Source of the DNA: an uncultured Solibacteraceae bacterium
Lineage (GTDB): Bacteria; Acidobacteriota; Terriglobia; 20CM-2-55-15
Reading direction: 5' to 3'
DNA length: 64,000 nt
Assembly: GCA_964633285.1 (NCBI GenBank)
Contig: CAZWGA010000028.1
Location: forward strand, 960 to 64,959
Shown: positions 1 to 64,000 of the stretch, piece by piece
Layout of the letters: every line of letters begins with the position of its first letter
Numbering within the stretch: position 1 is the first letter of the stretch
Program-made: the position numbers and the translations under genes
The notes under the pieces: generated by a model
What the model was told of the DNA's origin: nothing
Databases searched by the model: none
The model's input: only the letters and a program-made list of their open reading frames with translations

Positions 1-1
1 T

Positions 2-838
2 CCATCAACGGCCGCACAGACAATCGCAAGCGAAGCCGCGAACGCCGGTCCGATTGTTATTCGACGTTCGATTTGCGCTGAATTACTGGAACTCAACCGG
101 CAGGGATACCTGAACGGGCATACGCCTTTTTCCGCGTATCTCGCATTTCTCGGCGCGGCCTGTCTTCTGTTGTATGGCTATTCCAATGTAATCGTGTCCA
201 ACGAACGCAGTTCCGAAGAAGGCAATGTTCGATACCGCGACACCGATATCAATCATCAATACTCGAAGAGTTTCAGATTCGAGGCGCTCTTCGACGAGTA
301 TCTCGCCCGGCATCTTGTCGCGCACGGGCGATACTTCAGCCTTGTACGCTCGCTTTACGAATTGCAGATCGGAAAACTGTTCTCAAACTTTCCGGGATTC
401 TTCAATCAATTCAAGAGCTGCAATCGAAACCGCTCGGACTCGTGGTGCGGGCAGTGTCCGAAATGCGTTTCGGTCTTCCTGACGATGTATCCCTTTGTGC
501 CGCGCTCGATTCTTACGAAGATTTTCGGTGCGGACCTCTTTTCCCGGGACGAAACGATTCCGATACTTCGCGAACTCGCGGGGTTCGATGTGAAACCCTT
601 CGAATGCGTCGCAACCACGGCAGAAATCAAGGCCGCGCTTGCTCTCGCCATCGCGGATCTTCGAGAGCGCGGTGAGTCGCTGCCGCCGGTGCTGAGCTTT
701 GCCGCTCAAAACGTCCCGGAAGTTCATGACACGCGTTCGGCGGCAGCTCTCCTCGCCTCTTATGGTCCTCACCGGATTCCTCAGGAGTTTGAAAACGTTT
801 TAACCAGGGCTTTGAAGAGATTGCCGCGTTCCCTGTAA
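2..838 (+). CDS. murL: UDP-MurNAc-L-Ala-L-Glu epimerase MurL (5'-truncated at window edge)
   Basis: The frame is open from nt 2 (PSTAAQ...GYLNGHTPFSAYLAF...) into ORF 170..838. It carries MurL-like motifs NGH-x-P, SNERSS, NHQYSKS-x-x-FE, SCN and WCGQCPKC, and lies next to a MurD2-type ligase. Confidence 0.85.
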   Translation, partial: PSTAAQTIASEAANAGPIVIRRSICAELLELNRQGYLNGHTPFSAYLAFLGAACLLLYGYSNVIVSNERSSEEGNVRYRDTDINHQYSKSFRFEALFDEYLARHLVAHGRYFSLVRSLYELQIGKLFSNFPGFFNQFKSCNRNRSDSWCGQCPKCVSVFLTMYPFVPRSILTKIFGADLFSRDETIPILRELAGFDVKPFECVATTAEIKAALALAIADLRERGESLPPVLSFAAQNVPEVHDTRSAAALLASYGPHRIPQEFENVLTRALKRLPRSL

Positions 839-2136
839 TCCTTGAAGGTTCCGAAGCTTGGAGAAGCGGGAGACAGCAGGCAGATCGATCCTTGAGGCGT
901 GTGTGCGTACGCAAGTGTGACGGCCTGATCCATCGTGCTTACGAAGAAGGCCTGAGGCAAGGCCGCGTTCGAATACTGTTCGATTGCCCGCCAGATACGC
1001 GCGCCTGTCGTGGGGAAGAGAATCACGGTTTTGACATTCTCCGGAAGATTCGATGCGAAGTGTTTGAAATCGAGATGACGTTCGTGCCCGCCCAGGATCA
1101 GCGTATGAACTCGCGGGCCCAGGGCTTCCAGAGCGCCCAGAGTTGCTTCCGGCACTGTCGCGATCGAATCATCGTAGAACGTGATGCCTCGAAACGTGCC
1201 GGCAAGTTCGAGCCGGTGGGGAAGCGGTTTGAATGTGCGAATCGCGTCCCGAATGACATCAGAAGGCACATTGCACAAAGATGCGGTTGTTGCGGCGGCG
1301 AACACATTCTCGAGATTGTATTTGCCGGGAAGCGGTATCTCTCCGACCGAATCAGGCTGACGGTGTGTGCTGAAAGGTTTCAGGCGCGCTTTCGATCGAG
1401 CCGCGATTGCAGCCGGAATCTCATGACCGGAGTTAAACACGAGGAAGTCGTCCTCCGTTTGAAACCGGGTGATGTTTTCCTTCGCGGCAACGTAGTCTTC
1501 AAATGTGGCGTAGTAATCCAGATGCTCGGGAACGATATTCAAAAGCACCGCAATGTGCGCGCTCGTTTCCAGTTCGGCCAGTTGATGGCTCGAGAATTCA
1601 TGCACAAAAATCGTGTCGCGCGATACTTCGTCGATTCGGGCCAGCGGCGGCCGACCGATATTGCCCGCAAGTTCCGCCGGGATTTCAGCCGATTCCAGGA
1701 TGTGATGGATGAGTGCTGTTGTTGTGCTCTTACCTTTCGTTCCCGTAACGGCGATTACTTTTTCGCGCGGATAGTTGCTCAGGAAAATCTGCGAATGCGA
1801 GGTCAGATAGCATCCGGCCTTGACCGCACCAGCGATTTCTTTCATCGATGCCGGGATGCCGGGTGTCTTGACGATGACGTCACATTTTGCCGGATCGAGC
1901 GAATCCAGATAGTCTGAACCCAGGTAAAGCTGCAGCGCCGGATCGTGCTTCAGGCGATCCACGACGTCTTCCGGGAATTCCTCTAATGGCCGCCGATCCG
2001 AGATGGCCAGTACCTTTTCCGGCCATCGTTTTCTGAGGAATCCGTACGTTGCCTGACCTTCCGTTCCAAAGCCCAGAATGACGATGGATTTTTCCGCGAG
2101 CTGGCTGAGACCTGATTTGTCCGCCGTATTAACCAC
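781..2136 (-). CDS. murD2: UDP-MurNAc-L-Ala--(L/D)-glutamate ligase, MurD2-type
   Basis: Mur ligase motifs KTPGIP, TGTKGKSTT, GNIG, EFSSHQL, LNIVPEHLDY, PHRLE, DDSIAT and LSPASPSF. TGTKGKSTT and DSIAT differ from canonical MurD (TGTNGKTT, DSKAT). GTG start with AGGAAG SD. The 3' end overlaps murL by 58 nt. Confidence 0.85.
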   Translation of the reverse strand: MVNTADKSGLSQLAEKSIVILGFGTEGQATYGFLRKRWPEKVLAISDRRPLEEFPEDVVDRLKHDPALQLYLGSDYLDSLDPAKCDVIVKTPGIPASMKEIAGAVKAGCYLTSHSQIFLSNYPREKVIAVTGTKGKSTTTALIHHILESAEIPAELAGNIGRPPLARIDEVSRDTIFVHEFSSHQLAELETSAHIAVLLNIVPEHLDYYATFEDYVAAKENITRFQTEDDFLVFNSGHEIPAAIAARSKARLKPFSTHRQPDSVGEIPLPGKYNLENVFAAATTASLCNVPSDVIRDAIRTFKPLPHRLELAGTFRGITFYDDSIATVPEATLGALEALGPRVHTLILGGHERHLDFKHFASNLPENVKTVILFPTTGARIWRAIEQYSNAALPQAFFVSTMDQAVTLAYAHTPQGSICLLSPASPSFGTFKDYRERGNLFKALVKTFSNS

Positions 2137-2147
2137 ACTGTCTTCCT

Positions 2148-2423
2148 ATGCGTGAACTCGATCAGGATACACCCGGATTATTCGATGCGCCTCCGCCTCC
2201 CACGACTTCTCAAGCCCGCGACTTCGTGCGGTGGTGCTGTAGTTTCGGCGGCGATTTCCGAAACAGTCCCGACATCAGCAACCTTCGATACTGGGCGCAG
2301 AAAAACAAAATCAACATTAAAGATCGGGATGAAATTTCCATTCTGGAAGCCGCCCGGGAGGCTTTTCTGAAGCGCGTTCAGCAGTCGGTTCGGAAGGCAG
2401 AGCAGCCGGCAATGCCGAATTAG
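2148..2423 (+). CDS. hypothetical protein (91 aa)
   Basis: Fills the murD2-padR gap with a protein-like composition. An in-frame TAA at 2130 fixes the start. No SD. Confidence 0.55.
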   Translation: MRELDQDTPGLFDAPPPPTTSQARDFVRWCCSFGGDFRNSPDISNLRYWAQKNKINIKDRDEISILEAAREAFLKRVQQSVRKAEQPAMPN

Positions 2424-2481
2424 CAGACATACCGATTGCAATCCGTCAATTCTGTTAACTCCGCCGCGCTTCTTTTTTTTA

Positions 2482-2517
2482 GTAGACGCCCTATACAATA
2501 TTCCGTAGGCTGTCTAC
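2482..2517 (+). promoter_or_regulatory. padR promoter: -10 TACAAT (2494-2499) flanked by two GTAG-N5-CTA(C/T) palindromes (probable PadR operators)
   Basis: GTAGACGCCCTAT at 2482-2494 and GTAGGCTGTCTAC at 2505-2517, directly upstream of the padR ATG at 2521. Confidence 0.6.
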
Positions 2518-2520
2518 ATA

Positions 2521-2874
2521 ATGAATCAACAACCTTCGCGCGTGGAATTCCTGCAAGGAACACTGGACCTTCTGATTTTGCGAACGCTGCTTGGCGGGCC
2601 GGCTCATGGCCACGCCATCGGCAGGCACATCCAGCGCAGTTCTGAAGATCTGCTGCAAGTCGAAACGGGATCCCTCTATCCGGCGCTCCATCGGTTGGAG
2701 GCGCAGGGCTTGATTGCTGCGGAGTGGGATCTGTCAGACAAGGGCAAGCGCGCTCGCTTTTACCGCCTGACGCCGCGAGGAAAGAAACATTTGATAGCGG
2801 AGCAGTCCAAGTGGCAGGCCTTTTCCCGGGCCGTCGGATTGATTCTGAATCCTGCGGATCAGGAGGGGCAGTGA
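2521..2874 (+). CDS. PadR-family transcriptional regulator (acidobacterial type)
   Basis: LQGTLDLLIL, HGHAI, GSLYPALHRLE and RARFYRLTPRG winged-helix signature. Confidence 0.95.
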   Translation: MNQQPSRVEFLQGTLDLLILRTLLGGPAHGHAIGRHIQRSSEDLLQVETGSLYPALHRLEAQGLIAAEWDLSDKGKRARFYRLTPRGKKHLIAEQSKWQAFSRAVGLILNPADQEGQ

Positions 2875-5624
2875 CGCCATTCCTTCGCAAATTAGGCTGG
2901 TTGATCGGGCGGCGACGCAAAGAAGACGAACTGCAGGAAGAACTTCAGTTTCACATCGACGAGGAAGCCGAAGAGCGCCGGGCGCAGGGCTTCACGACGG
3001 AAGACGCGCATCGAGCGGGCCGCCGGGATCTCGGCAATATGGCATTGGTCCAGGAGGACACGCGCGCGAGCTGGGGCTGGACTTTTCTGGAACAATTCTT
3101 CCAGGACATCCGTTACGCGCTACGCACAATGTCGGCGAACCGGCTGTTTACATTGCTTGCCGTGGTGTCGTTCGCTTTAGCCATCGGCGCCAATACCGCG
3201 ATCTACAGCTTTATGGATGCGGTTCTCTTTCGTGTGTTGCCTGTCCATAATCCAGATTCGTTGGTACTGCTTAACTGGCAAAAGCGCGCCCCCGAGCGCC
3301 GTACCGACGGCTCTCCTTCAGATGTCGTCCATGGCATGGACGGCAACATCTTCAACGACGACGGCATACAGAACAGCGGGATCTTTCCGTATCCTGCTTT
3401 CGAGTTGCTGCGCAAGTCCGACCTCTTTTCAACGTTGTTCGCCTACACTCCGGCGCGGAATTTGAGCATTACGATTCAGAAGCATTCTGAAATGACCGAT
3501 GGAGTCTACGTTTCCGGCGACTTCTTCAACGGACTTCAGATCTCTCCGGCCGCAGGCCGGCCGATTATCCCTGACGACGATCGAGCCGGCGCTCCCGCGG
3601 TCGCGGTAATCAGTTATGCAGTGGCGCAAAGCCGTTTTGGAAATGCGTCCAATGCCGTCGGACAGTCGTTCTTCATCGATAACATTCCCTTCACCATTGT
3701 TGGCGTCGCTCCCCCGGAGTTTTTCGGCGTGGATCCCGCATGGGCTCCCAAAGTGTTTCTACCGATGCACGCCAATCTCGTTGTTCCGGACGGACCATTC
3801 CCAACAGACCCGAAGGCATACCTGGACAATAACTATTACTGGGTTGAGGTGATGGGACGCCTCCGTCCGGGAACGAGTCTTGCCGGCGCGCAGGCTGCTC
3901 TCGTGGAACCGTTCCAGCAGTGGGTCGCGACCACCGCCACTACGGATTGGGAACGGTCGGATCTGCCGAAACTCCGATTGGTCGAGGGCGCGACCGGACC
4001 GGATCCACTACGCCGCCGGTACGCGCGGCCGTTGGTTGTGCTGACGATATTGGTTGCACTGATCCTGGCCATTGCGTGCGCCAACATCGCCAATCTTTTG
4101 CTCGCCCGGGCAACGGCGCGCACGCGCGAGATCTCGCTGAGGCTCAGCCTGGGCGCCGGGCGTCTACGAGTGATCCGGCAACTGCTGACTGAAAGTGTCG
4201 TGCTCGCGTCCGTGGGTGGCATTCTCGGGATCCTTGTCGCAATCTATGGCATTCGCTTTCTCACCACATTGTTGGCGATCGATTCGATGGCCGTTCTGCC
4301 ACGCGCCGAATTGAACTGGAATGTGCTAGCGGTCGCGGTTGTCTTGTCTGTGATCACGGGACTGCTCTTTGGTCTCGCTCCGGCGCTCGGACTCATCCGC
4401 GCCGATCTCGTAGCCGGCCTCAAAGAGACCCGAGCAGGCATTCGGCCAGTGCGAAGGCGGCTCTCGTCGCTCGACGTTCTGGTCGTTTCTCAGGTTGTGC
4501 TGTCGCTCCTGATGCTGGTCGCCGCGGGTTTGTTTGTCCGGACGCTATCCAATTTGCGCTCGGTCGACGTCGGATTCAACACCCGCAACCTTTTGCTCTT
4601 CGAAATCAATGCCCGCCAGGCCGGATACAAAGGCGCGGAAATGATTTCGTTTTACGAAGACCTCAAGAGACGCTTTGCTGCCGTGCCGGGTGTTGCCGGT
4701 CTCAGCATGTCGAATCGTCCCATCATCACCGCGGGTTTTTCACTAGGCATCCGCGTGAATGGCCGGCTGATAGAGAATCGGGATACGCGGATGCTGCTGG
4801 TCGGCCCCGGTTTTTTCTCGACGCTGCAGATTCCAATCGTCATGGGCCGTGAGATCGACGAGCGCGAGAAGCCGGGTTCGCCAATGACGGCCGTAGTCAG
4901 CGAACTGTTCGCTCGATCGGCGTTCGGTGATGAAAACCCTATTGGACGGCATGTGATGGTCGGACGTGATCAACGTGAAGCCGAAATCGTCGGTGTGGCG
5001 AAAGATGCGCGGTATGGCGGACTGAAGCGGCCCTTACCGGCCGTCGTGTACGTCCCATACAATCAGAGCTCATCTACATTCGCGGATCGCATGACGTTTG
5101 AGTTGCGTACGGCGGATAATCCCCTGCTTCACGTCAATACGATCCGTGAGATTGTGCGCAGCCTGAATCCTCTCGTCCCCGTTGCAAAGATGACGACGCA
5201 GACGGCCCAGATCGAGGAGACCATCAGTCAGGAAATCATGTTTGCGCGCGTCTGCACCGCTTTTGCCATTCTCGCACTGGCCATCGCGTGCGTCGGATTG
5301 TACGGCACCGTGGCATACAACGTGGCCAGGCGAACCAGCGAGATCGGAATTCGCATGGCGCTTGGCGCCCCGCGCGCCGGCGTGATGCGCATGATCCTGC
5401 AAAAAGTCCTGGCTCTGGTACTCGTTGCCCTTGGGATTGGCTTGCCGGTCGCATTGAAGGCGTCCACGTACGTGAAAGCCTTTCTGTTTGCAATGACGCC
5501 AACGGACGCATGGACAATGGGCGCCGCGATTTTAATCCTGGTAACAGGCTCGCTGTTGGCCGCGTTCGTTCCCGCACACCGAGCCTCCCGCATCGATCCT
5601 CTGGTTGTGCTACGGCACGAGTAA
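2871..5624 (+). CDS. ADOP / MacB-FtsX-like duplicated ABC permease
   Basis: GTG start overlaps the padR stop (GTGA) with AGGAGG SD. N-terminal 'EDELQEELQFHI' segment, QDIRYALR, LAIGANTAIYS, CANIANLLLAR, REISLRLSLGAGR, EIGIRMALGA and RASRIDP motifs. Confidence 0.93.
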   Translation: MTPFLRKLGWLIGRRRKEDELQEELQFHIDEEAEERRAQGFTTEDAHRAGRRDLGNMALVQEDTRASWGWTFLEQFFQDIRYALRTMSANRLFTLLAVVSFALAIGANTAIYSFMDAVLFRVLPVHNPDSLVLLNWQKRAPERRTDGSPSDVVHGMDGNIFNDDGIQNSGIFPYPAFELLRKSDLFSTLFAYTPARNLSITIQKHSEMTDGVYVSGDFFNGLQISPAAGRPIIPDDDRAGAPAVAVISYAVAQSRFGNASNAVGQSFFIDNIPFTIVGVAPPEFFGVDPAWAPKVFLPMHANLVVPDGPFPTDPKAYLDNNYYWVEVMGRLRPGTSLAGAQAALVEPFQQWVATTATTDWERSDLPKLRLVEGATGPDPLRRRYARPLVVLTILVALILAIACANIANLLLARATARTREISLRLSLGAGRLRVIRQLLTESVVLASVGGILGILVAIYGIRFLTTLLAIDSMAVLPRAELNWNVLAVAVVLSVITGLLFGLAPALGLIRADLVAGLKETRAGIRPVRRRLSSLDVLVVSQVVLSLLMLVAAGLFVRTLSNLRSVDVGFNTRNLLLFEINARQAGYKGAEMISFYEDLKRRFAAVPGVAGLSMSNRPIITAGFSLGIRVNGRLIENRDTRMLLVGPGFFSTLQIPIVMGREIDEREKPGSPMTAVVSELFARSAFGDENPIGRHVMVGRDQREAEIVGVAKDARYGGLKRPLPAVVYVPYNQSSSTFADRMTFELRTADNPLLHVNTIREIVRSLNPLVPVAKMTTQTAQIEETISQEIMFARVCTAFAILALAIACVGLYGTVAYNVARRTSEIGIRMALGAPRAGVMRMILQKVLALVLVALGIGLPVALKASTYVKAFLFAMTPTDAWTMGAAILILVTGSLLAAFVPAHRASRIDPLVVLRHE

Positions 5625-5672
5625 GTTGAAAGTCCTCCCCCGACGTCCGGCAACAGATATGAACGCTCGCCT

Positions 5673-5701
5673 TTGACTTTGGCATGTCGACTCACTATCC
5701 T
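5673..5701 (+). promoter_or_regulatory. sigma70-type promoter TTGACT-N17-TATCCT
   Basis: Exact 17-nt spacer, 23 nt upstream of ATG 5725, which has a GGAGG SD. Confidence 0.6.
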
Positions 5702-5724
5702 AGCGCGCAATCCGGAGGCTCTCC

Positions 5725-7350
5725 ATGCGCCAATCGATCGCGATCGTATTATGTCTTCTGCTCCCGTCGGCGTTTTTCACGCAACCGCAGACATCCGCGG
5801 TAAAGAATAGTTTTCAGGAAGTCACGTCGCATCTCGATCCAGGCGGGAATCTCTACGTTTATTTGAGTACGGAAGAATGGTTCAAGGATCTGACGACGCA
5901 GATCAATCAATTTCGCGACCTCGTCGCCGCGGTTCCGAATACCACTCCGGCAGACAGACAGAACACGAATCTCGCCTTCGGCCTCCTGTCAAATCTCGTC
6001 AAGCGGAGCGGTATCGAGGAAATCAGTGGTTTCGGTATGAGTTCGGTGGCAGTTGAAAAAGGCTTGTATCAAAGCAAATCGATGCTGCATCACTATCGCG
6101 GCAACGATTCCGGTTTCCTCTGGTCGATATTCGGAAAGCAGGCCCACGCGCTGGATGGACTGGACCTGCTGCCGGCGAATACGGCTTTCGCCGCGTTTTC
6201 CGATCTGGACCTGTTCTTACTGTGGTCCATCCTGGACAGGGAAATCGAACAATCAGGAATTCCCGGCGCCCCTCAGGGACTGCAAACGTTTCGTAGCCAG
6301 TTCACGGCAGCGAGTGGAGTGAATTTTGACAGAGCGATTGCGTCACTCGGGGGTGAATGCGGGGTTGTATTCACGCTGGATGAAAACGGGAACAACAATG
6401 CATTCCTTCCCGGGACGACCATTCCGATTCCGGAGTTCGCGCTCATGCTGGCATGCAAGGTTAAAGACGACACGATCTTCGATGCTCTGGACTCCAGTCT
6501 TAGAACCAATCCACAGGTCATTCGAACGAATCGCGGCGGCCTTCGAATGAGGACCATTCCTTCTCCGGCTCCGGCTCCCATCAACATTCGGCCCTCCATC
6601 GCCCGAAGCGACAATTATCTTTTTATTGCTTCGAACGATGTGGTGATCGAGGCGGCTCTCGCAGCGAAAGCCGGGACAAGGCCGGGACTGAAATCCACGG
6701 ATGAATTCCGAAAACTATCGCAGCGAGTCCCCGTCCAGGGAAACTCATTTACATTCCGAAGCAGCAGAATCGCAGACATTCTGGCAACACTGGCACGCCT
6801 GCAGGCTCCCGCGACCGGCGATGCCACGCAGGTTCAGATGCTGTCCAATTTATTCGGTACGCCTGGCATTGCCGGGTCATATTCCGTCGGAGCGAATTCG
6901 GATGAAGGCTTTCTATATACGGGGAATGGTGGTCAGAATCCAGCGACAACGCTGTTCCTGCTTCCCGCTTCAGCCGTGACGTTGATTGTGGCGACGATTG
7001 CTATTCCCAGCCTCCTGCGTTCAAGGCAGGCCGCACAGGAATCCTCGGCTGTGGCGAATCTGAGGACGATTGCGACGGCGGAAGTTACTTATGCCGCGAC
7101 CACGCGCGGAAATTACGCGAACCTTCCAACGCTCATTCGCGAAGGATTGTTGGATTCACGCTTCGCCGGCGCGGTCAGTGGATACGAATTTACGATCACC
7201 TTAGCCGGCGGAAGCTATACGGCCACGGCAAATCCGGTGACACCGAATGCCGGGCGCTACGGTTATTTCGTGGGTACTGACGCCGTTGTCCGATACTCCA
7301 GAACACCGAACCTGGCCCCAACGGGACAGACCGGAAGACCTGTGCAATAA
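5725..7350 (+). CDS. secreted/membrane protein with a large N-terminal domain (DUF3352-like) fused to a C-terminal type IV pilin-like domain
   Basis: N-terminal signal peptide. The C-terminal segment 'IVATIAIPSLLRSRQAAQESSAVANLRTIATAEVTY...SGYEF...ATANP...GRYGYF' resembles pilin/GspG alpha1 plus globular head. DUF3352 similarity is an impression only. Confidence 0.65.
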   Translation: MRQSIAIVLCLLLPSAFFTQPQTSAVKNSFQEVTSHLDPGGNLYVYLSTEEWFKDLTTQINQFRDLVAAVPNTTPADRQNTNLAFGLLSNLVKRSGIEEISGFGMSSVAVEKGLYQSKSMLHHYRGNDSGFLWSIFGKQAHALDGLDLLPANTAFAAFSDLDLFLLWSILDREIEQSGIPGAPQGLQTFRSQFTAASGVNFDRAIASLGGECGVVFTLDENGNNNAFLPGTTIPIPEFALMLACKVKDDTIFDALDSSLRTNPQVIRTNRGGLRMRTIPSPAPAPINIRPSIARSDNYLFIASNDVVIEAALAAKAGTRPGLKSTDEFRKLSQRVPVQGNSFTFRSSRIADILATLARLQAPATGDATQVQMLSNLFGTPGIAGSYSVGANSDEGFLYTGNGGQNPATTLFLLPASAVTLIVATIAIPSLLRSRQAAQESSAVANLRTIATAEVTYAATTRGNYANLPTLIREGLLDSRFAGAVSGYEFTITLAGGSYTATANPVTPNAGRYGYFVGTDAVVRYSRTPNLAPTGQTGRPVQ

Positions 7351-7387
7351 AAAAAGGGCCGGCGCCGCCCCACAGCGGCGCCGGCCC
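7349..7387 (-). terminator. Rho-independent terminator of the minus-strand TonB-dependent receptor
   Basis: Perfect 13-bp stem GGGCCGGCGCCGC (7356-7368) / GCGGCGCCGGCCC (7375-7387), 6-nt loop, followed by U7 on the minus strand. Confidence 0.9.
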
Positions 7388-7435
7388 GAGGCCAAACACG
7401 AGGATTTTGGGTTGGCCGAACTCTAATGACTCAAA

Positions 7436-10400
7436 TCAAAAATGCACCTTTGCCGTTAACTGGAGCTGGCGTGCATTGCTCGCATACACGCGATCCCATG
7501 CCGCGAAGTCCACATTTCCCGGTGTCAGGTAATTTGTTTCTCCGGAGTGGGCGGAATTGTTGACGCGATTGGGCCGGCCGGGAATGTATTGAGGATGGTT
7601 GATTGCGTTGTACATATCCACGCGGAATTCAACCTTGTAATGTTCCTTGAAGGGAACAATCTTGGCGACGCTCATGTCGAAGTTATCGACTGGACGCATC
7701 TGCAGAATGTTCCGCCCGGAAGTGGTAAAGACGCCGGGGCGGGCGCGAATGTAATACGCATTCGGATTGTTGACGAGGTATGCCACCGTCTGCGTCGCGC
7801 CGTTGCGCACGGATGTCAGAGCTGTAATGTCGCTTGAAACACCGCGTGTGCCGCTGTTGTTCAGAACAACTCGATCCGTGGCTGCGTCTCCATTAAGGTT
7901 TGCATCCATGGCGCTCTGCGGTGTGGCGTATTCCGGAGATTCATAAAGCCACGCTCCACCGAATTGCCAATGGCCTACAACCTTCTGCAGGAGCAGATTC
8001 GAGCTTCGCTCGAACCATGGTGTTTCGTATTCCCACAGGAAGGTCGCGCGCTGCCTGCGGTCCAGTGCGGAGCTGGCCCATTCCTTTCTTACGTTGTTGA
8101 AGTCTTCAGGGCGCCGCGGTGACAGCGTCGTGGAATTCACTTCGGCAGTGCTGTCATCCATGAGATGACTCCACGTGTAGCCCGCCTTGAACAGCAGGTG
8201 ATTCGAGAATCGTTTGTTCAAATCGATCGCGAGTCCGTGGTAAATCGAATTTCCCTGCGGAACGTACGCCGTAATCGGAAGTGTGAAGCCAAAGGGCCTG
8301 TACGGATTCCCGATAGCTGAATCGCGCTCCGAAGTAAGCTGAGCGAGCGTCAACGGCAGAGCATCCAGCGTTGACTGCGCCGGTTGTGAGAAGAACAGCG
8401 GCAGATTGTGATTCGCGGTAACGACCGCATTTCGATTCAACTGGGTCTGGAAGAGAAGATGAACTCCTCGATTGCCGAGGTAACGCACTTCAGCCGTGTA
8501 GTCCTTGCCGAACGTTCGCTGTACGCCAAGGTTCCAGTTGATGGAGTAGCCCAGTTTCTGATCCCCGAGATACGACGAGGTTGCGGCGCGAGCTGTATCC
8601 GGGCTAGCCGCGACCGGAACTGCATCGGGACGGATACCCCCGCGGGCAAGATATCCCGTGAGATTATCCTTCAGGGTTTCATCAACCGTCGACGTGGCCT
8701 GCGGCGGCCGGGCATTCGTGCCGACGTTGTCGAAGATCAGATCGTAGGCGATACCGAATCCGCCGCGGATCGATGTCGTTGCGCTATTCCCCGGTGTGTA
8801 TGCGAAACCGATGCGCGGCGCGAAATCCTTCCTCTGCGCGGCAGGCGCACGGAATGTGATCAATCCGGGAACATCTGCAATGCGGTTGAGATCGAATTCC
8901 TTCATCGATGTTGGAACCGATGAATATTCGTAACGCAGGCCAAGATTGACCGTGAGACTCCGCATCACCTGCCAGTTGTCATTCGCGTAGAAAAACAACT
9001 GATAATTATTCCCGTTGTAATTGCCTCCAATCGGGCCGATGACGTTCCGTTGCGCCAGGGCATCTGGTGTCAGGTCGCGAAGGAAGCGATCGAGATTCGA
9101 GTAGTTGTAGTCGCCGCGAACACGCTGAATGAATGGAGGGCAGGAGCACGCAATCAGATCGCGGCCATCGAAGCCGAATTTCATGTCGTGTCTTGATTTC
9201 ACCCAGCTCAGATTCTCGGAAAGCTGATATGTGTTCTGACGCGTGGCCTGCGGCGCGTTGGGATTGGGGCCAATCTGGAGATTCAAGTCCTGTTGGATTT
9301 GAAGATTCGGAAATTTGTCGAGACCGGGAAACTTGAAGTCTCCCGCGGACGTGACGCTTGTGTAACGGTTGTATCCAAGCCGCAGTTCATTCGTCATCAC
9401 CGGCGAGAATGTGTGAAGTTCGGATACGGAGATAAACGCCTGCCGGATCGGCCGCGGTAAATAAAAGACCGGCAGATTGACCGAGCCTCCGGTGCCTGTG
9501 TCGATCGTATCGATTCGGTTTCCGATATATCGTCCGCGCCACTGATCGCGATCCGACTGGTTGTAATCCAGCGATCCAACCCAGCGATATTCGTTTTGAA
9601 AATTCGGCCCGATGATTTGAAAGGTTCCCAGAGGAACATTGACGACCGACGCCGCCGGGCACGGTACCGCCGAAACCGAACATACCGGAGTCGTCTGCGA
9701 TGCAGCCGGGGCTGCAGGTACGTATTGTTTCAGAATGCCGAGATTGGGTTGCGACAAACCTGGAATTGTCGCGAGCATGGCATAACCCGCTTCAGTCGGC
9801 GCGCGCCGTACTGCGGACGGCGTGCTTTGCTGGCCGATCGGGTTGTAATCCCAGTTTCCGAAGAAGAAGAGTTTGTTCTTGATGATGGGCCCGCCAACCT
9901 GCCCTCCCACGGTACTCTGATCGAAGCGCGCTTTCTGGAACGGAACTCCGGCCGGCGCCTGGCGTTTTTCCTTTTCATCAACGGCGTTCAGTTTGCGATT
10001 TTGAAAATATTCGTAGACGTCGCCGTGAATATCGTTGGTTCCACCTTGAAGCACCACATTGAATTGGCCACCCGAAGAGTGTCCGAATTCGGCGCTGAAC
10101 TGGTTTTGTTGAACAGAGAATTCCTTGATGCTGTCGACGGGAATATCCACGACGGTACCGGTGACATCCTTGCGATTGTTGTCCGATCCCTCGACCATGA
10201 AATTGTTGTTACGCGGCCGCTGGCCGCCGACCGACGGACCAAAGCCCACGCCCACACCGCCTGCGCTCGCCACACCGGCTCCGGCCAGCGAGAGGTTGTA
10301 GACGCCGCCTGCGACGGGATTCGCCGCGAGCGGTAAATCCGATACCATCTGGCTCGTGTAGTTATTCGTGACGTGTGCGGTTGTGGTATCGATCAAAGCC

Positions 10401-10762
10401 GGAGCGTCAATGACGCTGATTTCCTGGCTCACTCCACCAACGGCAAGCGTGATGTTCGCCGTCGCTGTTTTGTTCAGTTCGACAACAACGTCGCGGCTTG
10501 CGGTCGAGAGGCCGCTCGCAGACGCAGTGACTTTGTACGTGCCGACCAGAAGATTCTTGAATCGATACGAGCCGGTGGCATCCGTCACCGTGGAAGTCTT
10601 CACACCTGTTGCCGTGTTTTCGGCTTCAACTGACGCGTTGGCGATTGCAGCTCCGGTCGCATCGAGTATCGTGCCGACCAGATTTCCGTCCTGTGCCTGT
10701 CCAAAAGCCAGCCCGGTCCATGTTCCGATTAACAGTATTCCGATCAAAATCCTGGAAATCAT
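7436..10762 (-). CDS. TonB-dependent receptor, Oar-like, with carboxypeptidase regulatory-like N-domain
   Basis: Signal peptide, GTILDATGAAIANASV, SVGGQRPRNNNFMVEG, GGTNDIHGDVYEYFQN, LNLGLRYEY, DFAPRIGFAY and a C-terminal RQLQLTAKVHF. GAGGAGG SD. Confidence 0.92.
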   Translation of the reverse strand: MISRILIGILLIGTWTGLAFGQAQDGNLVGTILDATGAAIANASVEAENTATGVKTSTVTDATGSYRFKNLLVGTYKVTASASGLSTASRDVVVELNKTATANITLAVGGVSQEISVIDAPALIDTTTAHVTNNYTSQMVSDLPLAANPVAGGVYNLSLAGAGVASAGGVGVGFGPSVGGQRPRNNNFMVEGSDNNRKDVTGTVVDIPVDSIKEFSVQQNQFSAEFGHSSGGQFNVVLQGGTNDIHGDVYEYFQNRKLNAVDEKEKRQAPAGVPFQKARFDQSTVGGQVGGPIIKNKLFFFGNWDYNPIGQQSTPSAVRRAPTEAGYAMLATIPGLSQPNLGILKQYVPAAPAASQTTPVCSVSAVPCPAASVVNVPLGTFQIIGPNFQNEYRWVGSLDYNQSDRDQWRGRYIGNRIDTIDTGTGGSVNLPVFYLPRPIRQAFISVSELHTFSPVMTNELRLGYNRYTSVTSAGDFKFPGLDKFPNLQIQQDLNLQIGPNPNAPQATRQNTYQLSENLSWVKSRHDMKFGFDGRDLIACSCPPFIQRVRGDYNYSNLDRFLRDLTPDALAQRNVIGPIGGNYNGNNYQLFFYANDNWQVMRSLTVNLGLRYEYSSVPTSMKEFDLNRIADVPGLITFRAPAAQRKDFAPRIGFAYTPGNSATTSIRGGFGIAYDLIFDNVGTNARPPQATSTVDETLKDNLTGYLARGGIRPDAVPVAASPDTARAATSSYLGDQKLGYSINWNLGVQRTFGKDYTAEVRYLGNRGVHLLFQTQLNRNAVVTANHNLPLFFSQPAQSTLDALPLTLAQLTSERDSAIGNPYRPFGFTLPITAYVPQGNSIYHGLAIDLNKRFSNHLLFKAGYTWSHLMDDSTAEVNSTTLSPRRPEDFNNVRKEWASSALDRRQRATFLWEYETPWFERSSNLLLQKVVGHWQFGGAWLYESPEYATPQSAMDANLNGDAATDRVVLNNSGTRGVSSDITALTSVRNGATQTVAYLVNNPNAYYIRARPGVFTTSGRNILQMRPVDNFDMSVAKIVPFKEHYKVEFRVDMYNAINHPQYIPGRPNRVNNSAHSGETNYLTPGNVDFAAWDRVYASNARQLQLTAKVHF

Positions 10763-10993
10763 TCGTCCTCCTCGTGTGCGTTGAGACGTGCAGATTCAAA
10801 CCCGGGGTGGCAGAGGGCTGAACTCATCGGGACGAGTCATCTGAATCAAGGGATGAAACAACAAAACATGAATTCGAATGATCCGGCGGATCAAGTGGCG
10901 GCCGTGTGGCCGCTGTACATCCGTGTGTGATGGACTTCGCCGGGCTTCAAATTTACGGATGCAAAGGACAGAAATCCGTAGAAGACTAGGAAA

Positions 10994-11854
10994 ATGAAAC
11001 TCTGTCTGCTGGTTCTCGCATTTTGGTCACAGGAAGCCGAAAGAGCACTCCCGGACAAGGCGGCTTTCATCGCAGGGTTCCGCAAGACGCTGCATGACGA
11101 TGAGAAGCTCCTCAGTCAGTACACCTATACCGAGAAGGAAACGGAGACCACGCTCGATTCGAAAGGCCTCAAGAAAAAGACCGAGATCAATGTGTATCAG
11201 GTTATTCACGGAGCCGAAGAATGGCAGACATATCGCCGGCATATCGTGAAGAATGGGGTCGCTTTGACCGGAGCGGAGCTTCAAAAGCAGGACCGTGAGG
11301 AACAGGAGCGCGTTGCAAAGGAGACTCACAAACGGGCGAACCAGCCGGAAGCGAAGCGCCGAGAAGAGAAAGCAAAAGCAGACCGCGACGAGCAGGAAGC
11401 TCTCGACGATGTCTTTGCGATGTTCGACGTTCAACTGATTCGGCGCGAACCGATCGGTGGTACATCGACGATCCTGGCCAGCTTCAAACCGAAGGCGAGT
11501 TACAAACCGAAGACGCGTATCGGGAAGATACTCCAGCACATCACAGGCCGCATGTGGATCGCCGAAGACGACCATGAACTGGCCAGAGTCGAAGGCGAAG
11601 TCATTGACGCCATTTCAATCGGTGGCGGATTTCTGGCGAAGCTTCAGAAGGGATCCCGATTCGCTTTCGAACGCCGGAAAATCAATGGCGAGATATGGCT
11701 GCCGGTCAGGGAAGAGGCTTTCGTCGACGGCAGGCTGCTCCTGGTCAAGGGACTGAAAGAACTCGACGTCGTTGAATACTCGGACCACAAGAAATATTCC
11801 GTCGATACCATCCTCAAGTTTCCGGAAGAAGTCGCCACTCCAAAGCCAGACTGA
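10994..11854 (+). CDS. conserved secreted hypothetical protein (possible LolA/RseB-like beta-rich fold)
   Basis: Short signal-like N-terminus and 'YTYTEKE...GRMWIAEDDHELARVEG...IWLP' pattern. The fold guess is inference. Confidence 0.7.
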   Translation: MKLCLLVLAFWSQEAERALPDKAAFIAGFRKTLHDDEKLLSQYTYTEKETETTLDSKGLKKKTEINVYQVIHGAEEWQTYRRHIVKNGVALTGAELQKQDREEQERVAKETHKRANQPEAKRREEKAKADRDEQEALDDVFAMFDVQLIRREPIGGTSTILASFKPKASYKPKTRIGKILQHITGRMWIAEDDHELARVEGEVIDAISIGGGFLAKLQKGSRFAFERRKINGEIWLPVREEAFVDGRLLLVKGLKELDVVEYSDHKKYSVDTILKFPEEVATPKPD

Positions 11855-11864
11855 CCAACAATAA

Positions 11865-12194
11865 CTAGAGCACCTTCAGTTCAGGCCAGCCGAGTGCGTA
11901 CCCGAGAGCACGCTTTACTTCACGTTGCCGATTCGCCGCAACCGATCCGATCGGATTGCTGAGGACAGCTCTGGGGACAACGTGAATGTTGTCAAGATTC
12001 GCTACCGAATTCTGTCTCAGACCTTCCTTTGCGCCGAGAGCGACTTCCTGCGGGATGTTCCGGATCGTTGTGGTGATTTCGGCAATCACGATTTTGCTGA
12101 GATACGCATATCCAGCCGTGCGAGTCAGAAGCAAAACCGGACGCCTGCCGATAGGAGCCGGCATGTTTGCCCATGCGATGTCGAATTGTTTCAT
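11865..12194 (-). CDS. PemK/MazF-family toxin (109 aa)
   Basis: MKQFDIAWANMPAPIGRRPVLLLTR...EITTTIRNIPQEVAL...NLDNIHVV. The ATG overlaps the antitoxin stop (ATGA at 12191-12194). The track start at 12344 is an upstream extension. Confidence 0.88.
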   Translation of the reverse strand: MKQFDIAWANMPAPIGRRPVLLLTRTAGYAYLSKIVIAEITTTIRNIPQEVALGAKEGLRQNSVANLDNIHVVPRAVLSNPIGSVAANRQREVKRALGYALGWPELKVL

Positions 12195-12460
12195 CTCGCG
12201 CGTTTCCTTGAAGCCGTACTCGGTCTCTTCGACTTTACCGGACTCGCTCGGCCTTCCCATAGCCTGGGATCGATCAGGACATCGTCCGGCGAGTCCGGTT
12301 GCCGCCGATATGCTTCCGCCGTAGCCTGCTCTTCGATTTCCCAAAGGGCTTTGCGAATAGCGTTCCTTATAAACTCTGAACGCCGTCGCGATTTTACCGG
12401 CGCTACCTGGTCCAACTGCTCAGCGGCATCATCGTCCAGTTCGACTATGAGTGTTTTCAT
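12191..12460 (-). CDS. ribbon-helix-helix (CopG-type) antitoxin (89 aa)
   Basis: MKTLIVELDDDAAEQLDQVA...RRSEFIRNAIRKAL RHH pattern, directly upstream of and coupled to the MazF-like toxin. Confidence 0.85.
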   Translation of the reverse strand: MKTLIVELDDDAAEQLDQVAPVKSRRRSEFIRNAIRKALWEIEEQATAEAYRRQPDSPDDVLIDPRLWEGRASPVKSKRPSTASRKRAR

Positions 12461-12467
12461 ATAGTCG

Positions 12468-12498
12468 AGTATATAGAACAAATATTGAGGAATGGCAA
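12468..12498 (-). promoter_or_regulatory. promoter of the TA operon (TTGCCA -35; TATATA/TATACT -10), probably leaderless
   Basis: Minus strand reads TTGCCA-N17-TATATA. TATACT ends 7 nt before ATG 12460. No SD. Confidence 0.55.
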
Positions 12499-12639
12499 GG
12501 ACATCGGGCTTCCGGCTGGAATCGATATACTGCGCGCTCCCACATCGACGATACCCACGATTTCGTTTGTTGAAAAATCTGCAGGAAAAGTAGAACATCC
12601 CAGCATCAAAGGATGGATATATCCCTGGGGGAGGGATCT

Positions 12640-15600
12640 ATGTACAAGAAACTTGCATGCCTGTTTTGTGGAATGATTGCGTTTGCCGCTCTGGTATCCG
12701 CACAGGGTTCGAGCAGTCTGATGCGGGGTTCGGTGATGGATTCGCAAAAGGGAGTGATTCCCGGAGCCGAAGTCACCGTTACGAATTCCAGTACGGGCCA
12801 GACTTTCAACACTGCTACCAACGAGAGAGGGGACTGGGTGCTCTCGTCGATGCCGCCGGCCGACTACCGCGTCTCGGTAGCGAAGCCTGGATTCCGGACT
12901 CAGACAGTCGCCAAAGTCGTCGTGAATGCCGGCGTACCGGCAACGGTGGATGTGGTGCTTGGACCCGGTGATTTGAACGAAAGCATCACGGTTGAAGCCG
13001 GCGCGCAGATTCTTCAAACCGAAAGCGCCACCTTATCCTCTACGGTGCAGGCGGCGCTGGTCGCCGAACTTCCTTTTGCGACACGGAATGCTGTCGAGTT
13101 GCTGGTAACGCAGCCCGGCGTTGCGACGCCGACCAATCCGCGCAGTTCTTCCATTAATGGACTTCCAAAGGGAGCCATCAACGTTTCGATTGATGGAATG
13201 AATTCGCAGGAGAGCTTGTTGAGAAGCAGCGATGGCTTCTTCAGCTATATCTATAACCCCATCGATGCGGTGAAGGAGGTCGTCCTGACGACTTCCGCGA
13301 CAGACGCCATCGGCGGCGGAGAAGGCGCAGCCAACATCAAATTCGTCACACCTTCGGGCACGAACTCACTCCATGGCGGAGTGTTCTGGCAGAACCGAAA
13401 CACCATCTTCAATTCCAATTACTATTTCAATAACATCAATGGACAACCCCGCGATCGAATCAACCTCAATCAGTTCGGCGGCCACGTGGGCGGTCCCGTG
13501 CTCAAGAACAAGCTGTTTTATTTCGCCAACGTTGAAACGTACCGGCTGCCCAACACCTACAATTTCACGCGGCAGGTCCTGACGCCGGCAGCCATCAACG
13601 GCGACTTTACGTACAAGGGTACCGACGGTGTCGTCCGCACACTCAATGTCTATCAGGTCGCGGCAAAGGCGAACGCCACGCTTGCTTCTTCAATCCGGCC
13701 GTTTCCAACGACTCCCGATCCGATTGTCCTTTCCACGCTGCAGAAGATCAATGACCTTACCTCCAAGGGCAATCTGAAGCCGCGTACCGATACGAACAAC
13801 GACTACGTGCGCGTCGATTATCGATATCAGCCTCACAGCCTCGACCGCCGTTACTTTTATACCGGACGTTTTGATTACAACATCACTCCACAACACACGG
13901 TTGCCTTCACGTACAACTACAACAGCTATTTCGCTGCGCCTGACGGATTGAACAGCGTTGTGCCGATCTATGATGGAACCGGCACCGTACTTGGCAGCGA
14001 CGTCAACGCCGGTCAGCGCAGCACGCGCTTTTCAGGAAATATTTCGCTGCGATCAGCGTTGAGAGCGAACCTGACAAATGAATTTCGCACTGGCCTGCAG
14101 AGCGGAACCGTGCTCTTTCGTGACGTTATCGGCCGGGACTTGTTCTCGACCTGGCGAGGATACAATCCGAGCTTCGCCGGTGGATATATTGCGGGTGTGA
14201 CCAGCACGAGCACGCCATCGCGCCGGAATTCACCGACAAAATCATTCACGGATAACGTGTCGTGGGTCGGGGGACCGCATCAGATCAGCTTTGGCGGGAA
14301 TTTTCAAACGGTCAGTTTGTTCCAGGCGGGAACGGGTACCGTGAACAGCGTCATTCCCGGCATCACGTTTGGAGTATCTACCATTGATCCGGCGTTTTCA
14401 GGTTCGACGGATATGTTTACGACCACGAATTTTCCGGGCATTTCGACAACGGATCGGCCCTTCGCCCAGAACCTTTATGCCATCCTTACCGGCCGCATCT
14501 CATCAATCACACAGGGCCGCAGCCTCGACGCGAGCGGTCACTACGATCTGACTGCCAGCGTCGATCGTGACCGGATTCGGGACTACGGCCTTTACGTCCA
14601 GGACAATTACCGCCCCAGGCCAGGTGTTACCTTGCAGCTCGGTGTGCGATACGAAAAGCAATTGCCATACGAAAATATGACCCGCAGCTATACGACAGTC
14701 GGACTCGCGGGCTTGTGGGGTATATCCGGCATTGGGAATCTCTTTGCGCCCGGTGTGACCGGAGGAGTCTCTCCGCAATACAACCAGTTGCAGAGCACAT
14801 CTGCCGGATATGCGATTCCCGGCCGTGTACTTCCATCCGTTGGCCTGGCGTGGCAATTACCGGCTCGCACTGGTTTCTTGAAGCTGTTGTTCGGCAGCCA
14901 GCCCAGTTCTTCGGTGTTCCGTCTGGGTTACGCCATGAACGTTGTGCGTGAGGGTTCGGGCGTTTTTACCAGCATTCTGGGTTCGAACCAGGGCCTGAAC
15001 ATCGACAATTCCGTGGATCCGTCCAACTACCCGCAGTATTTCGGTGCGGCGGGAAGCGCGTGGTTCCGCGACGCCGTTTTGCCGGCGCGTCCGTTCCCGG
15101 CGACTCCAACATATCCGATCATTCCGAATTCCAATAATTCGCTGAACGATTTCGATCCGAATTTGAAACTCGGTTATGTTCAAAGTTGGAATATCGGTTT
15201 TCAGCGGGCGCTCGACAAAGATACCGTCGTGGAATTCCGCTACACCGGTAACCATGGAACGAGTCTCTGGCGGCAGTTCAATTTGAATGAAGTCAACATT
15301 ATTGAAAACGGCTTCATCAACGAATTCAATGCCGCGCGAAACAATCTGGCGATCGCTAACGGCACAACTGTGGCCGGATTGTCTTCGCTCGCGAGCCTGA
15401 AGGTTACCAACTGGGGTAACCAGAATCTTCCCGGGCAAACGAATCTGAGCATCATTAATAATGCTTACGGCAACACAACCGACACCACGGTTGCCAACAA
15501 CTTGTGGCTTGGACAGGCCGGTACACTCGCAAACAGTATCGCCACGAATGCTTCACGTTTTGGAAATCTCCAGCGAGCGAATCCGGCCATTCCGGCAAAT

Positions 15601-16503
15601 TTCTTTCTGGTCAACCCGGCGGTTCTGAATGGAGGTTCTTTCCTTCTCAGCAATGCCGGCTCGTCGTACTACAACGGCGGGCAAATTGAGTTGAATCGAC
15701 GGCTCAGTTACGGTTTTCAGACTCAGCTCAGCTATGTCTTTTCGAAGTCGCTTGCGAACGGCGCAACTTCCAGTTCAAGCGACAGCTCCACGCCCACAAC
15801 CATGCGTAATCGCAGCCTGGACCGCGTGCCCTCGGGATTTGATATTCGACATGCGGTGAAGCTCAACGGTATCTGGAATCTACCCTTCGGGCCGAATCGT
15901 TATTTCTTCAGCGGCGCCGGCAATCGTGTCGCCCGCAAAACGCTGGAAGGGTGGCAGCTTGCCGGCAACGTTCGATTGCAATCCGGCGTTCCATTTTTCC
16001 TGTCGACGTTTTCGACATTCAATCAGAACGGCGGAGGCGTGATTCTGCACAACATGACGATGAAGGATTTGCAGGGAATGATCGGCAGTTACAAATCGAC
16101 CAGTCCCACAACCGGAATCGGCGTGGTGACCTTCCTGCCCGACGGCGTCATCAACAATACGAAGGCCGCGTTCAATCAAGGAGGATTCAATCCGAGCCAG
16201 GTCGATCCGGCTGCGAAGTACATCGGGCCGGCTGCGCCGGGCACGATTGGCTGCCGCTGCTACTTTTACAATCCGTGGCAGCGGTTCTTCAACTTCAGTC
16301 TGATCAAGAAGACCCAAATCCGGGAAGATGTGAATCTCGAAATTCGCGCGCAGGCATTGAATGCATTCAACCTCACGAATTTCGTTCCGAACAACAACAT
16401 CGGCGCGGCATTCGGCCAGACCACGAGCGCTTACCGGGACACATCGGGAACCGTCGATCCCGGAGGACGCATCCTCGAATGGGTCGTTCGGCTGAACTTC
16501 TAA
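12640..16503 (+). CDS. TonB-dependent receptor, Oar-like
   Basis: ATG 12640 with GGGGAGG SD, signal peptide, RGSVMDSQKGVIPGAEV, SINGLPKGAINVSIDG, LQLGVRYE, QSWNIGFQRAL and a C-terminal RILEWVVRLNF. Confidence 0.92.
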   Translation: MYKKLACLFCGMIAFAALVSAQGSSSLMRGSVMDSQKGVIPGAEVTVTNSSTGQTFNTATNERGDWVLSSMPPADYRVSVAKPGFRTQTVAKVVVNAGVPATVDVVLGPGDLNESITVEAGAQILQTESATLSSTVQAALVAELPFATRNAVELLVTQPGVATPTNPRSSSINGLPKGAINVSIDGMNSQESLLRSSDGFFSYIYNPIDAVKEVVLTTSATDAIGGGEGAANIKFVTPSGTNSLHGGVFWQNRNTIFNSNYYFNNINGQPRDRINLNQFGGHVGGPVLKNKLFYFANVETYRLPNTYNFTRQVLTPAAINGDFTYKGTDGVVRTLNVYQVAAKANATLASSIRPFPTTPDPIVLSTLQKINDLTSKGNLKPRTDTNNDYVRVDYRYQPHSLDRRYFYTGRFDYNITPQHTVAFTYNYNSYFAAPDGLNSVVPIYDGTGTVLGSDVNAGQRSTRFSGNISLRSALRANLTNEFRTGLQSGTVLFRDVIGRDLFSTWRGYNPSFAGGYIAGVTSTSTPSRRNSPTKSFTDNVSWVGGPHQISFGGNFQTVSLFQAGTGTVNSVIPGITFGVSTIDPAFSGSTDMFTTTNFPGISTTDRPFAQNLYAILTGRISSITQGRSLDASGHYDLTASVDRDRIRDYGLYVQDNYRPRPGVTLQLGVRYEKQLPYENMTRSYTTVGLAGLWGISGIGNLFAPGVTGGVSPQYNQLQSTSAGYAIPGRVLPSVGLAWQLPARTGFLKLLFGSQPSSSVFRLGYAMNVVREGSGVFTSILGSNQGLNIDNSVDPSNYPQYFGAAGSAWFRDAVLPARPFPATPTYPIIPNSNNSLNDFDPNLKLGYVQSWNIGFQRALDKDTVVEFRYTGNHGTSLWRQFNLNEVNIIENGFINEFNAARNNLAIANGTTVAGLSSLASLKVTNWGNQNLPGQTNLSIINNAYGNTTDTTVANNLWLGQAGTLANSIATNASRFGNLQRANPAIPANFFLVNPAVLNGGSFLLSNAGSSYYNGGQIELNRRLSYGFQTQLSYVFSKSLANGATSSSSDSSTPTTMRNRSLDRVPSGFDIRHAVKLNGIWNLPFGPNRYFFSGAGNRVARKTLEGWQLAGNVRLQSGVPFFLSTFSTFNQNGGGVILHNMTMKDLQGMIGSYKSTSPTTGIGVVTFLPDGVINNTKAAFNQGGFNPSQVDPAAKYIGPAAPGTIGCRCYFYNPWQRFFNFSLIKKTQIREDVNLEIRAQALNAFNLTNFVPNNNIGAAFGQTTSAYRDTSGTVDPGGRILEWVVRLNF

Positions 16504-16526
16504 GGAACAGCCTGGATCGCGGGCCT

Positions 16527-16568
16527 GGGGTCGGGCATTTGCTTTATCAGCATTACGTGCCTGACCCC
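16527..16568. repeat. imperfect inverted repeat (GGGGTCGGGCA...TGCCTGACCCC) between convergent genes; REP-like or terminator-like
   Basis: 11-bp arms with one G-U pair and a 20-nt loop. Confidence 0.55.
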
Positions 16569-16585
16569 GAATTTGTCTTTCGTGG

Positions 16586-17056
16586 TTACTTTTTGGCCGG
16601 AGCCGGCATCATCGCGTTGGTTTCCTGATGGAAAACGGCAAGCCACTTTCCGCCCCGATTGGTCCAGGTTGAAGAGCACCAGACCGGGCTATCCACGGGT
16701 TGGCCCTGATAGGTTCCCTTGCCGGTCCAGCGGTACATGTGGATGACCGTGTCATTTCCGACCCAATAGAACTGCGATCCGTCAATGTTCCAGCTCGTGA
16801 TTTTGACGCTCGCCATCATTTTGTCGAAATCCGGTCCACTGACTTTGCTGATTCCGCCCGCATCCACGCTGATCCCATCCATCGCCACGAGGGCGTGAAA
16901 CCCTTTCGGATCATTTTTCGCGAATGCTTCATTGACGGCGCGTTCGTTTGCAACGATCTGTTTCTCGGTTGCAGCTTTGTTTGAAGCCGCGGGCGTTTGC
17001 CCCAATACTGGAATTGCAGCCATTAATACCAGTCCCAAAAGTGTTCTTCGATTCAT
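16586..17056 (-). CDS. NTF2-like / DUF4440 secreted protein
   Basis: Signal peptide, 'QIVANERAVNEAFAKND...STWTNRGGKWLAVFHQET'. GAGGAGG SD. Confidence 0.85.
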   Translation of the reverse strand: MNRRTLLGLVLMAAIPVLGQTPAASNKAATEKQIVANERAVNEAFAKNDPKGFHALVAMDGISVDAGGISKVSGPDFDKMMASVKITSWNIDGSQFYWVGNDTVIHMYRWTGKGTYQGQPVDSPVWCSSTWTNRGGKWLAVFHQETNAMMPAPAKK

Positions 17057-17102
17057 GACTCCTCCTCGATAGGTTCAATTGAACAATGATATTCTCACAA
17101 CC

Positions 17103-20680
<3,578 letters not shown>

Positions 20681-20691
20681 TCTGGGCTTCT

Positions 20692-21657
20692 ATGAAAAAG
20701 GTTCTCCTGGGATTGGTAGTGGTGGTCGCGCTGTCGAGATTCGCCGCGGGTCAACGAGGCCAGCAGCCGCAACCCAAGCCTCCGGAGCCTGCCAAGCCCT
20801 CGGATCAGATCATTCAAGTCAACGTGGATCTGGTCAATATCCTCTTTACTGTTGCCGACAAAAAAGGAAAATTCGTAACCAACCTCAAGAAAGAGGATTT
20901 CAGGGTCTTCGAAGACGAAAAAACTCAGAATGTCACGAATTTCAGCAGTGAAACGGATCTCCCCTTAACGATCGCGCTTCTGGTCGATACCAGCGGCAGC
21001 ATCCGCGACAAACTTCGCTTCGAGCAGGAAGCAGCCATCGAGTTTTTCTATTCGACGCTTCAGCGTGGAAAAGACAAGGCGATCGTCGTTGCCTTCGATT
21101 CGTCACCGGAACTACTGCAGGATTTCACCGACGATCCCGAAAAACTCGCCGACAGCATCCGCAAGATTCGGGCCGGCGGCGGTACCGCGCTTTATGACGC
21201 GATCTATACGGCCGTGAATCAAAAGCTCGCGGGCCAGGGAGGACGGCACGTCGTGATTCTGATCACCGACGGCGACGACAATTCAAGCCGTGTCTCGCTG
21301 ACGGAAACTCTGGAAGCCGCGCAGCGGGAGAACGTCAGCATCTATTCGATCAGCACTAATTCCGCCGCATTTTTCGCCAACAAGGAACAGGAACGCGGAG
21401 ACAAGACTCTCAAGAAGTTTTCGGAAGAGACCGGAGGGAAAGCATTTTTCCCTCTGAAGATTCAGGATCTCGCCAGCAGCTTTCTCGATATCCACGATGA
21501 GCTTCGTTCGCAATACCAGATTGGTTATCGTCCGAGCAACGGCCGACCCGACGGAACCTTTCGCCGGATTCGTGTGGATGTCGCGGACAAGCGATTCAAG
21601 GCTCGCCACAAGGTCGGCTATTACATGCCGAAGCCGGCCGCGACTACTCAGAAGTAG
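20692..21657 (+). CDS. VWA domain protein (acidobacterial type)
   Basis: VDLVNILFTVADKKG, DFRVFED, MIDAS DTSGS...GGTALYD...ITDGDD, EETGG, ELRSQYQIGY and RHKVGYY motifs. Confidence 0.92.
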   Translation: MKKVLLGLVVVVALSRFAAGQRGQQPQPKPPEPAKPSDQIIQVNVDLVNILFTVADKKGKFVTNLKKEDFRVFEDEKTQNVTNFSSETDLPLTIALLVDTSGSIRDKLRFEQEAAIEFFYSTLQRGKDKAIVVAFDSSPELLQDFTDDPEKLADSIRKIRAGGGTALYDAIYTAVNQKLAGQGGRHVVILITDGDDNSSRVSLTETLEAAQRENVSIYSISTNSAAFFANKEQERGDKTLKKFSEETGGKAFFPLKIQDLASSFLDIHDELRSQYQIGYRPSNGRPDGTFRRIRVDVADKRFKARHKVGYYMPKPAATTQK

Positions 21658-21907
21658 CAGAAATAGCGTTAAGCAAACTAAAAGCGTGCCCCGATGCCCA
21701 CAACTCTTTCTGAAACTCAACGCCAAGGAACCGACGAACCGAACGAAGAGAGACACCAGATTCATGAGGCTCGACGAGCATTGGGTCTGTGTATCATGTG
21801 CGGAGGCCAGCGAAGCCGGATCGATCGGCTCGCCCGGCGGCATGCGCATCGGCGCTGCCGGGTTTTCGTGGATTAACAAAGGTGAATCCATTTACAGAGG
21901 AACTCAA

Positions 21908-23005
21908 ATGCAAGTCAACCGACGGGAAGTTCTCGAATTCCTGGGCATGAGCACGATTGCCGCGGCGCTGCCCAGTTTCGCGTTTGCGCAGGAGCCTGCA
22001 TTTCCAAAGGGCGCGATTATCCGAACAATTCTCAAAGACTACGCGCCTGAGGAACTGGCCGGCGGCGCCACTCTGTTTCATGAGCACATGCAACTGGCGC
22101 CCGATTTCAATGCGAAGTTTGCAGCGGCGACAGCCGCAGCCCGAGCCGCAAATGGTTTGCCGCCTGCTCCTCCACGCGGCGGGGGCGCAGCGGGCGCCGG
22201 CCGTGGCGCCGCGCCTGCCGCACCGCCACCCGACATCATGCATAACGTCGATCTGATGTCCGCAGAAGTCGCCAAAACAAAGGGCGACGGCGTGGCATGC
22301 ATTGTCGATGGCGGACATGCCGACATGGGGCGCGACATCAACTTCCTCCGGCAGGTTTCCATGAAATCCGGAGTTCCCATTGTTGCGGGCGGCGGATTTT
22401 ATTCGCAGCCGTTTTATCCGAAAGAGATTTCAACGATGAGCGAAGAACAGATCATCAAAGCGCTCATCAAGCAGGCGGACGACGATACTCTCGGCGCATT
22501 CGGAGAAATCGGTTCGTGGGACGAAATCACCGCGGATGAACGCAAAGTGTTTCGCGCCGTCGGCAAGGCGCACGTCGCCACAAACATTCCGATCTTCACG
22601 CACACGGGAATTCCCGGCAAATCGGCTCTTGAACAACTCGATCTCCTCGAAGACGCCGGTGTCAAACCCGAGCGCGTCATCATCGGGCATCTGGGGAATC
22701 TTGTGGACACGAACGTCTATGTCCACAAAGCGATCTGCAGGCGTGGCGCGTTTGTTGGTTTCGACCGGCAGGGCGGCAATGGTGATGCGCAGCAAGTGCC
22801 GATGGTCGTCGCGCTCATCGATGCGGGTTTTGCCGATCACCTGATGTTTTCCTCCGATGCGTCGAGTGGATACTCCAAGACCCTGACCGTGTTCCTGCCG
22901 AAGCTGAAAGCTGCCGGCGTGAACGAACAGGTTCTTCACCGCATCATGGTGGACAATCCGCGCCGGTTTCTTGCGTTCGTCCCGAAACGTCCGCGAAAAA
23001 AATAA
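21908..23005 (+). CDS. phosphotriesterase/lactonase-family metallohydrolase with Tat signal peptide
   Basis: Twin-arginine signal VNRREVL...AFA. Metal ligands HEH, GEIG, HTG, IGH and SSD. GAGGA SD before ATG 21908. Confidence 0.88.
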   Translation: MQVNRREVLEFLGMSTIAAALPSFAFAQEPAFPKGAIIRTILKDYAPEELAGGATLFHEHMQLAPDFNAKFAAATAAARAANGLPPAPPRGGGAAGAGRGAAPAAPPPDIMHNVDLMSAEVAKTKGDGVACIVDGGHADMGRDINFLRQVSMKSGVPIVAGGGFYSQPFYPKEISTMSEEQIIKALIKQADDDTLGAFGEIGSWDEITADERKVFRAVGKAHVATNIPIFTHTGIPGKSALEQLDLLEDAGVKPERVIIGHLGNLVDTNVYVHKAICRRGAFVGFDRQGGNGDAQQVPMVVALIDAGFADHLMFSSDASSGYSKTLTVFLPKLKAAGVNEQVLHRIMVDNPRRFLAFVPKRPRKK

Positions 23006-23019
23006 GCCGGCAATTCAAT

Positions 23020-23048
23020 TTGACGGATCCTGGCCCGTTACGTAGACT
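23020..23048 (+). promoter_or_regulatory. sigma70-type promoter TTGACG-N17-TAGACT
   Basis: Exact 17-nt spacer, upstream of the 8-kb ORF. Confidence 0.55.
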
Positions 23049-23102
23049 CGCAGCCCTATAGCGCAAAGCCAGTCGATTTCAGCTCACAGAAACGGAAGAG
23101 AG

Positions 23103-26100
23103 ATGGCAGGAAGCCAGAAGAGACTGTTCCGAAGTGTCGCGTTCGCCATCACGGCGTTGCTGCTTGTTTCATCCTCGGCCTTGGCTCAACTGACATTGAA
23201 CAGTCTTACGGATACTTCGCCGGGCATCTCCTCGAATATCGCGCAGGTAGGTGCCGCATCCTTCACGCTTACGCTGAACGGTTCGGGCTTCACTTCGAAT
23301 TCCATCGCTCGCTTTGGATCGACCAATCTGGCGACGACGTTTGTCAGTGCGAACAGGCTGACCGCCCTCGTGCCGTCTTCTTTGCTCAAGACAACGGGTG
23401 CTCCGAGCATAACCGTAGTTGACGGTAACACGACATCGAACGCTCTCGCGTTCACCGTAACCTATCGCGCGGATGTCAACGGCAATGGAAGCGTGAACAT
23501 CGCTGACGCTTTGGTCATTGCGCTGTCATCCGGAGGACTTTTCAGACCTGCCGTGCCGGTCTCCCTCAGCGATGTGAATTTCAATGACGTCACCAGCATC
23601 GGTGATGCGCTCGTGCTCGCGCTTTTTACGGGTGGTGTTCGAACGAATCTGGATCGGCCGGCAATCACGTCGACCAGCGCTGTCGCTCCAGTTAACGCCG
23701 GCGATTCCATCACGCTGACAGGACCGGGATTTTCGCCGGCGGTTGGCGACAACGCCGTTGTTTTTTCCATGCTGGATGGCAGTTTCCTTTCGATTGCTCC
23801 GTCGAGCGTTACTACGGGATCCGGCGACAGGACGATGACAGTGACTGTTCCATCCGGCGCAGCCAGCGGCCCGGTATTCGTCAAGCGCAATGACGTCGAG
23901 GTTCCAGGCAGGCCGATTGTTATTCCAATCCAGGGATCCGTTGTTCCGGTTTACATCAGCAACGTCACGCCCAATGCGAATCTCCAACCCGGTACGACTT
24001 CGGTTACCTTAACCGGCAGCGGTTTCGATCCTACGCCTGCCAATAACGCGATCACATTTTCAGGACCGAACGGCACAATAATCACGACGACTGCGGCGAC
24101 GGCTTCAACGGTTTCGTTATCCGTCGTGGTTCCGGCACCGGCGATAAGCGGTTTCGTCTATGTCACTGTCAGCGGGCGCGAATCCAATCACAAATCGATT
24201 CTGTGTCAGGGAACACCGACCGTTCTCCGGCTGAATCAACTTTACTATCCCGATGTTGCGGGTGAGCCGGTCCTGATCGAGGGAACCGGTTTCAACTCGG
24301 CGGCGCCGTCGGATAATCAGGTTCTGTTCACTGCTCCGAACAGCAGCGAGGTGCAGGGACAAGTCGTGGCGGTTGGGAGAACGGAATTGATTGTTCTCGT
24401 TCCAGCCAACGCCATTACGGGAACGGTGAAGGTCAAGACGACCGGCGGCACGGTTACTTCGAACACGCTTGGTTTCACGGCCGCATCCGGATCAGGATCC
24501 AGGCCTCTTATTTCTTCCATCAATCCGGATTCCGGCACAGCGGGAACGACGGTTAATGTAACGATTACTGGAACGAATTTCGTTCCTGGTGCGACTACGG
24601 TCACGGCCGCGTCGACGGGAATCACGGTGACCGCTGTTAATGTTCCGAACGCAACTTCTCTCACTGCGAATCTCGTCATTCAGAGCTCAGCCGCTCTCGG
24701 TGCTACCAGTATCAGCGTGGTGACGACTGGTGGTTTGAGTTCCATAGCGTTTAATGTACTCGCACCGATCTCCACGATTCAGTTGCGCGATTCGGTAACA
24801 AGCAATTCAACAAACGAGTTTGTTGTGAATGCCGGTAATACGCTTCAAGTTGGAGTTCGAATTCTCGACAGCACCGGGCAGGAACGAACCGGCGTGCCGG
24901 TCCAGTACACGAGCTTGAATTCGGATATCGCTTCCATCGATGTAACCGGCCTCGTTCGCGGTCTTCGCGCCGGTTTTTCGACATTGACCGTGACGTCCGG
25001 TAACGCCGTGGCGACAGGAATCATCACGGTCGTGGAAGTCACGACGGGCAGCGCTGCGGACAACGTGTCGGGTATTGCGATCGACAGCAGCCAGCAGATT
25101 TATCTCGCGCTCACCTCCGATCAGACGATTCGCACAGGTCTGGATCTAACCCAGCCTGCTCAGATTTACGCCGGAATGTCGGGCTCTGCCGGCTTCAGCG
25201 ACAACGTGCGGCTGCAGTCGCTTTTCCGAAGTCCATCCTTTGTTGCACTGAATCAGGCGGACGGAACATTGTATGTCGCCGATTCCGGCAATCATCGGAT
25301 TCGCAGGATTACACCCGGACCCAACGGCCGCGTGGACACGATCGCAGGTACCGGCACTGCAGGATCGCAGGATGGCGCCGCTGCCTCTGCAACGTTCCGG
25401 AATCCGCAGGGAATTGCGTTGGATTCTGCCGGCTATCTCTGGGTTGCCGATACGGGAAACCACACGATCCGCAGAATCAACCTGACGGCACGAACCGTAC
25501 AGACAGTGGCCGGGTTGGCGGGAACATCAGGATCCACCGACGGAACCGGCACAGCCGCTCGATTCAACGGTCCAATTGGAATTGCGATCAGACCTGAAAC
25601 ACTGGCGGAAAGTCTCGATCGTTTGCGAAACGGTGGCGCTCCGCCTCCGATGACAGTCCTTGTGGCCGATACCGGCAACGGGTTGCTGCGCCGGGTGAAG
25701 GAAACCGGCGTGGTCGATACGCTTCAGGTAACGACGCCTGCGGCGACCCCTTTCATGAACGCGAGTATCAAACCCGCAATCCTTGCAGCGACTCCAATCG
25801 TTCCCGCTCCAACCGGTATTGCCGTGGACGCAGCCGGAAACATTTACGTGACGGACCCGGCTTCAGGGCAACTTGCCGTCCTGCTCGGCAATGGACAGAT
25901 TGTTCAAGCGACTCAGTCTGGAACATTCAGCGGGCCTCGTAGCGTGATCATCAGCCGGCTTGGAAGAATTCTGGTTGCGGATGCTGTGCGTACGCGCGAA
26001 CTCCACTACGGTGAGCCGCAAATCACAAGTCTCACCCCCGATCACGTTCCCACACAGGGCAACGTGACGATCACCGTTCGCGGGAACAACTTCTCCCCGG

Positions 26101-29100
26101 ATTCCATCGTTGTCGTTGGCGCCACCATCGTTTCCGGCGTGCATATAGACAACACGCAAACCCTGACGTTCACCATTCCTTTACTGCCGAGTGGCATCGC
26201 TACGCTCACTGTCCAGAATCGCGGAGGCCTGGCCCAACGGCCACTCTCGATCGATTCAATTCCATTGAGCAGCCTGCCTCCGGGCTATATCACTACGATT
26301 GCCGGTGGAACGACGTTCGTCGGCGATGGCTCTCAATTCACTTCTGCAACGCTCGGTCCGGCAAACATGGCCATGGACAGTTCGGGGAATCTATTCATCG
26401 CGGACTGGGCGAACAATCGTGTTCGAAGAGTCGATGCGCGAACGGGAGTGGTCACGACAGTCGCCGGCAACGGCAGCATCGATCTCAATGTCAATGACGG
26501 CGGGCCCGCTGTTGCCGCATCCCTTGCACATCCCGCCGGTGTTGCTGTCGATGCCTCAGGCAATCTCTACATTGCCGATGGAAGCGGGGATTATAGCGAT
26601 CTGAGAAGTCCGTCGGCCGCCCCCTATTTTGAGCACCGGCGAATTCGCAAGGTCAACGTGGTTACGGGAATCATCAGCAGCATGCTGGATTGCGTCCAGC
26701 CCTCATCCTGCCAGGACGACCAGGGGCTCGCGGCGAATGCGCTGACGGTCGACGCCGCCGGCAACATCTACTTCATCGGAGCAAGCGGAGGCAACGCCGT
26801 TAATAAGGTTGCAGCGGCGACAGGAGTCGTGACGACCATTGCCGGCAATCCGTTTAGTCCCGGTTACTCAGGAGACAATGGTCCGGCGTCAGCGGCCCTG
26901 TTGAACGTGCCCAGTTCGCTGGCCACGGACACGGCAGGCAATCTTTACATCGCAGACTCCAGTAACGACAGGATCCGCAAAATCGATGCCGCCACGGGAA
27001 TCATCTCAACAGTAGCCGGCGGCAGCACTCTGACTTTTGATGGTGCCCTGGCCACTCAATCCAAACTCTACACTCCAACATCGATTGCGATCGACAAAGA
27101 CGGCAACCTTTATATAGGGGAATCCGGAAGAGGCCGAATCCGAAAAGTAAATGCGTCATCAGGAACCATCAGCACCGTCGCCGGCAACGGGACAGGATTT
27201 TCCGGTGACGGCGGACTTGCGTTGAGCGCGCAATTGGATCCTTCAGGCATTCTGCTGGATGCGTCGGGAGATCTGCTCATTGCGGAATTCAATAATCATC
27301 GAGTGCGTAAAGTGACGTCTAGGAATGGAACAGTCAACACCCTGGGCGGCACAGGTGAAAGCAACTACTCGGGCACGGGAGGTCCGGCCATTGCTGCAAC
27401 TCTCAGCCTTCCGTGGGACATTACATTCGATCAGTCCGGAAACTTGTATGTTGCCGAAGTTGAAAACAATCAGATTCGGAAGGTCAGCGCGGATACAGGA
27501 GCCATCAGCGTTGTGGCTGGGATGGGTCTGGCAGCTTTTTCAGGGGATAACGGTCCGGCAACTGCGGCAGCGTTAAGTTTTCCGTATGGAATCGCCATGG
27601 ACTTGGGAGGAAATCTCTTCATTGCCGATACCTGGAACTCCAGAATCCGAAAGATTGCTGCATCGACGGGAACCATTACGACTGTTGCCGGAACCGGTGA
27701 GTTTGCATATTCGGGAGACAACGGTCCCGCGATCTCTGCCGTACTCAATAAACCGATTTCCGTCGCGGTCGATTCAGCCGGCAATCTTTTTATAGCAGAC
27801 ACCGGCAACAACAAGGTTCGAAAGATTGCCGCCGCCAACGGAACCATCACAACAATTGCAGACCTGACCTCATCGCCTCAGTACGTCGCACTCGATCCTG
27901 CTGGAAACATTTACGTGGCAATGTATGGTGGAATTCTCAAGATCGCCGCGGGGACCGGTGTCGTCACGCAAGTGCCCAACAGCACCGGGTTCTATGTAAA
28001 CGCAATCCGATTCGATTCAGCCGGTAACCTTTTCTTCTCGGACTTCACGAACCGCGTTCGCCGGATAGGCACAGATGGAAGCATTGTCACGGTGGCAGGC
28101 AACGGCGCCGCTACGACCGTGCAGCGCAACGGCGTCACGAACGCGGCGGTAGGGGACAACGGTCCGGCGCGAAACGCTACTCTAGACATGCCTTCAGGGA
28201 TGGCTTTCGATAGCGCTGGAAATCTGTTTATTGTCGATGCCTACAACCAGCGTGTTCGTGCTGTGCGCGGCCCCGTCCCATCGAGTCCTGCTGTAGCGCA
28301 GTTGGCGATCGTCTCCGGCAACAACCAAACGGCGCAGATCGGCGCGGTATTGCCACAGCCTCTCATAGTCGAGGCGCGGGATCAGAATGGAAACACGTTA
28401 ACGGGTATCGGTGTCACGTTCTCCGTTACCAGCGGTGGTGGCTCTGTCGATCCTTCAATGCGGGAGATTACCGCATCGAACGGCCGTGCGTTGGTAACGG
28501 CAACGCTCGGAACGTCTCCCGGAACTGCGCTGTTCTCGGCATCGGTGAATGGAATTCCGGCGGTAGTCTTTTCCGCGACGGCAACGGCCGCTTCCAGTTC
28601 AATTCCAACACTGACTTCGATCAGTCCCGGTTCCGGCACGCAGGGCAACACGATTTCAGTGACCCTGACGGGCAACGGTTTTGTGACAGGTAACACCGTA
28701 GTAACAGCCGGCGGCAGTGGGGTTGTGGTAAGCCGCGTGACGGTGACGAACGCCAATTCCTTGTCGGCGACTCTCGTGCTCTCCGGGCCGGCGGGTAGCC
28801 GAAGCGTTGCTGTCAGAACGCCGGGCGGAACAAGCGGAAACGTTTCCTTCACGGTTATTGCCGGCACGTTGTCTTCCGCAACAGCTTTCAATGTGACGAC
28901 GCCTTACGGACTTGCAACTCAGCTTGGCACCGCCGATGGAACGGGCACTGCAGCGCGATTCAGTGCTCCCCGCGGGATCTGGAGCGACGGCGCTAATCTT
29001 TACGTTGCCGACACGAACAATTACGCCATCCGGAAAATAAATCTGACGACCGGCGCCGTTACGACCCTTGCCGGCTTGAAGGGCACTGCGGGATCTGCGG

Positions 29101-31109
29101 ATGGAACCGGTACCGCAGCGCGTTTTGTCTATCCCGGCGCGATCTGGGGCGATGGACTGAACCTTTATGTCGCCGATTCGGTCACGATTCGGAAAGTTGT
29201 GCTCAGTTCCGGAGTTGTGACGACACTGGCAGGACAGGCAGGCGCCCTTGGCTCGGCCGACGACACAGGAACTGCGGCGCGATTCTTGGGCATCAGCGGA
29301 CTTTGGGGTGACAACAACAATCTCTACATTGCGGATGCCGGTAACAATACGATTCGAAAAATGAATCTTTCGAGTCTTGCGGTCACAACAGTAGCCGGCG
29401 ATCCGGGAACACCTGCGATGGTTGATGGCGCCGCGACAGATGCGCGATTCAGTCAACCCAATGGACTCTGGAGTGACGGTGCGAACCTTTTCATTTCGGA
29501 TTATGCCAATCACGCGATCCGGAAAATGAACATTGTGTCGGGTAACGTTTCAACCGTAGCCGCTTACTATGCCTTTAATGGTCCGGCGGGCTTGTGGGGC
29601 GATGGAGTCAACCTTTACGTTCTGGAATCGGCAAACAACATCGTCAGTCAGATTGTTCTCTCAACGGCCGCAGTCTCAATAATAGCCGGACAATCCGGAA
29701 TTAACGGCAGTGCAGATGGTTCTGGCTCTGCTGCGAGATTCTGGAGTCCGAACGGCATTTGGGGCGATGGCGGCCGGCTCTATGTTGCCGACACGGGGAA
29801 TTCCACAATTCGAAAACTGGATACCGTCGTTCTTGCGCCCGCGATTTCGGCAATCACGCCGTTTACCGGTTCCCGTGGAACGACGATATCGGCGAACCTG
29901 ACAGGCACGTATTTTCTCGGCGCAACGGCGGTGACATTCAGCGGAACAGGTGTAACCGGAACCATCCTGGGTGGCGGTACCGCAACGAACCTGCCGATAT
30001 CGATTGCCATTTCCGCGGACACGGCTGAAAGTGTCCGGACCATCACCGTCCATACATCGGCTGGAACATCTGCGGTATTCACAGGATTCACGATCAGTCC
30101 CGTGGCATGGCAGGTCTCAAATCCGGGTTTGCCCGCGGGTGTGACGATCAACTCCATCTGGGCGAGAAACCGGAATGATGCATTCGTCTGGGGTGCGCGC
30201 AACATACCCAACACAACGACGCCGGAAAGTTATCTCTATCATTGGAACGGCGCGGCGTGGAGCCAGGCGTTCTATCTCGCCAGTGCTTCGGCGATCAGTG
30301 TCTTCGGCACGGGCGCTTCAGAGGTTTGGATTTCGGCGTTCTCGACGACGGCGAACGCAAGCGTTGTCTATCGTTCCGTGAATAGCGGCGTCAATTGGAC
30401 ACAGCAGACTTTACCTGCCGCGATCGGCTCCGCAAGAGTAGGCAGCCTGACGGGGACTCCGAACAATATTCATGCCAGCGGGGCGGGGAATCAGATCATC
30501 CGTTTCAATGGAACGAGTTGGTCTGCTCTTAATGCCGGCGGAATTCAAAACAATGATCCCCCTGGTCCGATAGTCGTCAACAGCGCTACTGAGGGCTATT
30601 ACACGACATGCCATGGTTTCGGATTCTGGGATGGCACAAGCTGGGCCTACATTTCAAATGGATGGGATTTTTGCAACGTCAGTCAAATCTGGGGCACACC
30701 CACATATCTGCATACGGCTGGAGACAATAGTTCTTCGAATGGCGTTCGCGTCTGGAGACAGACCGGTCCAACGAACTTCAGCCAGACGCCGGTTCTCGCC
30801 GATCCTAATGATGGACCCTTGCAAGGTGGATATTTGTGCGGCACGGGCCAATACGGGACCGCAACGGGTTTGTGGGGTTCTGGCGGAAGCGACATCTGGG
30901 TCAGCGGCCGGCTTGGCGTGAGTCCGACGGACTGCACACCAACGGGGCGTCTCTATCACTACAACGGAACCGCATGGAGCAATATCACCTCACTAGTTCC
31001 CGCTATTGTGGGAAATCCATTGCCGGCCGTTACAGCGCTTACCGGAACAGCATCCGATGACGTCTGGATCGCGTTGGCCGATGGCCGCGTTTTGCGATTC
31101 ACGCGTTGA
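23103..31109 (+). CDS. 2668-aa secreted multidomain surface protein: IPT/TIG repeats, dockerin-like EF-hand pair, Ig-like domains, three NHL beta-propellers, C-terminal W-G-S-x-x-x-D-x-W propeller
   Basis: Sec signal. DVNGNGSVNIAD and DVNFNDVTSIGD loops. Repeated 'ISSINP..G..G..V..TGTNF' IPT units. Many 'LYVAD..N..IRKI...G...TVAG' NHL repeats. GLWGSGGSDIW and TGTASDDVW at the C-terminus. Confidence 0.88.
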   Translation: MAGSQKRLFRSVAFAITALLLVSSSALAQLTLNSLTDTSPGISSNIAQVGAASFTLTLNGSGFTSNSIARFGSTNLATTFVSANRLTALVPSSLLKTTGAPSITVVDGNTTSNALAFTVTYRADVNGNGSVNIADALVIALSSGGLFRPAVPVSLSDVNFNDVTSIGDALVLALFTGGVRTNLDRPAITSTSAVAPVNAGDSITLTGPGFSPAVGDNAVVFSMLDGSFLSIAPSSVTTGSGDRTMTVTVPSGAASGPVFVKRNDVEVPGRPIVIPIQGSVVPVYISNVTPNANLQPGTTSVTLTGSGFDPTPANNAITFSGPNGTIITTTAATASTVSLSVVVPAPAISGFVYVTVSGRESNHKSILCQGTPTVLRLNQLYYPDVAGEPVLIEGTGFNSAAPSDNQVLFTAPNSSEVQGQVVAVGRTELIVLVPANAITGTVKVKTTGGTVTSNTLGFTAASGSGSRPLISSINPDSGTAGTTVNVTITGTNFVPGATTVTAASTGITVTAVNVPNATSLTANLVIQSSAALGATSISVVTTGGLSSIAFNVLAPISTIQLRDSVTSNSTNEFVVNAGNTLQVGVRILDSTGQERTGVPVQYTSLNSDIASIDVTGLVRGLRAGFSTLTVTSGNAVATGIITVVEVTTGSAADNVSGIAIDSSQQIYLALTSDQTIRTGLDLTQPAQIYAGMSGSAGFSDNVRLQSLFRSPSFVALNQADGTLYVADSGNHRIRRITPGPNGRVDTIAGTGTAGSQDGAAASATFRNPQGIALDSAGYLWVADTGNHTIRRINLTARTVQTVAGLAGTSGSTDGTGTAARFNGPIGIAIRPETLAESLDRLRNGGAPPPMTVLVADTGNGLLRRVKETGVVDTLQVTTPAATPFMNASIKPAILAATPIVPAPTGIAVDAAGNIYVTDPASGQLAVLLGNGQIVQATQSGTFSGPRSVIISRLGRILVADAVRTRELHYGEPQITSLTPDHVPTQGNVTITVRGNNFSPDSIVVVGATIVSGVHIDNTQTLTFTIPLLPSGIATLTVQNRGGLAQRPLSIDSIPLSSLPPGYITTIAGGTTFVGDGSQFTSATLGPANMAMDSSGNLFIADWANNRVRRVDARTGVVTTVAGNGSIDLNVNDGGPAVAASLAHPAGVAVDASGNLYIADGSGDYSDLRSPSAAPYFEHRRIRKVNVVTGIISSMLDCVQPSSCQDDQGLAANALTVDAAGNIYFIGASGGNAVNKVAAATGVVTTIAGNPFSPGYSGDNGPASAALLNVPSSLATDTAGNLYIADSSNDRIRKIDAATGIISTVAGGSTLTFDGALATQSKLYTPTSIAIDKDGNLYIGESGRGRIRKVNASSGTISTVAGNGTGFSGDGGLALSAQLDPSGILLDASGDLLIAEFNNHRVRKVTSRNGTVNTLGGTGESNYSGTGGPAIAATLSLPWDITFDQSGNLYVAEVENNQIRKVSADTGAISVVAGMGLAAFSGDNGPATAAALSFPYGIAMDLGGNLFIADTWNSRIRKIAASTGTITTVAGTGEFAYSGDNGPAISAVLNKPISVAVDSAGNLFIADTGNNKVRKIAAANGTITTIADLTSSPQYVALDPAGNIYVAMYGGILKIAAGTGVVTQVPNSTGFYVNAIRFDSAGNLFFSDFTNRVRRIGTDGSIVTVAGNGAATTVQRNGVTNAAVGDNGPARNATLDMPSGMAFDSAGNLFIVDAYNQRVRAVRGPVPSSPAVAQLAIVSGNNQTAQIGAVLPQPLIVEARDQNGNTLTGIGVTFSVTSGGGSVDPSMREITASNGRALVTATLGTSPGTALFSASVNGIPAVVFSATATAASSSIPTLTSISPGSGTQGNTISVTLTGNGFVTGNTVVTAGGSGVVVSRVTVTNANSLSATLVLSGPAGSRSVAVRTPGGTSGNVSFTVIAGTLSSATAFNVTTPYGLATQLGTADGTGTAARFSAPRGIWSDGANLYVADTNNYAIRKINLTTGAVTTLAGLKGTAGSADGTGTAARFVYPGAIWGDGLNLYVADSVTIRKVVLSSGVVTTLAGQAGALGSADDTGTAARFLGISGLWGDNNNLYIADAGNNTIRKMNLSSLAVTTVAGDPGTPAMVDGAATDARFSQPNGLWSDGANLFISDYANHAIRKMNIVSGNVSTVAAYYAFNGPAGLWGDGVNLYVLESANNIVSQIVLSTAAVSIIAGQSGINGSADGSGSAARFWSPNGIWGDGGRLYVADTGNSTIRKLDTVVLAPAISAITPFTGSRGTTISANLTGTYFLGATAVTFSGTGVTGTILGGGTATNLPISIAISADTAESVRTITVHTSAGTSAVFTGFTISPVAWQVSNPGLPAGVTINSIWARNRNDAFVWGARNIPNTTTPESYLYHWNGAAWSQAFYLASASAISVFGTGASEVWISAFSTTANASVVYRSVNSGVNWTQQTLPAAIGSARVGSLTGTPNNIHASGAGNQIIRFNGTSWSALNAGGIQNNDPPGPIVVNSATEGYYTTCHGFGFWDGTSWAYISNGWDFCNVSQIWGTPTYLHTAGDNSSSNGVRVWRQTGPTNFSQTPVLADPNDGPLQGGYLCGTGQYGTATGLWGSGGSDIWVSGRLGVSPTDCTPTGRLYHYNGTAWSNITSLVPAIVGNPLPAVTALTGTASDDVWIALADGRVLRFTR

Positions 31110-31160
31110 AGAATGTACGATCGATAACCCTTATTGGTGATCTCACCTGAATTCGATCAT

Positions 31161-31184
31161 GTAGCCGCGGGTTTTATACCCGCG
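31161..31184 (+). repeat. GTAG-type REP-like element (GTAGCCGCGGGTTTTATACCCGCG)
   Basis: GTAG tetranucleotide followed by a CGCGGGT/ACCCGCG 7-bp stem, between convergent genes. Confidence 0.5.
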
Positions 31185-31185
31185 T

Positions 31186-32415
31186 TCATGCAGCGAGTTC
31201 TTCAGACGCATCAATCCTGAACCACAAAACCGCGCCAAGAAGCAAAAACGCTGCCATTGGTACAAACGGAGCGTTGTAGCTGTGGAAGTGGTCGACGAGA
31301 TATCCATAGACGACCGTCGAAATAAAAGCGCCCACCTGTGCTGATGTGTTCATCAAACCGACGACGGATCCCGCATGCTTTTGTCCGATATCCAGGCAAA
31401 CACCGAATACTCCCGCCTGCTGAAATGTAATTCCTCCGTAGACGAGCGAAAGGAGAATAACCGTGAACAACTGCTGCTGGGTAACCATGGCCGCGATCGT
31501 GAAAAGGCACGCGCTGCCGAGGCCAAAAATGCCGAGCAGGCGCCTTCCCCATTTCAAACCGAGCCTGCGGACCAGCGCGTCGCTGGCCGCTCCGCCTGTC
31601 AGATTGGCGCATGCGGCGACGGCGTACGGCAATGCGGAAAGAATCAAACTCCCTTCGCTGAAACCCCGGCCCCTTACAAGAAAGGTATGAAACCACGTCT
31701 GAAAAAAAGTGTACACGTAGACATAACAAAAGGCGGTGGTGAGCATGGCCAGCATGCTTCCCGAACGCAATGCCTGCCGCCAGGGGAAACCTTTCAAGTG
31801 CACCGCGTGTGCGGGAACCGTTTCGTTCAGCTCAGCCGATGTTATTCCTCGCTTCTCGGAAGGATTGTCGCGAAACCAGACGTACCAGACGGCCGCCCAG
31901 ACCAGTCCGAGAGCGCCGAAAATGTAGAACGATGCGCGCCACCCGTAACGCATCTGGATCGGCACAACAAGCAGCGGCGCTATCGCTCCGCCGATCTGAC
32001 TTGCCATCAGCAGGACACCGGAGACGCCCGCGCGCTGCGTCGCCGGGAACCAGCGCGCCATAACGATCGAAGCATTTGGAAATGCGCCGGCTTCTCCAGC
32101 GCCGAAGCAGAACCTTGTGATCAGAAGAATGCGGTAATTCCAGACCATTCCGGTCAGCGACGTGAATGCGGACCACCACAGCACCACGCGCGTCAGCACG
32201 CGCCGAGCGCCAATTCGATCCCCCAACACGCCGGTAGGAATTTCAAAGAGGCAGTAGGACAACGTGAACATCGCCGTCACCCAGCTCCATCCAACCGGAT
32301 CGATGTGCAGATCATCCTGTATTCGCGGCCCCGCCACGGAAATGCAGACGCGGTCGAGATACATGATCGCGAACAGCAGAATGAGAAGTCCAAGAACGCG
32401 ATGACGATATTTCAT
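31186..32415 (-). CDS. MFS transporter (anion:cation symporter-like)
   Basis: MKYRHRVLG, YLDRVCISVA, GDRIGARR, GAGEAGAFP, RWFP and GSVVGLMNT motifs. About 12 hydrophobic segments. Confidence 0.92.
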   Translation of the reverse strand: MKYRHRVLGLLILLFAIMYLDRVCISVAGPRIQDDLHIDPVGWSWVTAMFTLSYCLFEIPTGVLGDRIGARRVLTRVVLWWSAFTSLTGMVWNYRILLITRFCFGAGEAGAFPNASIVMARWFPATQRAGVSGVLLMASQIGGAIAPLLVVPIQMRYGWRASFYIFGALGLVWAAVWYVWFRDNPSEKRGITSAELNETVPAHAVHLKGFPWRQALRSGSMLAMLTTAFCYVYVYTFFQTWFHTFLVRGRGFSEGSLILSALPYAVAACANLTGGAASDALVRRLGLKWGRRLLGIFGLGSACLFTIAAMVTQQQLFTVILLSLVYGGITFQQAGVFGVCLDIGQKHAGSVVGLMNTSAQVGAFISTVVYGYLVDHFHSYNAPFVPMAAFLLLGAVLWFRIDASEELAA

Positions 32416-32479
32416 GATGAAGGACCCCGAAAGGGCGGATGATTTTCTCACATGCGGGCTGTTGTGGGAATATATGCGG

Positions 32480-33460
32480 ATGACGAAATCCACATTATCA
32501 ACTGCATTGATGTTGATGGCGGCCGGTTCGCCGGTCCTGCTTGCCGAAACGCATCGCTTCACGCCGACGGTGTTTTACAACACGTGGTCCGCCTCGCATC
32601 CACCGGCATTGCGCATCAAACCCGGCGATCGCGTGGTGACCAAAACGATTGACGCCGCGGGTGTCGATTGGAACGGCAAAACCGTTGGCGCAGGTCCGAA
32701 TCCTCAAACCGGCCCGTTCTATATCGAAGGCGCTGAGCCGGGCGACATGCTTGTGATCACACTCGAGAAGATTGAAACGAATCGGGCGATGGCTTATTCA
32801 AGCAGCCTTCTTTCTCCATACGCCACGACACCTCAGGCCATCAACACGCGAACCGACCACGAAGCCCGGCGTCTGACCTGGACCATCGACAAAGCAAAAG
32901 GTGTTGCGCGGCTGGACCAGACTGAAGTGCAACCGGGTGGGATCGAGTTGCCGCTTCGGCCCATGCTGGGTTGCATCGGCGTTGCGCCCAGCGGGAAACA
33001 GGCCATTGGAACCTCGACGCCCGGAGCGTGGGGCGGCAACATGGACTATGCGTCGATGATCGCCGGCGCAAAACTCATGCTCCCAGTCAATGAACCCGGC
33101 GCGTTTTTGTTTCTCGGTGACGGTCACGCCAGACAAGGTGAAGGGGAAGTCGCGGGCACGGGTCTTGAAACGTCGATGGATGTGGAATTCACCGTCGATC
33201 TCGTCAAGAAGAAGGCTATCGGCTGGCCTCGCCTGGAAAACGCGACGCACATCATGGTGCTCGGCAGCGCCCGCCCTCTCCTCGAAGCATTTCAGATCGC
33301 CACCGCCGAGTTGCAGCAATGGCTCATGGCGGATTACCACATGACCGAACGCGGCGCGCAGACATTCATGGGGCAGGCCGCCGAATACGAAGTGGCCAAT
33401 GTCGTCGATCCGAGTTTTACGGTTGTCGCGAGAATCAACAAGAACCTGCTGCGCCGTTAA
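32480..33460 (+). CDS. acetamidase/formamidase-family protein, secreted
   Basis: Signal-like N-terminus. TGPFYIEGAEPGDML, GCIGVAP, GGNMD and GDGHARQGEGEVAGTGLE motifs. The start could be 32474. Confidence 0.9.
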   Translation: MTKSTLSTALMLMAAGSPVLLAETHRFTPTVFYNTWSASHPPALRIKPGDRVVTKTIDAAGVDWNGKTVGAGPNPQTGPFYIEGAEPGDMLVITLEKIETNRAMAYSSSLLSPYATTPQAINTRTDHEARRLTWTIDKAKGVARLDQTEVQPGGIELPLRPMLGCIGVAPSGKQAIGTSTPGAWGGNMDYASMIAGAKLMLPVNEPGAFLFLGDGHARQGEGEVAGTGLETSMDVEFTVDLVKKKAIGWPRLENATHIMVLGSARPLLEAFQIATAELQQWLMADYHMTERGAQTFMGQAAEYEVANVVDPSFTVVARINKNLLRR

Positions 33461-33480
33461 TGAAGGGCGCCGACAGGCCG

Positions 33481-34020
33481 TTACCGAAAGAATCTCGACA
33501 CGGGGCAGGAGCATCCGGGAAGAACAGGTTCAGCAGTGAGTACGTCTTCGCCGTGCAGGAGTTCAGTATCTGTCAGGGATCGATAAGTGGTGACGGTTTC
33601 ATGCGCGGGATCCACCAGCAACACCAGAGGGACGCCGCATTCGAGATACTCGCCGATTTTCCGGCCGATTTGTGAAAGGCTGTCGCCCGGTGAGAGAACC
33701 TCGACCGCCAGGTCCGGAACGATTTGGCCGAAACTCTCCGGTGACTGTCCGCCGGGCAGTTTCTCGTTTCGAACAAACGTTACGTCCGGAGAACGAAGAT
33801 TTTCGTTCGGCAGTATGATTCCGACGTCGGCGCTATAGACCTTCCCGATCGGCGACTTTTCCAGAAAAGTCGCGAAAATGTGGGATATTTTTACCGCGAT
33901 TTCCGAGTGACGCATTCCCGTGGGACTGACGAGAGTCTCTCCGTCCACAAGTTCATATTTCCGCCCATCAATGGGCATTTTCGTGAGGTCTTCGATCGTC
34001 GCCTTGGCTCGGACTTTCAT
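33481..34020 (-). CDS. Uma2/DUF820 (PD-(D/E)xK) family protein
   Basis: YELVDGE, H-SEI, RSPDVTFV, PDLAVEVLSP, EYLECGV and LLVDP motifs. The start at 34020 is 7 nt after -10 TACAAT. Confidence 0.9.
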   Translation of the reverse strand: MKVRAKATIEDLTKMPIDGRKYELVDGETLVSPTGMRHSEIAVKISHIFATFLEKSPIGKVYSADVGIILPNENLRSPDVTFVRNEKLPGGQSPESFGQIVPDLAVEVLSPGDSLSQIGRKIGEYLECGVPLVLLVDPAHETVTTYRSLTDTELLHGEDVLTAEPVLPGCSCPVSRFFR

Positions 34021-34085
34021 GGATCGCATTGTATCGCTTGCGCCTCTCCATGGGCGATAGTCCTGCATGTGAGAAGCCAAGTCGA

Positions 34086-35609
34086 CTACGGTTTCAGCGG
34101 GACCCACAGGGAACCGGCGAATCCCGTAGCGCGATCCAGGACTACAACGCGAACGCGGTCGGGAGGGCGATCGGTCGTAACGGTTTCTTCCAGCGTCAGG
34201 CCTCGGGCCAGCGCCGCGCGGAAGCCTTCTTCCGAAAGATCGATGCTGCTGGTCTTGCCCTGAATATTCTTTTGTTTCGAGGATTCGAGGCGAGTGGCAA
34301 TGTCGGCGATTCCTATCCAGCGATCGCCGCGGTGTTCCAACTTGAGATCGGATGCATCGATGTGCAGAACAATTCGAAAAGCGCCGCCGTTCGGCGAAAT
34401 GCGTTGCGACGATGCTTCCAATCCGATCTGAAGCGAATCCAGCGGACTGGAGATCACTTCAGACATGATCAATTTGCGCTCTTTCTCACTGGGCGCCTGG
34501 TCTTTCACTGCGAAGTATCCGGTGCGATGCCGCACTTCAACATCCTTCCGGGCGACCTTCACGTCGAGATTGTGAAACTTCCCATCAAACGCGTTCTCGG
34601 AAGGATAGAAACCCAGCGTGTATCTCGTAGCCGCGTCCGATATCGCGGTTCGGACCGATCCCGCAAGATCGTTGTTGTAATAGAACGCGCGGCCGCCGGT
34701 CTGATCGGCCAGCCGGATCATGACGTCGGGTGGGGGATCCTGCCGGGAGCCGCGCCGTCCTCGCGGCGGGTCGGGAGCCTGTAGTCCACGAAGATCGATG
34801 GGATACACGGCAATGTTCGCCGCGGTGAACGTGCGCGTTGCATGGTCGAGCTCGGACTCCTTGCCGTTGCGGCTGCTTCCCGGCTGAATCGACAGCGGAA
34901 TGCCCGCAGCAGACATCCAGATGAGGCTCTTGCGTCCTGGAAAAGCGTTCAAATGCCGCGCCATTGTCTGAATGGCATCTTCGGTGGGGTCCGTTCGCTG
35001 AACCACAGAAAAATCCGCTTCCGCGACGGCGACTCGCACATCACGCCGGGTGACGCGTCCGACGGCTTGAGACTGCGCGATTTCCTGAACCGTTCGATTG
35101 TCCACTCCGGGCAAATCCCCGACAGGCATGTTCTCCACCGCGCGCACCAGTTGATCCGTGTTGCCTGTGAAATCCTGGATGAGCTGCAGGTCATCGCCAA
35201 GAACGTACAATGCGGTGAAATCCTCACGCCGCGCGGATTTCATATAAGACAGAAGTTGCACCTTGCCCTGGCGTTGATAAATATCGGCAGTATTGAGCCG
35301 GTCAAACAGAATCACGGTGGCGCTTGCCGGCGGCGTTCTCCCGCGCCGGTTGGCCACCACACCTTCTTTTAAGGGAGCCTGCTCCGGCTGTGGCCTGGAT
35401 CGCTCGCCGGCCGAAACTGAAAACACGTCGATCCGTTGAGGCACGCCATTATCGAGGAGCGTGAAATCGTCCTTCGCAAGATCCATGACCGGCCCATCCT
35501 TGCCGTGAACGACTACATCCACTTCGACGAGACGGGTGTTGACTCGAAGAACATCATTCTGGGCCAATAGCGCCACAGTCGCGAGTAACAGAGCCAACCC
35601 TTTTTGCAT
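34086..35609 (-). CDS. VWA domain protein (acidobacterial type, extended C-terminus)
   Basis: LRVNTRLVEVDVVVHGKDG, PGRKSLIWMS, AVYPIDLRGL, ADQTGG, YTLGFYP and RHRTGY motifs. The start at 35609 is 6 nt after TATGCT. Confidence 0.88.
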   Translation of the reverse strand: MQKGLALLLATVALLAQNDVLRVNTRLVEVDVVVHGKDGPVMDLAKDDFTLLDNGVPQRIDVFSVSAGERSRPQPEQAPLKEGVVANRRGRTPPASATVILFDRLNTADIYQRQGKVQLLSYMKSARREDFTALYVLGDDLQLIQDFTGNTDQLVRAVENMPVGDLPGVDNRTVQEIAQSQAVGRVTRRDVRVAVAEADFSVVQRTDPTEDAIQTMARHLNAFPGRKSLIWMSAAGIPLSIQPGSSRNGKESELDHATRTFTAANIAVYPIDLRGLQAPDPPRGRRGSRQDPPPDVMIRLADQTGGRAFYYNNDLAGSVRTAISDAATRYTLGFYPSENAFDGKFHNLDVKVARKDVEVRHRTGYFAVKDQAPSEKERKLIMSEVISSPLDSLQIGLEASSQRISPNGGAFRIVLHIDASDLKLEHRGDRWIGIADIATRLESSKQKNIQGKTSSIDLSEEGFRAALARGLTLEETVTTDRPPDRVRVVVLDRATGFAGSLWVPLKP

Positions 35610-35778
35610 CGGCACAGCATAAAGCAAAACTTGATTTAGGGCCCGAATAAACACAATCCGCAAAGAACCACACGAGCATGGACTCGTGAAATTATCGGAG
35701 AAAACATAATGATGATGTTAGGCAGTCATTCCGTCGCCTGCCACCCCGACACGCGGAAGCTGCGTTGAAACGATCGCA

Positions 35779-35794
35779 CGATAATCAATTATCG
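35779..35794. promoter_or_regulatory. perfect 7-2-7 palindrome CGATAAT-CA-ATTATCG upstream of a TonB-dependent receptor
   Basis: Seen directly in the divergent intergenic region. GATAAT half-sites resemble Fur-type boxes. Confidence 0.45.
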
Positions 35795-35912
35795 CATGAT
35801 CTCTTGAGTGGAGTTTCGTTCAAGTGATACACTTCGCCGCCAAATATCAAAAGATGTTGGCGCGACCGTGTCGGGCTGCAAGTGTGAATAAGAACGGGGG
35901 AGGGTAAAAGAG

Positions 35913-38900
35913 ATGGATGCTATTTCGAGCGTAAGATCGGTTAAGCGCGCAGGCTTGGCTGTGCTTGGCACGGTGCTTCTTGTAGGTGTGATGGTTCCCC
36001 AGGCGTATGCGCAGTTGACGACAGGGACTGTTTCAGGGAGTGTGCGGGACGCGCAAGAGGGAGTCGTGCCCGGTGTTACCGTCAGCCTCTTCAGTGAATC
36101 GCGTGGCACACGGCTTCCTAATGCGATCTCTTCGGAAAGCGGCGATTTCGTAATTCCCAACGTGCCGGCGGACACCTACACACTCGAAGTGGTTCAACCC
36201 GGTTTCAAGCCACTTCGGCGAACCGGCATCACCGTCAGTCCAGGCGACCGTGTGGGCCTTGGCCCGCTTGTGATCGAAGTGGGCGCACTGACCGAAGACG
36301 TTAAAGTTACAGCCGAAGCCACCTTGTTACAGACACAGAGCGCGGAACGGTCATTCACGATTACGCCGACTGCCGTGCAGAACTTGCCGATCTCGAACCG
36401 GAGTTTCACATCGTTGGCGTCGCTGACGCCAGGAGTCGCCGGCATCAACCGGATTGGAGACCGTGCTTCATCAGGCGGTGGCGACACGAACGTCATGATG
36501 GACGGCGTATCCACGATGGACACCGGCAACAACGGAGTCATGGTTGTGGTGAACACGGAGTCGGTCGAAGAAGTCAAAGTACTCGTGTCGAACTACCAGG
36601 CCGAGTACGGACGTTCGAGCGGTCTGCAGATCACCTCGGTCACCAAGAGCGGCACGAACCAGATTCACGGCTCGGCTTTCATGATCATGCGCAAGTCGAG
36701 GTGGAACGAAATCAACAAAGCCACCTTTTTGAACGGCGACACACGGAGCGTGACCGACGAAAAGGATCTGGGCTACTCGATTGGCGGACCCATCGGACGG
36801 CCGGGAGGCAACAACAAACTATTCTTCTTTTACAGCCATGAATTCGATCCCCGGTCGACCGGTGGCGGTACGGTGCGTTTTCGCTTTCCGACGGCGCTGG
36901 AGCGCGCAGGAGATTTTTCTCAATCCACCGACAATAACGGCACTCCGTATCCTTATATTAAGGATCCGCTTCTTAACGGCACATGTGCGGCTTCCAATCA
37001 GTCCGCTTGTTTGAGGGACGGAGGCGTCGTCGGAAGAATCCCCAAGGACCGGCAATACGCCTCCGGTCTCAAGATTCTGGATTTGTATCCCATGCCGAAC
37101 GTCAGTGTTTCGGGTGTCTCCTACAATTACGAAGGTATACGGAAACAGCAGTCCCTCATGTCGCAGCAGCCCATTGTTAAGTTCGACTATCAGCCTTCCG
37201 CAAAGTTGAGGGGTTCGTTCAAGGCCGCCTTGTGGGGTCAGCCGAGCGATATCATTTACAGTTCCATTCCCGGTTTCAATGATTCCAGGCAGTACAAGGC
37301 CTGGTTCGGATTATTTGCCGCCACCATGAACTACAGCGTCAATCCGACAACTTTTATGGAAGGGACTATCGGCCGTTCACGGAACGATCTTGCCGGTTGC
37401 GTACAAGCGCAGAGCAACGCCGGGCCAACGTTCTGCGAAAGTGGCCTTCCTATGAACGATAAGGCGAATCCGGCCAAGGCCGGTCTCGGCGCTCTGCCGT
37501 TCGTCTTTCCGGATGCCGGCATGATCGACAAGAGCTATTACGCCTACGAGGCTTTGCAAGCGGTCAAGCCACCCGTTTGGGACGGTACGCGCCTCAGCAT
37601 GGTGCCGAGTTTCACCTGGGGCAGCCGGATCGGATCCGCGCCACCGAACTTTCCATTTCCCGGCTGGCTGAATGTCAACCAGACCACCGATGTTTCCGTC
37701 AGCCTGACAAAAATCGCCGGCCGCCACACCTTGAAGACGGGCTTTTACAACACACACAGTTTCAAAGCGCAGCAACGCCAGGGTTGGGCAGGTACGATCG
37801 GTTTCGGAAACGACACGAACAATCCGCTGGATTCGAGCTTCGGCTTTGCCAACGCGGCGCTGGGCGTGTTTTCCTCGTACAATCAGTTGTCGCGCTATGT
37901 CGAAGGCAGCTACGTGTACAACAACACCGAGAGTTACCTGCAGGACAACTGGAAACTGAATTCCAGACTCACACTGGACTACGGTTTGCGCTTCGTCCAC
38001 CAACAGCCGCAATACGATAAGTTAGGGCAGGGTGTGAACTTTCTACCCGATAAATGGAGTCTGTCGGCTGCGCCGGTCCTCTATGCGGCGGGTTGTGCCG
38101 CCCAGCCATGTACCGGTGCGAATCGCCAGGCGATGGATCCGCGCACAGGCCAACTCCTGGGGCCCAATACCTCGGTAGCGATTGGCACGCTGGTGTCAGG
38201 TTCGGGAAATACGACTAACGGGCTGTTCATATCCGGCAAGGGCATACCTCAAACTACCTACAACTGGCCAACACTCAAGATGTCGCCCCGTTTCGGCGCG
38301 GCCTATGATGTCACTGGAAAGCATCGGCTGGTGCTGCGCGGTGGCGGCGGTCTCTTTTTCGATCGGCCTGCCGGCAACTCCATTTACTCGCAGGTCCAGA
38401 ACCCCCCGACACTTCGCAATCTGACGCTGCGTTATTCTCAATTGCAGACCATGGGGGGGCTCACCACCGAAGCATCTCCCACGCTGAATGTTTATCAACT
38501 GGAGAGTGGCCTTCCCAGCACCTGGAACTGGAATGGCGGCGTGCAGGTTACTTTGCCCCTGGCTGCGGTGCTGGATGTGTCCTACACCGGCCAGCATTCT
38601 CACAACCTCGTTGAAGACGTCAATATCAACGCCATCGATTTCGGCGCAGCTTTCCTGCCGGCGAACCAGGACCCAACGGTGTCGAGCACGGTTGCGGGAG
38701 GTGCAGCGGTAAGCGCGGATCTGATGCGCGCATACCGCGGCTTTGGCAGCATTACTCAGGAGCAGCCGCGCGGCTGGTACACCGCGCACACTCTGCAACT
38801 TTCGATCACTCGCCGCTTTACTCGAAGTCTGGCGTTTGGGTTCAACGACACTATAGTGCTGCAGCAGAAGGGCAGCACGGCGGCCCGGCTGCAACACAAT

Positions 38901-39608
38901 CTCGACGGCAGCTTCTTCGAGCGTCCCGATCAGGCCCAGGCCGACGCGCTGCTCGGCAACTACGTTCCGACGCGGCACACCTTGAAGGGCAATTTCGTGG
39001 TGGATGTGCCGGGCTTCAAGGGCAGTACGACCGCAGCTCAACGCGCTTTGAAGCTGGTGACCAACGACTGGCGGCTCTCCGGAATCTGGAGCGCTAATAG
39101 TCCCAGCGCTTACACGATTCTCAATTCCTACCAGAGCGGGGCCGGCAATCAGAACATCACCGGGTCGCCGAACTACGGCAGCCGCGTCCGGGTTCTTTCC
39201 AATCCGGGCTCGGGATGCAGCAGCGATGCGTACCGGCAGTTCAACACCGCTGCGTTTGCGCCGCCTTTGGTAGGCAGCGTCGGGCTCGAGTCCGGCAACG
39301 ACTACCTGCGTGGCTGTTTCTTCCAACAGTTAGATCTGGCGTTGGATCGTGATATCCGCCTGGGTGAAAAGCGGCGGCTTCAATTCCGGCTCGACGTTTT
39401 CAATGCGCCGAACAGGGCTGGTATTACTCTGCGGAACACCATCATGAATGTGGTGAGCCCGACCGATTCGACCATTACCAATCTCCCGTTCGACTCCAGT
39501 GGAAATCTGATTTCGTCGCGATCGCAACCGAAGAACGCAGGCTTTGGCGTAGCTAATGCCTATCAATCGGCACGGTCTCTCCAGGCGTGGATTCGATTCG
39601 TTTTCTAA
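35913..39608 (+). CDS. TonB-dependent receptor, Oar-like
   Basis: GGGGAGGG SD, SGSVRDAQEGVVPGVTV, LPISNRSF, SGTNQIHGS, LTLDYGLRF, SPRFGAAYD and a C-terminal RSLQAWIRFVF. Confidence 0.92.
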   Translation: MDAISSVRSVKRAGLAVLGTVLLVGVMVPQAYAQLTTGTVSGSVRDAQEGVVPGVTVSLFSESRGTRLPNAISSESGDFVIPNVPADTYTLEVVQPGFKPLRRTGITVSPGDRVGLGPLVIEVGALTEDVKVTAEATLLQTQSAERSFTITPTAVQNLPISNRSFTSLASLTPGVAGINRIGDRASSGGGDTNVMMDGVSTMDTGNNGVMVVVNTESVEEVKVLVSNYQAEYGRSSGLQITSVTKSGTNQIHGSAFMIMRKSRWNEINKATFLNGDTRSVTDEKDLGYSIGGPIGRPGGNNKLFFFYSHEFDPRSTGGGTVRFRFPTALERAGDFSQSTDNNGTPYPYIKDPLLNGTCAASNQSACLRDGGVVGRIPKDRQYASGLKILDLYPMPNVSVSGVSYNYEGIRKQQSLMSQQPIVKFDYQPSAKLRGSFKAALWGQPSDIIYSSIPGFNDSRQYKAWFGLFAATMNYSVNPTTFMEGTIGRSRNDLAGCVQAQSNAGPTFCESGLPMNDKANPAKAGLGALPFVFPDAGMIDKSYYAYEALQAVKPPVWDGTRLSMVPSFTWGSRIGSAPPNFPFPGWLNVNQTTDVSVSLTKIAGRHTLKTGFYNTHSFKAQQRQGWAGTIGFGNDTNNPLDSSFGFANAALGVFSSYNQLSRYVEGSYVYNNTESYLQDNWKLNSRLTLDYGLRFVHQQPQYDKLGQGVNFLPDKWSLSAAPVLYAAGCAAQPCTGANRQAMDPRTGQLLGPNTSVAIGTLVSGSGNTTNGLFISGKGIPQTTYNWPTLKMSPRFGAAYDVTGKHRLVLRGGGGLFFDRPAGNSIYSQVQNPPTLRNLTLRYSQLQTMGGLTTEASPTLNVYQLESGLPSTWNWNGGVQVTLPLAAVLDVSYTGQHSHNLVEDVNINAIDFGAAFLPANQDPTVSSTVAGGAAVSADLMRAYRGFGSITQEQPRGWYTAHTLQLSITRRFTRSLAFGFNDTIVLQQKGSTAARLQHNLDGSFFERPDQAQADALLGNYVPTRHTLKGNFVVDVPGFKGSTTAAQRALKLVTNDWRLSGIWSANSPSAYTILNSYQSGAGNQNITGSPNYGSRVRVLSNPGSGCSSDAYRQFNTAAFAPPLVGSVGLESGNDYLRGCFFQQLDLALDRDIRLGEKRRLQFRLDVFNAPNRAGITLRNTIMNVVSPTDSTITNLPFDSSGNLISSRSQPKNAGFGVANAYQSARSLQAWIRFVF

Positions 39609-39765
39609 AGATGGTTAAATTCGTTTATCTAAACACCGGTGGGACGAATGCAGCGCCTTCAGTGTTCTGCTTCACTCGCTGCTTGCCAGGTTCTACGCAA
39701 AACTCGCTAAGACTTGATTGATAAATCGTTCGCCGGACAGGCCCCAGCGAAGCCAACAGCAGCAG

Positions 39766-40920
39766 TTACACGATTTCCGCCACCAACTTTGCCAGAGGCA
39801 GGATGTCCACCCCATTAGCCAGGCGTCGCGGAGAGCCTCCAGGAACGACAATGATCATTCGGGTGCGGCGGGGCAAGTAGGTTTTTGCAGCTACCAGACT
39901 GTCCGAATCACGAACCTGAATGTTCGCAGCTGTCTTGGCTTCAATCGCCCAGGTGGCGTCTCCTTTGGATACGATGTAATCCACTACAAGGCCCCCTCGA
40001 GTGCGAAATGTATGAATGTCGAGCTTGACGTCCCGCGCCATCGCTGCGGCGCGGAGTTGGCTGACGACGAGGTGTTCGAAGAGGCTGCCAATCCGGTCCG
40101 GCGAGGCGGAGAAATTTCCCAGCAAGCTATTCAGGACCCCCGGATCGAAGAAATAGATCTTCGGATGTTTCACCAGATCCGCCCTGGGCGCGTTTGGAAA
40201 CGGCGTCAGACGATGGACCAGCAGTGTGTCTTCCAGCATTTCGAAGTACCGGAGTGTGCTCGTTCTTGATACGCGAGCGCGCTGGGAGAGTTTGGAGAGG
40301 TCCAGGATCCGTCCGGATGATGCGGCCGCTACCGTCAGAAAACGCGAAAAGCCTTCGATATTACGCGACAGCGCTTCGGCCTGGACCTCCTCCTTTAGAT
40401 ACACTCCAGCATAGGATTCGAGCTGCTTTTCGGCCGTTGCCCGATCCGGTTCGAGATAGGGCTCCGGAAGAGTGCCCAATTCGAGGGCACGCCGGACATT
40501 GAAGTCGCTCCCGAGTTCCGCCGTTGTCAGCGGACCCATCTCGTAAAGCAGAATACGGCCGGGGAGAAGATTGGCCTGCCCGCGCCGCAGCTTTCGGGCA
40601 CTCGATCCGGTAAGAAAGAATTTCAAGGGGACGCCCGACCGCTTGGCGTCATCGATCAAAGCCTGAATCGTGTTCAATAAAGTCGGGAGGCGCTGAACCT
40701 CATCCACAAATACGGTCACCGGGCGGACGGCCGAGATTCGCTCTTCGATAGCACTGGGGTTGGCGGAGAATGCCAGAAACTCGGATTCTCGCGCCAGATT
40801 AACGGTTAATTCCGGATTCAGGCTGTGGACCAGAGTGGATTTTCCGGTCTGACGCGGACCGAGGAGCAACACGCTCTTGCGGGCGTTTTTCAGGCGCGTA
40901 GCAATCGACCGCGCTATCAT
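39766..40920 (-). CDS. AAA+ ATPase with DUF4143-like C-terminus
   Basis: Walker A GPRQTGKS, Walker B FVDEVQ, LTGSSA, KIYFFDPG, GSLFE and PD-(D/E)xK-like VDYIV...AIEAK. Confidence 0.9.
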   Translation of the reverse strand: MIARSIATRLKNARKSVLLLGPRQTGKSTLVHSLNPELTVNLARESEFLAFSANPSAIEERISAVRPVTVFVDEVQRLPTLLNTIQALIDDAKRSGVPLKFFLTGSSARKLRRGQANLLPGRILLYEMGPLTTAELGSDFNVRRALELGTLPEPYLEPDRATAEKQLESYAGVYLKEEVQAEALSRNIEGFSRFLTVAAASSGRILDLSKLSQRARVSRTSTLRYFEMLEDTLLVHRLTPFPNAPRADLVKHPKIYFFDPGVLNSLLGNFSASPDRIGSLFEHLVVSQLRAAAMARDVKLDIHTFRTRGGLVVDYIVSKGDATWAIEAKTAANIQVRDSDSLVAAKTYLPRRTRMIIVVPGGSPRRLANGVDILPLAKLVAEIV

Positions 40921-40965
40921 GTGGTCATTATTACATATAAAACGACCACAGTGTGGAGCTGGAAT

Positions 40966-42525
40966 TCATTTCGAATTCGACAGCAATGCTGCGGGGCGGC
41001 GATATGGAGTCACCAGGCCGGCCTGGGCGGTTTGGCCCGGGCCCGTTTTTTCATACGCGGCAACGATTCGTTTGTACATTGCGACGGCCTGTTCGCGCTG
41101 GCCTCGAATGTCGTAGATTCGGGCGAGTTGAAGCATCGCCGCAGGTTTGATCCAATCGGGCATTTCGCGCGCATTGGCATTGACGATGGGATTCAACGCG
41201 GATTCGCATTGAGCATAGTCGGCGCGCGCAAACTGAAGATAGGCGATGCGGTAACGCACTTGCCAGTCGTTGGGATAACGCGAGCGGAGCTTGTCGTATT
41301 CCTGCCGCGCTTCATCCCAGCGATGTTCGGAAACCAGTCGATTACCGGGGATCAATTCCGCAAAGATCTTTCCTTCGCTCGACTGCTGCCGTTGTTCAAT
41401 CCACTTGAGCTGTTGCTGGGCGCTGGCCTGCCGGTTTTTCCATTTCACGTTCGACAAAACCTGCCGAGAGTCATCAGCGGCATGACTATCGCCCATCAGC
41501 GCGCGATAGTTCGCGCGCGTCAGAAGAAAATTCGGCATGATCCAGTCGGGTTGAGTCACATTGGAATCGATGACAGGCGTCAGAAGGGAAATGGCTTCAT
41601 CGTAGCGCCATTGCGACTGGCGCATTCGCGCCAGATTCATCACAGCTTGATAACGATCCTGATCTTTGTAGTGCGGATGTTTTTGATCGACGCGCTGAAT
41701 GATCGTTGAGTACTGCTGCGCCGCCCGTTCGTAGTCTTCGATATTCGCGTTCGAGTAGAGACCTGCGACAGTGAAGCGAAACTGGGGATTTTCCGGATAT
41801 TTCTTCTGGAGGTTCTCCGCCATGCGGACCGCATCTTCATAACGATTTTCTTCCGATGCGTAAATGTCGAGCAGGAAATCCTGAGCGGCCGGCGCGAAAA
41901 GATCTCCTGATTCCGCAACACGTGCGAGTTGCTTTAATCCTTCTGTCCGATTTCCAGCCGGCATGAAGAGCAATGTCCGAAGCCATTTGAAGGCGGCGGG
42001 CATGATGTCGACGTAGTAGTTGTACAAGCCCGCCGCGAGATAGCCATCGGGGCGGCCGGGATCGAGCTTGATACATTCGTCGGCATACGTCTTCGCCTTG
42101 ATGCCGTCGCGCGCGGCTCCAACGATGCCTTTGTCGTTTTCCATGCGGTATCGGGCGCGGGTCAGATAGCCCTGCTCGAGGTAGAAAACCGCATCGGTAT
42201 CGCGCTTGTTCTTTTCGTATCGCGCTGACGCTTTTTGAATGAGCTGATCGATGCGTGCTTCGAATTCCTTCTGTAGCGTTGGATTGCGAAGTCCTCGGGA
42301 GTGAAGGGCCATCAGGACGCCGTATGAAGCGCCAAGGTTCTCCGGTTCCCGATCCGACTGGGTGCGAAACTCGTTGTATGCCCCGGCGCCGTCACCCCCA
42401 TAAAGATGTTCATAGACCGTGCGGAGCGAGTCCTGGGCGTTCGCAGGTAATGCCGGCAAAACGACAGTCAGGAATGCCACAACCGCAGTGCTGAACGAGC
42501 CTTTGTGCCTTTTTATGATCCTCAT
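40966..42525 (-). CDS. secreted TPR-repeat protein (TTC39/DUF3808-like)
   Basis: Signal peptide, helical repeats and a 'DGYLAAGLYNYY...GNRTEGLKQL' segment. The family name is inference. Confidence 0.7.
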   Translation of the reverse strand: MRIIKRHKGSFSTAVVAFLTVVLPALPANAQDSLRTVYEHLYGGDGAGAYNEFRTQSDREPENLGASYGVLMALHSRGLRNPTLQKEFEARIDQLIQKASARYEKNKRDTDAVFYLEQGYLTRARYRMENDKGIVGAARDGIKAKTYADECIKLDPGRPDGYLAAGLYNYYVDIMPAAFKWLRTLLFMPAGNRTEGLKQLARVAESGDLFAPAAQDFLLDIYASEENRYEDAVRMAENLQKKYPENPQFRFTVAGLYSNANIEDYERAAQQYSTIIQRVDQKHPHYKDQDRYQAVMNLARMRQSQWRYDEAISLLTPVIDSNVTQPDWIMPNFLLTRANYRALMGDSHAADDSRQVLSNVKWKNRQASAQQQLKWIEQRQQSSEGKIFAELIPGNRLVSEHRWDEARQEYDKLRSRYPNDWQVRYRIAYLQFARADYAQCESALNPIVNANAREMPDWIKPAAMLQLARIYDIRGQREQAVAMYKRIVAAYEKTGPGQTAQAGLVTPYRRPAALLSNSK

Positions 42526-42547
42526 GTGCCTATTCTGGTTTTGTCTT

Positions 42548-43546
42548 TTAGTCGACTTTCAGTTTTCGAACGAAGACGCCGGCTTCGCTGAACAACCGGA
42601 AGGCGCTGTCGTTCAGCGGATACTCCATGTTGAAGATGACCTCGCGTATTCCAGAATTGATGATCATCTTGGCGCACTGAAGGCAGGGAGCAAACGTCGT
42701 ATAAATGATGGCGTCCTTCAACGGGACTCCGTGATACGAAGCCTGCACGATGGCGTTTTCTTCGCCGTGCGAGCAAAGGCATTCTTCCAGATTGGTTCCC
42801 GACGCCGCCAGGCTGTTGCATCTCGGGCATCCGCCTTCATTGCAATTGCGGGTTCCGCGCGGCGTGCCGTTGTATCCGGTCGAGACCACGCGTTTATCCC
42901 GCACGATGATGGCGGCCACTTTCCGCTTCATGCAGTTCGATCGCGATGCGACAACCTTCGCGATATTCATGAAATATTCATCCCAACTCGGGCGCTGCAC
43001 TTCCTTCAGCAGCCGAAGCAATAGCGCGTCGATCTGTGGGTAGAGTTTCTCCAACGGCCCGTCGTTGATCAGAGCATGATCCGCCATCAGTTCGACTTTG
43101 ACGAGGTTCTGGGATGTATCGTCACCATGCGCTTCACGATTTTCCAAATCGATGAATTCCTCAAGGGTTCGGGGATCGCTTTCGCGATGCCGTTTGACGA
43201 TCCTTTGAAACCGGACTTCAGGCGGCGCTTCGATGCGAATCAGCTTGAAATGCTTCGCCGTTCGAAATGCGGTGACTTCGGACGGATTGCGGATGGAATC
43301 GATGATGTAATGCTTATCGTCCTCGATTCTGGAGAGGATGCGTTCGGCAAGGATGCTTGCGCCATGCTTCTGACGAAGTTCGTTACCGATCGTGATGAGA
43401 TATTCGCGAGTCGGTTCGAGGCCGCGCGAACGGACCTCATCGCGAATCACATCGGACAGCGAGTAGTAGTAGAAGCTTTTGGTTTGCAGGTATCGCGCGA
43501 CTTCGCCCTTGCCTGCGGCGTTTCTGCCAGTAAGTCCTATTAACAT
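42548..43546 (-). CDS. P-loop NMP-kinase-like domain fused to dCMP deaminase
   Basis: N-terminal GRNAAGKG P-loop and IIDSIRNPSE. C-terminal RPSWDEYFM, RSNC, TGYNG, HGEENA and PCLQC zinc-deaminase motifs. Confidence 0.9.
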   Translation of the reverse strand: MLIGLTGRNAAGKGEVARYLQTKSFYYYSLSDVIRDEVRSRGLEPTREYLITIGNELRQKHGASILAERILSRIEDDKHYIIDSIRNPSEVTAFRTAKHFKLIRIEAPPEVRFQRIVKRHRESDPRTLEEFIDLENREAHGDDTSQNLVKVELMADHALINDGPLEKLYPQIDALLLRLLKEVQRPSWDEYFMNIAKVVASRSNCMKRKVAAIIVRDKRVVSTGYNGTPRGTRNCNEGGCPRCNSLAASGTNLEECLCSHGEENAIVQASYHGVPLKDAIIYTTFAPCLQCAKMIINSGIREVIFNMEYPLNDSAFRLFSEAGVFVRKLKVD

Positions 43547-43595
43547 TCAGAGGCCTTACGATACTATGATTCCCTTTTGACTGAAAGGGAACGGG

Positions 43596-44411
43596 ATGTT
43601 CGATAACAAAAGAATTGCGGTTTTGGGGGCAGGCAAGCTCGGCGAAGCATTGATTACGGGAATGGTCGACGCCGGTATTGTTTCAAAGAAGCAGTTTATT
43701 GCGACGGCGGCGCACAAGGAACGTGTCGAGCAGCTTCACGGCAAACTGGATATCGAAACGACTCTTTCCAACAATGAAGCCGTTCGCAAGGCGCAACTGG
43801 TTTTGTTGTGCGTTAAGCCGCAGACCGTCGAAGAAGTTCTGAAACAGATTGCTCCCGATCTCACGCCGGAGCACCTCGTTGTTTCCGTCGCCGCGAGCGT
43901 GACGACGCGTTTCATGGAAGCAGCCATCAACAAGCCGGTGCCTGTCATCCGGACAATGCCGAACACTCCTTGTTTCATTAAAAAAGGAATGACCGCGATC
44001 GCGCCCGGAAAGCACGCTTCCGCGGATCACGTGGCTCTGGCGCGCAGGATTTTCGATGCCATCGGCCGGACATTAATTCTCGATGAAAAACATATGGACG
44101 CCGTTACCGGTTTGAGCGCAAGCGGGCCGGCATTTGTGTACATCATTATCGAATCGTTCGTGGAAGCCGGCGTTAAAGTAGGCCTGCCGCGCGAGGCAGC
44201 TACGCAGCTCGCGGCGCAAATGGTGCTGGGGGCTTCGAGCATGGTGCTTGAGACCGGAGAACACCCCGCTAAACTCAAGGATATTGTGACGACACCCGCA
44301 GGATGCACTATCGACGGCATCCTTGAACTCGAAGACGGAGGCCTCCGCGTCACTCTGATTAAAGCAGTGGTTCGCGCAACACATCGCGCGAAAGAACTCG
44401 TGAACGGATAA
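43596..44411 (+). CDS. proC: pyrroline-5-carboxylate reductase
   Basis: GAGKLG, VKPQ, RTMPNTP, TGLSASGPAF, GLPR and VTTPAGCTI motifs. Confidence 0.96.
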   Translation: MFDNKRIAVLGAGKLGEALITGMVDAGIVSKKQFIATAAHKERVEQLHGKLDIETTLSNNEAVRKAQLVLLCVKPQTVEEVLKQIAPDLTPEHLVVSVAASVTTRFMEAAINKPVPVIRTMPNTPCFIKKGMTAIAPGKHASADHVALARRIFDAIGRTLILDEKHMDAVTGLSASGPAFVYIIIESFVEAGVKVGLPREAATQLAAQMVLGASSMVLETGEHPAKLKDIVTTPAGCTIDGILELEDGGLRVTLIKAVVRATHRAKELVNG

Positions 44412-44424
44412 AGCAAATTCATAT

Positions 44425-45894
44425 ATGCATGTCCTCATGGTTGCGGGCGAATGTGTGCCGTTCGCCAAAGTGGGCGGTCTGGCGGATGTTCTGGGCGCGC
44501 TCCCACCGGCTCTCGAAAAACTTGGCGTATCGGTGACGATTGTCATACCGCGGCATCGTGTCATCGATCTTGAGAAATTCGGTTTCGTCCCTTACGCGGT
44601 ACCCGACAGCATTCGCGTCCCGCTCGGATGGGAAAGCCTCGCATTCGATGTGCATCGCGGCAAGCTGCCCGGTACTTCTGTCGACGTCTTTCTGATCGGC
44701 AACGACAGGTTCTTCGATCGCGACGGCATCTATAGCGATCCCGAGACCGGCCGGGATTATCCCGATCAGGTGGACCGCTGGATTTTTTTTCAGCGCGCGG
44801 TCATGGAGTTCTTCAAGACCATTACACCTCACGCCGACATTCTGCATTGCCACGATCATCAAACGGCGCTGATGCCCGCATATCTGCAGCGCATCTACCG
44901 CGCCGATCCGGCTTTTTCCCGCACGCGCTCCGTCTTCACGATCCATAACATGGGCTATCAGGGACTCTTTCCTTCGGCGGTGATGCCGCGCGCCGGATTC
45001 AGCGACGCGGAGTTTTATCCCACCAGTCCGTTCGAATTCTACGGAGCCATGAACTTCATGAAGATCGGGATCACCTATGCGGATCTCATCACCACCGTGA
45101 GCCCGGCCTACGCCCGCGAAATTCAGGAGAGCAGGGAATTCGGCTACGGCCTCGAGGGCGTTCTAAAAGATCGATCGAGCGCGCTGACGGGAATTCTCAA
45201 CGGCATCGATGATCAGGTATGGAACCCGGAGACCGATCCGTTCATTGCTGCAACCTACGGCAGCACGGATTTGTCCGGCAAGCTTCTCAACAAAAAAGCG
45301 CTGATGAAGAAATATGCCCTGGACGACTCGCATCCCGAGTGGCCTGTGCTCGCGATGATTTCGCGCATCGATGTTCAGAAGGGCTTCGATCTCGTCATCA
45401 GCATCCTCGATTACCTCCTGGCGAAGGATCTCTATTTTGCATTGCTCGGCAGGGGCAACAAGGAGACCGAGAAATATCTGCAAACCATCATCGATCGTCA
45501 TCCTGGGAAGGGCGGCATGCGCTTTGAGTTCGATAATGGAGCGGCGCACCTGACTGAAGCCGGCGCCGACATTTTCCTGATGCCCTCGAAATACGAGCCC
45601 TGCGGCTTGAATCAAATGTACAGCCAGCGTTATGGAACAGTTCCGGTCGCGCGAAAAACGGGCGGTCTGGCGGATACGATCCAGGAATTTGATCCGGCGA
45701 GCGGAGAGGGAACAGGTTTCCTTTTTTCGGAGTACGATCCGGAGCATTTCAAGGCGGCTGTCGAGCGCGCATTGGCTCTCTGGCCGGATCGCTCCGCCTG
45801 GCAACGGCTGACGATCAACGGCATGAACCAGGACTGGAGTTGGCAGTCGTCCGCAAAAAAGTATGTCGAGGCCTACGAACGAGTGATGCGCTGA
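44425..45894 (+). CDS. glgA: glycogen synthase (ADP-glucose type)
   Basis: KVGGLADV, HCHDHQT, TIHNMGYQG, TTVSPAYA, GILNGID, ISRIDVQKG, PSKYEPCGLNQ and GGLADT motifs. Confidence 0.96.
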   Translation: MHVLMVAGECVPFAKVGGLADVLGALPPALEKLGVSVTIVIPRHRVIDLEKFGFVPYAVPDSIRVPLGWESLAFDVHRGKLPGTSVDVFLIGNDRFFDRDGIYSDPETGRDYPDQVDRWIFFQRAVMEFFKTITPHADILHCHDHQTALMPAYLQRIYRADPAFSRTRSVFTIHNMGYQGLFPSAVMPRAGFSDAEFYPTSPFEFYGAMNFMKIGITYADLITTVSPAYAREIQESREFGYGLEGVLKDRSSALTGILNGIDDQVWNPETDPFIAATYGSTDLSGKLLNKKALMKKYALDDSHPEWPVLAMISRIDVQKGFDLVISILDYLLAKDLYFALLGRGNKETEKYLQTIIDRHPGKGGMRFEFDNGAAHLTEAGADIFLMPSKYEPCGLNQMYSQRYGTVPVARKTGGLADTIQEFDPASGEGTGFLFSEYDPEHFKAAVERALALWPDRSAWQRLTINGMNQDWSWQSSAKKYVEAYERVMR

Positions 45895-45959
45895 CACTGT
45901 CCCCACTTTTTTGAATTCACTTTTCTGATTTCGGAATTTTTCAGCTCTCTGCGAATCCC

Positions 45960-46005
45960 TAACTCATTGAATCCCTGATGAGAGGTTCGTGGCCTTGATA
46001 TTGCA
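45960..46005 (+). promoter_or_regulatory. sigma54 promoter TGGCCT-N5-TTGCA (45990-46005) with IHF-like site TAACTCATTGAAT (45960-45972)
   Basis: GG (45991-92) and GC (46003-04) are separated by exactly 10 nt. The IHF consensus YAANNNNTTGATW is matched with one mismatch, about 50 nt upstream of the predicted start site. Confidence 0.7.
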
Positions 46006-46015
46006 TATAGAGGAA

Positions 46016-46162
46016 GCGTGTTCCTAAGGTTTCCGGAACCTGGTATTCGATGAAGTCTCGTTCTCACAGGGGGTGAGGGGAGAGAAAGAATCGCCAGGTT
46101 CCGGAAAACAAATTTCCGGCCGCGAATTATGGCAATGCATCAGCGTAGTTCGCGGCTTTTTT
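46016..46162 (+). ncRNA. candidate sigma54-dependent small RNA (~145 nt)
   Basis: Bounded by the sigma54 promoter and a terminator. It has a perfect 14-bp helix (46030-46043 / 46094-46107) enclosing nested stems, and no credible ORF. Confidence 0.55.
46119..46162 (+). terminator. Rho-independent terminator
   Basis: GCCGCGAATTATG / CGTAGTTCGCGGC stem followed by TTTTTTATTT. Confidence 0.8.
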
Positions 46163-46173
46163 ATTTACTTGAT

Positions 46174-46524
46174 CTACTTGATAGCTACGGAAATCTGACG
46201 GACGCGGCTTGTAATGATCAACCGCTTGTCGAAGTGGATTTCGAGATTGAACCCCGCGTAGATGCCGCGAAGTTTCAGGAAGCTGCCGCCAAGAGAACTA
46301 CCGGCGAGACGGGCTTCCGTGAATTCCGGAAAGAATCGGCCTCCCCGAATCAGAATGTCGCCGGATCTGCCGCAGATAACGGTGATTTCGTACACGCTGT
46401 TTTCGGTGCGGACAGTCAGGGACTCCATATCCGGCAGCGTTTCGAGCTGCACGCCTTCTTTCCAGTTGTGTGACGACCACGTATCGAGGAGGGCGCCTGC
46501 GGAACAACTCACCGTTGTGTCCAT
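46174..46524 (-). CDS. conserved hypothetical protein (116 aa)
   Basis: Protein-like sequence 'VRTENSVYEI...IRGGRFFP...RLAGSSLGGSFLK'. ATG lies 7 nt after TGGTACAAG (extended -10). Confidence 0.75.
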   Translation of the reverse strand: MDTTVSCSAGALLDTWSSHNWKEGVQLETLPDMESLTVRTENSVYEITVICGRSGDILIRGGRFFPEFTEARLAGSSLGGSFLKLRGIYAGFNLEIHFDKRLIITSRVRQISVAIK

Positions 46525-46589
46525 AACAAACCTTGTACCATGGAAGCGAACCGTTTCAAAACTCGAATTCCTCCCCCCCGCGGGCCTCG

Positions 46590-48233
46590 TTAAACTCTCT
46601 CTACAATCATGATCGTAATATCGTCCGGCAATGCGCGGCCCATAGTGAAAGTCTGAATTGTGTCCAGAAGTTTTTGCTTGAGATTCTGCGATCCTGCCGG
46701 CGCTTCAGCCCGCATGACTTTCTTGACGCGCTCCTCGCCGAGCATTTCGCCCTGCGGATTCTCCGCTTCCGTCAAGCCGTCGGAATAAGCAAGAACCACA
46801 TCCCCTTTGTTCAATTGCAGCGTCGCCGATTCATATGCGGCAAATGTAAAGGCTCCGACGATCATGTTGTTGGACTGGATTTCGTCGATATCTCCAGTCG
46901 CTGCCCGAAACACGTAAGTCGGATTATGGCCGGCGCTGATGTAGTTGCCCAGGCCTTCTGAATTCAACGTAAACAGAAACATTGTGACAAAACGGCTGGC
47001 CGACGACTTCTCGCAGAGAAATTTGTTGAGCCGGTTGATCGCGTCGTGAACCGACAGACCGGCGCGCAATTGCATTTGAAGACAGCCGAGCAGCATCGAA
47101 CTGAGCAGCGAAGCCGAAATTCCTTTGCCCGACACATCCGCGAGCACGCCATAGAGATCTCCCGAGTCCAGTTCGGCAAAATCGTAGAAGTCGCCGCCAA
47201 CGTATCGTGTAGGTTTCGAGAATGCCTCGATGCTGAGGTTCTTCACTTGCGGCAATGTCTGCGGCAGCAAGCTGCGTTGAGTTTCTTCAGCGAGAGTCAG
47301 TTCCTGCTCGAGCTTCTTGCGTTGTTCGATGCTCTTGATCATCTCGACGCGCTCGAGAACGTTTCCGGCTTCGACCGCAAGTTTGCTCAGGATCTTCTGA
47401 TCCAAACCCGATAACGAATGCATTTGCTGTTTGCTGTCGAGATACAAAATTCCCAGGATCGACGGCGAATCCGACTGGAATGGGATTCCCATCAACGGAA
47501 GACAGGCAATCGCGCGCAGATTCATGGCCACGATGCTGGCCTGTTCCTTGTATTTGTTGTCGAGGCCTTCGACCATGAATACAGCAGAGCCCTTCTTGAC
47601 AACATCGTTCACAACGGACTGGCTCGTCTTGAAGCTCGACTGCGTTAACGTGCGTCCACGGCCGTCCAAGCCCGCGGCGTATCCGTAACCTTCGCCTTCG
47701 CGCACCAGAATGAAACCGCGTTCGGCGCCGCTGATCTTCAGAGCGGATTCAAGCGTCCTCTGAAACGCCGCATCGGGCGTGAACATTCGCTCCCATTGAT
47801 ATTGGAAATCGAGGATGCATGAGATTTTTTCAAGGTCCGAATATCCGGACGGCAGCACTACGCCCAGATCGATGAGCGATTTTTCGAAGATAGCGGTCGT
47901 GTTGGAACTTGCGCTCTTTGACGGTTTGGCATCGCCGATGAGGTAATGGAGATCGATGCGATCCTTGCCGAGCGAAATCCTGTCTCCGTGTTTGAGCGTG
48001 TATTGCTCGACGCGATTCTCGTTAACGAAAGTGCCGTGCGTGCTTCCGAGATCCTGAACCGAATAGCCATCCGGCATCTTCACCAGTTTTGCATGATGAC
48101 GCGAAATGTGCTGATTGTTGAGCACAACGTCCGCGTCGCCTTTGCGTCCGATCAGGACTTCCGTCGCGACGAGCGGCAACACATTCTCCTGTCCATCAGG
48201 GCCGAGCCAATACAGTTGGGGAGTTGACGACAT
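46590..48233 (-). CDS. FHA-GAF-PP2C (SpoIIE/RsbU-type) phosphatase
   Basis: FHA motifs IGR...ISRHHA...DLGSTHGTFVN. Central GAF domain. PP2C motifs GGDFYDF, ADVSGKG, SAGH, YSDGLTE and DDITI. Confidence 0.93.
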   Translation of the reverse strand: MSSTPQLYWLGPDGQENVLPLVATEVLIGRKGDADVVLNNQHISRHHAKLVKMPDGYSVQDLGSTHGTFVNENRVEQYTLKHGDRISLGKDRIDLHYLIGDAKPSKSASSNTTAIFEKSLIDLGVVLPSGYSDLEKISCILDFQYQWERMFTPDAAFQRTLESALKISGAERGFILVREGEGYGYAAGLDGRGRTLTQSSFKTSQSVVNDVVKKGSAVFMVEGLDNKYKEQASIVAMNLRAIACLPLMGIPFQSDSPSILGILYLDSKQQMHSLSGLDQKILSKLAVEAGNVLERVEMIKSIEQRKKLEQELTLAEETQRSLLPQTLPQVKNLSIEAFSKPTRYVGGDFYDFAELDSGDLYGVLADVSGKGISASLLSSMLLGCLQMQLRAGLSVHDAINRLNKFLCEKSSASRFVTMFLFTLNSEGLGNYISAGHNPTYVFRAATGDIDEIQSNNMIVGAFTFAAYESATLQLNKGDVVLAYSDGLTEAENPQGEMLGEERVKKVMRAEAPAGSQNLKQKLLDTIQTFTMGRALPDDITIMIVERV

Positions 48234-48302
48234 GGGTTTCCGTGGCCTTGCTCGTGGAGATACTAGTACAATTCCCGGGACTTTGTTTAAGTCATTTTCA
48301 CT

Positions 48303-50888
48303 ATGAAATCAATGAGAACCAAGTGGCTCGTCCTGCTTTTAATCCTCTTCGCCGTGGTTCGTCCTTCACGGGTTCCCGGATCGGAAATCCCCGAGGACCG
48401 TGGTGCCATGGGCCTGTCGCAGGTCCTCAAGCGTCTCGATGTGATTGCCAGTGTGCTGCACACCGGAGCCCATCCCGATGACGAAAACAGCGCCCTTCTT
48501 GCCTGGCTGGCAAGAGGAGAAGGTGTCCGCACCGCGTACCTCTCCGCGACTCGCGGCGAAGGCGGAGTGAATCTTGTCGGAAGCGAGCTCTTCGAATTGC
48601 TGGGAGTGATTCGCACGGAAGAACTCTTCGGCGCCCGGCGTCTCGATCATGCGCAGCAATTCTTCACTCCGAATTACGAGTTTGGTTTTTCCAAAAGCGC
48701 GGACGACACATTCACCAAATGGCAGCACGAGCAAATCCTCGGAGACTTTGTCCGCGTTATCCGCTACTTCAAACCTGAAATCATCATTTCCCGATTTACC
48801 GGAACTCCGCGTGACGGACACGGACATCATCAGGTTGCCGGAATCATTACGCAGGAAGCTTTCAAAGTTGCCGCCGATGCCGGCCGGTTTCCCGAATACG
48901 GCAAGCCATGGCAGGCAAAGAAGCTTTATCTGAACGGCAACGATCAACCCGGACAGCCGGGGCAAGCCCCGCCGCCGGCTCCGTCGGGAGTGGAGATCAA
49001 TGTTGGTGATTTCGATCCGTCGCTGGGACGCTCTTACGGGCAGATTGCCTCTGAAGGCCGAAGCCTGCACCGGTCTCAGGGCCAGGGCGGCGCGCAGGAC
49101 AGCGGTCCTCGTCAAACGCGCGTTCAGTTGGTTCAGAAATCCATCAATATCGCCGATAATGCGCCGCTGTTTTCCGGCGTTCTGTACAAATTGCCGGATC
49201 TGGCGCAGCTCGACGCCGGCATCGCCGGCGATTTGATGAGCCTCGAACAGAACATCAACAGCGTTCGTCAAAAAGTGAATTTGATTCGTCCCGCGGATAT
49301 CGTGCCGGATCTTGCTTCCGCGCTCAAAGACCTTCAGCGCATCAAGGGCAGGACGGCGAATGAACATGCGCGGTTCCTGCTCGAGAAAAAAGAAACGGAT
49401 TTTCAGGAAGCGCTGCGACTGGCAGCCGGCCTGACATTCGACGTGCTCGCTTCCGACGACACTGTCATTCGCGGCCAGGAATTCGATTTGACGATCAGTG
49501 TCACGAATGGCGGGCCTTACAAGTTTCCAAGTTTTGTTCCGACAGCATATCTTCCAGCGGGCTGGGAAATCATTCCCGATGGCGCCGCGGGTTCGCTCGA
49601 TCCCGGCCAGCGGATGGATCAGAGATTCAAAGTCAGAGTGGCCCGCAATGCCGACTTCACCCAGCCGTACTGGCTGCGCCAGCATCGGCAGGGCGATCGC
49701 TTCGTCTGGCCCGCGGTGAAGCCTGGCGAATTGCCGATGGACGAGCCGGTTTTTTCAGCTCGCGCCGATGTGGACTACCAGGGAATGCCGCTCCGGCTGA
49801 CGAAGCCGGTCGAATTTCGCCGTGTGGATCAAATGAACGGCGAACAGCGAACCGGCGTTAAGGTTGTGCCGTCGCTGTCTCTCGTCGTTTCTCCCGATAT
49901 TGCGATCGTTCCATTAAAGGGAAATCGGCGGAAGGAACTGACAGTGACTGTCGAGAACCAGAGCCCGTCGGCGACCACGGCCGGCGTGAGCCTTGTGGTT
50001 CCGGCGGGCTGGACCTTCACGCCTGCATCCTCTTCCGTGAATCTCACACGGCAGGGTGAGAAAGCATCGCTTCAGTTCATAGTGACCGTGCCTGCGGTTG
50101 CGGGTGACTTTGCGGTTCAGGCCGTTGCCCGGCCGGGCAATCAGGAATTCAGAAATGGATATCGAACCGTTGCCTATCCGCACATCGAGACGCGGCACGT
50201 GTATTCGACCGCGGAGTCGAAGGTGGAAGTTGTCGACGTGGCAACAACTGTTTCTTCGGTGGGCTACGTTGAAGGAACCGGCGATACGATTCCCGACGCT
50301 TTAAGGCAATTGGGAATCAACGTCACAATGCTGTCTCCCAAAGACGTTGCCAATGCCGATCTTTCGAAATTTCCCGCGATCGTTTTGGGTGTTCGCGCTT
50401 ATGCCGTGCGTGACGATCTTCGCGCGTACAACAAAAGACTCATGGATTATGTTTCCAACGGCGGGACGCTTGTTGTGCAATACAACCGCGCGAACGAAAC
50501 CGGGAATGTTCAAATTGGTCCATATCCGATGACCATGCTGAACGTGAATCAGAACAACACCGACCGTGTCACGCACGAAGATGCGCCGGTTAAAATTCTC
50601 GATCCGTCAAATCCGATTGTGAATGTTCCCAACAAGATTACCGATGCGGATTTTTCCAATTGGGTGGATGAGAGAGGCACGTTTTTCCTGCGGTCCTGGG
50701 ATCCAAAGTATGTGCCGATTCTGGAGAGTCACGATCCCGGCGAACAGCCGAAAGAAGGAGGGCTCGTTGTCGGGAAGTACGGCAAGGGTACGTATGTTTA
50801 CACAGGCTATTCCTTTTTCCGGCAACTGCCGGCAGGCGTGACCGGTGCCTATCGGCTGTTCGCAAACCTTGTCAGCATTGAGAACTAA
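48303..50888 (+). CDS. secreted PIG-L/LmbE-family deacetylase with NEW3-like and C-terminal glutamine-amidotransferase-like domains
   Basis: Signal peptide. AHPDDE, TRGEGG, RTEEL and HGHHQ motifs. C-terminal 'LMDYVSNGGTLVVQYN...FFRQLPAGVTGAYRLFANL'. Confidence 0.88.
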   Translation: MKSMRTKWLVLLLILFAVVRPSRVPGSEIPEDRGAMGLSQVLKRLDVIASVLHTGAHPDDENSALLAWLARGEGVRTAYLSATRGEGGVNLVGSELFELLGVIRTEELFGARRLDHAQQFFTPNYEFGFSKSADDTFTKWQHEQILGDFVRVIRYFKPEIIISRFTGTPRDGHGHHQVAGIITQEAFKVAADAGRFPEYGKPWQAKKLYLNGNDQPGQPGQAPPPAPSGVEINVGDFDPSLGRSYGQIASEGRSLHRSQGQGGAQDSGPRQTRVQLVQKSINIADNAPLFSGVLYKLPDLAQLDAGIAGDLMSLEQNINSVRQKVNLIRPADIVPDLASALKDLQRIKGRTANEHARFLLEKKETDFQEALRLAAGLTFDVLASDDTVIRGQEFDLTISVTNGGPYKFPSFVPTAYLPAGWEIIPDGAAGSLDPGQRMDQRFKVRVARNADFTQPYWLRQHRQGDRFVWPAVKPGELPMDEPVFSARADVDYQGMPLRLTKPVEFRRVDQMNGEQRTGVKVVPSLSLVVSPDIAIVPLKGNRRKELTVTVENQSPSATTAGVSLVVPAGWTFTPASSSVNLTRQGEKASLQFIVTVPAVAGDFAVQAVARPGNQEFRNGYRTVAYPHIETRHVYSTAESKVEVVDVATTVSSVGYVEGTGDTIPDALRQLGINVTMLSPKDVANADLSKFPAIVLGVRAYAVRDDLRAYNKRLMDYVSNGGTLVVQYNRANETGNVQIGPYPMTMLNVNQNNTDRVTHEDAPVKILDPSNPIVNVPNKITDADFSNWVDERGTFFLRSWDPKYVPILESHDPGEQPKEGGLVVGKYGKGTYVYTGYSFFRQLPAGVTGAYRLFANLVSIEN

Positions 50889-50975
50889 AGGGCAAAATGG
50901 CGCGGCGGTGAAACATATCGCGTACGGCAGAAATTGCGCACTGTTCCCGTTTTGTCCAGGTGGTAAAATCGCCCC

Positions 50976-51728
50976 ATGTTTTATCGTGGTTTTCTGACAG
51001 GCGTGATTGCCCTTTGTGTCTGTCTTCCGTTGCCGGCACAGATCTCCCGCGATTCCAAATTCGAAATACTTCGGACCGTCATCGCGGATCAGGCGGCTGC
51101 GCGCGTGGGATTACCGTTCGGAGAAGAAGGCATCGAGTTGTCCGAATCCGGCGAAATCAATAAGGAAAAGCTCGACCGGGATCTCCGGAAGAACGGCCAG
51201 TCTGTTGAAAGCGGCAAGATCGTAACCGTCACGGACATCGGGTTCGACGATAACAAAATTAATATCGAACTCGACGGCGGCGGCAAGAACAAGAAGAACA
51301 TTTTCGACCGGATTCAAGTCGGTATCGGGACCGGGAGTACGACCGTTCCTGTCAGCCGCGATGACAAAACCGCCAAGGCAAAAGGATCAAGGATCGTTCT
51401 TCGGTTCGCGAAAAAAGTCCCTCAGGATCTCACTCCGGAACAATTGAAGCAGTTCCTAAATCCGATTCTCGATTTCAACAAACACAATTTTCTGAAAACG
51501 GGAATCGAGGCGCTTCCACCGGAATTCCAGGAAGCGGTTAAAGCTAAAGAAGCTCGAATCGGCATGGATCGCAGCACCGTCATCATGGCTCTTGGCCGCC
51601 CGGACGAAAAAATTCGCGAGAAGAAAGACGGTGTTCCCACCGAAGACTGGATTTACAGGCAGCGCGGGTACCGCGTCCTGTTTGTGACTTTTGAAGACAA
51701 CGTGGTTGTCAAGGTCGTCCAGTATTAA
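50976..51728 (+). CDS. secreted hypothetical protein with C-terminal SmpA/OmlA-like repeat
   Basis: Signal peptide and 'IGMDRSTVIMALGRPD...EDWIY...VTFEDNVVVKV'. ATG lies 6 nt after TGGTAAAAT. Confidence 0.7.
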   Translation: MFYRGFLTGVIALCVCLPLPAQISRDSKFEILRTVIADQAAARVGLPFGEEGIELSESGEINKEKLDRDLRKNGQSVESGKIVTVTDIGFDDNKINIELDGGGKNKKNIFDRIQVGIGTGSTTVPVSRDDKTAKAKGSRIVLRFAKKVPQDLTPEQLKQFLNPILDFNKHNFLKTGIEALPPEFQEAVKAKEARIGMDRSTVIMALGRPDEKIREKKDGVPTEDWIYRQRGYRVLFVTFEDNVVVKVVQY

Positions 51729-52178
51729 GTGAAACGACTCGTCCTCGAATACTGGCTTCCCCTTGCCGTCTGGCTTGCCTTGATTTTCTACTTTTCCACC
51801 GATCGTTTTTCATCCAACGAGACGTCCGGAATCATTGCCTCGGTTTTAACGTTTTTCTTTCCCAGCCTGTCACCGGGAGAGATCGACTTCTTACACGGAG
51901 TCATTCGAAAATTCGCCCACATCAGCGAGTACTTTATTCTTACGTTGTTCACGCACCGCAGCCTGAGCTTCGAAGCGCCCGACCTGGCGCGAGCCAAAGT
52001 CCGCACCATGATGTTCGTGGTCCTCGCGGCGCTCTTTGATGAATTGCACCAGGGATTCACGGTTTCCCGCGGCGCATCCGTGGTCGATGTGGGTTACGAT
52101 GGTGTGGGCGCTGTATGGGCCCTCTGGCTGATCGTGATTTATGAAAACCGGCGTGTACGTTCACATTCCGTTTTGTGA
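51729..52178 (+). CDS. VanZ-family membrane protein
   Basis: IRKFAHISEY, ALFDELHQGF and RGASVVDVGYD motifs. Confidence 0.9.
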   Translation: MKRLVLEYWLPLAVWLALIFYFSTDRFSSNETSGIIASVLTFFFPSLSPGEIDFLHGVIRKFAHISEYFILTLFTHRSLSFEAPDLARAKVRTMMFVVLAALFDELHQGFTVSRGASVVDVGYDGVGAVWALWLIVIYENRRVRSHSVL

Positions 52179-53271
52179 GCAGCGATGTTATTACTGCGCG
52201 TTCACAATTTCAGTTTCCCCCGAAGATGCCTGGGAACCGTACGTCCAGCGGCTGATCCGGGAAATTGAGCTGTCGGAATTCAGGGACTCGCCGGAAACGA
52301 TTTTTCTGGGCGGGGGCACGCCGTCGATCATTCCCGGGAGTTCCATCGAGAGAATCCTTGCCTCGTTTCCACAGACTGCATCCGAGATCAGTCTTGAAGC
52401 CAATCCCGGAACTTTGACTGATTCAAAGCTCGAACACTACAGGGCCGCGGGTGTGAATCGAATCAGCCTGGGCGCGCAGTCGTTTCACAATGAAGACTTG
52501 AAGAATGCCGGCCGTCTTCATTCGGCCTCGGATATTTTTCGAGACATCGAGTCGCTCCGAAAGCATGGATTCACAAATCTCAGCATTGACTTGATTGCCG
52601 GACTGCCGCACCAGAAGATCGGGCCATGGCGCGAGAACCTTGCATGGATCGAGCGGATTCGTCCCGAACATGTCTCGATTTATATGCTGGATGTCGAAGA
52701 GCGCAGCGCCTGGGGGAGAGCCGGCGCCGATATATCGGATGACGATGTGTTCGCGGCTTTTTATCTCGAGGCTTCAGATCGCCTGGGGAAGGCCGGATAC
52801 ATCCATTATGAAATCTCGAACTGGGCGCAGCCCGGCTTCGAATGCAGGCACAATCTGAAATACTGGACCGGCGCGCCGTATCGCGGATTCGGCGTGAGCG
52901 CGCATTCATTCGAGCCGTGGAAACGATTCTGGAACACCGCATCGCTGAAGGAGTACGGAGACCTTATCGACTCCGGTAAACTTCCAGTCTCCGGCTCTGA
53001 AGAGCTCACCCGTGAGATGCGGCTTCACGAAGCTTTCCTGATCGGTTTGCGCCGCGCTTGCGGATTGGATATATGGGCCGTTGCGCGCGAACTGACCATC
53101 GAATATCCGCAGAAATGGTTCGATCGCGTTTGTGAGTTTGAGGACGCGGGCTGGATTCAATTTGACGGCAAATTCTTAAGACTGACAACTCCCGGACGGC
53201 TTGTGGCCGGCGGAGTAACCGAGGAACTCTTATGCCCAATACTGTTATCGATCTCAGAAGTGACACCGTAA
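52141..53271 (+). CDS. hemW: radical SAM heme chaperone HemW (HemN-like)
   Basis: YVHIPFCEQRCYYCAF (CxxxCxxC), GGGTPS, EANP, RISLGAQSF, HYEISNW, HNLKYW and GFGVSAHS motifs. Confidence 0.9.
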   Translation: MKTGVYVHIPFCEQRCYYCAFTISVSPEDAWEPYVQRLIREIELSEFRDSPETIFLGGGTPSIIPGSSIERILASFPQTASEISLEANPGTLTDSKLEHYRAAGVNRISLGAQSFHNEDLKNAGRLHSASDIFRDIESLRKHGFTNLSIDLIAGLPHQKIGPWRENLAWIERIRPEHVSIYMLDVEERSAWGRAGADISDDDVFAAFYLEASDRLGKAGYIHYEISNWAQPGFECRHNLKYWTGAPYRGFGVSAHSFEPWKRFWNTASLKEYGDLIDSGKLPVSGSEELTREMRLHEAFLIGLRRACGLDIWAVARELTIEYPQKWFDRVCEFEDAGWIQFDGKFLRLTTPGRLVAGGVTEELLCPILLSISEVTP

Positions 53272-54272
53272 CCCGGCCATCGCCGGAAATGCGGCGCGCG
53301 ATGGCCGATGCGGAAGTGGGTGACGATGTTTTCATCGAAGATCCGACGATCAACCGGCTTCAGGACCGCGCCGCCGAAGTATTCAAAAGGGAAGCGGCTT
53401 TATTCGTTCCTTCAGGCACGATGGGCAATCTCACATGCATCCTGGGTCACACGCGGCCGGGGCAGGAAGTGATCTGTGAGGAGGCCGGGCACATTTACAA
53501 CTACGAGATGGCTTCGATGTCGGCCATCGCCGGTGTGCTTCCTCGAATTGTAACGGGGCAGGACGGAATTCTGAGTTGGGAGACCATTTCGAAGGCGATT
53601 CGTCCGAAGATTTATTACCGGCCTCAAACCGCGCTCGTGTCGCTGGAAAACACGCACAACATGGCCGGCGGCACGGTCTACCCGACGAAGCTTGCCGAAG
53701 AAATCTGCGACAAAGCGCACGATGCCGGCGTTCGCGTGCATCTCGATGGCGCACGGATCTTCAATGCCGCGACATATCTCGGCGAAGATGTTGCGGAGAT
53801 GACGAAGAAATTCGATTCGATCCAGTTCTGTCTCAGCAAGGGGCTCGGCGCGCCGGTGGGTTCGATGATCGTGGGTACGCGTGAATTCATCGAACGATCA
53901 CGAAGCATTCGTAAGATGCTCGGCGGAGGCATGCGCCAGGCTGGAGTGCTGGCGGCGGCGGGGCTGGTTGCCCTCGAAAAAGGGCCGAAGCGCCTCCAGA
54001 TCGATCACGATAACGCAAAGGTTCTTGCTGCTCGAATCGCCGCGGTTCCCGGTATCGGACTGGACCCGGCGAAAGTTCAAACCAATATCGTCATCTTCAG
54101 CCTGAAGCCCGCGGGCTGGTCCTCTTCCGAGTTCCTGCAGGCGCTCGCGAAACGCAACGTTCTCGCGGTTCCTGTGGACGGAGAGCATGTGCGCATGGTG
54201 ACGCATCTCGACGTTAATCGCGACGACATTGAAAAAGCCGCGACTGCCGTCAAAGACACACTTCAGCGATGA
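53232..54272 (+). CDS. ltaE: low-specificity L-threonine aldolase
   Basis: [37 protein letters not shown] and CLSKGLGAP (PLP lysine) motifs. Confidence 0.95.
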
Positions 54273-55324
54273 AGAAGATTCGGGTCGGCGTGATCTTCGG
54301 CGGGCGATCGGGTGAACACGAAGTGTCGCTTCGTTCGGCCGAATCCATTCTGCGATCCATCGATCCATCCAAATATGAAGTCGTGCCGATCGGCATCACT
54401 CACGAAGGCCGTTGGCTTTCATCGAAAAACGCGATCGGGTTGCTTCCGTCCAAAGAGGCCATTCAGAAAACGCTGACCGACGGTGAGCCGATCACGCTGC
54501 CTGCCGAGCCGGCGGCGCGCGAAATCATTGATGTGATCTTTCCTGTTCTTCACGGGACCTTCGGAGAAGACGGAACGATTCAGGGACTGCTGGAGCTCGC
54601 CAACGTTCCGTATGTCGGAGCTGGTGTTCTGGGTTCGGCCATCGGGATGGATAAGGATGTGATGAAGCGCCTCCTCCGCGATGCCGGACTGCCGATCGTT
54701 GACTACTGGACAACACGAGCGCCGGAACTCGAGTCCTTCCTTCAGTCGCATATCAACGCGCTTCCGTATCCGGTGTTTGTGAAGCCCGCGAATCTCGGCT
54801 CGTCCGTAGGGATCACCAAGGTACACGCTCCGGAAGAATTGCCCGCGGCATTGCAGACGGCCGCTGAATACGATCGGAAGATCGTTGTGGAACACGGTGT
54901 CGATGCGCGAGAAATCGAGTTGAGCGTTCTCGGAAACGATGAACCGATGGCGTCGAAACCCGGCGAAATCATTCCGTCACGCGAGTTCTACGACTATGAA
55001 GCGAAATATGTGGATGAGGACTCGCGATTGTTGATTCCGGCGCCGCTCACCGATGCGCAGACCGCCGAGGCCCGGCGAATCGCGATCGCTGCTTTCAAGG
55101 TTCTGGAGTGTTCAGGAATGGCGCGTGTGGATTTGTTCCTGGAAAAGGCGGCTGGAAAGTTCTACGTGAACGAGATCAATACGCTTCCCGGATTCACGAC
55201 GATCAGCATGTATCCAAAGTTGTGGGAAGCGTCGGGGATTAAGTATGGGGAACTGATAGACCGATTGATCGCGCTGGCGATCGAACGCCACGCCGCGAAG
55301 AGCAAGCTCCGCACGAAATACTGA
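54269..55324 (+). CDS. ddl: D-alanine--D-alanine ligase
   Basis: [44 protein letters not shown] and NEINTLPG motifs. Confidence 0.96.
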
Positions 55325-55330
55325 GTTTCC

Positions 55331-56017
55331 CTACTCCCAGCAAAATGTATCGTTTTCGAACATCAACACCTTACCGGACACTTCGTTCGCAAACTGCGCG
55401 TAGTGCGTCACCACAATTTGCGTCATGCCTTCGTTATTGAGTTCGCGCATGACGTTGAACACTTCGTCCACGAGTTGCGGATCGAGCGCGGAAGTGGGTT
55501 CATCGTAGAGCATGACATCGGGAGACATGGCCAGACTGCGCGCAATGGCAACGCGCTGTTGCTGGCCTCCCGAAAGCTGCGAAGGATAGGAATCGATTTT
55601 CTGCGCCAGACCCACGCGATCGAGGATGCGCTTCGCCATCGACGCGGCCTCCTTCGGATTCATCTTCTTGACCTGCACGGGCGCGAGCGTGACGTTTTCA
55701 AGGGCCGTCAGATGCGGAAAGAGATTGAAACTCTGGAAGACCATGCCGGTCTTCGATCTCATTTTCTGGAGCGCGGTTTTCTTCTCCGCCGGCAGGTGTT
55801 GCGATTCGCCGTTGGACCACCGCACGCTCAACTCACCGATCGTGATTTCGCCGCTGTCGAAGAGCTCGAGAAAATTGATGCACCGCAACAGCGTGGATTT
55901 TCCGCAGCCGGACGGCCCTCTGATGACAGTGAGTCTGCCGTGTGGAAACTCGAGGGAAAGATCTTTGAAGAGATTGTGGTTGCCGAACGTTTTCGTCAGG
56001 CCTTTGATCTTGACCAC
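55331..56017 (-). CDS. polar amino acid ABC transporter ATP-binding subunit (GlnQ-like), orphan
   Basis: GPSGCGKS, VFQSFNLFPH, LSGGQQQR, DEPTSALDP and VTH motifs. The GTG start at 56017 was chosen to minimise overlap; the track start is 56095. Confidence 0.9.
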   Translation of the reverse strand: MVKIKGLTKTFGNHNLFKDLSLEFPHGRLTVIRGPSGCGKSTLLRCINFLELFDSGEITIGELSVRWSNGESQHLPAEKKTALQKMRSKTGMVFQSFNLFPHLTALENVTLAPVQVKKMNPKEAASMAKRILDRVGLAQKIDSYPSQLSGGQQQRVAIARSLAMSPDVMLYDEPTSALDPQLVDEVFNVMRELNNEGMTQIVVTHYAQFANEVSGKVLMFENDTFCWE

Positions 56018-56580
56018 CGGGAATTGGCGCTCGCGCTCCTTAATAGGATTTTCTGCTGGCTTTCTTTCGCGTTGAATCCGATAGCATACGGACAAAAGAT
56101 ATTCGCGCGTTTCGCGCGCGAGAATTCATCCAGATAGTAACCGCCGATTCGAAAATGATAATCGTCCACGGTGCCTGACAAAGTTCCATCGCCGTTGTAT
56201 TGCCACGCGCTCGTGCGGCGTTTGTCATTCGCAACGATAATCAAATAGAGATTTCCTGGAATCATGTCGACAACATCCTGAGTGCTGAGATTGCCGACGC
56301 CCTTTAATTCTCCCCAGCCTGTATGCGAGTGAAAATCTCCGACCAGCGACAAATGCGGCAGATTTGCCAGAAACTTTTCCATTCGCCGCGACGCGCGGCC
56401 GTTTTTCTCAACGCTGGTGTGGCGGCGATTCGCGGTCTGATAAGAAACCGCGTGCTCGACAACATAGATATTGCTGCTGTCGCGATATCCAAGAAGCAGG
56501 CCGAAACATTCCTTCTTGTAAACTTCGATCGCCGAAATCAGGAGTGCCCAGAATGCGTTGGATGAAATATATACTTCCAT
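55996..56580 (-). CDS. JAB/MPN (JAMM) metalloprotease-like protein
   Basis: Catalytic-type E in ECFGLLLG and GDFHSH-x12-S-x2-D. Own -10 TAGAAT upstream. Confidence 0.8.
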   Translation of the reverse strand: MEVYISSNAFWALLISAIEVYKKECFGLLLGYRDSSNIYVVEHAVSYQTANRRHTSVEKNGRASRRMEKFLANLPHLSLVGDFHSHTGWGELKGVGNLSTQDVVDMIPGNLYLIIVANDKRRTSAWQYNGDGTLSGTVDDYHFRIGGYYLDEFSRAKRANIFCPYAIGFNAKESQQKILLRSASANSRWSRSKA

Positions 56581-56658
56581 GTATCACCCGATTGACCCCG
56601 CGATTCTAGCCGTTTCCGGCACTCATTGGGAACGTCCTTTTTCGTTAAATTTCGGCCC

Positions 56659-56689
56659 AAAAAATAAGGGCCGCTGGATAGCGGCCCTT
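56659..56689 (-). terminator. Rho-independent terminator downstream of the 15-aa ORF
   Basis: 10-bp stem AAGGGCCGCT (56666-75) / AGCGGCCCTT (56680-89), followed on the minus strand by ATTTTTT. Confidence 0.85.
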
Positions 56690-56730
56690 CTTTAATCTCG
56701 GTCTTCGCGCCTAGTTTTTATACGTTTTTG

Positions 56731-56778
56731 TTACTTCTTTTTTGTGGCTTTCTTTTTCTTTGCTGGAGCTTTCTTCAT
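56731..56778 (-). CDS. lysine-rich micropeptide MKKAPAKKKKATKKK (15 aa)
   Basis: ATG...TAA with AAGGAG SD 6 nt upstream. It is the only ORF between a strong promoter and a terminator. Confidence 0.65.
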   Translation of the reverse strand: MKKAPAKKKKATKKK

Positions 56779-56844
56779 CTTTTTCTCCTTCGTTTTTGAT
56801 TTGGGCCTCACAACATCTTGAGGCCGTTACTAACTATTGCCGCT

Positions 56845-56873
56845 AGTATTGTGGTGAAAGTTTTCCCTGTCAA
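56845..56873 (-). promoter_or_regulatory. sigma70 promoter TTGACA-N17-AATACT
   Basis: Consensus -35 (56868-56873), 17-nt spacer and -10 at 56845-56850. Confidence 0.75.
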
Positions 56874-56907
56874 GCACTATTTCGCATTCGGGGAGGGAGT
56901 TAACTGA

Positions 56908-57927
56908 TTAGGGATATTGGTAGTAACCCTTCCGGTGAAGAGTCTTCAGATTGTTCCCGGCGATCTGCACTTCGATATTTCGGAAGACGGGTCCCGGACC
57001 GAATAATTCATTATTCGAGATAAAGCCAAGGACGTACTGATTCCGGGCTTCCTCTGTCGCGGTCGCATACGATCTTTCGATGTTCAGAATGGAGTTGACA
57101 AAGTACACATCGCCTCCAGTCGTTTTTGCATACTGATCCAGGACTGACGCTATCCGCATTGGAAAAGGCTGATCGAGGCCGATGGCGTAGACCTGAACAC
57201 CCTGTTCGAGAAGACGCTGCGCGGTTTCATCGAAGGAATGATCGCTTCCCGCCGATTGCCCATCGGAGATAACGAGAACAATCTTTCGCCGGCTGCGTTC
57301 GCGTTTGGAAAGATCGGCCGCGGCCGTAAAAATCGCATCGTGAAGAACGCGAACATTTCTTTGCGGGCGCGAAGCTCCTGGGCCAATCACCTGCACGGAG
57401 GGAATGACGGGCGCGCCGTTGATCACCGGGCCCGGTGTGGAGAAAGGTCCGCGCGGAACGCTGGGATCGGCATTGGCATCAGGTTTGAGGGCGCGCAATG
57501 TATTCATTGCGGTTTCGACAAGATTGTTGTCGTGGGAGAAATCGAGAACTTTCGTCACGAATTTGCTGTAGCTGTAAACGGCAATTTCGTCGGATTCACT
57601 GAACGCGCCGGCAAGCGCCGGAAATGTTTTTTGAACTTTTGAGAGCGATCCTGCAGCGAGGCCTGTATCGACGACGACGGCTGCCGACAACGGAACCGGA
57701 TCGGCGGTGAAATTGGAAATCGTTTGACGTCTGCCGTCTTCGAGAATGACGAAATCGCCCTTCTGCAAACCGGCAATGAGTTTGCCGCTGTCGCCTTTGA
57801 CGGTAACCGGCACAACGACAAGATCGACTTTGGCGCGGATTTTGAAATCCTGCGCTGATGCCGCGGCGACCAACAGCAGGAGCGCAAGCACCAGGAGTTT
57901 GACAGCAATCCTAATTCTTGGGCGCAT
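56908..57927 (-). CDS. VWA domain protein (acidobacterial type)
   Basis: KVDLVVVPVTVK, DFVILEDG, VVVDTG, ISDGQ, KTTGG, RNQYVLGF and HRKGYY motifs. AGGAAGG SD before ATG 57927. Confidence 0.88.
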   Translation of the reverse strand: MRPRIRIAVKLLVLALLLLVAAASAQDFKIRAKVDLVVVPVTVKGDSGKLIAGLQKGDFVILEDGRRQTISNFTADPVPLSAAVVVDTGLAAGSLSKVQKTFPALAGAFSESDEIAVYSYSKFVTKVLDFSHDNNLVETAMNTLRALKPDANADPSVPRGPFSTPGPVINGAPVIPSVQVIGPGASRPQRNVRVLHDAIFTAAADLSKRERSRRKIVLVISDGQSAGSDHSFDETAQRLLEQGVQVYAIGLDQPFPMRIASVLDQYAKTTGGDVYFVNSILNIERSYATATEEARNQYVLGFISNNELFGPGPVFRNIEVQIAGNNLKTLHRKGYYQYP

Positions 57928-58912
57928 AATAACCCTTCCTTGCCTTGACTGTATAACTGGAGTCCCTCGCCACGATTTTGATCGAACGATACCGGCCATC
58001 GTGCGCGGTGTTCGTGGAGAAATAACCGAGACTGTACTGGCTGCGGAGTTCCTGCGAGATTTGATCGAAGATCCTTTTGAAATTGTTTTCGTCGTTCACG
58101 ATAAAAGTGGAGCCGCCGGTTTCGTCGGAGAACTTTTTCAGCGTATTGATATCGCCGAAGCCACCGCCGCCTCCTCCTCCACCGGGGCCGCCTCTTCGGC
58201 CGCGCCTTCCATACTGGAAGAATCCTTCGCGAACACTATTTGAAATTCCGTAAATGACCGAGTCGCTTTGATGCGCAGCGATGAGTGCTTCGCCGAACTT
58301 GACTTTGCTCGTTGTGTCTTCACCATCGCTGATGAGGATGATCGCTTTGCGTCCCAGTTCTCCTTTGAGTTTCTCCCTTCCCGCCAGGTAGACGGCATCA
58401 TAGAGGGATGTACCGCACGTAGAACAAAAGTCGCCTGATACCGGGATCTCCAGTTCATTGATGGCGCGCTTGAGCGACTTGGTATCGTCGGTGTAGTCCT
58501 GGACCAAAGTTACAGAACGATCAAATCCGATGACAAGCACAAGATCCTTAGGCTGCAAGGCGGAATCCAGAAATGCTCCCGCCATGATCTTTTCTTCGTC
58601 AAACACGCGCCGGACGCTGGGGCTGGTGTCGATCAGCATGGCCAGGGTCAGCGGTAATTCGTTTTCTTTCGAGAAGTTCCGAATTTCCTGGCGGCGGCCG
58701 TCTTCTTCTACAAGAAAGTCGCGCGCGGTGAGTCCCGGAACAAATCTGCCGTGGCGATCCCTGACGGAGAACGAAACGTTGACGAGCTCGACGCGGACCT
58801 TCAACGTATCCTGGCTGGACTGAGACGGATAAAGCGAACGCCCTGCAAATTCAATGCTTGTCAGGACGCTGAGAAGCAGGATCAGAGCGGGACCGCGCTT
58901 CATTCGCCTCAT
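57911..58912 (-). CDS. VWA domain protein (acidobacterial type) with Gly/Arg-rich insertion
   Basis: VELVNVSFSVRD, DTSPS, GTSLYDAV, ISDGED, ETGG, ELRSQYSLGY and ARKGYY motifs. The start is uncertain (58903/58912/58921). Confidence 0.9.
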   Translation of the reverse strand: MRRMKRGPALILLLSVLTSIEFAGRSLYPSQSSQDTLKVRVELVNVSFSVRDRHGRFVPGLTARDFLVEEDGRRQEIRNFSKENELPLTLAMLIDTSPSVRRVFDEEKIMAGAFLDSALQPKDLVLVIGFDRSVTLVQDYTDDTKSLKRAINELEIPVSGDFCSTCGTSLYDAVYLAGREKLKGELGRKAIILISDGEDTTSKVKFGEALIAAHQSDSVIYGISNSVREGFFQYGRRGRRGGPGGGGGGGGFGDINTLKKFSDETGGSTFIVNDENNFKRIFDQISQELRSQYSLGYFSTNTAHDGRYRSIKIVARDSSYTVKARKGYYAPKN

Positions 58913-58942
58913 GCCGCTCATGTTATCATGCCCATTTGTGTA

Positions 58943-60334
58943 ATGAGACTGACGAACACCCTCACAGGTAACCAGGAAACATTCGAGCCGCAGGACGGAA
59001 AAACTGTCCGCATGTACACCTGCGGGCCCACGGTTTACAACTACGTTCATATCGGGAATCTGAGGACATATGTGTTCGAAGATCTCCTGCGCCGGCATCT
59101 GTTGAGCAAGTGGCAGCTTCGTCACGTGATGAACATCACGGACATCGACGACAAGATCATCAACAAGTCCATCGAGACCGGCGAAGACATCCGCTCCTAC
59201 ACCGCTCCATTCACGAAAGCGTTCTTCGAGGACTGCGCAAAACTGCGGATTGAGAAGCCTGAGCTCATCACGCCGGCGACGGAATATATTGCCGAGATGA
59301 TCGATATTGTGAAGCGGTTGCTTGATGAGGGCTTCGCGTATCGCGAAGGTGATTCGATTTACTTCCGCATTTCTCGATTTCCGAATTACGGCCGGCTCTC
59401 ACGCCTCGACCGCCGCGAGCTCAAGATCGGCGCGCGCATCGATGCCGACGAATATGAAAAGGAAGAGCCTCGCGATTTCGTTTTATGGAAAGCGCCGAAG
59501 GATCCGCGCGAGCCGCGATGGCAGGCGCCGTTTGGTGAAGGGCGCCCGGGATGGCATCTCGAATGTTCCGCAATGGCGATGAAGCATCTCGGCGAGACAC
59601 TCGATATCCACTGCGGCGGCGTCGACAACATCTTCCCGCATCACGAAAACGAAATCGCTCAAAGTGAAGCCGTGACGGGACGGCCTTTCGTCCGCTTCTG
59701 GATTCACGGCGAACATCTGCTCGTCGAAGGCGAGAAGATGGCGAAATCCAAAGGCAATTTCTTTACGCTCCGCGATTTGATCGAGCGCGGCCACGATCCC
59801 ATAGCAATTCGCTATGCCCTGGTTCAGGTGCCTTATCGCAAGCAGATGAACTTTACGTTTGATGGTCTCGCCGCCGCGAAAGTCGCGCTCGACCGGATCG
59901 TGGAATTTCTGTTCCAGTTGCATTCGGCGAATCCTGCGGATGGATCCAGCGAGGCTGTTGCCGGTGCCGTCAGGGAAGCCGATCAGGATTTTGAAGCTGC
60001 GCTCGACGACGACCTCAATACGGCACGGGCGCTGGCCGCGGTGTTCGACTTGATCAAGAAGTGCAATACCGCTCTCGTTGAGCGCGCTTTAAAGAAGGAT
60101 GACCGGGAATCGGTTTTCAATTTCTTCAAAAAAGTCGACCAGAGACTGGCGATCGTTCCTCCAATGGAACATCTATTGCAAGGCGATCAGGAGATCGAGG
60201 CGCTCATTGCGCAGCGAAATGAAGCCCGGAGAAATCGTGACTTTGCGCTCTCCGATAAGCTGCGTCAGGCATTACTCGATCGCGGCGTTGTTATCGAAGA
60301 TACGCGGGAGGGCACGAGGTGGCGGCGAAAGTAG
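58943..60334 (+). CDS. cysS: cysteine--tRNA ligase
   Basis: YTCGPTVY, HIGN (HIGH motif), DFVLWK, GRPGWHLECSAM, FPHHENE and KMAKS (KMSKS variant). Confidence 0.98.
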   Translation: MRLTNTLTGNQETFEPQDGKTVRMYTCGPTVYNYVHIGNLRTYVFEDLLRRHLLSKWQLRHVMNITDIDDKIINKSIETGEDIRSYTAPFTKAFFEDCAKLRIEKPELITPATEYIAEMIDIVKRLLDEGFAYREGDSIYFRISRFPNYGRLSRLDRRELKIGARIDADEYEKEEPRDFVLWKAPKDPREPRWQAPFGEGRPGWHLECSAMAMKHLGETLDIHCGGVDNIFPHHENEIAQSEAVTGRPFVRFWIHGEHLLVEGEKMAKSKGNFFTLRDLIERGHDPIAIRYALVQVPYRKQMNFTFDGLAAAKVALDRIVEFLFQLHSANPADGSSEAVAGAVREADQDFEAALDDDLNTARALAAVFDLIKKCNTALVERALKKDDRESVFNFFKKVDQRLAIVPPMEHLLQGDQEIEALIAQRNEARRNRDFALSDKLRQALLDRGVVIEDTREGTRWRRK

Positions 60335-61575
60335 CAAGCGATAAACTTCCGAAGATTGTTACCGAACTCCCCGGACCCAAAGCTCGCGTCATCATTGAAA
60401 ACGATCAGCATTACATTTCTCCGTCATACACGCGATCGTATCCCCTCGTAGCGAAGAGCGCGCGGGGCGCGATCGTCGAGGATGTCGATGGAAACCGTTT
60501 TCTCGATTTCAATGCCGGCATTGCTGTTTGTTCGACCGGACATTGCCATCCGGATGTGGTCCGGGCGATTCAGAAACAGGCCGAGTCGCTCATTCACATG
60601 TCGGGCACGGACTTTTATTACGAGCAGATGCCGCAGCTCGCACACAAGCTCGAGTCGCTGATGCCGGACGGAAGGTCGTGGCGCTGCTTTTTCGGGAATT
60701 CCGGAACCGAAGCCATCGAAGCCGCGATGAAACTCGCGCGATATACCACGGGCCGCTGGCAATTCATTGCGTTTCAGTCGGCCTTTCACGGGCGCACGCT
60801 GGGTTCGCTCTCGCTGACTTCATCCAAAGCCGTTCAGCGCCGCGGATTCGGACCATTGATTCCGGGCGTCACTCACGCGCCGTTCGGAGATGCGGGCTAT
60901 ATCGAGCGCGTGCTCTTCAAGACGACCGTGAATCCCGGAGAGGTTGCGGCGATTGTAGTCGAGCCGATTCAGGGAGAAGGCGGATACAAAATCCCCCCGC
61001 CGGATTTTCTGCCGTCGCTCGAAAAGATTGCGCGCAAGCACGGCATCCTGCTCATCGCGGATGAAGTTCAAAGCGGCATGGGGCGGACCGGGAAGCTGTT
61101 CGCCTTCGAGCATTTTGATTTTCATCCCGATATTGTGGCGATCGCGAAAGGTATCGCGTCGGGAATGCCGCTCGGCGTGATGATGGCGCACTCGGATTTA
61201 ATGACCTGGGAACCCGGCGCTCACGCTTCGACATTCGGAGGGAATCCGGTTTGCCTGGCCGCGGCGCTCGAGACGGTACGCCTGATCAAAGAGAAATACA
61301 TCGCCAATGCTGCAAAAATGGGTGACTTCCTTCGCGGAAAACTCGAAGCGCTGAAGTCGCCGCATTCCGCGATCGTTGATGTTCGCGGCCGCGGCCTGAT
61401 GATCGGCCTCGAGCTGAAGGACACGCAGCTTCGCGACGATGTCATCGATCAATGTTTTCGACGTGGTCTGCTCCTGCTTGGCGCCGGCCCTTCAACGATT
61501 CGCATTTGTCCGCCGTTGATCATTGATGAAGAGCAGGCGACTTTCGCCGTGGAAACAATATCGAATGCGTTGTAA
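60319..61575 (+). CDS. class III PLP aminotransferase (4-aminobutyrate/acetylornithine type)
   Basis: DVDGNRFLDF, NSGTEA, AFHGRT, EPIQGEGG, DEVQSG, IAKG and STFGGNP motifs. Confidence 0.95.
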   Translation: MAAKVASDKLPKIVTELPGPKARVIIENDQHYISPSYTRSYPLVAKSARGAIVEDVDGNRFLDFNAGIAVCSTGHCHPDVVRAIQKQAESLIHMSGTDFYYEQMPQLAHKLESLMPDGRSWRCFFGNSGTEAIEAAMKLARYTTGRWQFIAFQSAFHGRTLGSLSLTSSKAVQRRGFGPLIPGVTHAPFGDAGYIERVLFKTTVNPGEVAAIVVEPIQGEGGYKIPPPDFLPSLEKIARKHGILLIADEVQSGMGRTGKLFAFEHFDFHPDIVAIAKGIASGMPLGVMMAHSDLMTWEPGAHASTFGGNPVCLAAALETVRLIKEKYIANAAKMGDFLRGKLEALKSPHSAIVDVRGRGLMIGLELKDTQLRDDVIDQCFRRGLLLLGAGPSTIRICPPLIIDEEQATFAVETISNAL

Positions 61576-61632
61576 GCCTCTCCCATTGGGAGAAACCGGC
61601 AGGCGAAAGCGCGCCGGGTGAAGGTCGAAGTT

Positions 61633-62019
61633 ATGCCATTCCCTCTTTTCCTCCACCGTTTCCTCTCCTTCGGCCGCCACGCTGAAATCATGGCCGTCGA
61701 TCATCTCCGTTCCCTCGGCTATCGCATTGTGATCTCGCCTTATCGCACCAAAAACGGCGAAGTCGACATCATCGCCTGGGACCACGACACGCTTGTGTTT
61801 ATCGAAGTCAAAGCCCGGCGCAACTCTGAGCCGCCTCAGGATTCCGTGGGCTTCAAAAAACAACGCCGTGTCATCCGCGCCGCTCAAAGCTACATGGCAT
61901 ACCACCGGCTTCACGACGTGCCTTATCGTTTCGATATCCTTGCAATCACCGCTTTGCCCGGATCGAAGCCGGAGTTTCGGCACCTTCGCGATGCATTTAA
62001 CGTCGACGATCGGACTTAG
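61633..62019 (+). CDS. yraN: YraN/UPF0102 family protein
   Basis: GEVDIIAW...LVFIEVKAR...RFDILAI motifs. The start could be 61618. Confidence 0.9.
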   Translation: MPFPLFLHRFLSFGRHAEIMAVDHLRSLGYRIVISPYRTKNGEVDIIAWDHDTLVFIEVKARRNSEPPQDSVGFKKQRRVIRAAQSYMAYHRLHDVPYRFDILAITALPGSKPEFRHLRDAFNVDDRT

Positions 62020-62268
62020 TTAAGTTAGCCGCGCTGTCACAGAGGAGCGCGCATCAGACTCTTCGAGGACCGGTTCATCAATATCGATTCCTTTGTACGC
62101 GCGCCGATCATCGGGTTTTTCCACCCGCCATGGTTTTGCGGCGACCGCCATCGGCATCAGTCTTGCCACGGGTTGGCCGTGACGAAGAATCACGATTGTT
62201 GCGCCTGTTTCCACGAGATCTACAAGTTCGCAAAACCTCTTCTTCACTTCTGCAATTGGAGCTTCCAT
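62020..62268 (-). CDS. Phd/YefM-family antitoxin, orphan
   Basis: 'IAEVKKRFCELVDLVETGATIVILRHGQPVARLMP'. No toxin gene downstream. Confidence 0.8.
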   Translation of the reverse strand: MEAPIAEVKKRFCELVDLVETGATIVILRHGQPVARLMPMAVAAKPWRVEKPDDRRAYKGIDIDEPVLEESDARSSVTARLT

Positions 62269-62374
62269 GACCATATTTTTGACCATTTTGTTTTTTGGGG
62301 TCAGTGCCCGATGCCGGATTTCTCCTACGGCCTTCTGCCTCGTGACATCCATGTGTATAATGGACCTTCTCTAT

Positions 62375-62446
62375 GCGGGACTAACTCAGTGGTAGAGTGC
62401 GACCTTGCCAAGGTCGAAGTCGCGGGTTCGAATCCCGTGTCCCGCT
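62375..62446 (+). tRNA. tRNA-Gly(GCC); CCA not encoded
   Basis: Cloverleaf: acceptor GCGGGAC/GTCCCGC, D arm ACTC/GAGT, anticodon stem CGACC/GGTCG with GCC at 62407-09, T arm GCGGG-TTCGAAT-CCCGT, discriminator U. TATAAT at 62356-62361. Confidence 0.97.
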
Positions 62447-62768
62447 CTTACTTTACAAACTTTTCTGCCCCAGTTCTGCCGCATTTAGTTCACAAACGCC
62501 GATTCCAGCGTCTCGCCGTTTCCAATGGATCCGTCGGCGATGCCTGCGTTTAGACGTTCAGATCACGCGCTGGGAGGCAGAAGGGACTGCTGAAAGAGCG
62601 CGATGAGCATTGACACGTCGATTTTATAACACCAAACATCGGTGCTGACCGCGCCGGCTGCCCACCGCAGCGCGGGCTGAACGCTCCGGTCCGCGTGTTT
62701 CGCACATCCTTCCCTATTGTTAACGCGCCGGTCTGTTATCGGACCGAATTCCGTGCTATAAGCAAAGT

Positions 62769-63068
62769 ATGAATTTGCAGAGGGATATCAAGCCAATCAC
62801 CTATTTGAAGAATCGTACAGCGGATGTGGTTCAACGTGTGAACGAAGGTCAAACCTTGGTTATCACTCAAAATGGCGAAGCGAAAATGGTCGTGATGGGG
62901 GTCGAAGAATACGACCGGCTTCAAAACGCGCTCGCCCTTCTGAAGATTGTTCAGCAGTCCGAAGCCGATATCAGGCGAGGCCGCACTATCCCTCAAGAGC
63001 AGGTTTTTCGTAAAGCCGAACGAATAATCACCGAAGCCACATCCAATCCACGCAAGCTAAAGGCATAG
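62769..63068 (+). CDS. Phd/YefM-family antitoxin
   Basis: 'DIKPITYLKNRTADVVQRVNEGQTLVITQNGEAKMVVMGVEEY'. Leaderless-type start 6 nt after TGCTATAAG. Confidence 0.92.
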   Translation: MNLQRDIKPITYLKNRTADVVQRVNEGQTLVITQNGEAKMVVMGVEEYDRLQNALALLKIVQQSEADIRRGRTIPQEQVFRKAERIITEATSNPRKLKA

Positions 63069-63069
63069 C

Positions 63070-63402
63070 TTGCGGCAAAAACTCCGCGTCGAGTGGACCG
63101 AAACGGCGAGCGCCGATCTTGAAGACATCATCCGGTTCATTGCCAAAGATTCTCCGCTCAATGCGGCCAGGCTCTACAAACGGATTCGCGAGCGAACACG
63201 CAGTCTACGTGCATTCCCAAAACGTGGACACGTTGTTCCTGAATTAGCCGCGCTGAATGTTGCGGGCTATCTGGAGATGTCTGCGCCTCCTTATCGCATC
63301 GTGTACCGGATCGAGAAATCGAACGTGACCGTTCTTGCCGTTCTCGATGGCCGCCGCGATCTTAAACAATTTCTCGCGGAGCGTCTGTTGCGCACTCCGT
63401 AA
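63070..63402 (+). CDS. RelE/ParE-family toxin
   Basis: 'VEWTETASADLEDIIRFI...FPKRGHVVPE...YRIVYRI...VLAVLDGRRDL'. TTG start 1 nt after the antitoxin stop. Confidence 0.92.
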   Translation: MRQKLRVEWTETASADLEDIIRFIAKDSPLNAARLYKRIRERTRSLRAFPKRGHVVPELAALNVAGYLEMSAPPYRIVYRIEKSNVTVLAVLDGRRDLKQFLAERLLRTP

Positions 63403-63515
63403 TGTGCAAGGCAAGTGTTGAATTTCGAAACACATCGCGATAAAAGAGTGCAACAAAAGCTCAACAAAAAATGGGAACGCAGCCCTATGTGTCCGTTTCC
63501 TGTGGAGGTATTCCG

Positions 63516-64000
63516 ATGAACTCCGTGCTGAAACCGTTAGCCAAAGTCATTATGGTTGTTCTGCTCGGCGCGCCGTTTGCTGTTGCGGCGCAGCGGACAG
63601 CGGGCGAGATCCGCGGGAAAGTTCTCGACCCGTCGTCCGCGTTGATTCCGGGTGTCAACATTCAGATTAAGGATCGAGCGACAAGCGAAACGCGGGAAGC
63701 CATTTCCGACGAGGTGGGAGTATTCGTTTTATTGAATGTCCTTCCCGGCGTGTATGAATTGACCGCAACGCTCACTGGATTTCAGACATCGGTCTATCCG
63801 CAGGTCGTGGTCGAGGCGGCGCGCGCAACCGACATTGAAGTCCGCCTCGTTGTAGGCGGACGGTCGGAAACAGTCGAGGTGTCGACGTCGAACGTTCCTG
63901 TTCTTGAAACGACGGCGAACATGATCAGCACCACCGTTTCCAACAATTACATCCAGGACCTTCCACTCAGTGGCCGCAATACGCTTCCATTTGCAACGTT
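63516..64000 (+). CDS. TonB-dependent receptor, Oar-like (3'-truncated at window edge; not in the ORF track)
   Basis: GGAGG SD. MNSVLKPLAK...AAQRTAGEIRGKVLDPSSALIPGVNI...TGFQT...IQDLPLSGRN, with the frame open to the window end. Confidence 0.9.
   Translation, partial: MNSVLKPLAKVIMVVLLGAPFAVAAQRTAGEIRGKVLDPSSALIPGVNIQIKDRATSETREAISDEVGVFVLLNVLPGVYELTATLTGFQTSVYPQVVVEAARATDIEVRLVVGGRSETVEVSTSNVPVLETTANMISTTVSNNYIQDLPLSGRNTLPFAT

Follow-up and report, generated by a model that had tools for sequence, protein, structure and literature searches.

Enhancer-dependent small RNAs such as Qrr, CrcZ/CrcY and NrsZ place post-transcriptional control under a two-component or nutrient signal, and their activators are LuxO for Qrr1-5 in Vibrio, and CbrB for CrcZ/CrcY and NtrC for NrsZ in Pseudomonas. 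Qrr and CrcZ carry known motifs and work through Hfq or Crc. The GlmY/GlmZ promoter carries three GlrR sites of the form TGTCN10GACA, and small RNAs of the MicL and DapZ type lie after or within the 3' end of a gene and have a promoter of their own. Qrr, CrcZ/CrcY and NrsZ are the other sigma-54-dependent small RNAs compared here (see also PMC10162802, PMC6296734). At the glmY and glmZ promoters, sigma-54, the GlrR sites and the IHF sites have been shown to be required, and it was the conserved motifs in aligned promoters that first revealed this architecture (PMC3045617). For the Acidobacteria, Acido-1 (RF01686) and Acido-Lenti-1 (RF01687) are described non-coding RNA motifs (PMC2864571).

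The element considered here lies in the 279-nt intergenic region between glgA and a convergent gene in the window (the whole 64-kb stretch of DNA that was analysed). Its best reading is a new family of sigma-54-dependent, trans-acting small RNAs of the Terriglobia that is linked to glgA. As for GlmY and GlmZ of the Enterobacteriaceae, a sigma-54 promoter that would need an upstream enhancer-binding protein and IHF, here predicted from sequence, precedes a stand-alone structured RNA in the range of about 150-200 nt with an intrinsic terminator. Unlike GlmY and GlmZ, to which it has no similarity in sequence or structure and whose Rfam models do not match it, the element has one palindrome at about -85 rather than three GlrR sites, and it belongs to another phylum and to a glgA context. 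No sigma-70-like promoter was found in the region, and none overlaps the sigma-54 promoter as at GlmY/GlmZ. A long invariant block is shared with the Qrr RNAs, but the sequences, structures and taxa are unrelated to those of Qrr, CrcZ/CrcY and NrsZ, and the Hfq or Crc motifs of Qrr and CrcZ (in CrcZ, A-rich CA motifs) are absent. The element directly follows a coding gene on its own strand and would share its terminator, as in the MicL/DapZ type, although the promoter is wholly intergenic, not inside the upstream coding sequence, and of the sigma-54 type. Like Acido-1 and Acido-Lenti-1, this is a candidate small RNA from comparative genomics in the same phylum, but neither model matches it, even at E values up to 10, and size and fold differ.

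The locus and its relatives

The gene glgA (44425-45894, + strand) encodes a starch/glycogen synthase (Pfam PF08323, E = 8e-76), and the gene on the 3' side of the gap (46174-46524, - strand) is convergent with it. In Terriglobia and Acidobacteria relatives the gene order is proC, glgA, the gap, a gene for a 116-aa protein in reverse orientation and an FHA/GAF/PP2C gene, also reversed. The adjoining 116-aa protein has no recognisable domain, with nothing credible in Pfam at E values up to 10. The initial annotation had listed a sigma-54 promoter, an IHF site, a 14-bp helix and a terminator in this gap, and direct reading of 45900-46170 located every one of them where it had been placed.

About 90 related loci were compared, 10 distinct ones identified via glgA synteny and 81 that matched a DNA pattern in metagenomes. 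When representative genomes were scanned with GlgA, one close locus came up, in the Solibacteraceae MAG L001 (67% identity), together with distant glgA loci from other phyla; a protein search returned many GlgA homologues at 66-75% identity, with source names Terriglobia or Acidobacteria. The element is present in 10 of the 11 distinct glgA-syntenic loci, which were found independently of the element sequence. In the sole exception, L109, the GlgA protein is the same and the downstream DNA is rearranged. The metagenome scan used a 20-nt pattern from the apical hairpin of the RNA and gave 82 loci, 81 of which were confirmed by a covariance model; the remaining match (L034) lies inside a coding region and was rejected as chance. 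In the 81 pattern-found loci the invariance of those 20-22 nt is by construction, and independent evidence on apical invariance comes only from the 10 synteny-derived loci and from flanking positions.

The covariance model finds exactly one copy in the window, at 46015-46163 on the + strand (136 bits), and this match starts near the predicted 5' end of the RNA. On the - strand it reaches 23 bits, on the palindromic terminator only. Family members score 77-155 bits, with one RNA copy per related locus. No match was found in the distant glgA loci of other phyla (L002-L013) or in viral contigs. Based on these comparisons, the predicted RNA is conserved across dozens of uncultured soil Acidobacteria of the class Terriglobia.

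In nearly all loci the end of glgA lies 112-185 nt before the RNA core, on the same strand. What lies downstream varies among loci. Most often it is the 116-aa gene in convergent orientation, and over 60 loci have a convergent next gene. Three loci (L038, L088 and L110) have a same-strand gene of the PIG-L family at a distance of no more than about 100-200 nt, and in three others (L001, L104 and L106) the downstream gene is neither of these. Since the RNA stays by glgA though the downstream gene changes, it is not a leader of the convergent gene, as the initial annotation had also held. Two loci (L044 and L108) have 1.1-1.3 kb inserted between glgA and the RNA, and in the first of them the promoter blocks stay with the RNA despite the insertion. 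A further copy, in L033, occurs in an unrelated context without glgA and has kept its promoter. Thus, the RNA and its promoter behave as an autonomous unit with an ancestral position behind glgA, and the small RNA family is genetically linked to that gene.

Promoter architecture

The promoter comparison drew on 71 distinct loci for which 145 nt or more of upstream sequence was available. In the window, the candidate -24/-12 element TGGCCTTGATATTGCA (45990-46005, + strand) has the form GG-N10-GC and reads TGGC-N7-TTGCA, which is the canonical sigma-54 spacing. GG-N10-GC is in register in all 71 distinct loci and TGG-N8-TTGCW occurs in 67 of them, which bears out the promoter proposed in the initial annotation. 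Taken alone, the motif is not significant in the window (2 matches against 1.01 expected, with 29 of 100 shuffles giving at least 2), so that its significance comes only via its conservation in related loci. The second match, TGGC-N7-TTGCW at 31241-31256 on the - strand, falls within a coding region, is followed by nothing RNA-like and was attributed to chance. Placed by established sigma-54 promoter geometry, 12 nt after the C of the -12 GC, the predicted transcription start is at about 46015-46017.

Upstream of this element lies a predicted IHF-consensus site at 45960-45972 on the - strand, which reads TAACTCATTGAAT on the + strand and ATTCAATGAGTTA on the - strand and has one mismatch relative to the consensus WATCAANNNNTTR. 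Written as the reverse complement YAANNNNTTGATW, the consensus is exact in 54 of the 71 loci and near in 13 more (67 of 71 in total). The site always starts 28-30 nt upstream of the -24 TGG and is centred at about -50, between the promoter and a further conserved block, so the IHF-type site that had been called from the window alone holds at fixed spacing across the family.

This further block is the palindrome TTCnGAnnTCnGAA, centred about -84 to -86 from the predicted start. In the window it corresponds to a candidate upstream activator site TTCTGATTTCGGAA at 45923-45936 (+ strand; family consensus cTTCnGAtTTCnGAAg) and is unique within the 64 kb. The element list of the initial annotation did not include it. 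An exact TTCNGANNTCNGAA occurs in 33 of the 71 distinct loci and a near match in 32 more, 65 in total, and the palindrome starts 63-67 nt upstream of the -24 TGG. It is likely to be the binding site for a dimeric sigma-54 activator (bEBP). The information profile shows no conservation of the sequence between the promoter blocks. As judged from these predicted sites, the conserved layout is that of a textbook enhancer-dependent promoter.

Signature motifs of RpoN, sigma-54 activators, IHF/HU, Hfq and CsrA were sought in the 64-kb window and none was found. The contig of one family member (L084) encodes a sigma-54 activator (PF00158, E = 2e-71), which indicates that the lineage uses sigma-54. 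A search of 733 kb of related loci for further pairs of activator site and promoter returned nothing beyond the palindrome itself, read on the opposite strand.

Structure and covariation of the RNA

The + strand of 46010-46165 folds to -69.5 kcal/mol (z = -6.2), and 0 of 200 dinucleotide shuffles were as stable; the - strand reaches only -54.5 kcal/mol. The predicted transcript, 46016-46162, is ~147 nt long. It begins with a predicted single-stranded, pyrimidine-rich 5' leader of 14 nt, GCGUGUUCCUAAGG (46016-46029, + strand). The leader motif GUGUUCCUAAG is kept in the largest subgroup, and other subgroups have other U/C-rich leaders.

The leader is followed by a long irregular hairpin of ~30 bp in total. 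Its long helix, as folded by RNAfold on the + strand, has a 5' arm at 46030-46048 (P1 46030-46044, P1b 46045-46048) and a 3' arm at 46088-46107 (P1b 46088-46091, P1 46093-46107), and it contains the perfect 14-bp inverted repeat TTTCCGGAACCTGG (46030-46043) / CCAGGTTCCGGAAA (46094-46107). The inner stems in the window are UCUC/GAGA and UUCUCAC/GUGAGGG. An internal loop separates the P1/P1b helix from the apical P2/P3 module, a near-invariant stretch of 31 nt, GUCUCGUUCUCACAGGGGGUGAGGGGAGAGA (46055-46085, + strand). Here P2 pairs 46056-59 with 46080-83, a G is bulged at 46060, and P3 pairs 46061-67 with 46073-79, including two conserved U-G pairs, around the loop AGGGG (46068-72). The module is identical in 8 of the 10 loci found via glgA synteny; the exceptions are L001, with one extra G, and L015, with a 2-nt deletion and one substitution. 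An alignment of 57 sequences shows 90-100% conservation at nine positions that the search pattern did not include.

Beyond the hairpin, the single-stranded, A/U-rich linker ACAAAUUUCCG (46108-46118, + strand) is A/U-rich across the family, although its sequence itself is not conserved. It leads into a predicted intrinsic terminator (46119-46162, + strand) with a GC-rich 13-bp stem (46119-31/46144-56) and a U6 tract (46157-62). The 12-nt terminator loop, GCAAUGCAUCAG (46132-43), is kept in most members and replaced by a short hairpin in one subgroup. A simple terminator scan missed this terminator, its loop of 12 nt being longer than the tool maximum of 8; it is supported by RNAfold as well as by covariation. 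On the other strand, and given the A-rich linker, the terminator probably also ends the convergent gene.

RNAalifold on the raw MAFFT alignment recovered the long helix only partly, owing to indels, and a manually specified structure was therefore tested on both the MAFFT and the model-based alignments. Across the 62 distinct members of the model-based alignment, the paired fraction of cells is 95.9%, compared with 40-56% when the pairing partners are slid by 1-3 columns. Double-sided changes occur in 25 of the 42 pairs, and none of 500 shuffles attains any one of the five measures. Because a model-based alignment leans towards its model, the count was repeated on the structure-blind MAFFT alignment, which gave 93.8% paired (45-54% when slid) and 17 pairs with double-sided changes, again with 0 of 500 shuffles. 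Compensatory changes are found in P1/P1b in 13 of 18 pairs by the model-based and 12 of 18 by the structure-blind alignment; the initial annotation had proposed covariation of the 14-bp helix as a check. The terminator has compensatory changes in 12 of 13 pairs, with pairing in 99.9% of its cells. There is no variation in the apical 11-bp stem, which thus gives no covariation and is silent on pairing. Many of the conserved G-U pairs would be A-C mismatches if the other strand were transcribed. Together with the energy gap between the strands and the U tract, these pairs place the RNA on the + strand. With a conserved promoter, a covarying helix and a covarying terminator, the stand-alone + strand small RNA gene that had been proposed for this gap is upheld.

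The initial annotation had matched the RNA to no family, and this also stands. Against Rfam 15, nothing in the window reached the gathering score, and at E values up to 10 there were two chance-level matches of 12-14 bits. In five other members the best overlapping match was to anti-hemB, whose threshold is 49.5 bits, with a score of 25 bits. The same scan detected an Acido-Lenti-1 pair elsewhere on the L055 contig, which also carries this RNA, and so works on this lineage. Literature searches found no description of the RNA.

Mode of action and alternative explanations

We consider it probable that the element is an independent sigma-54-dependent small RNA gene, neither a leader nor a switch. 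Under this explanation, sigma-54 RNA polymerase holoenzyme would sit at the -24/-12 element (45990-46005) and be activated by a dimer of an enhancer-binding protein on the palindrome at about -85, with the IHF-type bend at about -50 bringing activator and holoenzyme together. Transcription would run from near 46016 to the intrinsic terminator, with its U6 end at 46162, and yield the ~147-nt RNA in the order pyrimidine-rich leader, long hairpin, A/U-rich linker and terminator. Given the association with glgA, it is plausible that the putative activator senses a nutrient or carbon-storage signal. We infer that the RNA acts in trans and that its effector is the invariant apical stem-loop.

Within the small-RNA reading, base pairing with several mRNAs has not quite an even chance of being the mode of action, and binding to a conserved protein or the ribosome is a lesser possibility. 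For base pairing, the apical stem with its U-G pairs and bulge would open, and either of its strands could pair. The terminator U tail and the A/U-rich linker before it fit the usual Hfq-binding module, of which the features are seen in the linker ACAAAUUU, the terminator and U6 of the window and in an A/U-rich linker family-wide. As to possible seeds, the 5' leader contains UUCCU, complementary to AGGAA, and is conserved only within subgroups, and the invariant block is mostly paired. The invariant hairpin could thus be a masked multi-target seed or a module that binds a protein or the ribosome. A target search in the translation-initiation regions of the proC, glgA, 116-aa, PP2C and PIG-L genes gave nothing better than shuffled sequences, with mean z for the neighbour-gene duplexes between -0.8 and +0.4.

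The rival that fares best keeps the sigma-54-driven RNA and would have its invariant hairpin sequester a protein or the ribosome in the manner of a GlmY- or CsrB-type decoy, instead of pairing with mRNAs. We regard this as possible, though on balance unlikely. Both strands of the 11-bp stem, the two U-G pairs, the bulge and the loop are invariant and without covariation, a pattern more often seen in hairpins recognised by proteins than in single-stranded seeds; base-pairing RNAs with several targets, Qrr among them, can however contain long invariant blocks too. The search of the nearby genes gave no mRNA target, and AGGGGGUGA in the apical hairpin is one position off AGGAGGUGA, the full Shine-Dalgarno sequence. 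On the other hand, there is a single hairpin here, whereas known sponges have repeated motifs, and the adjoining 116-aa protein lacks a recognisable domain. A CsrA sponge of the CsrB/RsmZ type is itself unlikely and was rejected: the GGA triplets are inside P1, P1b and the terminator stem rather than in loops, and the sole conserved loop is AGGGG. In a more specific and more doubtful form, the apical hairpin would be a dedicated ligand of an RNA-binding regulator or of the 30S subunit, and the decoy, switched on by the sigma-54 activator, would couple a nutrient signal to glycogen storage in Terriglobia. This form is suggested by the single base that separates AGGGGGUGA from a Shine-Dalgarno sequence, within a metastable stem with U-G pairs.

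A less probable alternative to the independent small RNA gene is that the element is the 3' UTR and terminator of glgA, possibly processed to a stable fragment. The RNA would then come mainly from proC-glgA read-through, and the sigma-54-like motif would be minor. No terminator was found between the glgA stop codon and the small RNA gene, the palindrome begins ~10 nt past that stop in most family members, and in nearly all loci the element is behind glgA on the same strand. Without an intervening terminator, glgA transcripts probably end at the terminator of the RNA, and the small RNA gene in this respect resembles a 3'-UTR-embedded small RNA with its own promoter; the RNA may also come, even mainly, from glgA read-through. 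However, a 3' UTR leaves unexplained a three-part promoter with fixed spacing in ~70 distinct loci, which is kept with the 1.1-1.3 kb insert (L044) and in the absence of glgA (L033). We find this explanation improbable and continue to favour an independent gene with its own sigma-54 promoter.

The initial annotation also described a switch-like structure with mutually exclusive folds, and a cis-acting riboswitch or attenuator, or a leader of a downstream + strand gene, would accord with such a structure and with the same-strand PIG-L-family genes of L038, L088 and L110. We judge it very unlikely. CCGGAAA (46101-07) can indeed pair with UUUCCGG (46113-19) in the window, at -7.8 kcal/mol taken alone, but the two folds do not form a switch: the linker is complementary to the 3' arm of P1 over at least 6 nt in this window only, 1 of 62 distinct members, and the alternative fold is 12 kcal/mol above the minimum-energy fold, with a pair probability of about 9e-5. 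It also keeps 12 of 14 terminator pairs intact and so could not control termination. A second alternative helix, between (G)CCGUG at the 5' end and CACGG in the long helix, seemed promising in several sequences but is 59% paired with no covariation beyond shuffles and was likewise rejected. The convergent next gene in most loci and the absence of an Rfam riboswitch match also stand against a cis-acting role.

Least probable of all is a DNA-level feature (a protein-binding palindrome or a REP/MITE-type repeat) or a tiny peptide gene without functional RNA, for while the 14-bp inverted repeat is perfect, TTCCGGAA is itself palindromic and a 7-8 codon ORF (MKSRSHRG/MSRSHRG) overlaps the invariant block, there is a single copy in the window and at each locus with none in viral contigs, the conserved G-U pairs make the structure strand-specific, and the ORF, already called trivial by the initial annotation, has its ATG start codon in only 33 of 72 loci, with 1-2 nt indels occurring frequently.

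Terriglobia (Acidobacteriota) are among the most abundant soil bacteria, and our literature searches found no characterised small RNA in them. The predicted RNA, for which the computational support is good, is a new family of a known kind, the sigma-54-dependent bacterial small RNA, in a phylum for which these searches found no characterised example. For annotation, the covariance model picks the gene out cleanly and leaves the glgA loci of other phyla unmatched. The locus reads as a complete and unusually legible regulatory unit, with a putative activator site, an IHF site, a -24/-12 element, a structured RNA and a terminator, and this unit has been kept in genomes that share just 66-75% identity in GlgA. 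If the apical hairpin did serve as a dedicated-ligand decoy, it would form a regulatory circuit without a described counterpart in the phylum. More broadly, the unit suggests a link between enhancer-dependent signalling and carbon storage in these bacteria.

The terminator and its loop

The terminator of the small RNA carries a 12-nt loop, GCAAUGCAUCAG (window positions 46132-46143), whose sequence is kept in most family members and which includes a self-complementary AUGCAU. One subgroup of loci, including L022, L044, L049, L055 and L071, has a short CCCGCGGG hairpin in place of the entire terminator, and a few further family members have short terminators of other kinds; the loop can thus be dispensed with.

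Within 46108-46162, an A-rich linker adjoins the terminator hairpin on the plus strand; read on the minus strand, this linker is a U-rich stretch 3' of the hairpin. Because of this stretch, and because the terminator ends 12 nt from the convergent gene's stop codon, the hairpin may act as a bidirectional terminator. The covariance model, the profile built from family members, picks up the terminators on the reverse strand too.

The RNA outside its usual glgA setting

A full-length family member scoring 108 bits is found at the related locus L033 (1617-1752, minus strand), complete with the palindrome that is the candidate activator site and with the -24/-12 motif. The 960 nt upstream of this RNA do not contain glgA, and the usual downstream genes are all absent from the locus. 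The L033 copy sits in other genomic surroundings. Insertions of ~1.1-1.3 kb, carrying small unannotated ORFs, lie between glgA and the RNA at L108 (3976-5212) and L044, and at L109 the GlgA protein is identical, the downstream DNA is different and the RNA is absent, which points to local rearrangement or an assembly chimera.

Other elements in the window and on related contigs

Across the entire window, only a tRNA gene at 62375-62446 (plus strand, 68 bits) matches an Rfam family at gathering score. A second exact match to TGGC-N7-TTGCW, at 31241-31256 on the minus strand, falls within a coding region, at its 3' end, and is not followed by an RNA-like structure; it fits the expectation of one chance match per window.

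Contig L055 carries two divergent copies of the Rfam motif Acido-Lenti-1 (5182-5227, minus strand, and 5314-5359, plus strand; 53 and 48 bits against a threshold of 37), ~6.5 kb from the RNA, and this pair confirms that the lineage is of acidobacterial origin. At L084, ~10-11 kb separate the RNA from a gene for a 322-aa sigma-54 activator (10994-11962, minus strand), which has a GAFTGA-containing AAA+ domain plus a lid domain, with no N-terminal receiver domain recognised. This activator is not conserved near the RNA at other loci.

The downstream gene pair

Convergent to the RNA in the window are genes for a 116-aa protein (46174-46524, minus strand), in which no Pfam domain was found (top match E 0.067), and for an FHA-GAF-SpoIIE/PP2C phosphatase (46590-48233, minus strand). 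The phosphatase gene is a near-constant partner of the 116-aa protein gene among related loci, and across most of these the pair retains 63-88% identity. The 116-aa protein might serve as a partner or substrate of the phosphatase.

Follow-up and report, generated by a model that had tools for sequence, protein, structure and literature searches.

A conserved oligolysine micropeptide gene of soil Acidobacteriota with an untested function

A complete, self-contained mini-gene for a 15-residue peptide containing nine lysines is real and conserved under protein-level selection across many soil Acidobacteriota. It was found in a 64,000-nucleotide stretch of DNA (the window) from an uncultured Solibacteraceae bacterium (GenBank assembly GCA_964633285.1, contig CAZWGA010000028.1). 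The peptide, MKKAPAKKKKATKKK, belongs to a family of 13-22-residue oligolysine peptides spread through Acidobacteriota (class Terriglobia and relatives), for which no description was found in full-text literature searches. The same unit sits downstream of the orthologous TIGR03436 VWFA gene in about 70 species-level Acidobacteriota genomes and at least 117 soil-metagenome contigs. The evidence for translation is evolutionary, and the probability that this is a translated gene is estimated at about 0.9; its function is inferred from composition alone, and the probability that the product works as a polyanion-binding polycation is put at about 0.5. Acidobacteriota are among the most abundant soil bacteria and their small proteome is essentially unexplored; at 15 codons, this micro-gene is invisible to gene callers.

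All elements of the unit lie on the minus strand, in the 327-nt gap between a VWA gene (56908-57999) and a JAB gene (55996-56580), and every element listed in the original prediction of a complete transcription unit encoding only a poly-lysine micropeptide is confirmed. The promoter consists of a -35 hexamer TTGACA at 56873-56868 (within the conserved cTTGACAGGGAAAA), a 17-nt spacer and a -10 hexamer AATACT at 56850-56845, with the transcription start near 56838 inferred from spacing. It scores 10/12 and is the only CTTGACA-N17-WATAMT match in the 64-kb window, against 0 in 100 shuffles. Both hexamers are invariant in an alignment of related loci (A1), and the -35 is >=90% conserved in 87 unique metagenome units. 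A 5'-proximal stem-loop, GGCCUCA-N8-UGAGGCC at 56825-56804, is present in both the MFE and the centroid fold and in the consensus structure of 5 loci, and is probably an mRNA-stabilising hairpin; a stable hairpin directly after the predicted start is present in every subfamily, with a different sequence in each. The Shine-Dalgarno (SD) sequence AAGGAG (56790-56785) lies 6 nt before ATG 56778, and GGAG or GGAGG occurs at this spacing in related units, although the scans that recovered the distant units required an SD.

The micro-ORF spans 56778-56731 (15 codons plus stop) and is 60% Lys; the 99.9th percentile of Lys content for all 2,835 small ORFs in this 55.6% GC window is 25%. The intrinsic terminator (56689-56658) begins 41 nt after the stop codon: its 10-bp stem AAGGGCCGCU/AGCGGCCCUU (56689-56666; 7 GC, loop AUCC) is followed by ATTTTTT, read as a U-tract in the RNA. 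Compensatory changes (GC->AU, AU->UA, CG->UA) keep this stem in 87 units, and every subfamily has a terminator of different sequence. The predicted transcript of about 180 nt folds into just the 5' hairpin, a weak pairing between the SD and GCUCC, and the terminator.

The decisive evidence against a chance ORF is conservation: promoter, hairpin, SD, reading frame and terminator are retained in hundreds of related loci. Four genomes whose VWFA protein is only 66-70% identical to that of the window carry the identical 15-mer; in alignment A1 of these loci the promoter, hairpin, SD, ORF, a 3'UTR segment and the terminator are conserved, while within the ORF only third codon positions vary and ATG alternates with GTG. 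A scan of metagenomes was baited with the 3'UTR motif rather than the ORF: 117 of 130 motif instances have a K-rich ORF just upstream, eleven full-context instances without one comprise 9 chance hits inside unrelated coding sequences plus two metagenome contigs (L091 and L159), and two further instances are cut off at a contig end. Forty-one distinct nucleotide sequences encode exactly MKKAPAKKKKATKKK. Eleven of the 14 post-start sense codons vary, always and only at position 3, including all four bases at Ala11 and at Thr12; ATG and GTG starts interchange, as do TAA and TAG stops. Other variants differ by in-frame substitutions or indels of K, A, T or G, for example MKKAPAKKKKAAKKKK, MKKAPKKKAAKKKKK and MKKAPAKKAAKKGGKKK. 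Nei-Gojobori pN/pS is 0.13 for the 48-nt class and 0.23-0.34 for three other length classes, with pS already near saturation. Homologous loci thus keep the SD, start, frame and stop while the nucleotides drift, which supports the original reading of a stand-alone transcription unit whose only product is the translated micropeptide.

A deeper family is present in loci whose VWFA is only 33-38% identical, where the same architecture is kept although the nucleotides are unalignable: each has cTTGACA-N17-TATAnn, a 60-95-nt 5'UTR beginning with a GC-rich hairpin, GGAG(G), a 13-18-codon K-rich ORF and a GC-rich terminator. Anchoring on one of those VWFA orthologues gave 80 more species-level loci; with 7 earlier loci, 62 of 87 carry a unit, and 53 of those 62 have a strict promoter match (TTGAC[AT]-N17-TATAnn). 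In six loci the whole unit is inverted relative to VWFA, so it is autonomous. In 25 loci it is cleanly absent, including one whose VWFA is 88% identical to that of a carrier, and it is therefore dispensable or relocatable; whole genomes could not be scanned. Within the Acidoferrum-type group, MKKKGKKDEAKGPKKGK is unchanged over VWFA identities from 100% down to 73%, and variation at the Lys codons is again synonymous. Homology between the MKKAP subfamily, which includes the window, and the MKKKxKK subfamily rests on synteny, architecture and low-complexity similarity. The shared pattern (TTGAC[AT]-N17-TATAnn, a 5' hairpin, GGAG, M[KA]KK...K and a stop, then a terminator) offers annotators a ready search model.

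Altogether 47 distinct peptides of 13-22 aa were collected, with consensus MKKKxKKxxxKxPKKGK. Their composition is K 56%, A 13%, G 8%, P 6%, D+E 7% and R 0.1%; none contains F, W, Y, L, I or C, all end in K, and net side-chain charge is +7 to +11. A P(x)KK motif occurs in 38 of 47 and PAKK in 11. Record titles place carriers in gp5-labelled MAGs (which include the closest loci) and gp2-labelled MAGs, Solibacteraceae and Sulfopaludibacter, Acidoferrum/Acidiferrales, Sulfotelmatobacter and Acidobacteriaceae; a few contigs sit in bins labelled as other phyla, which is probably mis-binning.

The genomic setting differs between lineages. The two upstream genes in the window are secreted TIGR03436 'acidobact_VWFA' proteins; the immediate neighbour (56908-57999, minus strand) matches Pfam VWA and NCBIfam TIGR03436 (148 bits) and has a signal peptide. 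VWFA is the constant syntenic anchor, lying upstream in 87 of 87 MKKAP units and also found in the distant subfamily. Downstream lie an intact JAB (JAMM/MPN+) metalloprotease (55996-56580, minus strand), which has its own promoter-like site, and an ABC ATPase; these follow in 85 of 85 and 82 of 85 MKKAP units, respectively, but JAB is absent from the distant subfamily. The VWA-JAB intergenic placement given in the original prediction is therefore lineage-specific, and a functional link to JAB is not supported. In the Acidoferrum-type subfamily the next gene is convergent, with an AddA-like helicase-nuclease beyond it.

In the MKKAP subfamily the transcript carries a second conserved layer. Between the stop codon and the terminator, 5 nt upstream of the latter, lies a 19-nt motif, UAGGCGCGAAGACCGAGAU (56713-56695), predicted to be single-stranded. 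It is conserved in A1 apart from one A/G change and is present in all six genomes retrieved with a peptide-only pattern, whereas synonymous ORF sites vary freely; this indicates nucleotide-level selection. The same 19-mer, 8-10 nt before a different terminator, follows other tiny units in L091 and L159, a pattern resembling a shared sRNA seed or protein-binding module. The RNA may thus double as a base-pairing or protein-binding regulatory RNA, and the original alternative of a translated sRNA remains possible. No target stood out from the shuffle expectation within the window: a 13-nt complement at 24959-24971 lies deep inside a 2,668-aa ORF and is probably chance, and RNAduplex against 76 translation-initiation regions gave a best energy of -23.8, against a shuffled-seed best of -22.2 +/- 1.9. 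Codons 3-5 (AAA GCU CCA) are invariant in all 41 variants, and GCUCC (56769-56765, in codons 4-5) is complementary to the SD core GGAG, with such a pairing appearing in the fold; another subgroup has an AGAGGG/CUCCCUC/GAGGGAG(SD) arrangement that could switch the SD on and off. Translation is therefore probably regulated, although the function of the GCUCC element is inferred.

The favoured explanation is that the peptide is made in large amounts and acts in the cytoplasm as a free, disordered polycation, in effect a histone-H1/HupB-type K/A/P tail supplied in trans. High expression is inferred from the consensus -35 and spacing, strong SD, Lys or Ala second codon, 5' hairpin and strong terminator; a cytoplasmic location is inferred from the lack of a signal peptide and of hydrophobic residues. 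Such a peptide would bind the DNA backbone and minor groove through P(x)KK turns, or another polyanion such as polyphosphate or RNA, neutralising charge and promoting compaction or condensate formation. PAKK/KAAK motifs are the DNA-binding determinants of the HupB tail and of H1/H5 (PMC5676037), and the composition also matches H1-like AlgP, which organises polyphosphate granules (PMC9239181). This remains a resemblance only. In the Acidoferrum-type subfamily a conserved acidic pair (KKDE, KKDD) and conserved G/P positions hint at a specific partner rather than generic charge neutralisation, and the patchy presence at the VWFA locus among close relatives fits an accessory role. A bolder and tentative possibility is a dedicated, highly expressed “genetic polyamine” that tunes nucleoid, polyphosphate or RNA condensation and is produced from a bifunctional transcript whose 3' end is a regulatory RNA module shared with sibling small RNAs; this would place it among the shortest conserved bacterial gene products with a stoichiometric structural role. 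If the peptide is a free polycation for DNA, polyP or RNA, it would add a new class of nucleoid or condensate modulator and a tractable model, since a synthetic 15-mer is enough, for how H1-like K/A/P motifs work without a folded anchor.

Two alternatives are unlikely but survive about equally well, and either would also be new for this phylum. The peptide might be an unannotated, lineage-specific ribosomal protein or ribosome-bound factor that binds rRNA, like bS22, bL37 or bTHX; size and charge fit, as do the strong promoter, strong SD and stable mRNA expected of an abundant product. However, the near-absence of Arg in a GC-rich genome argues against an rRNA-embedded protein, as small rRNA-binding ribosomal proteins tend to be mixed R/K or R-rich, although it is compatible either with H1-like dynamic binding or with something Lys-specific, such as codon sensing or modification. 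The sequence is also poorly conserved between subfamilies, and the unit is missing from 25 of 87 orthologous loci, though it could lie elsewhere in those genomes. Alternatively, the RNA might be the main effector, acting through its 3' motif, with the Lys-codon-rich ORF coupling RNA stability or activity to Lys-tRNA supply or ribosome availability and the peptide being secondary, as in rnTrpL/peTrpL. The strict preference for Lys over Arg, the share of codons of one kind (9 of 15, much as in pheL or hisL), the conserved 3' motif adjoining the terminator and shared with other small units, and the SD-sequestering partner favour this view. Against it, the non-Lys residues (A, P, T, G, D, E) are also under purifying selection, which a pure codon sensor does not need, and the 3' motif is confined to one subfamily while the ORF is universal.

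A classical leader-peptide attenuator controlling the co-oriented JAB-ABC genes is improbable. A short ORF rich in one codon is indeed followed by an intrinsic terminator, but no antiterminator was found in the MFE or consensus folds, and with the 3' arm removed the best alternative fold is only -5 to -6 kcal/mol; moreover, JAB has its own promoter-like site and is not a lysine-pathway gene, and the unit is conserved where the next gene is convergent and where it points back at VWFA. The suggestion of a -1 frameshift is not supported: the slippery heptamer A-AAA-AAG exists in the window, but an in-frame A_AAA_AAG occurs in only 24 of 84 related units, at four different positions, the -1 products are all different, and no structure lies downstream. 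Least likely is a non-coding sRNA with a fortuitous ORF or a Phe/Leu-rich antisense gene: the transcript has sRNA-like dimensions, and one plus-strand frame (56744-56821, MAFFFFAGAFFIFF...) shares wobble positions with the K-ORF, so that AAR/TTY changes are silent on both strands and the synonymous pattern alone does not discriminate, but across 124 units the antisense frames have no conserved start, length or sequence and an SD in only 1-4 of about 100 units per frame, the promoter and U-tract are on the K strand, and the K-ORF's start, stop, frame and SD survive complete turnover of the surrounding nucleotides across subfamilies.

No known family accounts for the unit in the searches made. 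Rfam gave only tRNA hits in the window and in 15 related loci, with the best sub-threshold hits in the region at E-values of 0.1-7. Profile searches of NCBIfam, Pfam and PDB with padded peptides, 22-aa peptides or the family alignment gave nothing, although such checks are weak at this length. The gene can be placed as a new family among sORF-encoded small basic proteins or dual-function small transcripts.

Compared with amino-acid leader peptides (pheL, hisL, thrL; the Thermus lysine-cluster leader), it shares about 15 codons dominated by one amino acid followed by a terminator, but it lacks an antiterminator and a cognate biosynthetic operon, and in many lineages the downstream gene is convergent or absent. 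Dual-function sRNAs and small mRNAs (SgrS-SgrT, RNAIII-Hld, SR1-SR1P, Spot 42-SpfP, rnTrpL-peTrpL; PMC12310071) likewise combine an autonomous transcript (about 180 nt here) with an intrinsic terminator, a translated tiny ORF and a separately conserved single-stranded segment next to the terminator; here, the RNA motif is restricted to one subfamily and no base-pairing target is known. Like the small basic ribosomal proteins bS22, bL37 and bTHX, the peptide is very short, highly basic, missed by gene callers and probably abundant, but it has virtually no arginine, is weakly conserved between lineages and varies in presence at the VWFA locus among close relatives. Close in composition are the Lys/Ala/Pro-rich H1-like tails of bacterial nucleoid proteins, namely the mycobacterial HupB/MDP1 C-terminal domain with PAKK/KAAK repeats, Pseudomonas AlgP and the Ku PAKKA tail (PMC5676037, PMC9239181, PMC3553676), which share K>>R composition with A, G and P, PAKK or xPKK tetrapeptides, predicted disorder and high positive charge. 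Those tails are 50-100+ residue repeat arrays fused to a folded DNA-binding domain, whereas here the “tail” is a free 13-22-aa gene product, in many members with a central acidic pair, that has its own promoter and terminator.

The lysine-rich micropeptide unit (K unit) is inverted as a whole relative to the VWFA gene in six genomes (loci L269, L273, L276, L278, L279 and L280) and is cleanly missing from 25 of 87 orthologous loci (e.g. L228, L230 and L231). It therefore behaves as a discrete cassette that can flip or be lost. One MAG (MFD00031.bin.2.7) has two VWFA plus K-unit loci on different contigs (L237 and L240), with peptides differing by A10T, which reflects either true paralogy or strain mixture in the bin. 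In one relative (L002:5090-5180), an extra terminator-like hairpin is inserted between the VWFA stop codon and the K-unit promoter. Most loci have none, so read-through from VWFA into the K unit is possible elsewhere. According to record titles, contigs carrying this typically acidobacterial VWFA + K-unit/VWFA locus (L004, L011, L013, L067, L236, L271, L281, L290, L291 and L295) are binned in MAGs labelled Clostridia, Dormiibacterota, Verrucomicrobiia, Udaeobacter, Betaproteobacteria, Saccharimonadales, Dongiaceae and Methylomirabilota, which is probably mis-binning.

Within the window, the mechanical 404-aa VWFA ORF at 57911-59125 (-) overlaps the divergent CysS ORF (58751-60334 +). The true start of this VWFA protein is probably the internal MSGMRRMKRG... 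signal peptide, and the protein also contains a GGPGGGGGGGGFG glycine run.

In the 5'UTRs of the K units at seven loci (L259, L261, L263-L265, L272 and L277), AGAGGG is followed by CUCCCUC and then by GAGGGAG (SD). Minimum-energy folds alternate between anti-SD:SD pairing and 5'-end:anti-SD pairing, an arrangement that could act as a translational on/off switch. In the window, codons 3-5 of the micro-ORF (AAA GCT CCA; 56764-56772, minus strand) never vary at synonymous sites in 41 nucleotide variants, although other codons do. GCUCC is complementary to the SD core GGAG and partly to GGCGC in the 3' motif.

The 19-nt 3' motif TAGGCGCGAAGACCGAGAT also has a 13-nt complement in the window, at 24959-24971, but this lies inside a 2,668-aa ORF encoding a giant protein (23103-31109, plus strand) and is probably a chance match. 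In two metagenome contigs, the exact motif follows other tiny units, 8-10 nt before an unrelated terminator hairpin. In L091 (minus strand, about 250 nt from the start of the reverse-complemented locus), the unit is an SD plus an 18-aa Cys-rich ORF (MGCSCKTIDMCYISVRFM), while in L159 (L159:1500-1700) it is an sRNA-like stretch with only a 2-codon ORF. This finding suggests a 3' RNA module shared by sibling small transcripts.
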